NCBI GenBank assembly: GCA_029260855.1
Contig: JAJDCK010000017.1
Span: forward strand, 1-55,899
Direction of reading: 5' to 3'
Length of the DNA: 55,899 nucleotides
Source of the DNA: Candidatus Saccharimonadota bacterium
GTDB taxonomy: Bacteria > Patescibacteriota > Saccharimonadia > Saccharimonadales > OFTM59
Below are positions 1-55,899 of this stretch, piece by piece. The notes beneath the pieces are model-generated. The model searched no databases. It was not told where the DNA came from and saw only the letters and a list, made by a program, of their open reading frames with translations. Positions within the stretch are counted from its first letter, which is position 1, and every line of letters starts with the position of its first letter. The position numbers and the translations under genes are program-made.

Positions 1-251
1 ATCATGTAGTCAACAACTTTTTGCTTGTATTGTTTTTCAAAGTCATAGACCTTAAAATCAATGCCTAGCTGCACAGCTACACGTTTAGCGTCCTGAAAAT
101 CTTCTTTCCACGGGCACGGAAAACCAGGAATATCTTTCGTCCAGTTCTTCATATAAACACCCACAACGGTGTAGCCCTGCTTTTTTAGCAAGGCCGCCGT
201 CACTGAGCTGTCAACGCCACCACTCATTCCAACGAATACTGTCTCTTTCAT
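1..251 (-). CDS. mnmA: tRNA 2-thiouridylase MnmA, 5' part (runs off window)
   Basis: Manual translation from ATG at 251: MKETVFVGMSGGVDSSVTAALLKKQGYTVVGVYMKNW...CPWKEDFQDAKRVA; SGGVDS PP-loop and MKNW motif. Confidence 0.95.
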   Translation of the reverse strand, partial: MKETVFVGMSGGVDSSVTAALLKKQGYTVVGVYMKNWTKDIPGFPCPWKEDFQDAKRVAVQLGIDFKVYDFEKQYKQKVVDYM

Positions 252-299
252 AACAACCTATTCTAGCAGATGAGTCTAAACTATTGACTCTGGTGATGC

Positions 300-1172
300 T
301 TAGAAAGGGCGTTCGCCTTGGTCCAGGCGTTGGCGAATTAACTTTAATTCGTATCTTCTACCAAGCCAGAAAGTCATAATAATAAGTGGTATCAATGCTG
401 CCGCTGGTTGCCAAAGAAGCCTAACTGGTTGTTTACCTCCGTCAATAGCCGCGGCCTCGCCAACACCATCCTGACCTAACGGCCCGTTGCCGACACCGAC
501 TAGCTGTAAATATGCCACGGCGCCGCTGGCATCAACCGCTTTTACGATAATATTATATACGCCTGGTCGTTCGTATATATGCTCTATATCGAATGGTCCA
601 GGCGATGGTCTACTACTAAGATCAACAGGCTTTCCGTCGCCCCAATCTACACTGATAGCATACGGGCCTTGCCCGCCACTTAAAATAACCGGCCAGACTA
701 AGGACTGTCCTGGGTTGGCGCCACGCTTCGCAAAGTTACTGGTTAGCCCTACGCGAGAAACAGATCCGGGCCTTCCATCATTGAAGGTAACCCGTACAAT
801 ATTAGAGTCTGGACCTGGTTGATCCAGTTCATCATAAACACGGGCCACTAGTTCATTCAAACCGCTGAAAAGGTCAATCTGGACAGAAAAACTACCATTG
901 CTACACTGAGTAGAACCAGCAAAAACGTTATTCTTAAAGACTTTTATTAGCAAGTCGTCCTGGCAAATGCCAGCCACTGTAACAGGGAGATCGGCAAAAA
1001 TTTGACCATCGCGTGGTACGGATATGGTGGCTCCTACCGTTGGGGGTGGGCTACTTATACGCCCCTCCACGCCTATTGAGCCGCTATCCTCGGCGGCATA
1101 AATAGTCGAGCCAACTAAAACACAGCTAAGACATATGGCAACCAGTACCATTAATGTTTTAATATGGTGCAT
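300..1172 (-). CDS. Secreted Ig-like/PKD-domain protein with C-terminal membrane anchor
   Basis: Signal peptide, Ig-like segment, PKD motif VDWGDG...HIYERPGVY, C-terminal TM followed by basic tail. Confidence 0.7.
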   Translation of the reverse strand: MHHIKTLMVLVAICLSCVLVGSTIYAAEDSGSIGVEGRISSPPPTVGATISVPRDGQIFADLPVTVAGICQDDLLIKVFKNNVFAGSTQCSNGSFSVQIDLFSGLNELVARVYDELDQPGPDSNIVRVTFNDGRPGSVSRVGLTSNFAKRGANPGQSLVWPVILSGGQGPYAISVDWGDGKPVDLSSRPSPGPFDIEHIYERPGVYNIIVKAVDASGAVAYLQLVGVGNGPLGQDGVGEAAAIDGGKQPVRLLWQPAAALIPLIIMTFWLGRRYELKLIRQRLDQGERPF

Positions 1173-1197
1173 GTTACAACTATATTAACATAAGGGT

Positions 1198-2205
1198 TTA
1201 GTGACGAACTTTTTTGTATTTGTGGCCAGTTGCGTGTTTCTTGACCCAACCAATCATCAAAACTATAAGAACAATAAACAGCGTAACGGCAAGCACAGAC
1301 CACCAAGGTAGGTACCAAAATACGCCACGTATAGTAAGAATTTCGCCACCATTACCGAAGCTAACGTTGGCTGTGGCTACATAGCGACCAGGCGTACCTA
1401 CACCGCTCACTGGATCCTTAAAAATTCGAGTGCTTGATGGTAAGATGTTGCTGCGTGGATCAGTGTCGTTAATCTCGTATTGATGTACTTGCTTACCTAA
1501 AGGGTTGGAAACGGTGACGCTCCCAAAAGGTTTCACGAACCCATTACCCTGGTTGCCTATGCGGATGCCAATTTCTTCTGGTTTAGCGCTGAAAATTGTC
1601 CCTGGCACATTCTTACGATAAAAGAGCACATCCTTTGCCTGGACTTGCTGGCGGATCTCGCCCGGGACCTCGATCATGACTATAGTTCCAACGCTGGCAG
1701 TAAGCGACACCTCGCCTGACTCAAGGGCTTTATTACTGGCCGGGATAGCCGCATAACGAATAACACCGTAGTATGCCCCGGGGGCTGCATCAACAGGTAC
1801 CTGCACGGGGATGTCAAAATTCTGTCTTTCGCCTTTTTTAAGATCCAGGTCCGTTACTCCGACCAGGAACGGCTTGATGCTGGGGGCCCTTCTGGTGTCG
1901 GTTTCAGGTAAAAGCTTGGGCTCGCCTGTTTCGCCGTCGGACTCAAAGTCGTTTACGAACACCTTCGCTACAATATCGCCGTTAGTAACATTTCTGACGC
2001 TCATTTTAATGATGTCTGCTTGACCGCGTTCAATACTGAGTTCTGTGCGCGTTGGTGAGATACTAAGCCCACTACCGGTACTACTATCAGATTGGGCCAG
2101 TAGAGTTACAGTAAGTCCTGTGATCGAGAACAAAGACACAAAAAAAACCAGTAGCAACTGTTTTAACATGCGCAAACCGGAAGTCCTGCCTTTATTGGTT
2201 CCCAT
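1198..2205 (-). CDS. WxL-interacting (DUF916/DUF3324-like) or pilus-chaperone-like membrane-anchored protein
   Basis: Signal peptide; GLSISPTRTEL...VRN; VPVDAAPGAYYG; NQGNGFVKPFG; C-terminal WYLPWW TM and basic tail. Confidence 0.65.
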   Translation of the reverse strand: MGTNKGRTSGLRMLKQLLLVFFVSLFSITGLTVTLLAQSDSSTGSGLSISPTRTELSIERGQADIIKMSVRNVTNGDIVAKVFVNDFESDGETGEPKLLPETDTRRAPSIKPFLVGVTDLDLKKGERQNFDIPVQVPVDAAPGAYYGVIRYAAIPASNKALESGEVSLTASVGTIVMIEVPGEIRQQVQAKDVLFYRKNVPGTIFSAKPEEIGIRIGNQGNGFVKPFGSVTVSNPLGKQVHQYEINDTDPRSNILPSSTRIFKDPVSGVGTPGRYVATANVSFGNGGEILTIRGVFWYLPWWSVLAVTLFIVLIVLMIGWVKKHATGHKYKKVRH

Positions 2206-2246
2206 AATTTATCTTAAGTTTACAACAACAAGTGGCATACATAAAA

Positions 2247-3302
2247 TTAAAATGCTGCTGTCGCTAAAAAAGTAAGTGTAGTGTTGTAAATACCTGGTGC
2301 TTGATTGGCGGATACGTTCACAAGATAGGAAACAGTAAACAGATTAAATTCTGTTGATAAGCTCGAGGAAGATAAACTAGTGCCGGGCTGAAACATAAAG
2401 TTGTTAGATAGGTTGTAGCTTGTGTCTGCGGTGGCCGTGCCGGGCCCTATCACATCCTGACCAACTGCTGGACTGGAGTTCGCCCTTAGGTTAATTCCGA
2501 ACTGACTGGTGCCTGGCAGGCTTGGTGACGGACTGCTTAATTCAGGGATAGTGTTGTTGCCTGAGGTCATAGTAACACCAAGCACGGTGACATTATAACC
2601 ACTTGGGTCGTTACTAGCCCCGGAGTATTGAGACGCCCCTGTGTTAGCTGTGGCCTTGCTAAGCTCGCTCAGGTTAATGTAAAAACCGCTGGCATCTGTA
2701 CAATCCAGTGCGACCGTTATGCCACTACAAAATGTAAGGTGAGGAGGCACAAAGGCATCTACGTTGAGTGGCTGATTAGTCGCGAAGGCAACACTCCCAG
2801 AATCATTGTGAGCACCAGTGCCGTCTGTGCTCCCATATGTCCTGATACGCACAAATGTTGAGCTTGCACCCGACGGGTTAACAATATCTTCAAAAACATA
2901 AGATGAAGGCACGATAAGCCCGGGCAAAGGCGGGCGAGTTATTACAAGCATGTTGGCGGTTGTGCTCCCTGGGTCAATCGCAAAACCAATATTTCCCGTC
3001 TGGTCATTTAGTATAGCCGCCGAAACATCAAGACCAGCCGGAGCACTACAAGGTATTTCATTTAAGGGGCTGTTAGAACAATACTCAAACACTATTGAAC
3101 CCATCACTGCTACGCTGGGCACAGTAATCGCAAAAGCATGTTGTGCTGTGGCGCCGGGAATGGCAGTTGATATAGCAACCGAGCGCGAATCAAGACTAGC
3201 CGCCAGTGCTGGTGCGTGTATGAATAACACAGACGCCACTATAGCAAGCAGTGTCTGTGTTTCGTGCAATGCTAGATTGATTTTATGAAGAAATCCTCGC
3301 AT
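2247..3302 (-). CDS. Secreted WxL/pilin-like beta-sandwich protein
   Basis: Signal peptide, S/T/G-rich, Cys pairs, C-terminus APGIYNTTLTFLATAAF. Confidence 0.6.
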   Translation of the reverse strand: MRGFLHKINLALHETQTLLAIVASVLFIHAPALAASLDSRSVAISTAIPGATAQHAFAITVPSVAVMGSIVFEYCSNSPLNEIPCSAPAGLDVSAAILNDQTGNIGFAIDPGSTTANMLVITRPPLPGLIVPSSYVFEDIVNPSGASSTFVRIRTYGSTDGTGAHNDSGSVAFATNQPLNVDAFVPPHLTFCSGITVALDCTDASGFYINLSELSKATANTGASQYSGASNDPSGYNVTVLGVTMTSGNNTIPELSSPSPSLPGTSQFGINLRANSSPAVGQDVIGPGTATADTSYNLSNNFMFQPGTSLSSSSLSTEFNLFTVSYLVNVSANQAPGIYNTTLTFLATAAF

Positions 3303-3345
3303 TAGTCATACTGTACTTCAGTTAAATGATTATGATTATATATGG

Positions 3346-4641
3346 TTAGAAGGTTGCGGTTGCGATGAAATCCGCCTGAACTGTATACGACCCGGTTGGC
3401 GTGGCCGCGGAGGCGGTAACCGCAAACTTTAAAATTAAAGCTTCGTCATCTACAACTTTTGTTGCAGAACCTGCAGAGCTAGCAATTGTGTCTGCAGCAG
3501 CGGTTGCGTCCCACGCGTATTGACCGGTGGTGGTGCCGGATACCATGTTGCTATCGGAAACATAAGTGTTGTTTGGTGCTGCTCCACCATCATAATCTAC
3601 ATCTCTAACCAAGTTATAGCTGCCTGAACCAAAATTACAGGTGTATGCAGTCGCGCTCACACAGTTAACTCCTGCAACAACCATCCCAAACTTTTCCGTT
3701 CCAGCCGTAAAGGTACCGGGCGTAGTCCCTTGAGCATTAAAACACTGGTCGGTCACCACAACCCCCGAACAAGCCGCGCCAGCCACCTTAAGTGTGCCGC
3801 TAGAGTTGTTGAGTATTGACTTGTAAGAAACCACAACACCATTAAGCGCATTGGTCCTGACCATAGCTATACCGTTAACGTTTGAGCCCCCATTACCTGT
3901 CGCAACCGGTGAGACGTTAGTAAAACCACTTTCTACATTTCCGATGTCTACCGTAGTACCTGTGATAGCACTACAATCGGCACCAGGAGTAGTGGTAGCA
4001 TCGTTAATTGTTGTGGATCCGACGCAGAAGACAAGGTTTTCCTGGACACGCGCATTAACCGTCAATGTCTGCGAGGTGCTTTGGGCAAAAACACCCTCCC
4101 ATACTAGCGTTGTTCCTGTGTCGCTATATATACGCATGCGAGTGTAGTAGCTCTTGTTAGCGACCGCGTTGTTGGTGATATCAGTTGGGCTTAGCGATAT
4201 TGTGGCCTCGTCTTTGCTAGCACCAGCGTCTGCAGTTGTTTTGTCAATCAAAATCTGATTGTCTGTGCCGCCGTTATCGCCTGATTGACGCGAAGCTGTG
4301 TTGCCGCCAGAGGTAAAGTTAGTAAGCGTAGCGGTCAACGAAACGGCAATGGTCGGGGTGTTGACGATAGTACAGGTGCCTAGTGGGGTATCACAGAATT
4401 CTATTTCAATGTGGTCTATGTTGGCTACATCTGCGGTCGTATCAAAAATCCAGGTGAGGTCCGTTGTTTGACTGGGGCGCGCGCTTGTGGATTGTAGCTC
4501 ACGTTCTGTAAGCGTTGGTGCAGCATGTGCCACGCCAGGCATAAATACAGGTGAGAAAACTGACAGCATTAATATGGTTGCGTATATTAGGGCTTCAAGT
4601 CTCTTCGCCCGAGCCTTCTGGCGAAACCAGTACTTACTCAT
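3346..4641 (-). CDS. Secreted WxL/pilin-like beta-sandwich protein (paralog of 2247..3302)
   Basis: Signal peptide ending AHA; IEFCDTPLGTC matches FEYCSNSP..C of the neighbour; C-terminus TPTGSYTVQADFIATATF. Confidence 0.6.
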   Translation of the reverse strand: MSKYWFRQKARAKRLEALIYATILMLSVFSPVFMPGVAHAAPTLTERELQSTSARPSQTTDLTWIFDTTADVANIDHIEIEFCDTPLGTCTIVNTPTIAVSLTATLTNFTSGGNTASRQSGDNGGTDNQILIDKTTADAGASKDEATISLSPTDITNNAVANKSYYTRMRIYSDTGTTLVWEGVFAQSTSQTLTVNARVQENLVFCVGSTTINDATTTPGADCSAITGTTVDIGNVESGFTNVSPVATGNGGSNVNGIAMVRTNALNGVVVSYKSILNNSSGTLKVAGAACSGVVVTDQCFNAQGTTPGTFTAGTEKFGMVVAGVNCVSATAYTCNFGSGSYNLVRDVDYDGGAAPNNTYVSDSNMVSGTTTGQYAWDATAAADTIASSAGSATKVVDDEALILKFAVTASAATPTGSYTVQADFIATATF

Positions 4642-4796
4642 TTTTGTTTCCTTTTGTTGATTTTAGTTATTTCAATACTACTTTTAACACAGCCCTGGTT
4701 ATAGCGCAAGCATTTTCACTGTATTTGTCCACAGTATTTACCTTTAAAAAGATAGCCGATGCTTAAAGCCAGCCACACACCAAACACCCCAGGAGG

Positions 4797-5486
4797 TTAG
4801 CGTGTTTGAAATGACTTTATGATCCCCCCAAGCTCTCGCCCGTCGCCACCTGCCGTTAAATCCTTATACACTATTAGATATCGAGCATGGGTGTTATCGG
4901 GTCGCCACAGCTCTATATACGGACTACCGCCTATTTGACTGATAACAACATCAAAGTTACTCCCGTCGCCCCTGCAAGTAAACGTGGTGTCGTTGAGTGT
5001 TACTGTTCGTATCTGCTTCTTTTCTTCATCCGGCAGCGCAGACCTACAGTGCTGGCTGATCCCGCCCACCACCTCAAAACCACCATCAGGTTTTGGCCTG
5101 ACGGGTTGAACATAAGATACATCTATTGATTGGATGGAGGGGTTTACGTAGATATTCAACTCGTGCTCAATCAAGGGGCCTCTAAACGACCGGTAAACGA
5201 ACTTGTTTACTGTTGTTTCTTTCGCGTCAGCAAGCCAAGTCTTGTTTGCCTGAAATTGAAAATATGCAGTTCTAAAAATCTCAACTGAGGGTGACTGTAT
5301 GCTGGTCTGTACCTCCGATATCGGCGCTAGGTTTTCTTGTCTCGTAAATACGCTCGTTGTCAACAACAAGACCACCAGCAAAACAGGCGTGCCGGCAACT
5401 AGCCCAACCATAAACCACTTGCCATGTGCAATCAATTTATGTCGGCGTTTGCTCGGGTGATCTATACGATAACTCTCTTCAAACAC
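4797..5486 (-). CDS. Hypothetical single-pass membrane protein
   Basis: 229 aa ORF, N-terminal TM, extracytoplasmic domain with a Cys pair. Confidence 0.6.
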   Translation of the reverse strand: MFEESYRIDHPSKRRHKLIAHGKWFMVGLVAGTPVLLVVLLLTTSVFTRQENLAPISEVQTSIQSPSVEIFRTAYFQFQANKTWLADAKETTVNKFVYRSFRGPLIEHELNIYVNPSIQSIDVSYVQPVRPKPDGGFEVVGGISQHCRSALPDEEKKQIRTVTLNDTTFTCRGDGSNFDVVISQIGGSPYIELWRPDNTHARYLIVYKDLTAGGDGRELGGIIKSFQTR

Positions 5487-5558
5487 GATAGTTATATCCT
5501 GATTTAGCTTAGCATATATAAATCTGACCGGGCACTAGCGACGAGAGACCTAGCCGGC

Positions 5559-6329
5559 TCAATAAGTTACAACCGCAACCAGGTCGTGCTCCATCCGATA
5601 TGTGCCACCTGCAGTAATGTTGCTGATGTTTGCGATATACGAGATCGTATAGTCGGTACGGCCAACAGCTTGCCTACCAATGGTTGCCTGTGAACGCGCA
5701 ATAGTATCGCCCACACCGTAGGCGTATTCATTCGGGTCATCATAGTCACGCTCACCCCCCGGTCCATCTCCAAACGCCTGCCCATCAGCATAGCTATCAT
5801 CAGGCACATTAACGGGATCGGCGCCGAAGGTCGCAGGAGACGTATTGGCAACCAGATTGATGCCAAACTCCTCTGTTCCTGGGCTGGACGCGCCAGTAGT
5901 AAGTTTGGGGCTCAATACCGCCCCTCCCTCACTTGTAAGCGACTGGCTCATCGTCTTAACAAAGTAGCTACTTGATAAATACGTCCGGATCCAAAACACT
6001 CCGACTCCAGTTCCTGTTGACGAGCTACTTAATGTCCCCAGATCGACCACCGTACTATTTACAAACATTTCCAAGTAGGGTGCGTTGGGAGTATAGAACC
6101 CCGCCTCAACGTCATAATTAGTACTAGAAGAAAGGCCAACACCCAAGCTACCCAGACCAGCCTGGACGTTATAACTACCAGAGTTCAGGTCCACCTCGCC
6201 TCCACTACCAAAATACGCTTCTTCAACGCGATAGCTATTTGAAGAAGATTGAGCCCCAACTCTAATCGGAAGCAGTGCGCCGATTACCAATAACACGATC
6301 AGTGTTCTTACGTGTCTCTTTTGTCTCAT
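5559..6329 (-). CDS. Secreted WxL/pilin-like protein
   Basis: Signal peptide; PGTEEFGINL shared with PGTSQFGINL of 2247..3302; C-terminus AGGTYRMEHDLVAVVTY. Confidence 0.6.
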   Translation of the reverse strand: MRQKRHVRTLIVLLVIGALLPIRVGAQSSSNSYRVEEAYFGSGGEVDLNSGSYNVQAGLGSLGVGLSSSTNYDVEAGFYTPNAPYLEMFVNSTVVDLGTLSSSSTGTGVGVFWIRTYLSSSYFVKTMSQSLTSEGGAVLSPKLTTGASSPGTEEFGINLVANTSPATFGADPVNVPDDSYADGQAFGDGPGGERDYDDPNEYAYGVGDTIARSQATIGRQAVGRTDYTISYIANISNITAGGTYRMEHDLVAVVTY

Positions 6330-6429
6330 TCCCTTCCCATTATTGATTAATTACCCACTTTGTGCAATCTGTTTATGTTTTTCGGTTTGCAATGTATTAT
6401 GAAGAGATTAGTGGCGGTCAAGAACAAAT

Positions 6430-7413
6430 ATGGACACATCACCTGAAGACAAAGAAATAAACTCCCTCGAGGACAGTAGTGTTGGCTCAAGCCAATCGAG
6501 TAGTGACGGCCCAACAAATAAGCCCAAGCAAGACACAGAACAACGCAACAGGCCCAAGAACGAAAAAATTAACCAACGAATTCAAAATCTAATAACAAGG
6601 GTTAATATATACCTCTTATTGTTTGTCCTTGTGGTGATTATAGCGGCAAGTATTGTGTTTATCAGTTTACAGCAGAATAAAAAGGAGCTGAGGGAGGCTG
6701 ATATTGCGGCAACGCAACTAACCGCAGAAGAACTAAAAGAGCTGGGGATTAACGATACGAAGGTTGGTGACCCCAAGCAAACACTTACAATTGAGTCTAA
6801 TGCTATTTTCACTGGTCAAGCGCTGGTCCGTGGCAACCTTGATGTGGCCGGGGAAATCAAAGTAGGCTCTGCTTTGAATTTGCCAGGCATAAACGTTTCA
6901 GGTGCAAGTACGCTAGGCCAGGTTGCAGCCAACGATCTTACGGTTGCAAACAGCGCGTCAATACAAGGCCAATTGAGCGTCCAACGCACGCTATCCGTAG
7001 CTGGTAGCGCGTCTTTCGGTGGCAGTATTACCGCACCACAACTAACAATCACGATTCTGCAAATTAATGGCGATTTGCAATTAAATCGACATATAGATGC
7101 TGGGGGGCAGACACCAAGCCGGACAAACGGCAGCGCTCTTGGCGCGGGCGGCACCAGTTCTATCAGCGGCACAGACACGGCAGGCACATTGAGCGTTAAC
7201 ACAGGCGGCGGTCCACCGGCTGGTTGCTTTGCAACCATTACCTTTGCACAAGCATTCAGAGATACTCCCCACGTAGCAGTCACCCCAGTAGGGTCCGCGG
7301 GCGGCACCCTTAATTATTATGTAAACCGGTCTAGTGCAAGCTTTAGCATCTGCACCGCGACACCTCCTCCCGCAGGCGTCTCGTTCGCTTTTGACTACGT
7401 TATTATTGACTAG
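6430..7413 (+). CDS. Membrane-anchored fibre/adhesin-like protein (beta-repeat shaft plus tail-fibre-like tip)
   Basis: Acidic N-tail, one TM, repeated G-x-L-x-V-x-G units, C-terminal ITFAQAFRDTPHVAVTP...FSI motif resembling H-lectin/gp53-like tip domains. Confidence 0.55.
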   Translation: MDTSPEDKEINSLEDSSVGSSQSSSDGPTNKPKQDTEQRNRPKNEKINQRIQNLITRVNIYLLLFVLVVIIAASIVFISLQQNKKELREADIAATQLTAEELKELGINDTKVGDPKQTLTIESNAIFTGQALVRGNLDVAGEIKVGSALNLPGINVSGASTLGQVAANDLTVANSASIQGQLSVQRTLSVAGSASFGGSITAPQLTITILQINGDLQLNRHIDAGGQTPSRTNGSALGAGGTSSISGTDTAGTLSVNTGGGPPAGCFATITFAQAFRDTPHVAVTPVGSAGGTLNYYVNRSSASFSICTATPPPAGVSFAFDYVIID

Positions 7414-7581
7414 CTGGCGGGCCGGTTCATAGAATCGTTTCAAGACTACGACGCCGGCTGTTGCCCACTAACGATAACAGGCGGCGCCCCTGACTAAAGC
7501 GTATCTTGGACTGCGTCGGAATTGTTCAAGCCTAAGCGCCAAGGACACTAATAAGAAAATACGATTGGCGCATAGCTAAGC

Positions 7582-7889
7582 TCACACGTCTAGGAATACG
7601 ATGACTTTGTCTTTTTTGACGTGCATGATACCGCGGTTAATTGGAATTTTTTCATCATTTTTGCCGGTGCGAACTATAATATCGCAGGCACTTAGCAGTG
7701 TCATGAAGTTATGATGGTGTGGCAAAATATCAAATGCTCCCGTTTCGTTTACCGCCGATATACTCTGTGCATCACCGTCGTAGTAGGTTTTGAACGGTGC
7801 GTATATTTTGACATGCATACGCTTGCCGTCATAAGCAGTCGCACCTGGTTCAATAGTACTCTTTGTCTTTTGGATTAACCCTTCTGGCA

Positions 7890-7890
<1 letters not shown>
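7582..7890 (-). CDS. atpC: F1 ATPase epsilon-like subunit, N-terminal domain only
   Basis: VKIYAP...GAFDILPHHHNFMTLL motif, follows beta; no C-terminal helical hairpin. Confidence 0.85.
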
Positions 7891-10056
<2,166 letters not shown>

Positions 10057-10060
<4 letters not shown>

Positions 10061-11568
10061 TTTTCAGCCTCAACGCTTTCTTTATGGTCTTCGTCTTTGG
10101 CAGTTACGGTCGGTGTGTTTTGCCTAGGCTGCTTTCTGTCGCCCATTAATTCCATCGTGCAACTTTTCTCAAGATCATCACGGACCTTTTCGTACTGGTC
10201 GTCATTTTTTATCTTTTGCGCAGCTTCGCGAACCCCATTCTTGAGTTTAGGCACATCAAGTACGCCTTGTTTTTCTATATTTAAAACAATGTCGAGCATT
10301 AGTTGTTGCTCTATCAAAGAATACGTGTCAGAAGGATTTTGTGTCAGCAACTCGAGGATCCGTCTGCCTGTTTCCAGAGTATGTCGGGACTCGATGGCTA
10401 GTTCTGATCCAAAATGTGAAAACTCTTCGGCCTGACGATAATCAGCCAGCAGCTTAAGAGCCTGAGCAGCTATGGATTTTTGTCTTTTAGTATGACCTGA
10501 ACCACCGACGCGAGTGACCGAAAGGCCCATACTAAGAGCTGGGCGGACACCATTACGAAAAGTGTCCATATCCAAAATCCATTGTCCGTCAGTTATTGAC
10601 ATTATATTGGTCGGCAAATATGCAGTTATGTCGCCCCCGGCAGCATTAACCAGAGGTATGCTCGTAAGGTGTTTGCCATTTTTCTCCAGACGACCAGCCC
10701 TTTCAAGCAAGGATGAATGGGCATAAAACATATCGCCCGGATACGAGTCGCGACCTGGGCTAACCCCCGATAGTAGTGCAACTTCACGGTAGGCGTGAGC
10801 ATGACTGGTCAAATCATCATAAATAATTATAGTGTCCTGGTTTTGTTCTTGCCACAGATATTCAGCCATAGCGCATGCCACATAAGGCGCCAGATAACTC
10901 ACTATAAGTGATTCAAACATAGTAGAGACGACCACTATGGCTTTTTCTAGCCCGCCGTTTTCCTCTAAGCGACTCAGCAGCATGTCCACATCGCTTCGCC
11001 GTTTCGCGATCAACGCATAAACAACCACCTGCTCTGTGTTCTTCTGGTTAATCGTCAGCTGGGTTACGAGCGTGCTTTTACCTGATTTGCTGTCCCCCAA
11101 CAAAGCCATACGCTGCCCTCGTACAATGGGGAACAGTGCATCTATAGCGATGACCCCGCTTTCTAGCTGGGTATCGAGCAGTTTTCGCTGATAGAGTGGT
11201 GGCGCCGTATTAAAGACCGGCCATGTCGCGTCCGCAGCTATGGGGCCTTTGCCGTCAAGAGGCTCACCCGTTACCGACACGACTCGTCCTATGAAGTCCT
11301 TACCAACCTTGCACACCAGCTCTTGATGCTGCACTACAGCTACTAGACCCACCGATACCGGTACCGTGCCTAGGTGTAAAACAACCACGTGATCGTTCAG
11401 TACCTGATGAACAAAGCCCTTGCTGCCATCTTCAAACATAACCAGCGCATGTATGGCGCACGGCTGTAGCCCCTGCACCCTGATCAGGAACTTGTCAACC
11501 GCTATAACTTCTCCTACCGGGTGCCCCGAGTCAACCAGACGACTAAAGTGCTGATTGGTCGCGCTCAC
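10057..11568 (-). CDS. atpA: F1 ATPase alpha subunit, divergent
   Basis: [67 protein letters not shown]. Confidence 0.95.
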
Positions 11569-12227
11569 TGCTTGGCCCTCCTTTGTGCTGGCGACTCACC
11601 AGGAGTTAGAGGAACGACCGGCTGCGAAGATAGAAGCTTAGCGCGTCGCGGGTCAACATAAGCTAATTTCGGAGCTGACTCGACAGGCACCGTAGGAGCT
11701 ATAGGTGAATGATCTTTTAAGGTGTGAAGCTTATTTATGAGCGTGTTTTTTTCTTTCACAAATTTCTGTCGTAAGCTGAAATCAAAATGCCGATTGGTCG
11801 TCCTCAAGATACAGCCCGCGCCAATTGTTGGCTGAAGACCAACCTGCAATAAAACAGTAGGACCGATATTAGTTCTCAGCCAGGTGACAAGCTTCTGTAA
11901 AAATAGCGGCGAAGGGTCCGAGCTAAAACTCATGTGCATTAACGGAGCGCTATTTCTAATTTTTTCAAGAAACTCACGCATGGCTCTTCTGTCAGCTTCG
12001 AGCAGAGGCTCAAGTTTATTCTGCTGGATCATTTCGTCAAAAAGCCTGCTCGTCTTGGGGAGTTTTGGGTTGTCATTTGGTTCGCGCAGGACAGCCGCCT
12101 CCAAAAAATTATCCAAAGCATCAAGCTCCCGGAGTAGCCGGGCAACATCCATTCGCCCAACTATGGCTATGGGGAGATGTAGATCGGGCTGTACATGTTC
12201 GTGCGTATCAACCATGTCATGTATCAC
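11565..12227 (-). CDS. atpH: F1 delta/OSCP-like subunit
   Basis: C-terminal [23 protein letters not shown] matches the delta motif (vDp.liGG..i.....iD.Sl); position before alpha. Confidence 0.75.
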
Positions 12228-12271
12228 CCCTGTTAAGTGTGTACGTAAGACGGTATAGTCCAGGCATCTTG

Positions 12272-12901
12272 CTACACCCCGCCTGACATATCCGCAATAA
12301 TCGCATCTTTGTTAGCCTCAAGGCTACTCAAAATGAATTCAAGTTGATCATTCAGGTCAATTTGGTCCCCGATCGCTGCTAGCACATAGTGATTGATCAC
12401 ATCGGCCATATTGTCCTCAAAACGTTTAACCAGTAATGTTAAGCTTTTTTCTGCTTCAAGCTTTATCTGCTGATTCATTACTTGGCGCTGCTGCTCAATA
12501 GCTTCTTGGGTCTTAGTTATAGAGTCAATCGCGAGCTGTTTAGCGTCGGTTATTGATTCTTCATACTTAGCAAATTCTTCCTGAAGTGTGCGAGTAATTT
12601 CTGCTTTCATGTATTCATTAAGCTGGGAGGTGGTCAGCCTGAGATCTTGCTGCAAAAACATCGCGTTTTCGCCAATAATTTTCTCAAAATGCAGTCGCCC
12701 ACGGTTTCTAAGCTCTTCACGAAACTCGTTATTGAAGATGTGTTCAACATCTTCTTCGGCGCGCTCGGTCATTACGTCGTGAGGGTTTTTGTGTTTACCT
12801 TTTTTACGCGCTCCACTGTTTATACGGAAGCCGACCCACAAGAAAGCTAGCGTTGCCGATGCTAGACTTCCTAGTACTAATGCGAGTGCCCAACCATTCA
12901 C
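12272..12901 (-). CDS. atpF: Fo b-like peripheral stalk subunit
   Basis: N-terminal TM followed by long charged coiled coil; position before delta. Confidence 0.65.
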   Translation of the reverse strand: MNGWALALVLGSLASATLAFLWVGFRINSGARKKGKHKNPHDVMTERAEEDVEHIFNNEFREELRNRGRLHFEKIIGENAMFLQQDLRLTTSQLNEYMKAEITRTLQEEFAKYEESITDAKQLAIDSITKTQEAIEQQRQVMNQQIKLEAEKSLTLLVKRFEDNMADVINHYVLAAIGDQIDLNDQLEFILSSLEANKDAIIADMSGGV

Positions 12902-12924
12902 TTAAATGCCCACCTTGTAAATAT

Positions 12925-13758
12925 TTATAGCTTTAGTAGTAAATATACTCCAAAAATGCCACTTACAAAAATAGTTAAGCCCACAATCACTACTTGCAGC
13001 ATCCCTTGAATTATTGATTTCTTGCTAAGCGGGTTGCGCCCGACAGAAGTAATCCCCGCTTTTACGCCTCCAAAAAGCAAGCTGGCCGCAATCGCAGTAC
13101 TGACAAAAAATATAACAAGACCCATATAGATACGGGGAGGTTCAACCGGCTTCCCGGCTATATCTTCCGCAGCACGACCTAAGAAGTCCGGCAAACTAGC
13201 CGCTGATTTTTGTGTCGGGTTACGCGCTACTTGTATATCCACCCGCACGCGGCCCACATTAATCGTTCTATCCCCTACCTTTGTTGAGCTAACCACGCCA
13301 TTATGACCATCAAACAGCTCTAGAGCCCTGCCAGCTACGTAAGGCTGTTGGTCATCTACTCGCATACCAACTCCATCCAATGAAGAGGTTGTTATGTAAT
13401 CACCGGGGTTGATTATCCCGTTTTGGTCACTCACCAACACGTCATACTTGCCTACGGTAGCCACGAACACTTTTTGGTCTTCGGCCGATAGTGTTACCGG
13501 AGCGTCATTAGCGTCTACAACGACACCGTGTAATTTATCAGCATGCGTTGAACTGACAGCTTCTACCGTGCTTGTATCGGAATCCTTAATCCCGACCAGC
13601 ATGCCTCGCTGTAGGGCGCCCTCGGCGCTATTGTATCCTTGCGTTACCGCTTGCGCCGATAGCAAGCCTCTTGAACTCAGCACTATCAATAAAATCAGCA
13701 TGCAAAGCGCCAGGACGCGGTAAAGCGGAAAGAGGCGTAGAATTTTTTCTTTTATCAT
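12925..13758 (-). CDS. Extracytoplasmic-domain protein with C-terminal subunit-c-like hairpin lacking the acidic residue
   Basis: Signal peptide/TM, ~170 aa beta domain (NGIINPGDYITTSSLDGVGM), two C-terminal TM helices joined by ITSVGRNPLSKKSI; occupies the atpE position. Confidence 0.6.
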   Translation of the reverse strand: MIKEKILRLFPLYRVLALCMLILLIVLSSRGLLSAQAVTQGYNSAEGALQRGMLVGIKDSDTSTVEAVSSTHADKLHGVVVDANDAPVTLSAEDQKVFVATVGKYDVLVSDQNGIINPGDYITTSSLDGVGMRVDDQQPYVAGRALELFDGHNGVVSSTKVGDRTINVGRVRVDIQVARNPTQKSAASLPDFLGRAAEDIAGKPVEPPRIYMGLVIFFVSTAIAASLLFGGVKAGITSVGRNPLSKKSIIQGMLQVVIVGLTIFVSGIFGVYLLLKL

Positions 13759-13810
13759 TTTATAATTTCAGTTAAATCATATCCATTATACCTGATACCA
13801 CCTCAGGTAA

Positions 13811-14953
13811 TCAAATAATCGCCAGGATACTTCTAATAGTTTTGATGATAGCTGGTTTGGTCGTAGAGCGACCGATAGTAAAACGCAGCGAGGCTTGAGC
13901 CTTATTATCATTGAGTCCAATGGCTTTTAATACGTAGGAGGGCTCATCACTACTAGCACTGCAAGCTGAGCCTACCGCGCATTGGATGCCTGCCTCATCA
14001 AGTAACATCATCAATCGCTCATTGTCCTGGCCAGCAAAGGTTACGTGTATGTTGTTTGGTAGTCGCGACTTAAGCGATCCGTTAATGATAGAGTCCGGAA
14101 ATTCTTGAGACAATAAGGCGATGAACTCGTCTCTCAGCTCTTGTACGCGACGCGATTCGTCTGAGCGCATACTTTGAGCTTTATCAAGCGCGGCACTTAA
14201 CCCGATGATATTAGCCACATTTTCAGTACCACTGCGTTTATCGTTTTCCTGTCCACCGCCCACTATCAAAGGCGTTAAGGAAATTCCTGACTTAACAAAC
14301 AAAGCTCCGCTCTGTTTTGGGCCGTATATTTTCCCTCCGTTAAGTGTCATCATATCAACGCCAAGCTTGGACACATGCAGGTCCAGGTAGTTGCCAGCCT
14401 GTGCGGCGTCCGTATGAAAATATAAAGGCAGCTTTATGCCCCGTTTTTGGCGGTCTTTTTTAATTTCTTCCAGGGCTTTCGCGATTCGGCGCAAGGGCTC
14501 TATTGTACCGATTTCATTATTTGCATACATAATGCTCACTAACACAGTTTTATCGTTAACAGCTGTTTCTAGCGACGCCAAGTCAATTACTCCGTCTGGC
14601 TGAACCTTAGCGACACGGTTGTCGTAGCGCTTTGACGGTTTTAAAACAGATTCGTGTTCAATGGTGCTAACTACAATATTGGCATCAGGATAGGTACCCA
14701 TGACTCCCATAATGGCCAGGTTGTTGGCTTCGGTTCCGCCGGCAGTAAATATAATTTCACCTGAACGTGCGCCAAGCCAATGAGCTACACGTTCTCTTGC
14801 GCTTTGAATATCTTTTGTAATTATTTTTGCCGCTAAATAAGTAGCTGACGGGTTATGAAATTTTTCGGTAAAGTACGGTTCCATGCAAGTCAGAACATCT
14901 CGGTCCAACGGCGTGGCTGCAGCATAATCAAGGTATATAGATTTCTTGGTCAT
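13811..14953 (-). CDS. iscS: Cysteine desulfurase (IscS/NifS family)
   Basis: YLDYAAATP, HTDAAQ, GGKIYGPK, RSGTENV, GSACSA. Confidence 0.95.
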   Translation of the reverse strand: MTKKSIYLDYAAATPLDRDVLTCMEPYFTEKFHNPSATYLAAKIITKDIQSARERVAHWLGARSGEIIFTAGGTEANNLAIMGVMGTYPDANIVVSTIEHESVLKPSKRYDNRVAKVQPDGVIDLASLETAVNDKTVLVSIMYANNEIGTIEPLRRIAKALEEIKKDRQKRGIKLPLYFHTDAAQAGNYLDLHVSKLGVDMMTLNGGKIYGPKQSGALFVKSGISLTPLIVGGGQENDKRSGTENVANIIGLSAALDKAQSMRSDESRRVQELRDEFIALLSQEFPDSIINGSLKSRLPNNIHVTFAGQDNERLMMLLDEAGIQCAVGSACSASSDEPSYVLKAIGLNDNKAQASLRFTIGRSTTKPAIIKTIRSILAII

Positions 14954-14974
14954 GCTGTTTAGATTACTATAAAA

Positions 14975-15343
14975 TTAGGCAACTGTAGCGTAGAGCTCGG
15001 CTTTAACTCGGTCACGGTAAAGCTGGGTAGCGTCAACCAAGCGATCCAGCTCTTGGCCGCTGACCTTTTGGTACTGTCCATTTTGAGACTTCAGGATAAC
15101 GTCAGGCCGCACGTCATAGCGCGTAGTCTTAATTTGGCGCTGCCCAGTTTGGTCAACCCACTCCTCGTGCCAAACCCAGGTGTGCTCGTCCAGGCAAAAG
15201 AATTCTCGGCGGCCGCCAGGACGAACAGGGCCAAACAACTGGCCACCTATCCTGGCCTCGTGCCGTAGTAGTTTACGATAAAGGTCCGCGCGGCGTTCTG
15301 CCTGCTTTTGAGCAACTATGCTATCAAACAGTTTGCGCAGCAT
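14975..15343 (-). CDS. Hypothetical protein
   Basis: 122 aa ORF, abuts upstream ORF; REFFCLDEHTWVWHE motif. Confidence 0.7.
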   Translation of the reverse strand: MLRKLFDSIVAQKQAERRADLYRKLLRHEARIGGQLFGPVRPGGRREFFCLDEHTWVWHEEWVDQTGQRQIKTTRYDVRPDVILKSQNGQYQKVSGQELDRLVDATQLYRDRVKAELYATVA

Positions 15344-15663
15344 CAGCCAGTCTCCCTAAATTCTTGTGCCATGTTGGCGAGCGATACAGCTGATGGTTGA
15401 GCTTCGCTGTTAGCCCGACTTCTATATTCATCCAAGCTATGTACATTTGCTGCCCCACTGTCAACAGGCGCCGCCGGGGCAATTTCTAGAGGCGGTCTTT
15501 CACCGAATAGTGTGACATATGGGCTGGAGCGTTCCTGCTGCTGAACCCGTAGTACAGAAGCTGCTGCTGCGTTTATTATTCTTTGGCGTTGAGCCACAGA
15601 GTCAATACGCCCATGTTGTTGCTCAGGGTTTGGTGAGCCTAAACCATAAATCGTTGCAGTCAT
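15343..15663 (-). CDS. Hypothetical protein
   Basis: 106 aa ORF overlapping tatD stop and the next start. Confidence 0.5.
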   Translation of the reverse strand: MTATIYGLGSPNPEQQHGRIDSVAQRQRIINAAAASVLRVQQQERSSPYVTLFGERPPLEIAPAAPVDSGAANVHSLDEYRSRANSEAQPSAVSLANMAQEFRETG

Positions 15664-16481
15664 GATAGTTGAAATAATTCCTTTGCATTCGTGGTCGTGA
15701 CACTAGCCAGTTTACTCAAGGACTCTCCTCGGAGTTGGCATAAAAATTCTGCAGTCGCTCGCACATGTTTTGTCTGGCAGATTGTACCACGGTAAGGAGC
15801 TGGTGTCAAGAACGGAGCATCGGTTTCAAGAAGTAATTTATCAATCGGCACAGACTTTGCCGCTTCTAGATGCCTCTTGTCTTTAGTAAAAGTCATAATG
15901 CCGTTCAGGCCGACGTACAGGCCACGAGCTATGATTTGTTCTAGATCCTCTAAAACGCTACTAAAACTGTGTATAACGCCTCTAGTCCCTTTATATTCAT
16001 CAAAAATAGACCAAAAATCAGCAAACGCGTCCCGGACATGAAATATTAAGGGCAGATCGTGTTCCTGAGCTAACTCCAAATGAAAACGTAAAAGCTTTTG
16101 CTGGTCCGCTGTGGAGGAATGGTCGTAATGGTAATCAAGTCCGCATTCGCCAATCGCCACTACTTTGCGATTATCTAGCAAATTGCGAATTTTTTGCAAT
16201 TTGTCCGGAGCGTTTACGTAGTCTTTAGCTTCGTGAGGATGGACCCCAACGCTTGCCCACAAACCTTGTCTAGCCTGCACAAACCTCACAGCCACAACAC
16301 TGTCCTCAAGCGTAGTTCCGACGCAGACTATGTGGCCAACACCCCGGTCTGCGGCCTGCCGAATCATCGTATCGGCGTCCACGCCCGAATCTTTTTTCCA
16401 GATTCCACGAATTAAATTAGCTTCCGGCAGCCCAGCCGTGGCCTCCTGTATATGGCAATGAGTATCAAACAGCTCTAGCAT
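15660..16481 (-). CDS. tatD: TatD-family deoxyribonuclease (start corrected to MLELFDTHCH)
   Basis: DTHCH, GVHPH, IGECGLDY, HSFS, LLETDAPFL; directly after metG. Confidence 0.93.
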   Translation of the reverse strand: MLELFDTHCHIQEATAGLPEANLIRGIWKKDSGVDADTMIRQAADRGVGHIVCVGTTLEDSVVAVRFVQARQGLWASVGVHPHEAKDYVNAPDKLQKIRNLLDNRKVVAIGECGLDYHYDHSSTADQQKLLRFHLELAQEHDLPLIFHVRDAFADFWSIFDEYKGTRGVIHSFSSVLEDLEQIIARGLYVGLNGIMTFTKDKRHLEAAKSVPIDKLLLETDAPFLTPAPYRGTICQTKHVRATAEFLCQLRGESLSKLASVTTTNAKELFQLS

Positions 16482-16482
16482 T

Positions 16483-17928
16483 TTATGTAGTTGAAGCTGT
16501 TTCCTTTCGGGGGAATAGGCTGGTTTCAGTTGGACGGATGATACCTTCTCCGAAAATGTGAATAATTTTTTCGGCTGTTTCAGGCAAAAAGGGCTTAAGC
16601 AATTCAGCAATTTCAAGCAAACAGCTGACCTGATATGCTAAAACTTCACGCAAATGGTCTGGGTCATCGGCTTTGTGGATTTTCCAGGGCTTTTCTTCGT
16701 CAATATACTGATTTAAGCCCCGAACCTGCTCCCACAACTCATTCAATGCCTGGTCAAAACGATAATCCTCTAAGGCGGTACGATATTGTGCTGTGTCGTG
16801 TTCTGCAGGTGGTATATCCCCGATGAGGCCGTTTTGGTACTGTGTGATCATGGCCACGGTACGTTGCACGGCATTACCAAGCTCGTTGCCTAATTCGTTA
16901 TTATAGGCGCTGTGTAGCTTAGCCCAGCTGAAGTCACCGTCATCATAGCTTGGTACATGTCGTAAAAAGTAATACCTAAACGCGTCAACACCGTACTCGT
17001 CAACTACCTGTTTAGGATGGATTACGTTTCCGAGGCTCTTACTCATCTTATGGCCTTCAACCGTTATAAATCCGTGTACAAACAAATCTTTTGGCAAAGG
17101 CAATCCAAGCGCTAGCAACATGCCCGGCCAAATCGCAGCATGAAAACGTAAAATGTCCTTGCCGATGACCTGCACATTAGCTGGCCAAAATTCTTTGAAG
17201 TCTTTGTGTTCCGGATAGCCCAGTACGGTTATATAGTTCATCAACGCTTCAAACCAAACATACATAACCTGATTTTCATCGCCTGGCACAGGTATACCCC
17301 AACTAATTTTCTCTTTTGGCCGCGAGATACTTATATCGTCTAGGCCGCTTTTCAGTACTTGGTCAATCTCGTGCTTACGAGTATTTGGCAGCACGCGGAA
17401 CTTTCCGTTTTCTAATGCTTCCTGTATCTGTTGCGTGTATTTACTAAGTTTAAAAAAATAGTTCTCTTCTTCGATCTTTTCATAAGGCTTGTTGTGGTGC
17501 GGGCATACGCCTTTGTTTTCCTTTGCGATGGCTTCAGTCACAAACGCTTCACAGCCCGTGCAATACAAACCACTATATTTACCCTTATAGATGTCCTTTT
17601 CCAGCGCTTTCCAGATTAGCCCGGCACGTTGTTCGTGGCCCGGGTCTGTCGTTCTGATAAAACGATCGTTGCTAATATTAAGCAGCTTAGCTACATCACT
17701 GAATTGTTTGCTGATTTCGTCACTGAACTGTTTTGGCGTTTTACCTTGTTCGGCGGCTTTTTCGGCTACTTTCCCCCCATGCTCGTCTGTTCCTGTGCTA
17801 AAGATTACGGTTTTGCCTTGTTGTCGGGCATAACGAGCCATAACATCACCGTGCAACAGCTCCATGCCAAAGCCGATGTGCGGCTCACCGTTAACATAGG
17901 GAATAGAAGTAGTCACATAGTAATTCAT
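16483..17928 (-). CDS. metG: Methionine--tRNA ligase (short form)
   Basis: PYVNGEPHIG, GTDEHG, YVWFEAL, GKDILRFH, KMSKS. Confidence 0.97.
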   Translation of the reverse strand: MNYYVTTSIPYVNGEPHIGFGMELLHGDVMARYARQQGKTVIFSTGTDEHGGKVAEKAAEQGKTPKQFSDEISKQFSDVAKLLNISNDRFIRTTDPGHEQRAGLIWKALEKDIYKGKYSGLYCTGCEAFVTEAIAKENKGVCPHHNKPYEKIEEENYFFKLSKYTQQIQEALENGKFRVLPNTRKHEIDQVLKSGLDDISISRPKEKISWGIPVPGDENQVMYVWFEALMNYITVLGYPEHKDFKEFWPANVQVIGKDILRFHAAIWPGMLLALGLPLPKDLFVHGFITVEGHKMSKSLGNVIHPKQVVDEYGVDAFRYYFLRHVPSYDDGDFSWAKLHSAYNNELGNELGNAVQRTVAMITQYQNGLIGDIPPAEHDTAQYRTALEDYRFDQALNELWEQVRGLNQYIDEEKPWKIHKADDPDHLREVLAYQVSCLLEIAELLKPFLPETAEKIIHIFGEGIIRPTETSLFPRKETASTT

Positions 17929-17972
17929 AGAGTCCTTATTATAACAGCTATGGCTGGCAATAAATCAGGCTC

Positions 17973-18710
17973 TCAATCACGAGCCTTCGCTAACAGTCGC
18001 AATATCTCAAGGTACAGCCAGATAAGCGTCACCATTAAACCAAAAGCACTGTACCATTCCATGTATTTGGGCGCCCTGGCCTCCGCCCCTTGTTCGATAA
18101 AGTCAAAGTCCATTACAAGGTTTAGAGCGGCTATACCCACCACAAAGACCGAGAACAAGATACCTGCAGTACCGCTGTCCCAGATTAGCGGCAAACTGTT
18201 GCCAGTAAATATCCCGACGAGCAGGTTCACGATATAGTAAAGAGCAATGCCACCGGTTGCGGCCGTAACCGCCAGCTTAAAGTTCTCTGTAACTTTAATA
18301 AGACCGCTTTTATAAATAACAAGCATGCAGAAGAATATACCGAAGGTTAGCGACACAGCCATCATCACTATGCCGCCGTACTCAGCTTCAAATAATCTAG
18401 AGACGACACCCAGAAACAGTCCTTCTAAAATCACATAAATCGGGGTGGTGACTGGTGCCCAGGTTTTTTTAAAAATCGTAACGAGTGCAACAATAAACCC
18501 AAGTATCGGTGCGCCCATAACAAGCAAGGGAAGTGAGCTGCTGGTGCCTGAGGATAGTAAATTCCAGCCGACAACCGCGCTTGCAACACACATTAAAAGC
18601 GCCGTTAAGGATTTGTTAACTGCTCCGTTAAGGGTCATCGGCTCCCCGGCCGCTTCTAACCCGTAAAAAGTCTTTTTACTAAGGGCTGGGTTGCCTGTTT
18701 TGTACGCCAT
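17973..18710 (-). CDS. Bax inhibitor-1/YccA family membrane protein
   Basis: 7 TM; DFDFIEQG..PKYMEWYSAFGLMVTLIWLYLEILRLL. Confidence 0.9.
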   Translation of the reverse strand: MAYKTGNPALSKKTFYGLEAAGEPMTLNGAVNKSLTALLMCVASAVVGWNLLSSGTSSSLPLLVMGAPILGFIVALVTIFKKTWAPVTTPIYVILEGLFLGVVSRLFEAEYGGIVMMAVSLTFGIFFCMLVIYKSGLIKVTENFKLAVTAATGGIALYYIVNLLVGIFTGNSLPLIWDSGTAGILFSVFVVGIAALNLVMDFDFIEQGAEARAPKYMEWYSAFGLMVTLIWLYLEILRLLAKARD

Positions 18711-18767
18711 GTTTCCCTTTGTCCGTTAATATAAAAATTATAGCTTAATTTATCAGAAAAGTGATGG

Positions 18768-19114
18768 CTAATTTGGGGCAGCGGTTTCTAACTCTTTTAA
18801 TTTTAAGGATCTGTTTGGAATCGTAGGTTTTAGAAACTCAACTAATCGTTCAATAAATACTTGACTGCTTTTAATCACTTTGCTCATTGCAGTTGGCAAG
18901 TCTGGCCACTCAGCTTTATCAATCTCAGGGAATTCCTGCATATTGCCAGACCTTGGTGGCCATTCCATAGTGAACATATCTGGCTTTATCTGTGACACGT
19001 CTAGGCAGCCTCATCTTTCTTGGCATAAAATGGCCCGCCCATATGCCCGAGCAGCACCTTAACCTGCCCGTCTTCAATCTTATAAATCAACAACCCTGCA
19101 CTTTGTTTTGGCAT
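18768..19114 (-). pseudogene. NUDIX-family hydrolase pseudogene
   Basis: MPKQSAGLLIYK...VLLGHMGGPFYAKKDEAA then TAG where Trp is expected; central Nudix box missing; C-terminal part FTMEWPPRSGNMQEFPEIDKAEW in another frame. Confidence 0.8.
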
Positions 19115-19126
19115 TAGGTATCTAGA

Positions 19127-19800
19127 TTAGGTTTTATTATATTGCTCAATATACTGGTAAGACCATTCCGCCTGGTGCGACTGAATTCTGCCCGCATCTA
19201 GTAGAATACCAGTTGCGGCACCCATACCAATCACTTGAGTAAGGTCATATCCTTGGGATTTAAGTGCTGCTTCGCCGCCTTCTTCCCGGTTCAGCAAAAC
19301 AACAAACTCGGGTAATACCAACCCCGCTCCTTCGATAGGTCCGGTTACTTCTACTTTCGTATCAGTATTGCTTATCACGTTATTAAGCCCAATAACTCTA
19401 TCGCCTGATTGATACTGCCCCTCAATCGGCGGATGTTTGCCATAGCCCTTCTCCCCCTCAGGAGTTCTAAGGTACAAAAGCGAAACACCGTTTAAAAGTG
19501 CGACTGCCCCGACAACTGGATTCACGGCTTGCGGCAAATTAACAATGTGATCAAAGGAGTTTTTTGCCTGATCTAGACCATGCGCATAGCCTTCGACTGT
19601 TAATTTTGCCAGCCGTTTTTGCCTCTCTAGAGACATGTCAATTTTCGTAGAAAATGACATTACACCTCTCCCATTAAAAAAATTAGGCGACAGCCTGCCC
19701 GACTTTAATCTAATGAATTCTTCTTTTGATTTGACATAACCAAGCTCACCCTATCAAATAAGCCGACAACGAGTTCTTCTAGATGTTCGTACTGTGCCAT
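19127..19800 (-). pseudogene. pyrE: Orotate phosphoribosyltransferase, frameshifted
   Basis: ATG at 19800 (MAQYEHLEELVVGLF) is out of frame with EFIRLKSGRLSPNFFNGR...KGYG...IEG; PRPP motif reads NNVIS instead of DDVIT. Confidence 0.75.
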
Positions 19801-19803
19801 TGT

Positions 19804-20522
19804 TTACGCTTTGGCTGTCTCAAGTTCATGTACCAGCTCGTTAAATGCCCGCGCAGGGTCGACGGCCTTTGTGATTTGTCGCCCAATGACTAATAGGTTG
19901 GCCCCATCACGAATTGCGGCCGCTGGCGTACTGACACGTGCTTGATCTTGTACTTCGGAATTTGCTGATCGTGTTCCTGGAATCATGGCGAATAGGCTAG
20001 TGGTTTCTGGATTTTCTTTTATCATGCCCACTTCCTTAGGAGAAGACACAACTCCTTTGAGGCCAGCCCTTGCTGCCATTTCGGCCAATTGTTTAACTTT
20101 CTCTCTTGCTAAAGCACCAAAAATCTCCCTGCTTTCTTCATCCGTTATGGAAGTAAGTACAGTCACACCGAGCATTTTTATATCACCCGCTTCTTCTTGG
20201 GCTTGGTGCATTGCTTCCATGCCTGCAGTCGTATGCATAGTGATAGCGAAGGGCGGGTGCTCTAATTTTTTAAGGTTTTTCGCACGGCACCGACAACCGT
20301 ATTAGGAATATCATCAAGTTTAGCGTCAGCCACCCAATCCAGATCATATTCGGCGGCTATCTCAGAACAATACTGCCAGCTTGTAGCGCTAAATAGTTCT
20401 AAACCAAGCTTGACGTAGCGCGCTCCTGCTTCTTGGGCAATCCCAACGAGTCTCGCTGCCTCTTCTCTCGCAGATGTGTCAACAGCTAAAATAATTCGTT
20501 CTTCCATTCCTGGTTCCGGCAT
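19804..20522 (-). pseudogene. pyrF: Orotidine-5'-phosphate decarboxylase, frameshifted
   Basis: IILAVD, KLGLEL, DAKLDDIPNTV in 20262..20522; GVTVLTS, PGTR, DQARVSTP, VIGRQIT in 19804..20238; frames join at the A5 run near 20276-20280. Confidence 0.88.
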
Positions 20523-20566
20523 AACCTCTCATTTCTCCCGCCCGTTAGCTTGTTTTGATTATAAAT

Positions 20567-20722
20567 CTATACTGATGATAAATGCCATAGGTCACAGTGT
20601 TGGCATTTGTAGGCTTTTAGTTTTTTACCACTGCGCCACTCGAGTGTAGCTGCTGCACCTTGCGCTTGTGTCTTCTTGTCAAAAGCTAACTTGTCCGCAC
20701 ACGGCAGATCAGCTTTTTCCAT
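20567..20722 (-). CDS. Small putative Zn-binding protein (51 aa)
   Basis: MEKADLPCADK...AYKCQHCDLWHLSSV; start overlaps the trehalase 3' end. Confidence 0.65.
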   Translation of the reverse strand: MEKADLPCADKLAFDKKTQAQGAAATLEWRSGKKLKAYKCQHCDLWHLSSV

Positions 20723-21989
20723 CAATGTATTCTTGGCACAAACGTTCAAAGACTGCGTTCGTCCAACCAAAACCCGTCTGTGTCGGGTAAAGCCCCTTGA
20801 CCGGCGGCTTATCGGACTGTACGACATTGTACTTTTCCAGGAAAACTCCATGTCTGCTAAACCAATCAACGTTTGTTCTAATCCACTTCATGGCTATCCT
20901 GCGGGCGTCATCGTGATACCCGTATCGTCGTAAACCTTGGATCACTATCAAATGTAGTGGCGCCCAACCGTTGGGATACGCCCATTGCGTAGGTATGGTT
21001 CCGCGCACATACTGATTCAAAGGCTGAACATCAGTGGTTGCCAGCCCCCCGCGGTTCTCAAAACGCCGAAGCGACCTGACTAGCTCCTTAGCTCTTTTGT
21101 CGTCTACCATTCCGGCCCACATTGGAAAATAGCTTGCTAGCGACGAAACATTTCCGCGTTTTTCTTTCTCGTAGTTGTAGTCATAATAAAGGTCCCTCAA
21201 CTCGCTCCACATAAGCTCGTTCATGGTTTTATTGCGGGCAGCAGCCGCAACCTCCCAGTAAGACACCTGGCGCCGATCGCCCAGCAGACGATAGTAACGC
21301 GCAAAGTCTGTTTCATACTTAAAAAGCATTGCGTTTAGATCAACCGGAAGATAGTTAAGGCACTTGTGATTGAAGCGCGGGGTCATATCCCAGCCGCTTT
21401 CGGCTTCTGCTAAGTTGTGCTGATAATTTATATCGTAAAAACGGCTTAAGTCACGATAGACTTTGCGAGCATTCGGCTTTTTTGTCCCCATCCATACGAT
21501 CTCGTATTCCTGTTCAGCAATTGGCATACACTGCTGTAGCCACTCAATACTCATGTTGTATTTATCGTAAACTTCCCAGATAAACGTAGTTAGTAGTGGG
21601 GGCTGGCTTCTCCCCATCAAAAAAGTACGCGACGCATTAGGAATAATCTTGTACCGTTTAAACATAAATAGCATATTTTCAAGCATCCCTAACACCAGTT
21701 CTTTGTGCTCTTCGTCCATAATACCCTGGACCATGAAGTAACTGTCCCAGTAGTACATCTCGTTGTAATCAAACTCCGTGCCTACTTCGTACGAAGGCAC
21801 GAGATAAGGTTTAGGTAGACCGATCAGGCTATCTTCATCTTTAGGGCAATAGCGCTGCAGTTTCTCCCAGTACTGACTAATGTATGCTCGGGCAGGCCTT
21901 ACATCATCAACCGTCAGTTCGTGAGATGACTTAAAAAGCTGGAAGTTTCGCACTCTACGGACAGCATCGTTGGCAGGATTCAAGATCAT
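20709..21989 (-). CDS. Trehalase (GH37)
   Basis: EMYYWDSYF, IPNASR, RSQPP, AESGWD, PVDLN, QWAYPNGWAP, EKYNV, GFGWTN. Confidence 0.93.
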   Translation of the reverse strand: MILNPANDAVRRVRNFQLFKSSHELTVDDVRPARAYISQYWEKLQRYCPKDEDSLIGLPKPYLVPSYEVGTEFDYNEMYYWDSYFMVQGIMDEEHKELVLGMLENMLFMFKRYKIIPNASRTFLMGRSQPPLLTTFIWEVYDKYNMSIEWLQQCMPIAEQEYEIVWMGTKKPNARKVYRDLSRFYDINYQHNLAEAESGWDMTPRFNHKCLNYLPVDLNAMLFKYETDFARYYRLLGDRRQVSYWEVAAAARNKTMNELMWSELRDLYYDYNYEKEKRGNVSSLASYFPMWAGMVDDKRAKELVRSLRRFENRGGLATTDVQPLNQYVRGTIPTQWAYPNGWAPLHLIVIQGLRRYGYHDDARRIAMKWIRTNVDWFSRHGVFLEKYNVVQSDKPPVKGLYPTQTGFGWTNAVFERLCQEYIDGKS

Positions 21990-22432
21990 AAGCTTTGGTT
22001 GGCCACTTTCATATGTTTACACGATTCATCAATTAATCGGCGCAGCACATCCATGTTAACATCGCTCAGCTGCTTTATATATAGACAGGATTTCCCGGTT
22101 GAATATTTACCGAGTTGACCCAGTAGTGGCTTCGGGCTATAGCCGCTCGTCTTAGCGTATTCATCAAATCCTGACATGATATACAGGGTTAAGTTTGCCT
22201 TTCGCGGGCTAAAGCCCACCAACATCCAGTCCGCCTCCTTACCACTGGCATATTTATAGTGGTATGCTCCAAAACCGACAATGCTGCTTCCCCACATGCT
22301 AGGTTCCTCACCGGTCACTTCTTGCATTAAGCGGCAGATAACCTGGCTATCACGACGCTTTTGACTATCGGTTATAGATTCTAAAAAGGCGCTCGCGCTG
22401 GCGTCATTTTTCCTTGTCTTCAGCTCTGTCAT
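21986..22432 (-). CDS. DUF1801 (YdhG-like) protein
   Basis: MWGSSIVGFGAYHYKYASG, GFSPRK, GKSCLYIK. Confidence 0.88.
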   Translation of the reverse strand: MTELKTRKNDASASAFLESITDSQKRRDSQVICRLMQEVTGEEPSMWGSSIVGFGAYHYKYASGKEADWMLVGFSPRKANLTLYIMSGFDEYAKTSGYSPKPLLGQLGKYSTGKSCLYIKQLSDVNMDVLRRLIDESCKHMKVANQSL

Positions 22433-22583
22433 GCACTTATGGTAACAGATTCAGTATGCTCTTGTGCAGCTTAGCGCATTGTGCCCGGGTTCTCATTAAG
22501 CCAGCTGCAATCACATCATGTTCACCCCCATGCCTATCATGGCCAGACCGTTGTCCGGTATAGGCTTTATGCGCTTTAAATCA

Positions 22584-23054
22584 TCAAATCACTTCAATAA
22601 CGGCACGCATCTGGACTGGGTGTGGCGAACAATAATACAGGTACAATCCTGGCTCGTTAAACGTGTAGGTGTATGTCTCGCCACGATCTAATATGTCACT
22701 GCCAGGACCCTGCATTGGGCTGCTTTTATCTGTTTTAACATCGTGGCCGATCATGCCGACATTTGTCCAGGTCACCGTCGTACCAACGCCAATCTTCATA
22801 ACCGTCGGGTCAAAGTAAAAATCACCTACAGTAACATTGGCTTTCTGTGCACCTACCCTGTCTGTTGTGGTTTTCTTTATGGCCGAACGTATATGATCAT
22901 TGGATTTACTTTGATTGGCCTCACTAATCACACTACTGTCCGCAACGGTTTGCGTTTTGCTTTCTGGACCGTTCTCATTAGGAGGTTTTGAGATAAAAAT
23001 AAACCCACCAGCTATGGCTATGCCCACTATCACAATCAATAAAAATCTCTTCAT
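22584..23054 (-). CDS. Membrane-anchored cupredoxin (plastocyanin/amicyanin-like)
   Basis: GTTVTWTN...H, YYCSPHPVQM type-1 copper ligands. Confidence 0.9.
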   Translation of the reverse strand: MKRFLLIVIVGIAIAGGFIFISKPPNENGPESKTQTVADSSVISEANQSKSNDHIRSAIKKTTTDRVGAQKANVTVGDFYFDPTVMKIGVGTTVTWTNVGMIGHDVKTDKSSPMQGPGSDILDRGETYTYTFNEPGLYLYYCSPHPVQMRAVIEVI

Positions 23055-23190
23055 ATAATTACTCCTGATAAATTTATTGTAACGGTGGATAAGCTAATCA
23101 CAAAGAGCGCATGGCTAATTCTAGTTCGTGGTTATGCCCATAATCTCAATAATAGTGTGCTTATATAGATCTCGGGTACAATTAAAATCA

Positions 23191-24447
23191 ATGGTATTCA
23201 CTGCTCAGAAGGTTCTTAAAATTTACGTTACACTGACACTGTTGTCTACGTTTGCGTCCTCGTTTATTTGGGGCATTAACACGCTCTTTTTGTTGGACGC
23301 AGGACTTAGTATCACCCAGGCTTTTGCAGCTAGTGCTTTTTTTACCGCTGGCCAAGTTGTTTTCGAGATACCAACCGGTGTTGTCGCTGACACTCTAGGA
23401 AGACGTACATCATATTTATTAGGCTCGGCTACATTGCTTATTGCAACATTTTTTTACTGGGCGCTCTGGGCAGGTAGTGCCGCCTTTTGGCTTTGGGCGC
23501 TGGCTTCTATGCTATTGGGCCTTGGATTTACGTTTTTCTCGGGCGCTACTGAGGCCTGGCTAGTAGACGCGCTCAAGTTCACTAGATACAAAGGCAGTCT
23601 TGAGGCAGCCTTTGGCAAAGGGCAGGTCGCAACAGGCATAGCAATGCTGAGCGGGACTGTAGCTGGTGGGGTAATCGCACAGTTTACCAATCTTGGCGTG
23701 CCTTATATTTTACGCATCTTTGTGCTTGGCGTAACCTTTTTCATGGCCTTTGTCCTGATGCACGACATTGGTTTCACTCCCCGTGGCAGCAAATCGCCCG
23801 TCAAGGAAATGAAGATTATTATTCAAACCTCGTACGAGCACGGTTTTAAAAGGCCAGCCCTGCGCTGGATTATGTTGGCCGGACCATTTACGTTTGGCGT
23901 TGGTATTTATGCTTTTTATGCCCTGCAGCCGTATCTTCTTGAGCTTTACGGCAACAGCAATTCCTACGCGGTTGCCGGACTAGCGGCAGCTATAATATCC
24001 GCTACTCAGATTTTTGGCGGCATGCTCGCACCTTATTTTCGTCGACTGTTCAAGTTTCGCACCTCAATGCTGATGGCTGGTTCAGCGCTCAGCGCCATGG
24101 CACTCCTTCTAATAGGGCTGCTTCCTATTTTTTGGCTAGTATTGGCAATCTTAATAGTCTGGGGCACTTTGTGGGCGGCCAGTATTCCGGTACAGCAAGC
24201 TTATATTAACGATCTGATCCCCTCAGCACAGCGAGCTACAGTACTTTCCTCTGATAATCTTATCAGCTCATCTGGTGGCGTGATCATACAGCCTAGCCTA
24301 GGCAAGGTCGCACAGCTAGATGGTTATCCCAGCTCGTACATCCTGGCCGGCATTTTGCAGCTAATAGCCGTACCCTTTATTTTGTTGGCCCGCACAAAAA
24401 GGGCCTCTTCCGACCCAATCATGAAGCCCACCCCACCTGCTCATTAG
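23191..24447 (+). CDS. MFS transporter (start probably 23191)
   Basis: 12 TM, FEIPTGVVADTLGRR motif A. Confidence 0.92.
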   Translation: MVFTAQKVLKIYVTLTLLSTFASSFIWGINTLFLLDAGLSITQAFAASAFFTAGQVVFEIPTGVVADTLGRRTSYLLGSATLLIATFFYWALWAGSAAFWLWALASMLLGLGFTFFSGATEAWLVDALKFTRYKGSLEAAFGKGQVATGIAMLSGTVAGGVIAQFTNLGVPYILRIFVLGVTFFMAFVLMHDIGFTPRGSKSPVKEMKIIIQTSYEHGFKRPALRWIMLAGPFTFGVGIYAFYALQPYLLELYGNSNSYAVAGLAAAIISATQIFGGMLAPYFRRLFKFRTSMLMAGSALSAMALLLIGLLPIFWLVLAILIVWGTLWAASIPVQQAYINDLIPSAQRATVLSSDNLISSSGGVIIQPSLGKVAQLDGYPSSYILAGILQLIAVPFILLARTKRASSDPIMKPTPPAH

Positions 24448-24486
24448 TTGATACCGAGTGTGCTAAAGTGGTTATAGAAAGACATA

Positions 24487-25311
24487 ATGAAATCAAACGA
24501 TGACTATTTCTTTGGTGGACCGCTAGAAGTCCCCGGCGAACCCCTGAAAGGCTCCGCCCCATCTCAGCGCCCGACTAACAAGAGACCGCGTTTTCCTTAT
24601 AAAAGAACTGTATTATCACTAGTCTTTATATTAACACTGGCTGGAACTGCATATGGCGGCTGGAAATTATTTTCTAAAAACAAAGCCGCACCAGCTGCAC
24701 AGGAGTCAAACACCCAAAGACAAACCGCCCCAAACGAGTCTGGCGCCGGCCAGACCACCAGCGATATTCCTGAAGCAAAAGAAACCAAAACCTTTAAAGC
24801 GGATCATCCGCGCATTTCTTTTACATATCCTAGTAATTGGACTGTGACAGAAAATGACGATGGCGTGCGCATTGAGTCGCCGAGCTTCAAATACCTAACT
24901 ACGGATATAGGCGAAGTTACTGGTAATTTCCGGGTTTATATCCGCCAACAAGCCCGAACCTCAGATAGCAAATACATAGGCGACGGAGTTGCGATTAAGC
25001 CTTCAGAGAAGTTAATTTACAGTAATCCTGCTGTTGGTCAACTACCAGAAACAAACTTGATTCATTTCGGCCTAAAAGATACGAGTCATTTTGCATATTT
25101 CTTTATCGCAGGTAATTATTCTTTGCAGCAAAACGATACGCTCGGCCCGGATTATGGCAAAGAGCCGGAGACATACATTATTACTGGCGGCTATTCTTCG
25201 TCCGATTTAACCGATGACATGGCCACACATAAAGTCCCGCTTGATTATTACATCGAAACTAGCGCCTACAAACAAGCTGTAGAAATCTTGAAATCACTTC
25301 AGCTACTTTAA
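24487..25311 (+). CDS. Single-pass membrane protein with PsbP-like extracellular domain
   Basis: TM then ISFTYPSNWTV; ends ILKSLQL. Confidence 0.6.
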   Translation: MKSNDDYFFGGPLEVPGEPLKGSAPSQRPTNKRPRFPYKRTVLSLVFILTLAGTAYGGWKLFSKNKAAPAAQESNTQRQTAPNESGAGQTTSDIPEAKETKTFKADHPRISFTYPSNWTVTENDDGVRIESPSFKYLTTDIGEVTGNFRVYIRQQARTSDSKYIGDGVAIKPSEKLIYSNPAVGQLPETNLIHFGLKDTSHFAYFFIAGNYSLQQNDTLGPDYGKEPETYIITGGYSSSDLTDDMATHKVPLDYYIETSAYKQAVEILKSLQLL

Positions 25312-25318
25312 GAGTTTA

Positions 25319-26107
25319 CTAATAATTATTCTGCTTGTTGCCCTGAAAATCTGCCGGCTCCAGGTCCATAACTTCAGCCAACAGCTCACGAGCCACCGCC
25401 AGAGCATCCGTTCTGTCTCTAATATCCATATAAACCCCTAACGGAATTATATCTGTGGGCTTTACTACAGGTACGTCATCAGGGGGTAGCTTCATAACTG
25501 GAGTGAAGGGTTGAAAATTTTTTGAAAGCATATAGCCGCCCTCTCCATCCGCCAAAAATATGACTGACTTTGATTTGCGCAGGTCTTCTTCTTCGGGTAT
25601 AAACGCATCAACGAAATGCTGGCAATCGCCACTCTCGTCTACCGCCACATCCTGCGTAATCCACGCATATTCTTCCTTGCTGTCTGTCGCTTTTTTAGCT
25701 TTTTCATTTTTCCCATCTTCACCTTTTTCATCTTTTATAAATGGCAGCAGTTCGTTAACAAATATGCGTATGTGGGGCACGTCCGTGCCTGATCCGGGCC
25801 AAGTTGGTGTCGATGATGGCTCGCACAAAATAAGCACGTTTCTAAATAATTTGGTGTTGTGTACAGCCGTATCTCCAGTAACTTCAGAATCAAAATCGGT
25901 ATGGAACATGGCCCAGCCTTGGCTATTTTCTAATGCGCCGTGGCGGAGTAATTTTGTCATGATATCAGATCGGAATTCAGTAATGTCGCGCTCAAACTGT
26001 CGCTCTAGCTGTGCTTCAATCAATTTACGGTTTTCTGCCTCAAGAATACGAAGCTCACCATACTCTACATAGTCTGGATGATTTGGTGGGAAGGCGCTAT
26101 AAGTCAT
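25319..26107 (-). CDS. Hypothetical acidic protein
   Basis: 262 aa ORF, no recognised motif. Confidence 0.6.
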   Translation of the reverse strand: MTYSAFPPNHPDYVEYGELRILEAENRKLIEAQLERQFERDITEFRSDIMTKLLRHGALENSQGWAMFHTDFDSEVTGDTAVHNTKLFRNVLILCEPSSTPTWPGSGTDVPHIRIFVNELLPFIKDEKGEDGKNEKAKKATDSKEEYAWITQDVAVDESGDCQHFVDAFIPEEEDLRKSKSVIFLADGEGGYMLSKNFQPFTPVMKLPPDDVPVVKPTDIIPLGVYMDIRDRTDALAVARELLAEVMDLEPADFQGNKQNNY

Positions 26108-26454
26108 ATTATGATAAATCCCGATTTAACCTTAGTGTAACCACGTCTCCTTGCTAAAGCAACTTATTTATTGTGTGGTCTTTTCAAAAAAACATGGGTA
26201 GTATAATGTAGCCATTAGCACTAAAACGAAAAGGGGTAATCCATTGAAAAGTCCTAAATCTAACGGACAGATATCAACTAGTTATGCACGTGAGGTACAC
26301 ACAGACTAACCTCCTTTGAACTGTTAAGAGACAGAATCACCTTGACGCCGACACCATGTCCGGTGGTTTTCTTTACTCATAAATCTTTAGCCAAAAAAAA
26401 TATCGGGAGGTATGGCGGAAATCTATTAGCACGAATGGTTAACTAATATTTATT

Positions 26455-26664
26455 ATGGCCGGCATGGATATGAGCAAAGTATTTTTACTGTTAGGGGTTT
26501 TATTTATTATGATGGGCATAGGTTGGTCGCTAGGGCTTGGGCGTTTACCCGGTGATGTTGTGGTGCGGCGCGGTAACCTTACCTTCGCATTCCCGATTGT
26601 CACCTCAATTATCCTCAGCATTATTCTAACTTTTTTAATTAATCTCTTTTTTAGCCGAGACTAA
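26455..26664 (+). CDS. DUF2905 small membrane protein
   Basis: LGRLPGDVVV...FPIVTSIILSIILT. Confidence 0.88.
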   Translation: MAGMDMSKVFLLLGVLFIMMGIGWSLGLGRLPGDVVVRRGNLTFAFPIVTSIILSIILTFLINLFFSRD

Positions 26665-26695
26665 TTCGCTGACAAGACATAATTTAAAATGATCA

Positions 26696-26727
26696 AATAA
26701 AAATACAGCCCTTTAAAGGACTGTATT
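26696..26727 (-). terminator. Intrinsic terminator
   Basis: Minus strand AATACAGTCC-TTTAAA-GGGCTGTATT followed by T-rich tail. Confidence 0.7.
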
Positions 26728-26882
26728 GGTAAACAAACGGTGTTTTTTGTACTATTTACGACCCGGGCTTCATTGTGCCAATAACTGGGTTTGTAAACGC
26801 CCCGTATTAGATAGGGGAACTTATTACTGCTTTTTCAAAGATTTTTGATGTCTAGAACAAGAGAATACGTTTATTAAGCTTA

Positions 26883-26911
26883 ATACTAGCACACATTTCA
26901 TATTTTGTCAA
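26883..26911 (-). promoter_or_regulatory. Sigma70-type promoter with no downstream protein gene
   Basis: TTGACA-17 nt-TAGTAT with extended TG. Confidence 0.65.
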
Positions 26912-26984
26912 GCACTTTTGTGTATTTGTGACCTTTTTGTGCATAATCTCGTGATAGCCATAAGTCAGATTAACACCTTAAAGC

Positions 26985-27012
26985 TTGACATTATTATATA
27001 TGCCTGTACGAT
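26985..27012 (+). promoter_or_regulatory. Sigma70-type promoter for the LysM-CHAP gene
   Basis: TTGACA-16 nt-TACGAT. Confidence 0.55.
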
Positions 27013-27279
27013 AGGTTCTTGTATCTTTTCATATGAGGTGGAGGGGTACAAATGCAGGACAAACAGTAAATCTATCCTGTTCATCAAAACGACAATCACG
27101 CAAAGTAAAAGCGCTCTTCGCGCATAACATCAGGTGGCGACAGCTAATTGTACATATATCAGTACAGTAGCGTATAGCCCTGGTGTGCAATGTGTCTGGC
27201 AAAAAGCAGCACGCAGAGGTGCGCGCCATGCTATGCGGTGATGTGGTGTCAGTTTGTAACTTTAGGAGGAACTTATAAA

Positions 27280-28041
27280 ATGCGTAAAACCGCGTTAGCG
27301 GGCTTGCTTGTTATGACAATCTTGTTCATGAGCAGCTCTAAAGCCAGCGCAGACACGCTCGGACTTATACAATCAGATAATCGGCCCGGAGCTGACCTAA
27401 CCCGACTGGCTGCCTTGGCGCCGTTGACACAAATCAACACCGCAGCCATCGAGCCAGAGCTAGAAGGACTAGAGCCTGTCAAATACAAGGTGGTAGCCCA
27501 GGATTCTTTGAGCAAAATAGCCGAAACATATAACACAACGTGGCAGCGTTTGTTTAACAAAAATACCGCCCTTGCCCACCCGGACCTTATCAAACCTGGC
27601 GATGAGTTAGTCATCCCTAGTCCTGACGAGACACTTGAGGAAAGAAATATTCCCGAAGCAGTAAGGGGACCTGCTGCTATCAAACAAACAACCACGAATA
27701 GCCAAACACGCACCGGATATGAACAGACCAGCAAGACGCTTAGGGGATATTCCAGTAATGGCTACATATCCGGCTACTGCACGTGGTATGCCAAAAATCG
27801 CCGGCCTGACTTGCCTAATAGTCTTGGCAACGCCAACACCTGGGTCTCAAGGGCTCAAGCCCAAGGTATCCCAACAGGCTCTACACCACGCGTCGGGGCT
27901 ATCGGCCAGCAAGGCATGCATGTTGTCTATGTAGAAGCGGTTAGCGGTGAGACTGTTACGGTTAGCGAAATGAACTTTCGCGGCCGAGGAGTTATTTCAT
28001 CACGAACGGTACCGGCGAGCTACTTCCGGTATATCTACTAG
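27280..28041 (+). CDS. Secreted LysM + CHAP peptidoglycan hydrolase (start corrected)
   Basis: AGGAGG SD before ATG 27280; signal peptide; YKVVAQDSLSKIA LysM; GYCTWY, GNANTW, HVVYVE, VSEMN CHAP motifs. Confidence 0.92.
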   Translation: MRKTALAGLLVMTILFMSSSKASADTLGLIQSDNRPGADLTRLAALAPLTQINTAAIEPELEGLEPVKYKVVAQDSLSKIAETYNTTWQRLFNKNTALAHPDLIKPGDELVIPSPDETLEERNIPEAVRGPAAIKQTTTNSQTRTGYEQTSKTLRGYSSNGYISGYCTWYAKNRRPDLPNSLGNANTWVSRAQAQGIPTGSTPRVGAIGQQGMHVVYVEAVSGETVTVSEMNFRGRGVISSRTVPASYFRYIY

Positions 28042-28052
28042 ATACGTTTTAA

Positions 28053-29357
28053 CTAGTAGAGCTTGAACTCTTCGGCATAGACAGCGCCCCGCTTGACGCC
28101 AACCTTTTTCAGGTCTTGTTTCATACTAACTAGCATCTGTGGTGGGCCGCATATGAAGTATGTATGGTCAGCGCCCGCCTTTAGTTCGGCTATATCCCTA
28201 ACCGCGAACTTTCCCTCTGTGTTGCTTTCCCAAAGCCGCAGCGTAAAACCATCTATTTTATTAGCTGTAGTTCTTAGTTCATCTGCAAACAAAGCGTCTT
28301 TTTTGTCCCGCACCGCGTAGTACAAGGTGATCTTTTCCGACCCGCTGACCTCAAGTTCCCTAACACGGCTCATAAAAGGTGTTATACCTATGCCGCCAGC
28401 TACCCATACTTGGCTATCGCCGCCGTTCGCAAATATAAATCGCCCGTACGGCCCTTCTATGTCAACCGTAGAACCAGTCATAAGTGATTTCAATGTCTTT
28501 GTGTAATCACCTAAAGGTTTTGCAGTAAATGAAATATTTGCCGCAGCTGGTGGGCTAGTGAAAGAAAAAGGGTGTGGTTCACGCGTAATGCCTGCAGAGT
28601 CGTGAACCCGGACGAACAAAAACTGCCCAGCCTGATAGTTGACGGGCTTTTTAATTGGAGCCAGCGTAACTTCCGTGCCGTTATCGTCATGGACGTTCAC
28701 GCTCTGAACCTTGTAAGGCGATCGTCGCACTAGCCACCTGCCAAACAATACCCTATACGCAAACGCCACTAGGCCCAAAACAATAATTAATACCATGTAT
28801 ACTCGTAGCTCTGGCGCTGATGACAAATGCCCCGGTATTAAATACACATGAAGGCTTGCAAACAACAGCGACAACCCCAGCCATTGGTGCGTAGATTTCC
28901 ATTTGTGGTATGCGATCCGTATAAAGAAAGTTATAAAAAGCAGTACAGCTAACGTACCAAGCGCTAGAACGCCAAGCAGTTTTGGTATGTCGCTTAAGCT
29001 GGGCACAAAGAAGTTGGCAGCAAACGACAGTGAGCTTGACAGATATTGCAGCCCCAGGAACAAAGGGTGTGTTAGCAACAATATTAAGGTCAGTCCTCCG
29101 AATATGTGATGTACGACATACACCCTAGGTAGCCCACTCATCAAATCCTCCAGCCACCGCAGGCGAGCGGCTAATACAAAATTAAGCGAAAACATACTTG
29201 CGCCCAGCAGCCCGCTGACCTGGCCGATTGACCTTAGTACGCTTGCACTATCGGCCCAGGCGGTGGACCCGACAGACGCCTGCCACAGCACAACCGGTAC
29301 AGCTAGATAGGCAGCGAGCATTAAATACGCAGCTATGTCTTTACAGAGTTTGCTCAT
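28053..29357 (-). CDS. Ferric-reductase-like transmembrane oxidoreductase with FAD/NAD domains
   Basis: TM region with heme-ligand His; HPFSFTS, EGPYG, AGGIGITPF, ICGPP, EEF. Confidence 0.9.
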   Translation of the reverse strand: MSKLCKDIAAYLMLAAYLAVPVVLWQASVGSTAWADSASVLRSIGQVSGLLGASMFSLNFVLAARLRWLEDLMSGLPRVYVVHHIFGGLTLILLLTHPLFLGLQYLSSSLSFAANFFVPSLSDIPKLLGVLALGTLAVLLFITFFIRIAYHKWKSTHQWLGLSLLFASLHVYLIPGHLSSAPELRVYMVLIIVLGLVAFAYRVLFGRWLVRRSPYKVQSVNVHDDNGTEVTLAPIKKPVNYQAGQFLFVRVHDSAGITREPHPFSFTSPPAAANISFTAKPLGDYTKTLKSLMTGSTVDIEGPYGRFIFANGGDSQVWVAGGIGITPFMSRVRELEVSGSEKITLYYAVRDKKDALFADELRTTANKIDGFTLRLWESNTEGKFAVRDIAELKAGADHTYFICGPPQMLVSMKQDLKKVGVKRGAVYAEEFKLY

Positions 29358-29564
29358 TAGTTACTATTCTATCTTATCGCTGCCTAATTGCTTACAGACA
29401 AAGATTGCGCGGCACGGGTGCTTACGTCTATGCTATTAATATGAAAATCAAGACTGCCGTTGCCGCCGCATTAGCTGTATTTGCAATTACTGTTACCAGT
29501 ATCTTTATAGTCAACTGGGTAAATTAGAGCTCGTGCATGCAACCATAAACCAGTTTTCTATGCG

Positions 29565-30056
29565 TTAGATGCTAGGTTTAAATTTTCCTGCCAAAACGTT
29601 TGGGACAAGCACATCTCGCACATCGGTTAGTAGACCAGCCACCTCGTCCAGGTCAAGTACCTGGCTGTTGTAACTAGTTGTGTTTATCACGCCATTAGGT
29701 CCTACTTGGAATCCTAAATCAACTTCATATGCAACGTCACCCTCTAAAGGGTTGTCCGCACTTTGCATAAGTAATATATTTATTGGATTTATTAGTGCCC
29801 TACCGTGGCGGTTCTTCTCCACAATAGTAGTTTCCGTAGCCGAATCACTGAGAGACACAACCCATCCATCTTTTAGATGAATTTCATCAATAGTTCGTGG
29901 TGTTGTGCCGTCTAGCTCGGATGTGTCAAAACTCCCATGACTTTGCATAATATCTGCAAGCAAACTATGTAATTGGCGGCAAAGCTCAAACTCACGATCT
30001 ATTATTTCTGCTGTTTCTCTCAAGAAGCCTTCCCTCATGAATAGTATTAATGACAT
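29565..30056 (-). CDS. Hypothetical protein
   Basis: 163 aa ORF. Confidence 0.55.
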   Translation of the reverse strand: MSLILFMREGFLRETAEIIDREFELCRQLHSLLADIMQSHGSFDTSELDGTTPRTIDEIHLKDGWVVSLSDSATETTIVEKNRHGRALINPINILLMQSADNPLEGDVAYEVDLGFQVGPNGVINTTSYNSQVLDLDEVAGLLTDVRDVLVPNVLAGKFKPSI

Positions 30057-30159
30057 ACCGCGTTACTAATTGCAAGCATGAGCAAAAAGCTATTTTTAAT
30101 AATAGCCTTGGTGGGTCAAAGTATTCTTATACTTTACAATTTATAAATATATAGTATAC

Positions 30160-30801
30160 GTGCTTATTATGAGCGCAGACAGTCCTGCAGAAATGTGTCG
30201 AACGCTGGCGCCAGAGTCGCAATTCAACAATTCATCTTTGGCTCGCGTATCTTTAATTCGTCGCGTGTCAGCACGATGTATTGGCCAAGCCTATCAAGAG
30301 GTAGAACTACTAAAGCCGCACCCTGCAGTAGAAATTCGCACACCACAGCAGCCTCGCAGAAACCCAGCCTTAAAAGTACTACACGCCAAGGATTTGAAGG
30401 CTTTTAGAAAATTGCCTCTCATTAGCTCAAATTACTTTATGAATCGCGTCAGAGAAGAAGTACCTTCAGCAGCTATATCTAGCGAATTCACCGTTCATGA
30501 CGTCAGTGTTATGAGCATAAGAGACGGTGCCCATTTTGTTATGCTTGATCCCACTAAAGAATCTTTTGCAACAAGAGATGATGAACGTTGTCGGCTACGT
30601 CGAGTGGCCGTAAAGGTATTAGACGAACAGCCCGGTAGCGAGGGGCTCAAGCTAGATTGGATATGTCCTGTTAATGGTATAGATATTACAGCCGCCTATG
30701 TGCCAGCTGGTTTACCTGCTTCAGTCCTAGACCAAACAGTAGAGCTGATTGCCTGCTACACCCCTCGTAACATACAACTAGACCCGCTCACCAAGGTATA
30801 A
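30160..30801 (+). CDS. Hypothetical protein
   Basis: 213 aa ORF. Confidence 0.55.
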   Translation: MLIMSADSPAEMCRTLAPESQFNNSSLARVSLIRRVSARCIGQAYQEVELLKPHPAVEIRTPQQPRRNPALKVLHAKDLKAFRKLPLISSNYFMNRVREEVPSAAISSEFTVHDVSVMSIRDGAHFVMLDPTKESFATRDDERCRLRRVAVKVLDEQPGSEGLKLDWICPVNGIDITAAYVPAGLPASVLDQTVELIACYTPRNIQLDPLTKV

Positions 30802-30847
30802 CTAGCCTGTCATTATCCTGATAAGAACGCACACCCTAAACTCTAAA

Positions 30848-31144
30848 CTACCACGTTACACCCGAGAAAACCATGTAGCTTATTGCTACTGCCCCAAGAG
30901 TGCGGCGGAAGGGGCTCGCGCCTTGGATTATTTCTAGCCAAGCCCAGGTAAAAAGTAACCCGAACGATATTAATTCTACCGAACTATTCAGCTGACCGGC
31001 TGGCAAGATTTTTGTTAGCAGCATGCTGGCAATCCACACCCATAGCGGCAGATTAGGCCGCTGCCAAATAATCACATTGCCGTGCTTGTCTTTTATAAAA
31101 CGTCCGAGCACTTCAGCACTTATATTCTGATCAAAAATCTTCAT
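30848..31144 (-). CDS. Small membrane protein
   Basis: IIWQRPNLPL, WAWLEIIQGASPFRRTLG. Confidence 0.75.
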   Translation of the reverse strand: MKIFDQNISAEVLGRFIKDKHGNVIIWQRPNLPLWVWIASMLLTKILPAGQLNSSVELISFGLLFTWAWLEIIQGASPFRRTLGAVAISYMVFSGVTW

Positions 31145-31412
31145 CAGGATTGTCGCGGTCTGACTTGCCCCAACGCCATTTTAGAGTCGGGCCATGTTTG
31201 TAGCTGACAATAATAAGTGCAGACGTGGCAATTAGTACAACCAGCAAATAAATACTGGCTTCGGCCGAAAAGTCGTCTTCCGGCATATCTCTAATAGACA
31301 GCAGGCCACCGAAAATAACCAACAGATATATTCCAATGCTCGCCCAGCCCTGCCAAGTGACAGGCACAAAGCCGTAACCATAACGTTTTCTCTTAAACCA
31401 ATAATTATTCAT
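31131..31412 (-). CDS. Small membrane protein
   Basis: WFKRKRYGYGFVPVTWQGW, 2 TM, KWRWGK. Confidence 0.8.
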   Translation of the reverse strand: MNNYWFKRKRYGYGFVPVTWQGWASIGIYLLVIFGGLLSIRDMPEDDFSAEASIYLLVVLIATSALIIVSYKHGPTLKWRWGKSDRDNPDEDF

Positions 31413-31499
31413 AGATTCAGTTTAACAGAATTTGGGGCGCCTTTTTGGCTACCGAAAACACCATTCTTAACCAAGAGAAATACAGGGTCATATTTTGTC

Positions 31500-31745
31500 T
31501 TAATTTAGATTGTGGCGATCCGATTTGCCCCAACCCCATTTTGAAATTGGACCATATACGCTTATAAGCTTACCGATATGTCGTGCAAACATAATATTTA
31601 CATAAATGGTAAGAATAATATACACAATAGCTTTAGCTAATGAGCCACCTTCGTAGGCGTCCTTGACTGAGAGTACTGAAGCATACACAAGCATTAAACA
31701 GCCCATTATGGCTAAAACGAACTGGTGGCGATGATAGGCTGTCAT
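31500..31745 (-). CDS. Small membrane protein sharing its C-terminus with 31131..31412
   Basis: 2 TM, ends YGPISKWGWGKSDRHNLN. Confidence 0.5.
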   Translation of the reverse strand: MTAYHRHQFVLAIMGCLMLVYASVLSVKDAYEGGSLAKAIVYIILTIYVNIMFARHIGKLISVYGPISKWGWGKSDRHNLN

Positions 31746-32081
31746 AGGCCTTTTACTGCACGTTTTCTAGCAGATGTTAGCTTACGCTTTCCTTTTGAGA
31801 CTGGCGAATACTTTTGCTTTAGTGCGCGTTTCACAGAACCTTTGCTGAATATTTAAATAAACCCATATTTATCTCTCTTTCCCGCTAATGCTACCATTTT
31901 TAAATTAATTTTTGAATCAAGTTATTCGCATTCAAAGCCATAATTGCCTCTGTCTAGGCGTGAACCGTAAACCGGGCTAGCCACAGCATATTGGGTCAGC
32001 GCCAGTCTAGCTGCGCTGCAGTTAGCGTAGTGAGTGCTATTTGAAGAGGTCGAAATTGCTCATCGGAACAAAAAAGCCGTA

Positions 32082-32969
32082 TTACATATCAAGCGAAGAT
32101 AGGTCAATTTTGCATTTTAGTGCTGTCGCTACTAGCTGTCTGGTCATCATTGCTATGTCTGCCGCCCGTGGCGCAAGAGATGTTTCAGCATTCGCCCTAT
32201 GCGACGGTATAAACAACCTCGGGGTATTGACTGAGGTCTTGGTGTAGCTAGGGGTACCATCCTGAGCTCGTCTATAACGATGGGTTTGATCGTCGTCTAG
32301 ATCAATATAATCTACGCTTAGAAGCGGAACACTAGAAATTCTTGGGCCACTATTAGAAAATCTATAATCTCCAATTACCAGTTGATGTGTATGGTCCAAA
32401 TCTTTTGCAAACACCCGTATCTCCTGCTGCACTGTTTTATCCGGGTCTACTATCTCACGGACCATATCACCAACAGCACGGCTTGGCGCTGAAACACCGA
32501 GTGACGGAATAGTGGCTTTTTCTTCGTCACTTATCTCTATATTGCGTGCCTGGCAGTAAGCAATGTAGCCCATGTGCGCAATAAGTGTTGCCTGACGAGG
32601 ATCAACTTCACTTAAAGCGACTAGTTCACGTGCAATTGATTCAGATTCTAGGAGAGCGGTTTGGCTAGAGTTAGCATAAAAAATAAAGTTGTTGTTACGG
32701 CCCACTATTAGCTTAGCTCTGGTGTTATGCGGAGATAAGGGCCGCAAAAGTTCTATTGCTGCATGCATACCTTCCGGCTCGTTTTCATATCTGAAGGTGC
32801 TGAACACAGCCATAGCACTGTTATCGGGAGCTGCTAAACCCCATTGTGATTGTTGTTTCCGCGGAATAGGTTCTAGTAAGGCTGCTGCGATGCCTTCCAT
32901 TGTTCTTAATTCTATGTCTTCTGCAACCGGCCCATAAACTATAGCTGCAATGTCTATTTCACTACTCAT
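32082..32969 (-). CDS. Hypothetical protein (paralog A)
   Basis: 295 aa; shares QTAL/HM/AVGD.V..V motifs with the neighbour. Confidence 0.65.
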   Translation of the reverse strand: MSSEIDIAAIVYGPVAEDIELRTMEGIAAALLEPIPRKQQSQWGLAAPDNSAMAVFSTFRYENEPEGMHAAIELLRPLSPHNTRAKLIVGRNNNFIFYANSSQTALLESESIARELVALSEVDPRQATLIAHMGYIAYCQARNIEISDEEKATIPSLGVSAPSRAVGDMVREIVDPDKTVQQEIRVFAKDLDHTHQLVIGDYRFSNSGPRISSVPLLSVDYIDLDDDQTHRYRRAQDGTPSYTKTSVNTPRLFIPSHRANAETSLAPRAADIAMMTRQLVATALKCKIDLSSLDM

Positions 32970-33037
32970 GATAGAAGATTGTAACAGTGTTATTTTCTAT
33001 AACCATGAGCTCTAAGTGGCTTGTATGGTGCAGATGC

Positions 33038-33922
33038 CTAAACAGAAGGGCTCTCGCCAGAAAGCTCGACATTCTCCTTTATAGATATATCAATAAGTTC
33101 ACTAATAATAGCTTTTAGGTGAAGTCGCTTTGGGTCGCTGTTGTCGGGTAGCTCTTCCAATAGCCCCATGGATTCTGGGTCGCTATTAGGTTGTACAGAC
33201 GATGCCCGCTTACCAAGCATAGATTTTAAATATCTAAAGGTTAAACTATTAGGGCCGCTGCGAAACAGTAATTGCAGCACCGGCGAATCCCTTAGAACCC
33301 TTGTGTTTGGACCTAGAACTATGCTTCGCTCCTGTAAATGCAAAAAGCTATCGTCTGTCGTACATAAATAGTCACGCGTATATATACTGCTGCTCATCAT
33401 GCTGCCGACGACTTTTTTGACTGCATCACCGACGGCATGCTGCCCCAAACTACTATGGACAGGCAAAACACCTAAATCAACCGGCTCCCTACCCTTACCA
33501 ATTGCCAAAGCTACGCCGTACATATGCGTAAGCAAATCGTGCCTTAAACCATCAAGGTCATCTATGCCCAGCAACTTCTCTGCCGCGGCAGCTGCGTCCA
33601 GCGCCGTTTGGCGGTTTGCATATTGTGGCCACTCCGGTTTATGATTCCTGTCAAAAGTTTGCACAAACACTGAACTAGGCGCCCCCTCCTTCATGACAGT
33701 AATTGCTGTACCGCTATTTTCAGGTGCATCGCTTGGCCAATATTCGCTAAATGCTACCGACGCACCGGTTTGAACGTCAACAAGTGTGCTGTGCCTTACA
33801 AAATCTCCGTCAGTCCGCGCAACCAAACCGGCAATTAAGACATCTGTTACTTCCGTGTCTGCGTGTGAAGCCAGTTGCATGCAGTTCATCATGTGCTGCG
33901 GGACAAACTTTCTACTACTCAT
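33038..33922 (-). CDS. Hypothetical protein (paralog B; start probably MSSRKF)
   Basis: Shares motifs with 32082..32969; the longer ORF start overlaps the upstream gene. Confidence 0.65.
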   Translation of the reverse strand: MSSRKFVPQHMMNCMQLASHADTEVTDVLIAGLVARTDGDFVRHSTLVDVQTGASVAFSEYWPSDAPENSGTAITVMKEGAPSSVFVQTFDRNHKPEWPQYANRQTALDAAAAAEKLLGIDDLDGLRHDLLTHMYGVALAIGKGREPVDLGVLPVHSSLGQHAVGDAVKKVVGSMMSSSIYTRDYLCTTDDSFLHLQERSIVLGPNTRVLRDSPVLQLLFRSGPNSLTFRYLKSMLGKRASSVQPNSDPESMGLLEELPDNSDPKRLHLKAIISELIDISIKENVELSGESPSV

Positions 33923-33936
33923 ATCAATAAGCACCC

Positions 33937-34506
33937 TTACTCGGCTGGTCGCCGCCCGCCAGAGTTTAAGCATTCACCTAAGGTCTTATACGTCTTGTAG
34001 TTTATGATGCGGTGGTATTTTGTGGCCCCAGGAGTATAGCAGATCTTATCGCTTCGGCTTTTCTTAACTACTTCGCGCCTGAAATCTAGGATACCGTGTG
34101 GGTTTGCGCTAAAAGATGGGTTATCTGCCGAGTTCTCGGGATTGGTTTGCGCAACCGGTGGTTGAGGTGCCGGCACCTTATTTCCCGTCTCTACATTTGG
34201 GGTAGGCGCTATTTGGTTATATTCGACAGCCTCTTCTTCTTTTAACTCGTTAGCGGTTTTTTGTTCTTCAGATGTGTCAACCCGATTTTCACGGTCACTG
34301 CGCGCCCGCTTAATGCTAGCTGGCTCAAACGAACTAGAGATAATAGTGGATATCAAAATCAAACCAAGTGAATAGCTAGCTATCCGCCATCGCGTAGCGT
34401 GGCTGCCCAAAAATTTAAAAAGCGAAGGACGAAGCCACCCAAGAACACAAGATAGCAGGGAAACCACGAACATGAACATTGCTAGCGCATACAAGAACCC
34501 ATTCAC
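33937..34506 (-). CDS. Membrane protein with small Cys-containing C-terminal domain
   Basis: 2 TM, low-complexity linker, VKKSRSDKICYTPG...ECLNSGGRRP. Confidence 0.65.
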   Translation of the reverse strand: MNGFLYALAMFMFVVSLLSCVLGWLRPSLFKFLGSHATRWRIASYSLGLILISTIISSSFEPASIKRARSDRENRVDTSEEQKTANELKEEEAVEYNQIAPTPNVETGNKVPAPQPPVAQTNPENSADNPSFSANPHGILDFRREVVKKSRSDKICYTPGATKYHRIINYKTYKTLGECLNSGGRRPAE

Positions 34507-34620
34507 GCACTACACTCTATCATGTTTTTGATATTTGTGAATGGTAGCGAGCAGGATTACCGCCTGAATTAACAATAAATTATCGAGATATATGTTTTCT
34601 ACTAATTTTCTATTATACTA

Positions 34621-35742
34621 ATGTTAATGAGTGGTCATTCAACAAAAATAACCAAACGACAAAAGCAAGTTCTAGACTTTATTAATACATACGAACTAAA
34701 ACATGGGTATTCACCGGCTCTTGCTGAAATCGCCAAAAACCTAGACTTGGCCTCTGTCTCAACGGTGCACTTTCATATAAAGCGGCTTCGCAGCACTGGT
34801 TTATTGCCGAGCACTACAGAAAAGCCGATTGACCCTCCGATTAAAAACTCAGTGACTAAACTAACCCGGCGTCCATATAAAAAACTGCCAGTCAATAAAA
34901 TAATCTTGGGCGATGTTGTTGATGAGCTATCGAAACTTCCGAGTGAAAGTTGCGATATGATAATTATTGACCCACCGTACAACATCGGCAAAAACTTCGG
35001 CAACAACCAGGACAACCGAGAGCTACAAGCCTACGTAACTTGGTCTAAAGAATGGATAGCGGAATGTGTCCGTATTCTTAAGCCGAGCGGCACCATGTTT
35101 ATCTATGGCTTCAGTGAGATATTGGCATATCTTTCAGTGGAGATACCCATAAATAAACGCTGGCTTATATGGCATTATACTAATAAGAACGTGGCTTCGC
35201 TCAACTTTTGGCAGCGCAGCCACGAATCTATAATCTGCGCCTGGAAGGACCGCCCGACGTTTAATCGCGATGCGGTGCGCGAACCTTACACCGAAGGCTT
35301 TTTAAAGGGTGCCGCTGGCAAAAAACGTAAGGGCACGATCGGCCGATTCAGCAAGAACGGGCTTGAAACAATCTATAACGCACACGTAGGCGGCGCCCTG
35401 CCCCGTGACGTCATCAAAGTCCCGGCCCTTGCTGGCGGAGCTGGTATGGTCGAAAGGTGGTTCTTGTGTAAAACATGTCACGATATTTTTGAACCGCTTC
35501 AATTAAAAAATCACCTGGGGCACAGCATAGAAAAACACCCGACCCAAAAACCGCTTGAACTTTCGCGCCGTTTAGTTAAATCCGCCATGCCTAGCGGTCG
35601 CGGAACCGTGCTGGTTCCCTTTTCTGGCACAGGCAGCGAGTGTGTGGCGGCCAAAGAACTGGGTCAAAACTATATCGGCATTGAGCTAAACCCTGACTAT
35701 ATGCGTTTGTCAGAAAAGTTTATCGCCAGTGTTAAGCGCTAA
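34621..35742 (+). CDS. Beta-class N4/N6 DNA methyltransferase with N-terminal LexA-type winged HTH
   Basis: TKRQKQVLDFI...GYSPALAEIA...STVHFHI; DPPY precedes HPTQKP and PFSGTGS. Confidence 0.92.
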   Translation: MLMSGHSTKITKRQKQVLDFINTYELKHGYSPALAEIAKNLDLASVSTVHFHIKRLRSTGLLPSTTEKPIDPPIKNSVTKLTRRPYKKLPVNKIILGDVVDELSKLPSESCDMIIIDPPYNIGKNFGNNQDNRELQAYVTWSKEWIAECVRILKPSGTMFIYGFSEILAYLSVEIPINKRWLIWHYTNKNVASLNFWQRSHESIICAWKDRPTFNRDAVREPYTEGFLKGAAGKKRKGTIGRFSKNGLETIYNAHVGGALPRDVIKVPALAGGAGMVERWFLCKTCHDIFEPLQLKNHLGHSIEKHPTQKPLELSRRLVKSAMPSGRGTVLVPFSGTGSECVAAKELGQNYIGIELNPDYMRLSEKFIASVKR

Positions 35743-36437
35743 ACAATCTTTGCGCCGATATCTAGAGCGTGTTTATCAGCCTCAAAACGGGCGGGAGTAA
35801 ATACTACAAAGCCGTTTGGAAATCTCTTAAGTTCACTATTCTCTATAAACCGTAAATATGGCGCTTTAAACTCGCCGGTTTTCTTGCGTGGATTTACAAA
35901 ATAATCTTCAGAAGGGACGTCATAGGCGATATCTATAAACTGACCGGTAATGGTTTTGTTAGGTTCTTTAGCTTTACGCACTTCACGGCTGAACGATTTT
36001 TTCTTGACCTGATAATTCAGCACAGCATTTTTATAGCTTACCTGAAAGTCCGCGCCTTTATGATCTAGCTCCTCACTCATAGCAACAGTGCCGTCCCCAA
36101 AAACTGATTCAGCCACATAGCCAGCATGGATCTGCGTTACTATACTTGCCCATGTACGATAGATTCGTGCCGGCAATCCACGGTAAAAGCAATCTTCGCA
36201 CATGGTAATTTTCTGGCGAAAAGCCTCTATTGGTGTCTTATGTGTGACAAGATACTCGTTATAAAAATCATCATAGCCAATGAAGCGTTTCTCGTCCCAG
36301 TAAATCTTGTACATAAGCACAATTGCCTGAATGTCTTTGGGCAGGTCCATCTCAACGAGCTTAATTGGCCGGTAAGTATCGCGGTACACCTTAAGATCTA
36401 ACGAGCTCAAAAACTTCTCAAATTCTTGCAGATACAT
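35739..36437 (-). CDS. TaqI-family type II restriction endonuclease
   Basis: FEKFLSSLDL..YR..YRPIK.VE.DLP, GL.ARIYRT..SI.TQ.H, ELD..G.D, QVKK, NGFVVF match R.TaqI as recalled; convergent with the MTase. Confidence 0.82.
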   Translation of the reverse strand: MYLQEFEKFLSSLDLKVYRDTYRPIKLVEMDLPKDIQAIVLMYKIYWDEKRFIGYDDFYNEYLVTHKTPIEAFRQKITMCEDCFYRGLPARIYRTWASIVTQIHAGYVAESVFGDGTVAMSEELDHKGADFQVSYKNAVLNYQVKKKSFSREVRKAKEPNKTITGQFIDIAYDVPSEDYFVNPRKKTGEFKAPYLRFIENSELKRFPNGFVVFTPARFEADKHALDIGAKIV

Positions 36438-36564
36438 TTTACATAACTATACCACACGCTCTACTTCACAAGTTTCAAAGATTAATACTTTTTCGTGCAA
36501 TTGCACGATTCAGTATGTAGGCAGGCACCATGACGAGTTAAGGGATCGGCTGGTTGGGTTGTTG

Positions 36565-38388
36565 CTATTTCTGGCGTTTGCGTTTATTAGGGTCTAGCTC
36601 GCGCTTGCGAATACGCAACGATTTGGGAGTTACTTCTAGCAGCTCGTCCTTTTCTATAAAATCAATGCACTGCTCTAGGCTAAAAATAGTTGGTGGAGTA
36701 AGCTGCACGACCCCGTCTGATGAAGAGCTACGCATGTTTGTCAGGTGTTTGGCCTTACATACGTTTATTTCCATATCGTCTTGGCGGCTATTAAGACCGA
36801 TTATTTGGCCGGCGTAGACATTTTCGGCCGGGCCAACAAAACAAATACCTCGAGCCTCTACGTTTTGGAGAGAATATGGTGTAGTAACACCAGTTTCATA
36901 AGCAATCAAAGTACCGTTTCGTAGTTGTTGTAGTGAAGCGCCGAGAGGCTGGTAGCCAACATTTAGGCTATTCATAATCACAGTACCTTTAGTGTTGGTC
37001 ATTAGAATATTACGTATGCCAAGCATGGCACGCGTCGGTAGCTCATAAACTAGTTTTGTAACACCCTTGGGGCTTGCAAATTGCTCTTTTAAGGTAGCGC
37101 GCCGTGCGCCAAGCTCCATCTGTATGGTGCCGACATGCTCGGCCGGAATCTCAATAATAAGCTCCTCCAACGGCTCTTCTGTAACTCCGTTGTGCTCGCG
37201 AGTAACCACCTGTGGTCGACCAACCTCAAATTCGTAACCCTCACGACGCATAGTTTCTATCAATACGCTGAGATGCAACTCGCCGCGGCCACTAACCACA
37301 AAACCTATGCCATCTTCTTCCACACGTAGACCGACGTTAGTTTCAAGTTCTTTATTAAGCCGCTCACCGATTTGTCGCGATGTAGTAAACTCACCCTCTT
37401 TTCCCTTGAAGGGCGATGTATTTGGCCCCAGGTAAATCTTTAGCGTTGGCGCTTCAATCTCAATAACCGGCAGCGCTTCCGGATTGTCATTATCGGCAAT
37501 GGTTTCGCCAATTTGCGCATCGCTTATTCCTGTTAGCTGTACAATGTCACCCGCTACGCCTTCTGAAACCTCAAACTTACTCACTCCGTGACTCATAAAA
37601 ACCAGCTCGACTTTGCCCTTAATAAATGAACCGTTTTTCTTACAAAGCGTTACTAGGTCGCCCGATTTAACATGGCCGCGCTTAATCCTGCCGATTGCAT
37701 ATTTACCCTTGAATGTATCCCAAGCCAGGGCCGTCACCAGCATTTGGAAGGGCTTATCAAGCTCTACTTTCGGTGAAGGAACGTGGCCGATAATGGCATC
37801 AAATATTACATCTAAGTTTCCGTTTGATTCGCTATTTTCTGGCGGAGTTTCCCATGACTTGCCAGCCCTGCCAACCGCATAATAAATCGGATAATGAAGC
37901 TGGTCCTCGTGAACTGCAAGCTCCAAAAACAGATCTGCTAGCTCATCTTCAACTTCCTGGATGCGCATACCCGGCTTGTCAATTTTGTTAATGACAATAA
38001 TTGGTTTTAGGCCCGCAGCCAAAGCTTTAGTAAGCACAAACTTAGTTTGCGGCATGGGGCCTTCCTGAGCATCAACTATAAGTAAGCAACCATCCGCCAT
38101 GTTAAGCGTACGCTCCACTTCGCCACTAAAATCAGCGTGGCCCGGCGTATCGATTATATTAATACGATAATCACCGTGTTGAACGGCTGTAACCTTAGCT
38201 GTAATAGTAATGCCGCGCTCCCGCTCTTGGTCGCCACTGTCCATGATTAGCTCTTGGCTCATTTCTGCCTGATTATCACGAAAGGTTTGAGATTGCTTTA
38301 ACAGCCCATCAACAAGCGTGGTCTTGCCGTGGTCAACGTGAGCTATGATCGCGATGTTTCTTATCTTTGACGGGTCTTGTTTGGACAT
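36565..38388 (-). CDS. typA: Translational GTPase TypA/BipA
   Basis: IAHVDHGKTT, ERGITI, DTPGHADF, GRGELHL, EVTPKSLRIRK. Confidence 0.97.
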   Translation of the reverse strand: MSKQDPSKIRNIAIIAHVDHGKTTLVDGLLKQSQTFRDNQAEMSQELIMDSGDQERERGITITAKVTAVQHGDYRINIIDTPGHADFSGEVERTLNMADGCLLIVDAQEGPMPQTKFVLTKALAAGLKPIIVINKIDKPGMRIQEVEDELADLFLELAVHEDQLHYPIYYAVGRAGKSWETPPENSESNGNLDVIFDAIIGHVPSPKVELDKPFQMLVTALAWDTFKGKYAIGRIKRGHVKSGDLVTLCKKNGSFIKGKVELVFMSHGVSKFEVSEGVAGDIVQLTGISDAQIGETIADNDNPEALPVIEIEAPTLKIYLGPNTSPFKGKEGEFTTSRQIGERLNKELETNVGLRVEEDGIGFVVSGRGELHLSVLIETMRREGYEFEVGRPQVVTREHNGVTEEPLEELIIEIPAEHVGTIQMELGARRATLKEQFASPKGVTKLVYELPTRAMLGIRNILMTNTKGTVIMNSLNVGYQPLGASLQQLRNGTLIAYETGVTTPYSLQNVEARGICFVGPAENVYAGQIIGLNSRQDDMEINVCKAKHLTNMRSSSSDGVVQLTPPTIFSLEQCIDFIEKDELLEVTPKSLRIRKRELDPNKRKRQK

Positions 38389-38549
38389 TATGTATTACTC
38401 CTTGCATGGATTGGGAAGAGCAGCCCGACAAAATGTATTCCATTTTGACGGCGCGATGAGAAACCCGCTTGCGGGTGTCTCATGTTCTCAACGTGAGCTA
38501 TGATCTCAATATTACGAATCTTGGTAGGGTCTTGAATTGTGCTTGCCAT
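38388..38549 (-). other. 53-codon upstream ORF duplicating the TypA N-terminus
   Basis: MASTIQDPTKIRNIEIIAHVEN...; stop overlaps typA start (TAATG); 18-bp exact direct repeat at 38333-38350 and 38488-38505. Confidence 0.75.
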
Positions 38550-38625
38550 AAAATAAAAGCGCCTTTACTGCGCTTGTCTTAATTTACATTATAACATAAG
38601 CAAAACTTATGTACAAATTATAAAC

Positions 38626-38657
38626 AAAAAACGCGCCGATTACTCAGCGCGTTTTTT
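38626..38657. terminator. Intrinsic terminator after the RRM gene
   Basis: AAAAAACGCGC-cgattactca-GCGCGTTTTTT. Confidence 0.8.
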
Positions 38658-38680
38658 AAGTAGTTACAAACTAAGCCAGT

Positions 38681-38998
38681 TTAGTAACGTCGGTCACGGC
38701 CACCACCGCCACCATTACCACCGCCGTAGCCACCGCCCGCAGGACGGTCAGTCTTTGGCCGAGCTTCGCTAACGATGATGTTGCGCCCGCCAAGGTCAGC
38801 GTTGTTCAGCTCTTTTACAGCCTTTTGCGCTTCTTCCTCGGTTGACATTTCTACGAAACCAAAGCCTCGTGAGCGGTTGGTGTCGCGGTCAACAACGACA
38901 TTAGCCGTTACGACTGTACCCGCTGAGCTGAAAAAATCTTTCAGTTGGTCGTCTGTCACATCCCATGGGAGTGAGCCGATAAATAGTTTAGTTGCCAT
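38681..38998 (-). CDS. RRM RNA-binding protein with Gly-rich tail
   Basis: KLFIGSL (RNP2), RGFGFVEM (RNP1). Confidence 0.95.
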   Translation of the reverse strand: MATKLFIGSLPWDVTDDQLKDFFSSAGTVVTANVVVDRDTNRSRGFGFVEMSTEEEAQKAVKELNNADLGGRNIIVSEARPKTDRPAGGGYGGGNGGGGGRDRRY

Positions 38999-39179
38999 TT
39001 AGAACTCCTTCTTACTGTCCGGAGGTAATCTGGCAACCCAGTTAGCTGCTCCTCGGTGAACACTTTTATTAACTTACCTAGACTCGAAAACGAAACGTTA
39101 CTTACTCAGCAGCTTATCTAGTGCGGACATAATAGCATAATAATTTCCAAATTGAAAGAAAATCGCGTTATTTACGACC

Positions 39180-39425
39180 TCAGGTACGAATCTTTGTCAT
39201 AATCCGAAGATTAGACAGATAATCTTTGGGGTTAACCTTTGGGTGGCCCTTAAGATACGCCATGTGTTTCTCGATAAAAGGCGCCTGATGGTCGGGGTAT
39301 AGTTCTTCGTCTGTGTAGCCCGGTTCAGTCTTAAACGACCGATCAGACAACATATCAGTCAACACATCGCGCACCTCTAACTCAGTCATGAACGCAGCGA
39401 CAGCAGTCTTGCTTTTTGACGACAC
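39180..39425 (-). CDS. Hypothetical protein
   Basis: 81 aa, KHMAYLKGHPKVNPKDYLSNLR. Confidence 0.65.
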   Translation of the reverse strand: MSSKSKTAVAAFMTELEVRDVLTDMLSDRSFKTEPGYTDEELYPDHQAPFIEKHMAYLKGHPKVNPKDYLSNLRIMTKIRT

Positions 39426-39427
39426 TA

Positions 39428-39484
39428 CTATTCCTTGGCCTTTTTGGGCTTTTTGATTTCTTTTCTTCCTCTATCCTTGGACAT
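39428..39484 (-). CDS. 18-aa highly basic peptide MSKDRGRKEIKKPKKAKE
   Basis: GGAGG SD 5 nt before ATG, tandem TAG TAG stop. Confidence 0.6.
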   Translation of the reverse strand: MSKDRGRKEIKKPKKAKE

Positions 39485-39537
39485 GGCATCCTCCTGCATC
39501 TGTAGTATGTACACAATTATACACCTTAAGCCTGCAT

Positions 39538-40761
39538 TTATCTAGGGACGAACGTCAGCGCTTGACCAGCACGACCAGCACGACCAGCACGACCGATACG
39601 GTGCGTGTAGTCCTGATAGGTCTTTGGAATTGAATAGTTGATTACGTGAGTAATATCTATGACGTCAATTCCACGAGCCGCCACATCCGTAGCAACCAAA
39701 ATGTTTATCTGATTCATCTTGAAGCTCTTCAAGGCTCGTTGGCGCTGGCCCTGAGTCTTGCCTCCATGGATCGCATCTGCCGAAAAGCCACGGGCTATCA
39801 GCTCCCTGCTGAGGCGTTCGGCCCCGCGTTGTGTTTCTTCAAACACTATGCTTTTTTGGGCTACATCGCTGATCAGAATGTCGTGAAGCTTATCAATTTT
39901 ATCCGTGGTAGAGGTGTAGTGAACTACATCTTGGTTAACATTCTCGCTCGTATCGCTAGTCTTGGTTGATACCAGCATGGGTTCGTTGGAGAATGTCTCA
40001 ATCAACTGACTAATCTTTGGTTCGAGTGTCGCAGAGAAAAAGAATGACTGTCTAGGTGTAGCCAGCTTGCCCAAGATAATTCGAATGTCGTCAATAAAAC
40101 CCATATCCAACATCCGGTCAACTTCGTCTAGTACAACAGTATCAAATGTATCCAGACGTAGAGTATTGCGCTCCATGTGGTCCTTGATTCGCCCAGGCGT
40201 ACCGATAACTATGTTGGGGTTAGAGCGCAAGTCCCGGAGTTGCGGCCCCATAGATGTGCCACCGATCAGTAAAGTTCCAAATAAGCCGCTTCCCTTACCA
40301 ATTGAACGGCATTCGTCTTCAATCTGCTGAGCAAGTTCACGCGTAGGAGCAACGATCAACGCACGGCTACGCGGGCTGCTCATAAGCTTGTGTAGCACGG
40401 GTATCAAGAAGGCTGCTGTTTTGCCGGTTCCGGTGTTGGCTATACCGATAATGTCCTTGCCGAGCAGGCCGACAGGGATCGTCTGATCTTGGATGGGCGA
40501 CGGCGTGACGTAACCCTTACTTGTCAGGTTGCTTTTAATAACATCGTGGGCTTGAAAGTCACTGAATTTGTGCTGGGCAATATACTCAGGGTTTTCAGTG
40601 GCTGTAGCTTTACGAATAAATTTTTGCGGGTCAATGTATTGACCATGCGCAACACCACCGCCTCGTCTACCGCCAGACCGCTTAGGCCCGAAAGACTGGT
40701 AAGATGCGCGGGCACCACGTTTAGTAAAAGAACGCGTACGCGTATTAGAGTTATAAGACAT
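39538..40761 (-). CDS. DEAD-box RNA helicase
   Basis: TGTGKT, PTRELA, TPGR, DEVD, SAT, ARGID, HRIGRAGR. Confidence 0.96.
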   Translation of the reverse strand: MSYNSNTRTRSFTKRGARASYQSFGPKRSGGRRGGGVAHGQYIDPQKFIRKATATENPEYIAQHKFSDFQAHDVIKSNLTSKGYVTPSPIQDQTIPVGLLGKDIIGIANTGTGKTAAFLIPVLHKLMSSPRSRALIVAPTRELAQQIEDECRSIGKGSGLFGTLLIGGTSMGPQLRDLRSNPNIVIGTPGRIKDHMERNTLRLDTFDTVVLDEVDRMLDMGFIDDIRIILGKLATPRQSFFFSATLEPKISQLIETFSNEPMLVSTKTSDTSENVNQDVVHYTSTTDKIDKLHDILISDVAQKSIVFEETQRGAERLSRELIARGFSADAIHGGKTQGQRQRALKSFKMNQINILVATDVAARGIDVIDITHVINYSIPKTYQDYTHRIGRAGRAGRAGQALTFVPR

Positions 40762-40765
40762 AAAA

Positions 40766-40849
40766 AATGAATCCTTGTTGTTTAGTTAATTACTCTGTTT
40801 GCTGCGAATGAAATCAGAGTAACTTAGACTAACTAAACTCGGATTCATT
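40766..40849 (-). promoter_or_regulatory. Long 5'-UTR hairpin covering the helicase ribosome-binding region
   Basis: Three stems: AATGAATCC/GGATTCATT, GTTTAGTT/AACTAAAC, AGTTACTCTG/CAGAGTAATT. Confidence 0.7.
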
Positions 40850-40884
40850 AATAACAATCTGCTTATACTAACACTAACTGTTTC

Positions 40885-41280
40885 TCAAGTCAAGATGTCC
40901 TGCGACCGTTTATACATTGTCGCTGCGACATTTTGATCAACGCCGTACAGCCCCGCTTTTTCAGCTCTCATAGCTACTAACCCGCCTAATGCCAGCCACG
41001 CAGCTCGTGCATCTTCGCTAGAAAGTTCTAGTGGGGTATCTAAACCTAAACCCTCAATGCGGGTCTGAAATTCACGCACTTGGCTCAGCGCTATGAACGC
41101 TTGCCATATGCGAACAGCCTTATCAGGGACTAGTTGGCGCCAATAAGAGTCTTCTTCGCTAAACTTCGGTACGGGCATCTCTGCTAACAGCGCCCCGGTC
41201 AAGAGCAGTGTTTGCTGAGAGCCAACGCGTAAACAGTGGAGTTCTTTGGCGTTCAGTACGGACAGTGATTCTTCAGGCAT
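40885..41280 (-). CDS. Hypothetical protein
   Basis: 131 aa; TTGACT-17-TACAAT promoter 6 nt before ATG. Confidence 0.6.
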   Translation of the reverse strand: MPEESLSVLNAKELHCLRVGSQQTLLLTGALLAEMPVPKFSEEDSYWRQLVPDKAVRIWQAFIALSQVREFQTRIEGLGLDTPLELSSEDARAAWLALGGLVAMRAEKAGLYGVDQNVAATMYKRSQDILT

Positions 41281-41445
41281 ACTATTATTGTAACATCAAC
41301 TAAATCAATAGTCAAGCCTCACAACGGTTTAGTGCCTCTGTAGCACTTTTGCGCAAGGGCTGGATCATTACGTAGGCGATGGCGGTTTCCTTGTGTCGTT
41401 CAGAGTATTGGTAAATTATCGCTACTAAACATGCTGAGCAAACTC

Positions 41446-42246
41446 CTATAGCTCTGGGAGCGGAATCCTGCCTTGAAGCGGGTGTTTAGGGAAAGGCTCG
41501 GCCGCAAGTACACCACAGAGCTTTAGCACGAGAGAAATTTTAGCTTCTGCTATAGTTGCCGTACCCTCAACAGGAACGCCGAGTACGTCGTCGCAGCGCG
41601 TATTAAAACCTGCCCGGGAACGACCTTGCGTAAAGTTGCTTAGTATTAGCGGTTTAGGTTGTTCTTCATCAACCGCAAACGGCGCTCTAAGCGGCATTAC
41701 GACCATGCCGTTTTTATGCATTTTCATACCATAGAACACATTTACGCCGGGCGGGATAAAAATACTGTCAACCGCTCCTTCGTGCCTAGCAGCATCATCA
41801 CCGAAGTCCGAACCACGTTTTACCTGCACCGCAAAGATTCCTGCACGTAGCGCAGTAGGCATAAAACAATTTTTTCCGTTCCATAGATAAGCTCCGTCTA
41901 CAAGCCTCGCCCACACCTCGTCGCCAACCTCCACGCTATCGCTGACAAAGCCCCGTGTTGAAACCTGATAGGCAGAGTTAAGCGCCGTGCTACCTATATG
42001 TATGGCGGTAGACAGTCGTGCACGTTCGGTATGGTTTTCCATTCCGCGCACCTTGTCAATCAACATTGCTCGTAGGCCGGTTATATAAGCACTAGTCTGA
42101 TCCAATATAGAGTTTGCTTCAGTACAAACTGTACGTAAATCAGGTGGGGCAGGCTCAGGGAGCGATACATTAACAGCTTTCACGAAGCCTGTTGTCAGCG
42201 GTAACGGTGTGTTCGGGCCGCGGAGCTCTCTTAGTTGTATTGCCAT
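41446..42246 (-). CDS. Hypothetical protein
   Basis: 266 aa ORF. Confidence 0.55.
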   Translation of the reverse strand: MAIQLRELRGPNTPLPLTTGFVKAVNVSLPEPAPPDLRTVCTEANSILDQTSAYITGLRAMLIDKVRGMENHTERARLSTAIHIGSTALNSAYQVSTRGFVSDSVEVGDEVWARLVDGAYLWNGKNCFMPTALRAGIFAVQVKRGSDFGDDAARHEGAVDSIFIPPGVNVFYGMKMHKNGMVVMPLRAPFAVDEEQPKPLILSNFTQGRSRAGFNTRCDDVLGVPVEGTATIAEAKISLVLKLCGVLAAEPFPKHPLQGRIPLPEL

Positions 42247-42400
42247 TTTTGTTACCTAAGCCTAGCTATAACTTTTACTTTATGCCGGGGTTGTACTTAT
42301 GTCAATGTGAGAATTCTCACAAGACAACATCAATCCTTAGCCCCTTGTAGTTATCATGGTTTTAAACCCATGCCGGCTTAGGCAAGGGTGTTAACTAATT

Positions 42401-43090
42401 TTATTCGACCGCCAGTAGCTGTACCTGAAATATCAACACAGAGTTACCCGGTATACTGCCCTGCCCCTGCACGCCATACCCGGCAGCCGGGGGAACTATA
42501 ACAAACCGCACACCACCAACTTTCATGCCTTCAAGCGCTTGCTCCCATCCGGCTATAACCTGATGTGCACCTAACGTAAATATAAACGGCTGCAGCTCAC
42601 CTTTTTCATCTGCACGTGACATATCAAACAGCTTACCGTCCGCTAGCCACCCTTTGTAATAAACAGCTGCTTTTTTATTAGCCGTAAGTTCTGCGCCGTT
42701 GCCGACATTCAGATCCGCGAATAAAGCTGCCCTATCGTTCTTGTATTTATCGTATTGGCTGAATGTTGCCGGATCCAGCATGGCTTCCGCTGAGGGCTGG
42801 CCACTGTCACTGCCAGCACCCGGGTTAAGGCTGATATCGTTTGACGCCATATTGGGCATTAGGCTTTGAGCATTAGAAGTCTTGGATCTAGGTTCGGGAC
42901 TAGTCAACGAAATGCTGTTGGTGTTGTCCGACACGTTTAGTGACTGGCTGCTATATGGCGTACTGCTAGCCTCTCGCTTTTTGTATTGTTTGCCATCGTC
43001 AGGGCCAGATATAAGCCACCAGCCCGTGCCGACGATCCCTACAACTCCAATAATTACGCCAAGGCTTACCCGGTATTTCTTTTTAGACAT
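42401..43090 (-). CDS. Membrane-anchored FKBP-type peptidyl-prolyl isomerase
   Basis: YKGWLADGKLFD, VIAGWEQALEGMKVGG, IPGNSVLIFQVQL. Confidence 0.93.
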   Translation of the reverse strand: MSKKKYRVSLGVIIGVVGIVGTGWWLISGPDDGKQYKKREASSTPYSSQSLNVSDNTNSISLTSPEPRSKTSNAQSLMPNMASNDISLNPGAGSDSGQPSAEAMLDPATFSQYDKYKNDRAALFADLNVGNGAELTANKKAAVYYKGWLADGKLFDMSRADEKGELQPFIFTLGAHQVIAGWEQALEGMKVGGVRFVIVPPAAGYGVQGQGSIPGNSVLIFQVQLLAVE

Positions 43091-43171
43091 GTAGCTAGAT
43101 TGTAAGTGACCGCTCTCGCTTGAACAAATTAGCCCATCAAAAAAGCACCAGAATATCTTCTGATGCCCATT

Positions 43172-43554
43172 TGGTGGAGCTGGCGGGAATTGAACCCGCG
43201 TCCGCTAGTTTAACTGGTTAGTCTATCCTACAGGCATAGGTCATTTGAAATACTGTAGAACGTGGAAATGACCAAAAGGTTCTACAGGTTGGTCCTGGTC
43301 TTAATTCAGCTACGGATCAATTACTGAAAGCAATCAGATGAATTGGCGTGCGCTAGTATTATCTGATGTCACACTAGGCACGGCTGGAGACAATTAAGCT
43401 ACAGCTGGTGCGAACTGAAGTCCTTTGAACGGATTCAAAGAAGCTACGAGTTCGCGGAATGATGTTTTTGCATCTATTCGGTTTTGTCTATACGCTGACA
43501 AGCGACCTGCTGATCTAACCGTTAAAGTCCAACGTCGAGCTAAATATCAGCCCC
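43172..43554 (-). ncRNA. ssrA: tmRNA
   Basis: 5' GGGGCTGA...CGAC, 3' T-arm GGTTCAATTCC and CAGCTCCACCA; tag frame 43471-43394 AKTSFRELVASLNPFKGLQFAPAVA*. Confidence 0.95.
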
Positions 43555-43612
43555 GCGTCAATGCCACCTCTTTAGATGGTCTTACAATTATACCACTTAT
43601 GTCAATAAGTTG

Positions 43613-44056
43613 CTAGTGACCCGCCTGATCACCTTTGCGGACTTCGTCATGCATAATACCGAGAATTTCGGCTAGTTGGAGCTGTTGTTTTTCAGATAAA
43701 CGCGCAAACATAGGCACATAGTAATGGTTAAGGATACTGGTAGCATTTTCGGCGAGCTTTACGCCCTTGTTGGTTAAAACGATACTGCGTTCACGGCGAC
43801 TGTTGGGGTTGACCCGGCTTTCAAGCAAGCCTTTGTCGTGCATGTTTCCGATCTGCCGGCTGATACTAGCCTCCGTCTGACCTAAGTATTTGGCGATCTG
43901 TTTTTGCTGAACACCGTCGCGCCATTTGAGCGCCATAAGTATCTTAAACTGGGCAAACCCTATGCCCAAACGTTCCTGAAGAAGTTGATCAGATTGCTGG
44001 TCAACCATAAAAGAGAGGTGGTGAAGCAGGTAGCCAAGGTTTTTTGATGGTTGCAT
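43613..44056 (-). CDS. MarR-family transcriptional regulator
   Basis: QFKILMAL...QKQIA...ASISRQI...GLLES...RRERSIVLTNKG. Confidence 0.92.
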   Translation of the reverse strand: MQPSKNLGYLLHHLSFMVDQQSDQLLQERLGIGFAQFKILMALKWRDGVQQKQIAKYLGQTEASISRQIGNMHDKGLLESRVNPNSRRERSIVLTNKGVKLAENATSILNHYYVPMFARLSEKQQLQLAEILGIMHDEVRKGDQAGH

Positions 44057-44149
44057 ACAGTACCCTTCTAATAAAACTTTATTGCTTAATACTTAACACG
44101 TCAAGTATTAGTGAGTTAAAATGCAAGAAGCCAAACCAAGCAATATTGC

Positions 44150-44914
44150 TTAAGGAAGTTTTTTAAGGGTAATGCTCTCAAACATTTTAATAATAGTTTG
44201 TGCGTCATCGCTGGTAAGAAATTCCGAATTTTCTGAACTGGCACCTATCCTAAAGTTAAAATCGCGAGTTAAAACCTCGCCACACGGGAAAATTATCAGT
44301 CCCATTCCTGGTTCATTCACGGCCTTTTCAGTAAGGTACTCCCAGTTTGTTAAACATACAGAATACAGGGTTTTTTTGCCGCTTTGACTGAGCTTTCCTG
44401 GTGTGTATTTGGTAGTAACCAGAGTTACAGGCGCTTGTTTGTCAAGGTACCCCGTGTTCTTCGAATCAATATTTATGACCTTGCCTTTGGAGAGCAATTC
44501 CCAGGTATCACATTCATTAGTTATTTTGTGCGGTGTATCTTGTGGTTGCGGCTCACAACCTCCACCGCGCCCACCTTGGTCATAAGAAACGGTCAGTTTC
44601 GTGCCCGTTGGTGAAACGAACGACACTTCCCCGCTACGGTATGTTTCACTCTCGCCAACGATCTCTTCTTGTTTATCTGTTATCTTCCAATCGTCAGGAT
44701 AGTCGATACTAAAGCCTGGATTATCGTCAACATAAGTAAGCATTCCTGTCTTTTCAGATTCTTGAATATTTTGAGATTCTGTTGACTTAGATGACCTGGT
44801 CTTCTGCTCACTACTCTTGTAAACCCTGTAACCAACCGCGCCTATTATCACTAAGACCACCGACAGCATGATAGCCGCCACATGAGCTACGCCGCTGTCT
44901 TGAAGCTTTTTCAT
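44150..44914 (-). CDS. Pilin-like-leader membrane protein with PsbP-like domain
   Basis: KKLQDSG|VAHV followed by hydrophobic helix; GFSIDYPDDWKI; ends MFESI. Confidence 0.6.
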   Translation of the reverse strand: MKKLQDSGVAHVAAIMLSVVLVIIGAVGYRVYKSSEQKTRSSKSTESQNIQESEKTGMLTYVDDNPGFSIDYPDDWKITDKQEEIVGESETYRSGEVSFVSPTGTKLTVSYDQGGRGGGCEPQPQDTPHKITNECDTWELLSKGKVINIDSKNTGYLDKQAPVTLVTTKYTPGKLSQSGKKTLYSVCLTNWEYLTEKAVNEPGMGLIIFPCGEVLTRDFNFRIGASSENSEFLTSDDAQTIIKMFESITLKKLP

Positions 44915-44928
44915 AATGCTTATCCTAA

Positions 44929-45720
44929 TTAATTACCGTTATTGTAGCAGAGATATAGCTTATACCAGTCGTTTAGGCTTAATTCCTGCGCCCGCACGCC
45001 ACGGTCTACTTCGGCCTCTTTCAATATTGTCAGAACTTCCAGCTTGCTCAAATGCAATCCTCCGCTTAAAGAGTTATGAAGAGTTTTGCGACGGCTACTA
45101 AAGCCCGCCTTAACTATCCTGAAGAAGTCCTTAACATTTAAATCACTAAAGAGCGGGGTTTCGCGTCTTTTCATAATTAGTATCTGCGAATCCACTTTGG
45201 GTGGCGGCACAAACAACTTGGCCGGTACTGCCGGGCCTTTGCTTACCTCCCAGTAAAACTGCGCACTGACACTTAATAGCGACATATCCCCCGGTCCGGC
45301 AGACACACGCTGTGCGACTTCTTTTTGCACAAGCAAAACAACTTTAGACGGAGGGTTGCTAGCTTCGCTCAACACACGGATAAGGTTACTGGTAAGGTAA
45401 TACGGTATGTTTGCCACCACTTTGTAATCAGGTGGCATTTCGCCTAGATCAAATTTAAGGATACTTCCCGTCTTTAGGGAAAAGTCATTATCAGCAAACT
45501 TTTTAGAAAGTTCCGTCGCCATTGATTCGTCCAGTTCTACAGCTGTAACATGAGCGCCTCGGGCCAACAATACTTCGGTCAACGTCCCTGTGCCAGGCCC
45601 TACTTCTAGCACCTGATCGCCTCGAGCTATGTCGGCAGCGTCAGCCATGGAGTTAAGCGACGCCGGGTCTTCAAGCCAGTGTTGGCCTAAGGACTTTTTG
45701 GTCTGAGGTAAATCGCTCAT
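44929..45720 (-). CDS. rsmA: 16S rRNA dimethyladenosine transferase
   Basis: KKSLGQHWL, EVGPGTG, ANIPYY, FVPPPKVDS, RRKTL. Confidence 0.96.
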   Translation of the reverse strand: MSDLPQTKKSLGQHWLEDPASLNSMADAADIARGDQVLEVGPGTGTLTEVLLARGAHVTAVELDESMATELSKKFADNDFSLKTGSILKFDLGEMPPDYKVVANIPYYLTSNLIRVLSEASNPPSKVVLLVQKEVAQRVSAGPGDMSLLSVSAQFYWEVSKGPAVPAKLFVPPPKVDSQILIMKRRETPLFSDLNVKDFFRIVKAGFSSRRKTLHNSLSGGLHLSKLEVLTILKEAEVDRGVRAQELSLNDWYKLYLCYNNGN

Positions 45721-46139
45721 AGGTCTAAGAGCGCTAAGCCGGTGGCGTCATCTTCCGAGCGAGTTAATTTGCCCTTGAACCAATTGTGCAAAAATATTTC
45801 GCAAGTGCCCCCGACGATCAGCTCTTTTACATGGCCGCCCAGGCCCTGCATGTTCGCATCGCTAAAAGTACCGTGTAAATGTATAAACGGCTCGCCGTCT
45901 TTGTAGGCGATGTTGCCGTGCAGGCTAGTAATTTCAAGCGGTTTATTAAATTCTTTTATTTCATAGTCCCTGGCTTGTAGATCATAGAATGCCAGCTGAA
46001 CCGAAAGCGCTCCGCCAATACCACTGACCCAGCCCCCGTGTATGTTTTCTTTCTTGGCAAATTTTATTAAGCTTTCAACTAAAAGCTCGCCCTTCTGAAG
46101 GCTTATCATCCAGTTAAATCCATCGTACTGAGAATTCAT
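45717..46139 (-). CDS. PPC/DUF296 domain protein (start probably MNSQ)
   Basis: GIGG, EITSLHGNI, HLHGTFS, GGHV. Confidence 0.88.
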   Translation of the reverse strand: MNSQYDGFNWMISLQKGELLVESLIKFAKKENIHGGWVSGIGGALSVQLAFYDLQARDYEIKEFNKPLEITSLHGNIAYKDGEPFIHLHGTFSDANMQGLGGHVKELIVGGTCEIFLHNWFKGKLTRSEDDATGLALLDL

Positions 46140-46159
46140 ACACGTAGTGTAGCAAACAC

Positions 46160-47404
46160 TTACCACCAGCGCTGGCGCTGCCAGACATCAAAAGCCCTTA
46201 TCCAGTTCCCGTACCGCCCCACAGCATACCCGTTAAAGAAACGCATTTGGCAAACAGGGTCTGATTCCCAGTCTGGGCAGGCATTTCGGAGCTTGCTACC
46301 CGGACAAGCCTGGCCAAGACCAGAGCATCCGCTAGCATTGACAGCGTTCACACGCCAACCAGACTCATGGCTGATAATATAATCAGCGGCATAAAATTCG
46401 TTGGCAGGGATACCGGCCGCCGACATAATTTCGGCCTTGTTACCAGCAACAACCGGAGCTTTTTTACCCCTGGCTACTACACGCTTAACTGGCTGCTCGA
46501 TAATTACTTCCTGGATGACTTTTCGTGATGTCTCGGTGTCGTTTGTTAGGCCTATTTCATAGGTTACGATTCGCTTGCCTGGACGGCCTGGATCACGTAT
46601 TTGTGACGAGCCAAGTGTAAGATTAAAGTCATCTACGTACTCAATCGGCGGCTCAATCGCCTCCTCTAGCTGTGCAAGCTGCGTTCCAAATCTGGCTATT
46701 AGAACCTGGGTATCGGGTATTAATACAGTCCCGGGAGACGGCTGGACGGTGTCTCCTTCGTTCACTTTTATGCCCTTTTCTTCTAATAGTGCCGCGACTG
46801 TCGTCGCATGAGTCCGTACAGTTACGATGTTGCCGTATAGGTTTATAGTTGCCGGAGTGGCCCTCTCAATTACAACTTTTTCAGAAATAACGTTTTGTTC
46901 TTGAATTGCGTCCAGCGGATCCACAATGTCAGCGGCAACTTTAGTCACTTTGTCTTCCGGGTACACGGTCAGGCCGACTTTTTCGGCAACGCGTTTCGGT
47001 GTAGGTTCAGCGGTGACAATAGTCTTTTGTTGGCCTTCGTCGTCTACCAAAACCGTTCTTGCCCGATAAACGTTAACCTGGAATCCGGTATCGGTGATCT
47101 CGGTCTTAAGGCCAGGCTCGACTATATCGTTCTCATGTACAGCTACAGCAAGACGATCAAGTAAGTCTTCTACGGTTTTGGCTCTAGTAGGCACCACCTG
47201 TTCGCGACCCTCAACAAACAACCGGACAACCCGAGTATCAGACGCTCCGATTGTCTGGCCACCAGTATAAATAACAAAGCTAATGCTAAGAAAAAACAGC
47301 AACAAGAACACCGTCACAGGCACAACAAACGGATGATTACGGAGACGATGAATCTTCGTTTTTTGGGCCTTAGTTAATAAGCGTTTAGTGTGCAGCATAG
47401 TCAA
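46160..47404 (-). CDS. RpfB/YabE-like protein (DUF348 repeats, G5, lysozyme-like domain)
   Basis: TM, TVEDLL/TVAALLEEKGI repeats, G5 (GRPGKRIVTY...VVARG), ISHESGW...GLGQACP. Confidence 0.88.
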   Translation of the reverse strand: MTMLHTKRLLTKAQKTKIHRLRNHPFVVPVTVFLLLFFLSISFVIYTGGQTIGASDTRVVRLFVEGREQVVPTRAKTVEDLLDRLAVAVHENDIVEPGLKTEITDTGFQVNVYRARTVLVDDEGQQKTIVTAEPTPKRVAEKVGLTVYPEDKVTKVAADIVDPLDAIQEQNVISEKVVIERATPATINLYGNIVTVRTHATTVAALLEEKGIKVNEGDTVQPSPGTVLIPDTQVLIARFGTQLAQLEEAIEPPIEYVDDFNLTLGSSQIRDPGRPGKRIVTYEIGLTNDTETSRKVIQEVIIEQPVKRVVARGKKAPVVAGNKAEIMSAAGIPANEFYAADYIISHESGWRVNAVNASGCSGLGQACPGSKLRNACPDWESDPVCQMRFFNGYAVGRYGNWIRAFDVWQRQRWW

Positions 47405-47430
47405 AAAGGTTTGGCCCAGTCCAAGCGACC

Positions 47431-47922
47431 CTAGCCAGCCTTCATTCTAACAGGTTGGTCTCTCTGTCGCCACGCAAGGATAAGTTGTTTGCTGGCCTTG
47501 CTAACGTCAGTTCTGCTCAATATATCTTTAACGGGAAACCATTTCGCATCTACAAGTTCTAGTTTTTGCCGAGTTAACGATGGCCGTTTTAGAAGTTCAA
47601 TAGCATAAACTAAGATCGTAGACGACAAGCCGTTTTCGCTTAGGCGTCGTTTTTCTAAAAATTTAGTTTCTTTTGAATCAAGTTGTATTCCTGTCTCTTC
47701 CTTGACTTCTCTGAGCACTCCCATAATCGTGTCCTCGCCGATATGTAAACCACCACCTGGCAGTTTCCATTGCCCGGGGCCAAGCCAGCTTTTTACAAGT
47801 AGCACCTCGTTCTTGTGGCTTATGACGGCGCGGGTTCTTCTAGACACAAAAAGGTAGGCAAATAGTGCCGGCCAACTTAGCCAGAAAGCTGTCTTGCCTG
47901 CTCTTATCCAAATATTTTTCAC
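47431..47922 (-). CDS. NUDIX hydrolase
   Basis: LPGGG...REVKEETG. Confidence 0.9.
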   Translation of the reverse strand: MKNIWIRAGKTAFWLSWPALFAYLFVSRRTRAVISHKNEVLLVKSWLGPGQWKLPGGGLHIGEDTIMGVLREVKEETGIQLDSKETKFLEKRRLSENGLSSTILVYAIELLKRPSLTRQKLELVDAKWFPVKDILSRTDVSKASKQLILAWRQRDQPVRMKAG

Positions 47923-50069
47923 AACTTTTCCAGCGGGGCAAAGGAGACGTTCAGTTTCTTGCTGCCTTTACCCTTAAAATAAATTGTCGCATTCTCACCT
48001 TCAATGTTAAGCACTACTCCGGCTCCAAAAGTCTGGTGGCGGACCTCATCGCCTTCATTTAATTCCGGGACTATCTGAGAAAAATCATCTTTATAAGGCA
48101 GATCCTGCAACTGGTTTTGGAAGTTTTGAGGGCTGGGCGCTTCGCCATGCACAAACTCAGCATCAATCTCGCTCAAAAAACGGCTGGGTGGGTTGTGCTG
48201 CATGCCACCGTAAAGTAGCCGCGACGAAGCATGCAATAAATAAAGCTCTTCTTTTGCCCGTGTCATACCAACATAACAGAGCCGACGCTCCTCTTCCATT
48301 TCCTTTGGCTCATAAAATGCCCGTGAGTGTGGGAACACAGACTCTTCCATCCCAGAGATGAATACGACCGGGAACTCCAGGCCTTTTGCGGCATGCATCG
48401 TCATAAGTGTGACAGCATTGCCTGACGCCGCGCCAGTTTCAATGTCGGTAACTAGCGCAACCTCTTCCAAAAACCCATCCAGGCCAAGGTCTTGATACTC
48501 CTGGGCGACGCTCAAAAGCTCTTTTACGTTTTCTTGGCGTGATTCACCCTTCAATGTGCCATCATCCAAATATGTCATATAGTCTAAACGGCGAACCAAC
48601 GAATCAAGCAAACCGGTAAGATTGGTTTCGTCTACAATAGCCCTGAGCGTACGCATCATGTCACCGAGCTCAGCTAGACCTTGCCGAGCCTTGCCAGTAA
48701 GTTCCGGATGATTCAATACTGACTCCAGCGCGGCTTGCAAGGTCAAGTTATTGGCGCGCTGCCATGCATAAAACTTTTCTAAAGATTTTGTTCCTATTCC
48801 CCGTGTCGGGACATTTACGACACGCTCAAAACTTATGTGATCCTCGGGCTGATACAGAAGCCGCAAATATGCCATAATATCTTTGATTTCTTTGCGGTCA
48901 TAAAAGCGCACACCACCAACCACACGATACGGAATACCATAGCGAACAAAAGCTTCTTCAATAGAACGGCTCTGTGCGTTTGTACGATACAGTACCGCGA
49001 AATCTTTATACTCTCTGAATCTCGCTTCTGTGGCGTTTTTGATACGACGGATAATAGTTTCACCTTCGCTGCGTTCGTTGCTGACTTGCAGCACCTGGAC
49101 CGGTCGACCGTCGCCCAGATCAGTCCATAGCTTTTTGTCTGAGCGCTGGTGGTTCTTGCTAATAACTGCGTGTGCCGCATCCAAGATCAATTTTGTGCTG
49201 CGATAATTTTGTTCGAGTTTAATAATGCAAGTTTTTGGGTAATCTTTCTCGAAGTTTAAAATGTTACGAAAATCGGCGCCACGCCATGAATAAATACTCT
49301 GCCAATCATCGCCGACGACTGCGATATTTTTCGGGTCATTAACCAGTAGTTTCACCAACTTGTATTGTGCGGCGTTAGTGTCCTGGTACTCGTCAATCAT
49401 TATATAGGTAAGTTGCCTGCACCACTTTTGTCGTACCTCCTGGTGAGCTTGCAATAGATACACGGTACGCCCGATAAGATCGTCAAAATCCAAGGCACCA
49501 GCGTCTTTTAATAATTTCTGATACAACGGGAAGACCTGTGTAGCTGCACGGTGAACAGGCCCGCTACCGATGTCGGCATATTCTTCTGGTGTCATAAGTT
49601 CATTCTTTGCAGAACTTATAAGACCCGCGATTGTTCTTGCTGGAAAAGCTTTTTCGTCTAACATAAGCTGTTTACTGGCTTGTTTTATCGCGCTAACCCG
49701 ATCGCTCTCGTCAAAAATAACGAAATTCTTTGGGACACCAATGTGTTCGCCGTCTTGCCTGAGTAACCGTACACAAATACTGTGAAAGGTACCCATGAAA
49801 GGCATGAATGACCGGTTATCCGGATTTTCGCCTAGCAGTTTTGCTACGCGTTCACGCATTTCTCGCGCCGCTTTATTCGTAAACGTTACGGAAAGAATAT
49901 TAAAAGGTGTAGCCTTTTTGGTTGCTATAAGATATGCAATGCGATGGGTCAGGGTTTTGGTCTTGCCTGATCCTGCTCCAGCCAATATCAATAGTGGCCC
50001 CTCGGTGGTTTCTACCGCGCGTTGTTGCTCCAGATTCAGTCCAACTAAAAGCTCGTCACTATGCATCAA
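47919..50069 (-). CDS. pcrA: ATP-dependent DNA helicase PcrA/UvrD
   Basis: AGAGSGKT, DEYQDTN, QNYRST, HAAKGLEF, EERRLCYVGMTRA. Confidence 0.96.
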   Translation of the reverse strand: MMHSDELLVGLNLEQQRAVETTEGPLLILAGAGSGKTKTLTHRIAYLIATKKATPFNILSVTFTNKAAREMRERVAKLLGENPDNRSFMPFMGTFHSICVRLLRQDGEHIGVPKNFVIFDESDRVSAIKQASKQLMLDEKAFPARTIAGLISSAKNELMTPEEYADIGSGPVHRAATQVFPLYQKLLKDAGALDFDDLIGRTVYLLQAHQEVRQKWCRQLTYIMIDEYQDTNAAQYKLVKLLVNDPKNIAVVGDDWQSIYSWRGADFRNILNFEKDYPKTCIIKLEQNYRSTKLILDAAHAVISKNHQRSDKKLWTDLGDGRPVQVLQVSNERSEGETIIRRIKNATEARFREYKDFAVLYRTNAQSRSIEEAFVRYGIPYRVVGGVRFYDRKEIKDIMAYLRLLYQPEDHISFERVVNVPTRGIGTKSLEKFYAWQRANNLTLQAALESVLNHPELTGKARQGLAELGDMMRTLRAIVDETNLTGLLDSLVRRLDYMTYLDDGTLKGESRQENVKELLSVAQEYQDLGLDGFLEEVALVTDIETGAASGNAVTLMTMHAAKGLEFPVVFISGMEESVFPHSRAFYEPKEMEEERRLCYVGMTRAKEELYLLHASSRLLYGGMQHNPPSRFLSEIDAEFVHGEAPSPQNFQNQLQDLPYKDDFSQIVPELNEGDEVRHQTFGAGVVLNIEGENATIYFKGKGSKKLNVSFAPLEKL

Positions 50070-50093
50070 GTTATTTTACCAGCTTGGCGAGGT

Positions 50094-50657
50094 CTATGGG
50101 ATAAATTCGTACGGCAATTTTATGCCGACATCAAGTATATTAGCGTCAATCGCTGCATAAACAGCAGCAGCTGAGAGTAAGAGAAGAGTCAAGCTGACCC
50201 AAAACCATCTTTTGTTTCTACGATGATTAACTTGTCCGATTGGCGCGAAGTACTTTTTAGCCTCTATCATTTTTTCAATTTCAGCCTGACGCACTATATC
50301 TTCTTTGGTGGGTTCGCTTTTTTTCTTTCTTCCGCTTTGTTCAGCCACAGCATCAACTACAGCCGCTTCTGATTTAATTCTGTCGGCCTCTTTGCTCTCC
50401 GCTTCTGCGGCAGCCAATACTGTCACCTCCTCAACGCTGGGAGGTGATTCACTGATCGGCTCTACCACCTTTTCTCTGCTTACCACAACAGGTTTTTCCT
50501 CGTCCTTGACAGTAGACTCTGGGTTATCGATCACCATGCGGTCTTTCATCATTGGGTTATGGGTTGCTATGACCGGCCTAGATGTTGGTGATGGCGCTGT
50601 CTTGTTGGGCTTGCTCACATCAAACACCGACGCTTTGCTATTATTGACCGGCATCAT
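50094..50657 (-). CDS. Hypothetical membrane protein
   Basis: Disordered N-region, C-terminal TM. Confidence 0.65.
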   Translation of the reverse strand: MMPVNNSKASVFDVSKPNKTAPSPTSRPVIATHNPMMKDRMVIDNPESTVKDEEKPVVVSREKVVEPISESPPSVEEVTVLAAAEAESKEADRIKSEAAVVDAVAEQSGRKKKSEPTKEDIVRQAEIEKMIEAKKYFAPIGQVNHRRNKRWFWVSLTLLLLSAAAVYAAIDANILDVGIKLPYEFIP

Positions 50658-51441
50658 CTTCGCCTTGTGCTTGAACTAGTCGGTATGCACTATCAACAAT
50701 GCCTGCAAACTTATGATAGTTCAGGCTTGCTCCGCCAACCAACGCACCGTCGCAATCTTCCAGCTCCAGGTAACTACGCACGATCTGGTCGTCTACGCTG
50801 CCACCATACAGAAGCCTGACCGCTTTTGCTGCTTTGTTTCCATATAGTTCGGCTATCTGTTTTCTGATAAATTTTAACCCGCTTTCTACGTCGTCCGGCT
50901 TGGCTATCTCACCCTCAAATGTACTAATAGCCCAGACCGGCTCATAGGCTATAACAACCTCTTCAATCTCGTCAGCCGTCAAATTACTAAGCGCCGTAGT
51001 AATCTGATCGTGCAGAACCTGCTTGGTCTCACCGGCGTGACGTTCTTGACCAGTCTCCCCCACACAAAGTAACGGAGTAATACTGTTGCGCACAGCCGAC
51101 GCAACCTTGTCACGGACAACCTCTAAATCCTCATGAAAATGCAAACGACGCTCGGAGTGACCGATAATCACATAGTGCACTAAATCCTGCAGCATACTAA
51201 AACTGACCTCACCAGTGAAAGCGCCCTCATCCTTGTAGTAGGCGTTTTGTGCCGCCAGACGGAACTTCCTTCTGTCCACCTGCGTTGATAATGGTTGTAG
51301 CACAAGCATGCTAGGAGCAAGCACAACCTCTATATTCCTGTGTATTTTGATCCGTTCGTGCAAACGGTGCAGCAATAAACTGGCTTGACTTGCATTCAGA
51401 TGCATTTTCCAATTGCCGACAATTAGTATTCTTTTAGACAT
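50641..51441 (-). CDS. tpiA: Triosephosphate isomerase
   Basis: GNWKM, GHSERR, AYEPVWAI, YGGSV, LVGGASL. Confidence 0.96.
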   Translation of the reverse strand: MSKRILIVGNWKMHLNASQASLLLHRLHERIKIHRNIEVVLAPSMLVLQPLSTQVDRRKFRLAAQNAYYKDEGAFTGEVSFSMLQDLVHYVIIGHSERRLHFHEDLEVVRDKVASAVRNSITPLLCVGETGQERHAGETKQVLHDQITTALSNLTADEIEEVVIAYEPVWAISTFEGEIAKPDDVESGLKFIRKQIAELYGNKAAKAVRLLYGGSVDDQIVRSYLELEDCDGALVGGASLNYHKFAGIVDSAYRLVQAQGEDDAGQ

Positions 51442-51477
51442 TGTGGTTGTGCTTTCTTGCCGTTATTGTACCATCTA

Positions 51478-52767
51478 TCATTTTTTGTCCATCAACGCTT
51501 CTACGCCTGGCAGTGCTTTACCGATCATCAATTCCATACTGGCTCCTCCGCCAGTCGATACATGGTTGAAGCCTTTGACCAGATTACGATCTTCCAAATA
51601 ACCAACAGTGTCACCGCCACCCACAACGCTGAAAGGCTTATGCCCGTACTGACCTAGCATCGAATCTACAATCAACTCTGTGCCGTGCGCAAATGGCCCG
51701 ATCGGGCCCTGTAGCCCCTCGGTCTCTGTAACGCCCATGGCTCCGTTCCAAATAACCGTATTAGCCAACTGCATACCGCCAGCCATGAATGCACCAGAAA
51801 AAGGACCAATGTCTAGGATCATTTCGTCATCAGCAACATCTCGGCTTTCTCTGGGGGGGCGTTTGGGGTAGCTTTCTACGCTCGCAATTATATGTGCGTC
51901 CCAGTCCACTATCCGGGTTTTGGCTGTCTTGTCCATCCTATTAGCTACTACGCCATCTTGGGGCAGATAAAATACAAAGTGCTGTTTCTGTGATTTTATC
52001 CTCGCTCGTTCCATGATTTCTTTTGCAAGTGGCACGTCCTCTCGGTCAACTTTGCTTTTTGCAATGTCTATTCCTGATGCCAATAAAAACGTGTTTGCCA
52101 TAGCCCCGCCAATAGCCATGAAATCTGCTATATCGATAAAACGGTTTATAATATCAATCTTGTCAGATATTTTGGCTCCTCCTATGATTGCCATAAGTGG
52201 TCTATCAGGGTTTTCCATAGCATCTTTTATGGTGTTCACTTCTTTTTCAAGCAACAGCCCAGCTACACTTGGCAGATAGTGCGTTATTGCATCCGTTGAT
52301 GCGTGCACTCTGTGGACTACACCAAAACCGTCTTGGACAAATACTTCGGCCAATTTTGCTAATTGGCCGGCAAACTCCTCGTCATTAGCCTCTTCCTGAT
52401 TATAAAAACGTAAATTTTCTAAGAGCAAAATGTCGCCAGATTTAAGCTGCTTCGCGGCTCCCTCTGCGGCCTTTCCAACACAATTTTCCACAAAATGGAT
52501 TTTTTTATCTAACAGTTCACCGAGGCGTTTTGCAACAGGGGCGAGCGTACATTTCTTGTCGTTCGGGCCTTTGGGCCGACCCAGGTGCGAGCAAATCACT
52601 ATTGAGCAGCCTTGGTCCAATAAATATCTTATAGTCGGCAATGATCTCTCTATACGATAGTCACCGGCGATCGCACCATCATCTTCTATGGGCACGTTGT
52701 AGTCAGCTCTGAGCAAAACGCGCTTACCGGAGATATCCAAATCTTTTATTGTTTTCTTAGTAAACAT
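51478..52767 (-). CDS. pgk: Phosphoglycerate kinase
   Basis: RADYNVP, SHLGRP, LENLRF, GGAKISDK, STGGGAS. Confidence 0.97.
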   Translation of the reverse strand: MFTKKTIKDLDISGKRVLLRADYNVPIEDDGAIAGDYRIERSLPTIRYLLDQGCSIVICSHLGRPKGPNDKKCTLAPVAKRLGELLDKKIHFVENCVGKAAEGAAKQLKSGDILLLENLRFYNQEEANDEEFAGQLAKLAEVFVQDGFGVVHRVHASTDAITHYLPSVAGLLLEKEVNTIKDAMENPDRPLMAIIGGAKISDKIDIINRFIDIADFMAIGGAMANTFLLASGIDIAKSKVDREDVPLAKEIMERARIKSQKQHFVFYLPQDGVVANRMDKTAKTRIVDWDAHIIASVESYPKRPPRESRDVADDEMILDIGPFSGAFMAGGMQLANTVIWNGAMGVTETEGLQGPIGPFAHGTELIVDSMLGQYGHKPFSVVGGGDTVGYLEDRNLVKGFNHVSTGGGASMELMIGKALPGVEALMDKK

Positions 52768-52782
52768 GCCACCCTTTTATGT

Positions 52783-54216
52783 TTATTCTAACACTCTTAC
52801 CTTTATGGTGTCTGTTGTACCTACCATACCAGGACGTTTTCCTGACGCAGTGACTACGATATCGCCCTTTGTGAGCACCTTGTGGCGTAGCAGCCAGTCG
52901 GTAAGTTTAGTTGCTGCATGAGCGTCAATAGGGCGCACAAAACTTTTCGCCCCATAAACAATCGCTAGCTGCTGGGCAACACGGGATTCGCTGGTTACCG
53001 CAATCACAGAAATCCCTGGCCTGCGAGTGGCTATATTAAGCGCAGTAGCTCCCGAACGAGTTTCTGCGATGATGGCTTTGGCCTCCAGCGAATCTGCCAG
53101 GTTGATAATGGCGGCAGAAATAGCGCTTTGGCGTGTGTGATCCTCGTATTGGGGGAAAGAGATTTGCAACGGGTTGTGTAGCTGTGTATAAAGAATTACT
53201 CGTTTCATAACTTTAACCGCATCAATCGGGTATTTGCCTGTCGCCGTTTCGTCACTTAGCATAACCGCATCACTACCCAATATAGCAGCCGTAGCAACAT
53301 CTGACACCTCAGCCCTCGTAGGCTCCGGCTCGTCAACCATGCTCATCAGCATCTGAGTAGCAACAATGGTCGGTTTCGCGTAACGCATTCCCAGGCCAAT
53401 TATCTGACGCTGCACAATCGGTACGGACTCAGAGCTTGTTTCAATCGCTAGGTCACCGCGCGCAATCATAACTGCGTCAGCCTCCTGGATTATTTCTTCC
53501 AGATTCTTCAACCCAGCTTTTGTCTCAATTTTGGCGATAATTTTTGACTTACTGCCTAAATTACGCAGCATTGAACGTAGTTTGCGTATATCGTCGCTAT
53601 GCTGCACAAAACTCAGCGCAACATAATCGATGTCTTGAGTGGAACCAAAGGCGATGTCTTCTTTGTCTTTTTTGGTAATAATATCGCCCTCAAAGTCCGT
53701 GTCGGGCAGGTTGATGCCTTTTCTTTTGATCAATATGCCGTTGTTCTCTACGCGTACATGTACAGTCCCGTCCTGGACACTTGTTACGGTCGTCTTTACC
53801 TTGCCGTCAAAAAGATAAAGCCGATGCCCACGCTTTACTTTCTTGGAAAGATCGTATTGGGTTGGTATCGTGCCCGACCGTGCGTAGTCCGCTTTGAGCT
53901 TAAAACTAAGGCTTTGGCCCTTTTGTGTGTTTATAATCGCATCAAAGTCACCCAGTCGTAGCTTCGGGCCTTGAAGGTCCTGAATAATCGCGACCGGCTT
54001 GCCGTACTCCTGCGAGGCTTCGCGTATCCACGCTATCTGCTGAACGCGTTCTTCGTGCGTTCCGTGGCTAAAGTTTAATCGCAACCCATTGGCACCGGCT
54101 TTTATTAAGTTTAGGATAGCTTCGTAACTGTTTGTCGCAGGTCCCAGTGTAGCGATAATTTTTGTACGCTTAAATTCAGCAAGTGGCACGTTTGGTGCTT
54201 TTGAGGTTGTTTCCAT
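52783..54216 (-). CDS. pyk: Pyruvate kinase
   Basis: TKIIATLGP, RLNFSHG, DLQGPK, AKIE, ARGDL, PTRAEVSD. Confidence 0.97.
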   Translation of the reverse strand: METTSKAPNVPLAEFKRTKIIATLGPATNSYEAILNLIKAGANGLRLNFSHGTHEERVQQIAWIREASQEYGKPVAIIQDLQGPKLRLGDFDAIINTQKGQSLSFKLKADYARSGTIPTQYDLSKKVKRGHRLYLFDGKVKTTVTSVQDGTVHVRVENNGILIKRKGINLPDTDFEGDIITKKDKEDIAFGSTQDIDYVALSFVQHSDDIRKLRSMLRNLGSKSKIIAKIETKAGLKNLEEIIQEADAVMIARGDLAIETSSESVPIVQRQIIGLGMRYAKPTIVATQMLMSMVDEPEPTRAEVSDVATAAILGSDAVMLSDETATGKYPIDAVKVMKRVILYTQLHNPLQISFPQYEDHTRQSAISAAIINLADSLEAKAIIAETRSGATALNIATRRPGISVIAVTSESRVAQQLAIVYGAKSFVRPIDAHAATKLTDWLLRHKVLTKGDIVVTASGKRPGMVGTTDTIKVRVLE

Positions 54217-54397
54217 GGCTACGTTAAGTGTAACTGGTTATCCTTACCTTGGACAAGGCTTAACTTATTAATTTAAAAACAATTGGTGGCCGTAGCTCTT
54301 CCGATGTATAAGTTTATAGTAGGAGAATCATCAAGCCGTCATACAGCTAAAACTGAAACATCAGGGGTTGTCCTCAATCCCTAAGCCAATTATTCCG

Positions 54398-54940
54398 CTA
54401 AAGTGAGGCTGCTAGGCGTATGACATTCCTTAGCGACTGACCGTCTATAAAGGTGGTGTCTAGCACTTCTTGGTAAAACTGCTCGCCGTATTGTTTGGCA
54501 GCTCTTAGGTAGTCGTCCAAATATCGTTGCTGTGCCAAACCGTCAAAGACATACTTACCGTCATTTTTATTAGCTGAAAATACAAGACAGTCACCAGCAA
54601 TCGGCTGACCCTTAACGTAGTCGTAGGCTATGGTTGTAAGCAGTTCATAGCCTTCTTCACGTATTAGTAGCTTGGACAAGTCAGGCTCACTAACCTTAAA
54701 AGCTACGCCATTAACTCTGGCTGCTGCACTTTTGGCTTTTGCTATATCCAATGCACACATTGGTTCGCCAGCTAAGTCTTGGTTAGTTTCTGTATAGCCA
54801 ACAGCGTCCCAAAAATTGAAGTTACGAATAAAGCCTTTAATGTAGGCTGGCTTTATGTTGGTAGCTTGTGGAGCAGTTGCTAGCAATGACGGTGTATAAA
54901 TCAGCGACCCAAAGCCAAAGATAGTTTTACTTTTTGTCAT
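54398..54940 (-). CDS. Gamma-glutamylcyclotransferase/ChaC-like protein
   Basis: IFGFGSLI, VNGVAF, LLIREEGY; start corrected to MTKSK. Confidence 0.82.
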   Translation of the reverse strand: MTKSKTIFGFGSLIYTPSLLATAPQATNIKPAYIKGFIRNFNFWDAVGYTETNQDLAGEPMCALDIAKAKSAAARVNGVAFKVSEPDLSKLLIREEGYELLTTIAYDYVKGQPIAGDCLVFSANKNDGKYVFDGLAQQRYLDDYLRAAKQYGEQFYQEVLDTTFIDGQSLRNVIRLAASL

Positions 54941-54941
54941 T

Positions 54942-55292
54942 TTAATTTGGCAAATCCATCGCCAGCAGATGGTCATTATGTTGCCTGCGGTATTCTGGTA
55001 GAACAGCCATACGCTTTATACGTCCTTCCGCTTCATCTGATTTTTGAAGACCGATAAAGCCAGCTGCTTCATCTGCCGCAACATCTCGTGCAATAAAGAA
55101 GCTACCACCTGGCTCAACATAGTACGAATCAATGGCTCTAAGGTCAGTCTGCGATTCGTGAATGTTCGTGCGGAACTGATTCTCACCGTCTTCACGCTGT
55201 TGCAAACGGACTGTTAGATGATGAGCTGCTAGGGTATCAGTTATGGTCTGGTCGTTATCAAAAAGCTCAATAACAATTTCACCGACTATCAT
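54942..55292 (-). CDS. GNAT acetyltransferase, apparently C-terminally truncated
   Basis: GFIGL, IKRMAVLPEYRRQ then loses the expected G-x-G and the remaining fold. Confidence 0.65.
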   Translation of the reverse strand: MIVGEIVIELFDNDQTITDTLAAHHLTVRLQQREDGENQFRTNIHESQTDLRAIDSYYVEPGGSFFIARDVAADEAAGFIGLQKSDEAEGRIKRMAVLPEYRRQHNDHLLAMDLPN

Positions 55293-55522
55293 AGCAAATA
55301 CTATACGATATACTATGAAATTTCTTAATCTCTAGTGCTAGGGACGCTGTCATACTTTAGACAGTTAAAACCTACGCCTTAAACAAAAGTTCCAAAATAT
55401 GATTTTCCCAAATGGCTTTGAATGCAATACTAAATTGTATAATTTTATAATTGACGAAGTCAGTCCCCTTTACAGAGGGGTAACACCCAAAAATAAAGCT
55501 GACTTTGCCAAAAATTCAGTTA

Positions 55523-55597
55523 TGGTGATCCCGAGGGGAATCGAACCCCTGTTGCCAGGATGAAAACCTGGTGTCCTAACCGTTAGACGACGGGACC
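55523..55597 (-). tRNA. tRNA-Glu(TTC)
   Basis: GGTCCCG...anticodon arm CCAGG-TTTTCAT-CCTGG...GGTTCGATTCC...CGGGATCACCA; full cloverleaf with encoded CCA. Confidence 0.96.
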
Positions 55598-55616
55598 ATG
55601 CTTGCTTAATTATAAA

Positions 55617-55777
55617 GGTTCGAGAGGGGAATCGACCCACCCATATTTGTCTGCTGACAAATTGGTCGGGCCCGCCTCGGCGCCGTCGCGCCTCCGGCCT
55701 TACGAACTGCCGCTGGCAGTTCTCACCCTGTTGCCAGGATGAAAACCTGGTGTCTAGACCGCTTAGACGACGGGACC
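55617..55777 (-). pseudogene. Second tRNA-Glu(TTC) copy interrupted in the T-arm by a ~90-nt structured insert
   Basis: 5' 52 nt near-identical to the intact tRNA, then insert, then TCGATTCCCCTC and a degenerate acceptor strand without CCA. Confidence 0.8.
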
Positions 55778-55899
55778 ATCAACTGCTTTCAACAACTCCA
55801 AAAAGTGTAACATAACAGGGGCGGGATTGGAATCCTTATGTGATGCTCCGTAAAGACTCACAGTTTATGATAGTTGATTAAAAAGCGAATCCCCCGCTT

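Follow-up and report, generated by a model that had tools for sequence, protein, structure and literature searches.

Rotary ATPases couple ATP to ion flow, and the only proposed exception known to us is the group of mycoplasma F1-like ATPases, whose membrane part and force transfer are, as far as we know, still unexplained. A gene cluster of a Candidatus Saccharimonadota bacterium (assembly GCA_029260855.1, contig JAJDCK010000017.1) raises the question of what an F1-like ATPase would act on at the membrane when its operon encodes neither subunit a nor subunit c. The window, that is, the whole stretch of DNA that was analysed, spans 55,899 nucleotides. To our knowledge Patescibacteria live attached to other cells, and we know of no explanation for their giant surface proteins.

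The gene at the head of this second F1-like operon was present in the ORF list of the window as an ORF of 277 aa with an ATG start, exactly at 12925..13758 on the minus strand, and its product is here named X. Genes for b-like, delta-like, alpha, gamma, beta and epsilon subunits follow in that order, and the a and c genes were absent from the cluster (7582-13758). The features are:

12925..13758, minus strand: X gene, with a likely signal peptide, a cement-like ectodomain and a c-like hairpin (ORF call; AlphaFold2 model, pLDDT 94)
12272..12901, minus strand: b-like subunit, 209 aa, with one N-terminal transmembrane helix (operon position and architecture)
11565..12227, minus strand: delta/OSCP-like subunit, 220-aa ORF (OSCP, E 0.074)
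10057..11568, minus strand: alpha-like subunit, 503 aa (PF00006, E 4.6e-66; PF00306, E 7.7e-11)
9194..10060, minus strand: gamma-like subunit, 288 aa (PF00231, E 2.1e-30)
7890..9197, minus strand: beta-like subunit, 435 aa, P-loop GGAGVGKT present (PF00006, E 5.9e-63)
7582..7890, minus strand: epsilon-like subunit, 102 aa, beta-sandwich domain only (PF02823, E 2.9e-14, residues 25-100)
13785..13814, minus strand: promoter-like TTGATT-18-TATAAT, 10/12 consensus, just 5' of the X start codon (consensus match)

The region shows no enrichment of promoter-like sites: 15 were counted, compared with 10.7 +/- 3.0 in shuffles. An alternative genetic code was rejected, as all seven ORFs, those of X and the cluster, are open under table 11. 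The Pfam ATP-synt_B model matches only 2/17 b-like orthologues (best E 0.012), and the b-like assignment therefore rests on operon position and architecture. Among the delta-like orthologues, 15/19 match OSCP (best E 3.7e-10); they measure 154-229 aa, and the true start of the delta-like gene may lie further in. The best PDB matches of the beta-like subunit were F1 beta subunits (E 4e-103), those next after F1 beta and the Mycoplasma mobile G1 beta being type III secretion ATPases (E ~3e-37).

A complete canonical F1Fo operon was found on contig C6 of the same genome. The genome totals are one match to subunit a and one to subunit c, both in the C6 operon, and four alpha/beta matches. X occupies the position that atpB/atpE hold in the canonical operon, and no subunit able to do what subunit a does, namely hold the stalk against a ring, was found in its own operon.

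Three hydrophobic segments were detected in X by hydropathy, at about residues 9-37, 209-234 and 247-277. The AlphaFold2 model, built from a 73-sequence alignment, has a mean pLDDT of 94.0 and a pTM of 0.76, and contains a helix at 12-28, beta strands within 39-179, a helix at 191-201 and two hairpin helices at 207-241 and 243-276, the latter two at pLDDT 93-98. The parts of X are:

13651..13758, minus strand: residues 1-36, N-terminal hydrophobic helix ending ..LSAQA (hydropathy; helix 12-28 in the model)
13222..13650, minus strand: residues 37-179, beta ectodomain, folded like phage cement/decoration proteins (family Pfam matches, Foldseek and VIA-align; model range 37..176/179)
13141..13221, minus strand: residues 180-206, linker between ectodomain and membrane, with short helix 191-201 (AlphaFold2; pLDDT falls to 79 in the 181-190 block)
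12928..13140, minus strand: residues 207-277, two-helix transmembrane hairpin, c-subunit-like, without the carboxylate (hydropathy, AlphaFold2, profile and fold comparison)
13030..13041, minus strand: codons of G240 R241 N242 P243, invariant loop, predicted on the cytoplasmic side (sequence; 73/73 homologues)

Residues 1-36 are likely a signal peptide, with a cleavage site read by eye from the sequence; otherwise, the helix would be an uncleaved anchor. A signal-like helix before the ectodomain and a K/R-rich loop together give X the orientation of subunit c, with the loop inside and the N and C ends outside. The protein is widespread, with 1503 homologues at E <= 0.001 and, in a separate count, 1591 representative clusters.

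In c-rings, a loop of the GRNP type touches gamma and epsilon, and a glycine motif in helix 1 lets the inner helices pack tightly. The first-pass annotation, which was made from the letters alone, had read the hairpin of X as having a c-like GRNP loop, no acidic residue in either helix with VGLT at the Asp61/Glu site, and small residues in place of GxGxGxG, and all three readings are confirmed. GRNP was conserved in 73/73 homologues that are 29-54% identical to the query, and it is the loop of the canonical c subunit of the same genome, a protein of 78 aa on contig C6 that reads ..LGRNPEA... In the aligned c subunits of other Patescibacteria the loop is GRNP in 24/26 and ARNP in the remaining two. 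Among the 4439 ORFs of the genome (>= 40 aa), GRNP occurs in six, namely the c subunit, three X family members, and two short ORFs (50 and 57 aa) that are presumed spurious. D and E are absent from both hairpin helices on direct reading of the sequence, and no conserved carboxylate was found, since D/E occur in no more than 1/73 homologues at every position from 256 to 275; at position 224 they occur in 4/73. The Glu of the genome's c subunit lies 19 residues past the loop Arg, an offset that corresponds in X to G260 of VGLT, and in the alignment this Glu falls on G260/L261. The GxGxGxG of helix 1 was not kept; a mixture of A/S/T/G was found across the 73-homologue alignment at 213, 220, 224-225, 230-231, 235 and 238.

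The similarity of the hairpin to subunit c is also recovered by profiles and by fold, in agreement with the first-pass annotation. In hhalign, the X hairpin matched c with a probability of 84.5% (E 6.9e-6, score 31.9), while 100 column-shuffled control profiles reached at best an E of 0.018 and a top score of 15.9. Only ~26 columns around the loop are aligned with confidence in this direct match, so that for X itself convergence on a gamma/epsilon-binding loop is a possible origin of the similarity. Five longer proteins of other Patescibacteria, of 629, 629, 1663, 2571 and 2589 aa, end in a c-like hairpin and provide intermediates: their hairpins matched that of X (probability 96.1%, E 3e-9) and matched c over 72 columns (probability 99.0%, E 2.4e-18). 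The homology of X to c can thus be graded as moderate when compared directly and strong through the intermediates. In a search of the 4439 ORFs with the X hairpin profile, the genuine c subunit came directly after the three family members, with a match that covers the entire hairpin (E 0.0031). With the c profile, c itself ranked first, followed by one 54-aa ORF taken to be spurious and by the three X family members (E 0.33-1.5). Pfam ATP-synt_C (PF00137) did not match X at E <= 1 nor any of the 73 members at E <= 10, and a genome scan with this model found the canonical c only. A PDB sequence-profile search with X ranked a c subunit in first place, but at an E of 0.48, and no usable match to the hairpin was retrieved from the ESM Atlas. 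The best structural matches of residues 203-277 in VIA-align were c subunits, 2x2v_A (Z 10.5, rmsd 1.3 A, 69/69 residues) and 6tmh_H (Z 9.7, rmsd 1.2 A, 71/71 residues), in a fold search where unrelated helical hairpins score up to Z 9.4, near the c subunits. [quoted passage not shown] The hairpin of X is best read as descending from ATP synthase subunit c with loss of the carboxylate. Shared with the F-type c subunit (PF00137) are a hairpin of ~70 residues and two helices, ends predicted outside, an R-N-P loop inside, and the c position in an atp-like operon; X differs in having neither the helix-2 carboxylate, GxGxGxG nor an a partner, in not being matched by PF00137, and in the addition of an ectodomain of ~170 residues and a putative signal peptide at the N end.

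The ectodomain was found to be related in fold to phage proteins, a resemblance that the first-pass annotation had noted by eye and that the searches substantiate. Pfam models for phage cement (PF23982, PF09956 and PF22758) were compared with the 73 family members: XM1_gp53_minor_capsid matched 19/73 (best E 8.5e-6), Phage_cement_2 7/73 and Phage_cement 5/73. X of the window had no Pfam match except an insignificant one to Dr_adhesin (E 0.52). Foldseek returned 29 PDB matches at E <= 0.001, and the 21 matches listed (E up to 0.023) were all phage capsid decoration or cement proteins or phi29 gp12/gp8.5; matches of the ectodomain to these proteins ranged from E 2e-5 to 2e-2, with probabilities of 0.94-1.00. 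In VIA-align, cement-type matches spanned Z 9.1-13.2 over 109-125 residues, led by the C-terminal fragment of phi29 gp12 (Z 13.2), HFTV1 (Z 11.9) and Sf11 (Z 10.8). Residues 37-179 therefore have a fold in common with the cement/decoration proteins of Pam3, E217, XM1, TW1, BB1, Sf11, T1 and HFTV1, and with the phi29 gp12 C-terminal fragment and the gp8.5 head-fibre base, at a sequence identity of 9-22%. Unlike these proteins, X is a cellular membrane protein in an ATPase operon and is not phage-encoded. A phage or prophage origin of the locus was rejected, since its neighbours are housekeeping genes (ATPase, cysteine desulfurase-like, tRNA synthetase).

Co-occurrence with F1-like genes, which the first-pass annotation had put forward for checking, was found in relatives. 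In 14/20 loci of other genomes, belonging to several families, an X homologue adjoins the alpha, gamma, beta and epsilon genes. The gene order of the window was found in 10 of the 20 loci, among them one (L077) in which gamma and beta are 2.4 kb apart; in another (L076) X is placed after epsilon. Among the matches listed, tabulated by hand, 51/51 genomes with a full-length X carry an F1-like gamma: 31 have at least two gamma matches, and 20 have a single gamma in the F1-like range (E 2.5e-18 to 2.1e-32), against a background of ~78 of all 401 genomes that fall in either class. Five genomes have an F1-like cluster without a neighbouring X, and X paralogues occur away from ATPase genes; the link between X and the ATPase is thus not always a physical one.

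Several of these paralogues lie beside very large genes. The X family has three members in the genome of the window, and the paralogues of X are directly upstream of ORFs of 1534 and 1629 aa; the same arrangement was found in 4 of 6 loci of relatives that lack the ATPase (giant ORFs of 1267-2055 aa). Giants next to paralogues contain part of the X ectodomain (E 5e-7 and 1.4e-6), and the cement-like domain also occurs inside Patescibacteria ORFs of ~1000-6900 aa. The five longer proteins with c-like hairpins share the layout of X, with an N-terminal hydrophobic segment, an ectodomain and the hairpin, except the one of 1663 aa, for which the scan gave a single hydrophobic segment at the C-terminal end and none at the N-terminal end. 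An alpha-gamma-beta-epsilon cluster lies downstream of the gene for the 2571-aa protein, in the same orientation.

Among known systems, the F1-like X0 ATPase of mycoplasmas comes closest. Its Type 2 is the G1-ATPase of the motor by which Mycoplasma mobile glides, and its Type 3 is linked to the MIB-MIP antibody-cleavage system (PMC3369863; PMC12994834; see also PMC11864180). In the published models, ATP hydrolysis inside the cell acts on cell-surface proteins (PMC3369863; PMC12994834). Both systems have an additional set of alpha-, beta-, gamma- and epsilon-like genes in a tiny bacterium that depends on a host and also has a canonical F1Fo operon, and neither set includes a or c. In one protein of the X0 cluster, a signal peptide and an ectodomain precede two C-terminal transmembrane helices (PMC12994834), which is the layout of X, at ~85-127 kDa against 277 aa in X; the hairpin is not called c-like in the portions of PMC3369863 and PMC12994834 available to us. 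As far as these sources describe them, the mycoplasma clusters are without b-like and delta-like genes, whereas the X cluster keeps both in the canonical atp gene order, and they include a membrane protein of 12 helices and a small cytoplasmic protein, neither of which has an ORF in 7582-13758. The beta-like subunit matched the M. mobile G1 beta (9io5_A) at E 1.4e-84, less closely than it matched F1 beta, a result that does not by itself point to special kinship with the mycoplasma type. No description of such a system in Patescibacteria was found in the literature searched. N-ATPases, which are laterally transferred, keep a and c and translocate ions. Both the N-ATPase, a second F-type operon as outlined in the accessible text of its description (10.1101/2023.04.11.536006), and the X cluster stand beside a native ATPase, but the latter lacks an a subunit and a c with an ion-binding site, and the identity of the X cluster as an N-ATPase was rejected on the absence of a and c from the cluster.

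With moderate confidence, we propose that X forms a c-derived rotor ring that does not translocate ions, carries an external crown, is driven by ATP hydrolysis, and replaces a and c of a second F1-like rotary ATPase. [quoted passage not shown] ATP hydrolysis by alpha3beta3, held by the b-like/delta-like stalk, would turn or strain the ring, and the cement-fold ectodomains would crown the membrane on its outer side and pass this movement to the cell surface, its probable targets there being giant surface proteins that contain the same domain. Since the carboxylate is lost and no a subunit is encoded with X, such a complex could neither pump nor be driven by ions. Ring assembly, gamma/epsilon contact, rotation and the surface target of X are predicted here from homology and gene context.

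The same hairpin could also belong to a static part of the complex. X, as a monomer, dimer or small bundle, would then serve as an anchor or scaffold linking the F1-like ATPase to surface proteins, and would work by a push-pull conformational change, as may be suggested by the mycoplasma protein MMCAP2_0577, which has the same layout and is considered a possible peripheral stalk in the accessible part of its description (PMC12994834). The absence of an a-like stator partner, the loss of the helix-1 packing motif and the confinement of the confident direct match to the loop are in line with this, but the b-like and delta/OSCP-like subunits already fill the stalk role while those of a and c are empty, the invariant loop is the rotor contact of a c-ring and no stalk feature, and the hairpins of the related giants match the c profile along 72 columns; we regard a static anchor as unlikely. 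Type III secretion ATPases are related to F1 and power secretion, and their rank among the matches of the beta-like subunit, together with the paralogues upstream of giants in the genome of the window and in the ATPase-less loci, and the ectodomain sequence shared with those giants, would fit an X oligomer that serves as a pore or export platform, the F1-like ATPase powering secretion or surface assembly of the neighbouring giants with no torque. However, gamma, epsilon, delta and b are all retained in the cluster, a complete rotary complement that secretion ATPases can do without, and its beta-like subunit is much nearer to F1 beta than to those enzymes. The c-rings known to us are, moreover, plugged by lipid and conduct no proteins, and we consider export improbable.

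If X were an ordinary surface protein anchored by a generic hairpin, with a GRNP loop and a gene neighbourhood that have no relation to the ATPase, this could explain the lack of a Pfam ATP-synt_C match and the paralogues located away from ATPase genes. This reading is disfavoured by synteny, co-occurrence, motif and profiles, and we give it very little credence: the adjoining loci come from several families, every genome with X among the matches listed has an F1-like gamma, the invariant GRNP is confined in the genome to c and the X family, bar the two short ORFs presumed spurious, and the hairpin is transitively homologous to c by profile.

Extending the proposed rotor ring to the whole group is more speculative, and we raise it as a tentative possibility. 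In such a rotary surface motor of Patescibacteria, an F1-like ATPase would spin a c-derived rotor free of any ion path, each subunit of which bears an extracellular module ranging from a cement-like domain of 170 residues to an adhesin-like arm of 2500 residues, and ATP would turn or crank outside structures that serve to attach to the host, to move or to remodel the contact zone. Paralogues of X beside giants would represent rotor-arm coupling, and the X0 protein of mycoplasmas, with its two C-terminal helices, would be the same invention. X makes the membrane part readable, as a c hairpin without its ion site that has gained an outward domain, with the stalk genes kept and no a. The cluster thus offers a concrete picture of an F1 motor re-used for mechanical work across the membrane, and a second ATP-synthase-like motor without a proton channel may do mechanical surface work in an ultra-small Saccharibacteria-like bacterium.

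The X system was found in a large fraction of the sampled Patescibacteria and is in some lineages the sole F-type ATPase, and surveys that score "ATP synthase present" by alpha/beta genes would misread the energy metabolism of such lineages. No match to ATP-synt_C or ATP-synt_A was found in 5/5 genomes of family f46 (94-99% complete), in all of which X adjoins the sole alpha/beta pair of the genome.

The coordinates 12925-13758 singled out in the first-pass annotation correspond exactly to one open reading frame, whose 277-aa product is here called X. Hydropathy identified one N-terminal hydrophobic helix, ending in ..LSAQA, and two C-terminal ones. The AlphaFold2 model, based on an alignment of 73 homologues, was confident (mean pLDDT 94.0, pTM 0.76) and contains a helix (residues 12-28), an all-beta domain (39-179), a short helix (191-201) and two long helices that form a hairpin (207-241 and 243-276). 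The loop region is rich in K and R and the beta domain is preceded by a signal-like helix, so the simplest topology would place the ectodomain and both hairpin ends outside and the loop inside, as in subunit c of ATP synthase. A promoter-like site lies directly upstream of the gene; sites of this type are not enriched in the region.

12925-13758, (-) strand: gene for X, 277-aa ORF (ORF call)
13030-13041, (-) strand: hairpin turn G240-R241-N242-P243 (sequence)

Searches among 5018 candidates gave 1503 homologues at E <= 0.001. The best 120 were 264-301 aa long, none had a precomputed Pfam domain, and nearly all the named ones were called 'hypothetical protein', with two labelled Saccharimonadales or Saccharibacteria. 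At the level of 50%-identity representatives there were 1591 clusters at E <= 0.001, 708 at <= 1e-10 and 136 at <= 1e-30. One homologue cluster, P0057, is named '6,7-dimethyl-8-ribityllumazine synthase' at source, which looks like a mis-transferred annotation. In the alignment of 73 full-length members (29-54% identity to X) only seven columns are invariant, namely M1, G78, G129 and the four residues of the G-R-N-P turn, while L244 is almost invariant. No conserved acid was found in either membrane helix, D or E occurring in at most 1/73 members at positions 256-275 and in 4/73 at position 224.

The subunit c of the same genome (78 aa, encoded on contig C6) carries ..LGRNPEA.. as its loop, with the Glu placed 19 residues past the Arg; X has G260 at that offset. 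GRNP was found in this c and in 24 of 26 other Patescibacteria c subunits, the remaining two having ARNP. Pfam ATP-synt_C did not detect X in the window protein, in the 73 members or in the genome scan, and the X family profile ranked a c subunit first among PDB sequences, yet with an E of 0.48. Within the genome (4439 ORFs of 40 aa or more), the X-hairpin profile retrieved the three family members first and the true c next (E 0.0031, whole hairpin aligned), and the c profile retrieved c, a 54-aa ORF taken to be spurious, and the three X family members (E 0.33-1.5); on these sequence scores the search is reciprocal. GRNP occurs in six of the 4439 ORFs, which are c, the three X family members, and ORFs of 50 and 57 aa taken to be spurious. 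The likeness to subunit c proposed in the first-pass annotation was borne out by hhalign, in which the X hairpin columns matched 27 c subunits with a probability of 84.5%, E 6.9e-6 and score 31.9, the best of 100 column-shuffled controls reaching E 0.018 and the top score 15.9. The best fold matches of residues 203-277 were also c subunits, including 2x2v_A (Z 10.5, rmsd 1.3 A, 69/69 residues), 6z1r_K (Z 10.3), 4v1f_A (Z 10.2) and 6tmh_H (Z 9.7, rmsd 1.2 A over 71/71 residues); unrelated hairpins reached Z 9.4, and therefore the fold by itself decides nothing.

A scan of 121 Patescibacteria genomes with ATP-synt_C gave weak matches within very long open frames. Five such ORFs were taken (629, 629, 1663, 2571 and 2589 aa), from loci L094 (G009:C1), L095 (G005:C8), L098 (G079:C10), L096 (G028:C10) and L097 (G055:C22). 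All of them terminate in a hairpin with ..IGRNP(F/L/Y)A.., which matched the c profile over nearly its whole length (E 2e-13 to 2e-12) and scored E 4e-7 to 1e-5 against the profile of the X hairpin. Profile-profile comparison of these hairpins gave 99.0% probability with c (E 2.4e-18, 72 columns) and 96.1% with X (E 3e-9), and in the alignment the Glu of c is absent from them too. Like X, they have an N-terminal hydrophobic segment, an ectodomain and two C-terminal helices, with the exception of the 1663-aa ORF, which showed one C-terminal segment only in the hydropathy scan. Genes for alpha, gamma, beta and epsilon lie downstream of the 2571-aa ORF on the same strand. X thus stands at the short extreme of a range of surface proteins whose anchor is a c-derived hairpin. 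Between the giant of L094 and its alpha-gamma-beta-epsilon genes lie ORFs of 521, 302, 399 (four hydrophobic segments), 173 and 188 aa; at L095 and L098 a second giant ORF of about 2410 aa comes after the first.

The N-terminal domain had been likened by eye to phage structural proteins, and this likeness holds in family Pfam matches, Foldseek and VIA-align. Pfam XM1_gp53_minor_capsid was detected in 19 of 73 family members (best E 8.5e-6), Phage_cement_2 in seven and Phage_cement in five; the sole Pfam match of the window X itself was insignificant (Dr_adhesin, E 0.52). At E <= 0.001, Foldseek against PDB gave 29 matches. The 21 matches listed were all phage capsid decoration or cement proteins (BB1, Pam3, Sf11, T1, FCWL1, HFTV1, TW1 and XM1) or the phi29 gp12 C-terminal fragment and gp8.5 head-fibre base. 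In VIA-align, run over 48,161 chains, the top match was the phi29 gp12 C-fragment (Z 13.2 over 112 residues), ahead of HFTV1 (Z 11.9) and Sf11 (Z 10.8).

Downstream of X lies an F1-like gene cluster on the same strand, with few-base gaps or overlaps, in the following order:

(-) strand: b-like, first gene downstream of X, 209 aa, one N-terminal membrane helix; assigned by position and shape
(-) strand: delta/OSCP-like; OSCP found in 15/19 orthologues, best E 3.7e-10
(-) strand: alpha-like, Pfam E 4.6e-66
(-) strand: gamma-like, Pfam E 2.1e-30
(-) strand: beta-like, Pfam E 5.9e-63
7582-7890, (-) strand: epsilon-like, 102 aa, N-terminal beta-sandwich domain only, E 2.9e-14

ATP-synt_B was detected in just 2 of 17 b-like orthologues. 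The C-terminal helical part of epsilon, which regulates ordinary F1, appears to be missing. No subunit a or ordinary c was found within the window cluster. Across the genome (790 kb in 18 contigs, 97.7% complete), a and c are each matched once and alpha/beta four times in total, and C6 carries a full canonical operon.

The association with F1-like genes raised in the first-pass annotation is seen in the window, where the cluster follows X, and elsewhere: alpha, gamma, beta and epsilon adjoin the X homologue at 14 of 20 loci from other genomes, ten of which keep the window gene order. In one of these ten, L077 (G169:C64), the gamma-beta junction, conserved otherwise, is interrupted by 2.4 kb of inserted sequence (gamma end 13298, beta start 15740). 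At L076 X is located after epsilon. The cluster is present as well at three more distant loci. ATPase genes are absent at six of the 20 loci, with an ORF of 1267-2055 aa after X in four, a 1760-aa ORF upstream in one, and neither in the other. The genomes of five of these six carry the second cluster elsewhere (b-delta-alpha-gamma-beta-epsilon), preceded by a 381-392-aa ORF in the place of the window's 380-aa cysteine desulfurase-like gene, and in those five genomes no X adjoins it. A tree of 24 X proteins resolved the window's ATPase-adjacent clade and two giant-adjacent clades, each well supported; in one taxonomic family the sole X is ATPase-adjacent in one genome and giant-adjacent in others. 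The single F1-like cluster at L085 (G385:C2:6500-25500) has around it three X-layout ORFs, of which those of 255 and 265 aa are X homologues and that of 268 aa was assigned by hydropathy alone. At L083 (G063:C1), the 2.9 kb downstream of the X homologue (9800-12723) has no ORF >111 aa and no N; sister genomes have a giant ORF at the corresponding place.

The X family profile matched in 151 of 401 sampled Patescibacteria genomes, many matches covering no more than the ectodomain, within ORFs of some 1000-6900 aa, and gamma (PF00231) was found in 230. Co-occurrence was tabulated by hand among the matches listed, with 94 further X-profile matches outside the tally. All 51 genomes with a full-length X among those listed had at least two gamma matches (31 genomes) or one gamma with E 2.5e-18 to 2.1e-32 (20 genomes), which is the range of the window gamma-like protein, canonical gammas having ~1e-54 or better; of all 401 genomes, about 78 belong to one or other of these classes. 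More than 20 families are represented among the 51, and kin among them are not independent. The tallies take in one unpublished genome (G154), on which no claim depends. In one family (f46), the only alpha/beta pair adjoins X in 5/5 genomes (94-99% complete), and none of the five had a match to ATP-synt_C or ATP-synt_A.

In the window's own genome, contigs C14 and C7 each encode a further 277-aa member; the two share 79% identity, and their identity to X is about 30%. After each comes a giant ORF (1534 and 1629 aa), in which an N-terminal membrane helix and a match to the X ectodomain profile (E 5e-7 and 1.4e-6) were detected. Their surroundings, C14:7471-24861 (L067) and C7:1-18093 (L068), are parallel blocks of adk, map, ftsA, ftsZ, nrdR, ileS, the X paralogue and the giant ORF, and because of this the bin may hold two strains, with one such paralogue per organism; either this or a large duplication would account for the blocks.

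The cluster leaves the roles of a and c empty and retains the stalk genes, and the X hairpin is c-derived, preserving the rotor-contact loop and lacking the ion site. For these reasons X is interpreted as the membrane rotor subunit of an F1-like machine driven by ATP, which would not transport ions and would carry a cement-like crown outside. Copies of X would assemble as a ring that contacts gamma and epsilon and rotates. The link of X to giant proteins with the same domain suggests, as the weakest step, that the work could be delivered at those proteins.

The nearest described system is the mycoplasma F1-like X0 ATPase (PMC12994834; PMC3369863), whose clusters have a 12-helix protein and lack b and delta. 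In contrast, the window cluster keeps b-like and delta-like genes, and its beta-like protein matches ordinary F1 beta (E 4e-103) more closely than it matches M. mobile G1 beta (E 1.4e-84). No description of an F1-like ATPase of Saccharibacteria or Patescibacteria was found in the literature searched, with subscription journals and supplements outside the search; passages of an ATP synthase survey (10.1101/2023.04.11.536006) and of a Saccharibacteria genetics paper (PMC10633639) deal with ordinary F-type or A/V-type complexes only.

Beside the ATPase cluster, window positions 300-6329 (-) encode five ORFs (290, 335, 351, 431 and 256 aa) that all have a hydrophobic segment at the N-terminus; three of them have similar ends (..ATAAF, ..ATATF and ..AVVTY), and a 229-aa ORF stands between those of 431 and 256 aa. 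Pfam gave no match in the five scanned (335, 351, 431, 256 and 229 aa; the 290-aa ORF was outside the scan). This may be a surface-structure or pilus-like block. An ORF of 327 aa occupies 6430-7413 (+); its translation has a hydrophobic stretch around residue 60, and its bactofilin-like (beta-helix) match is weak, at E 4e-4, under the Pfam cut-off.
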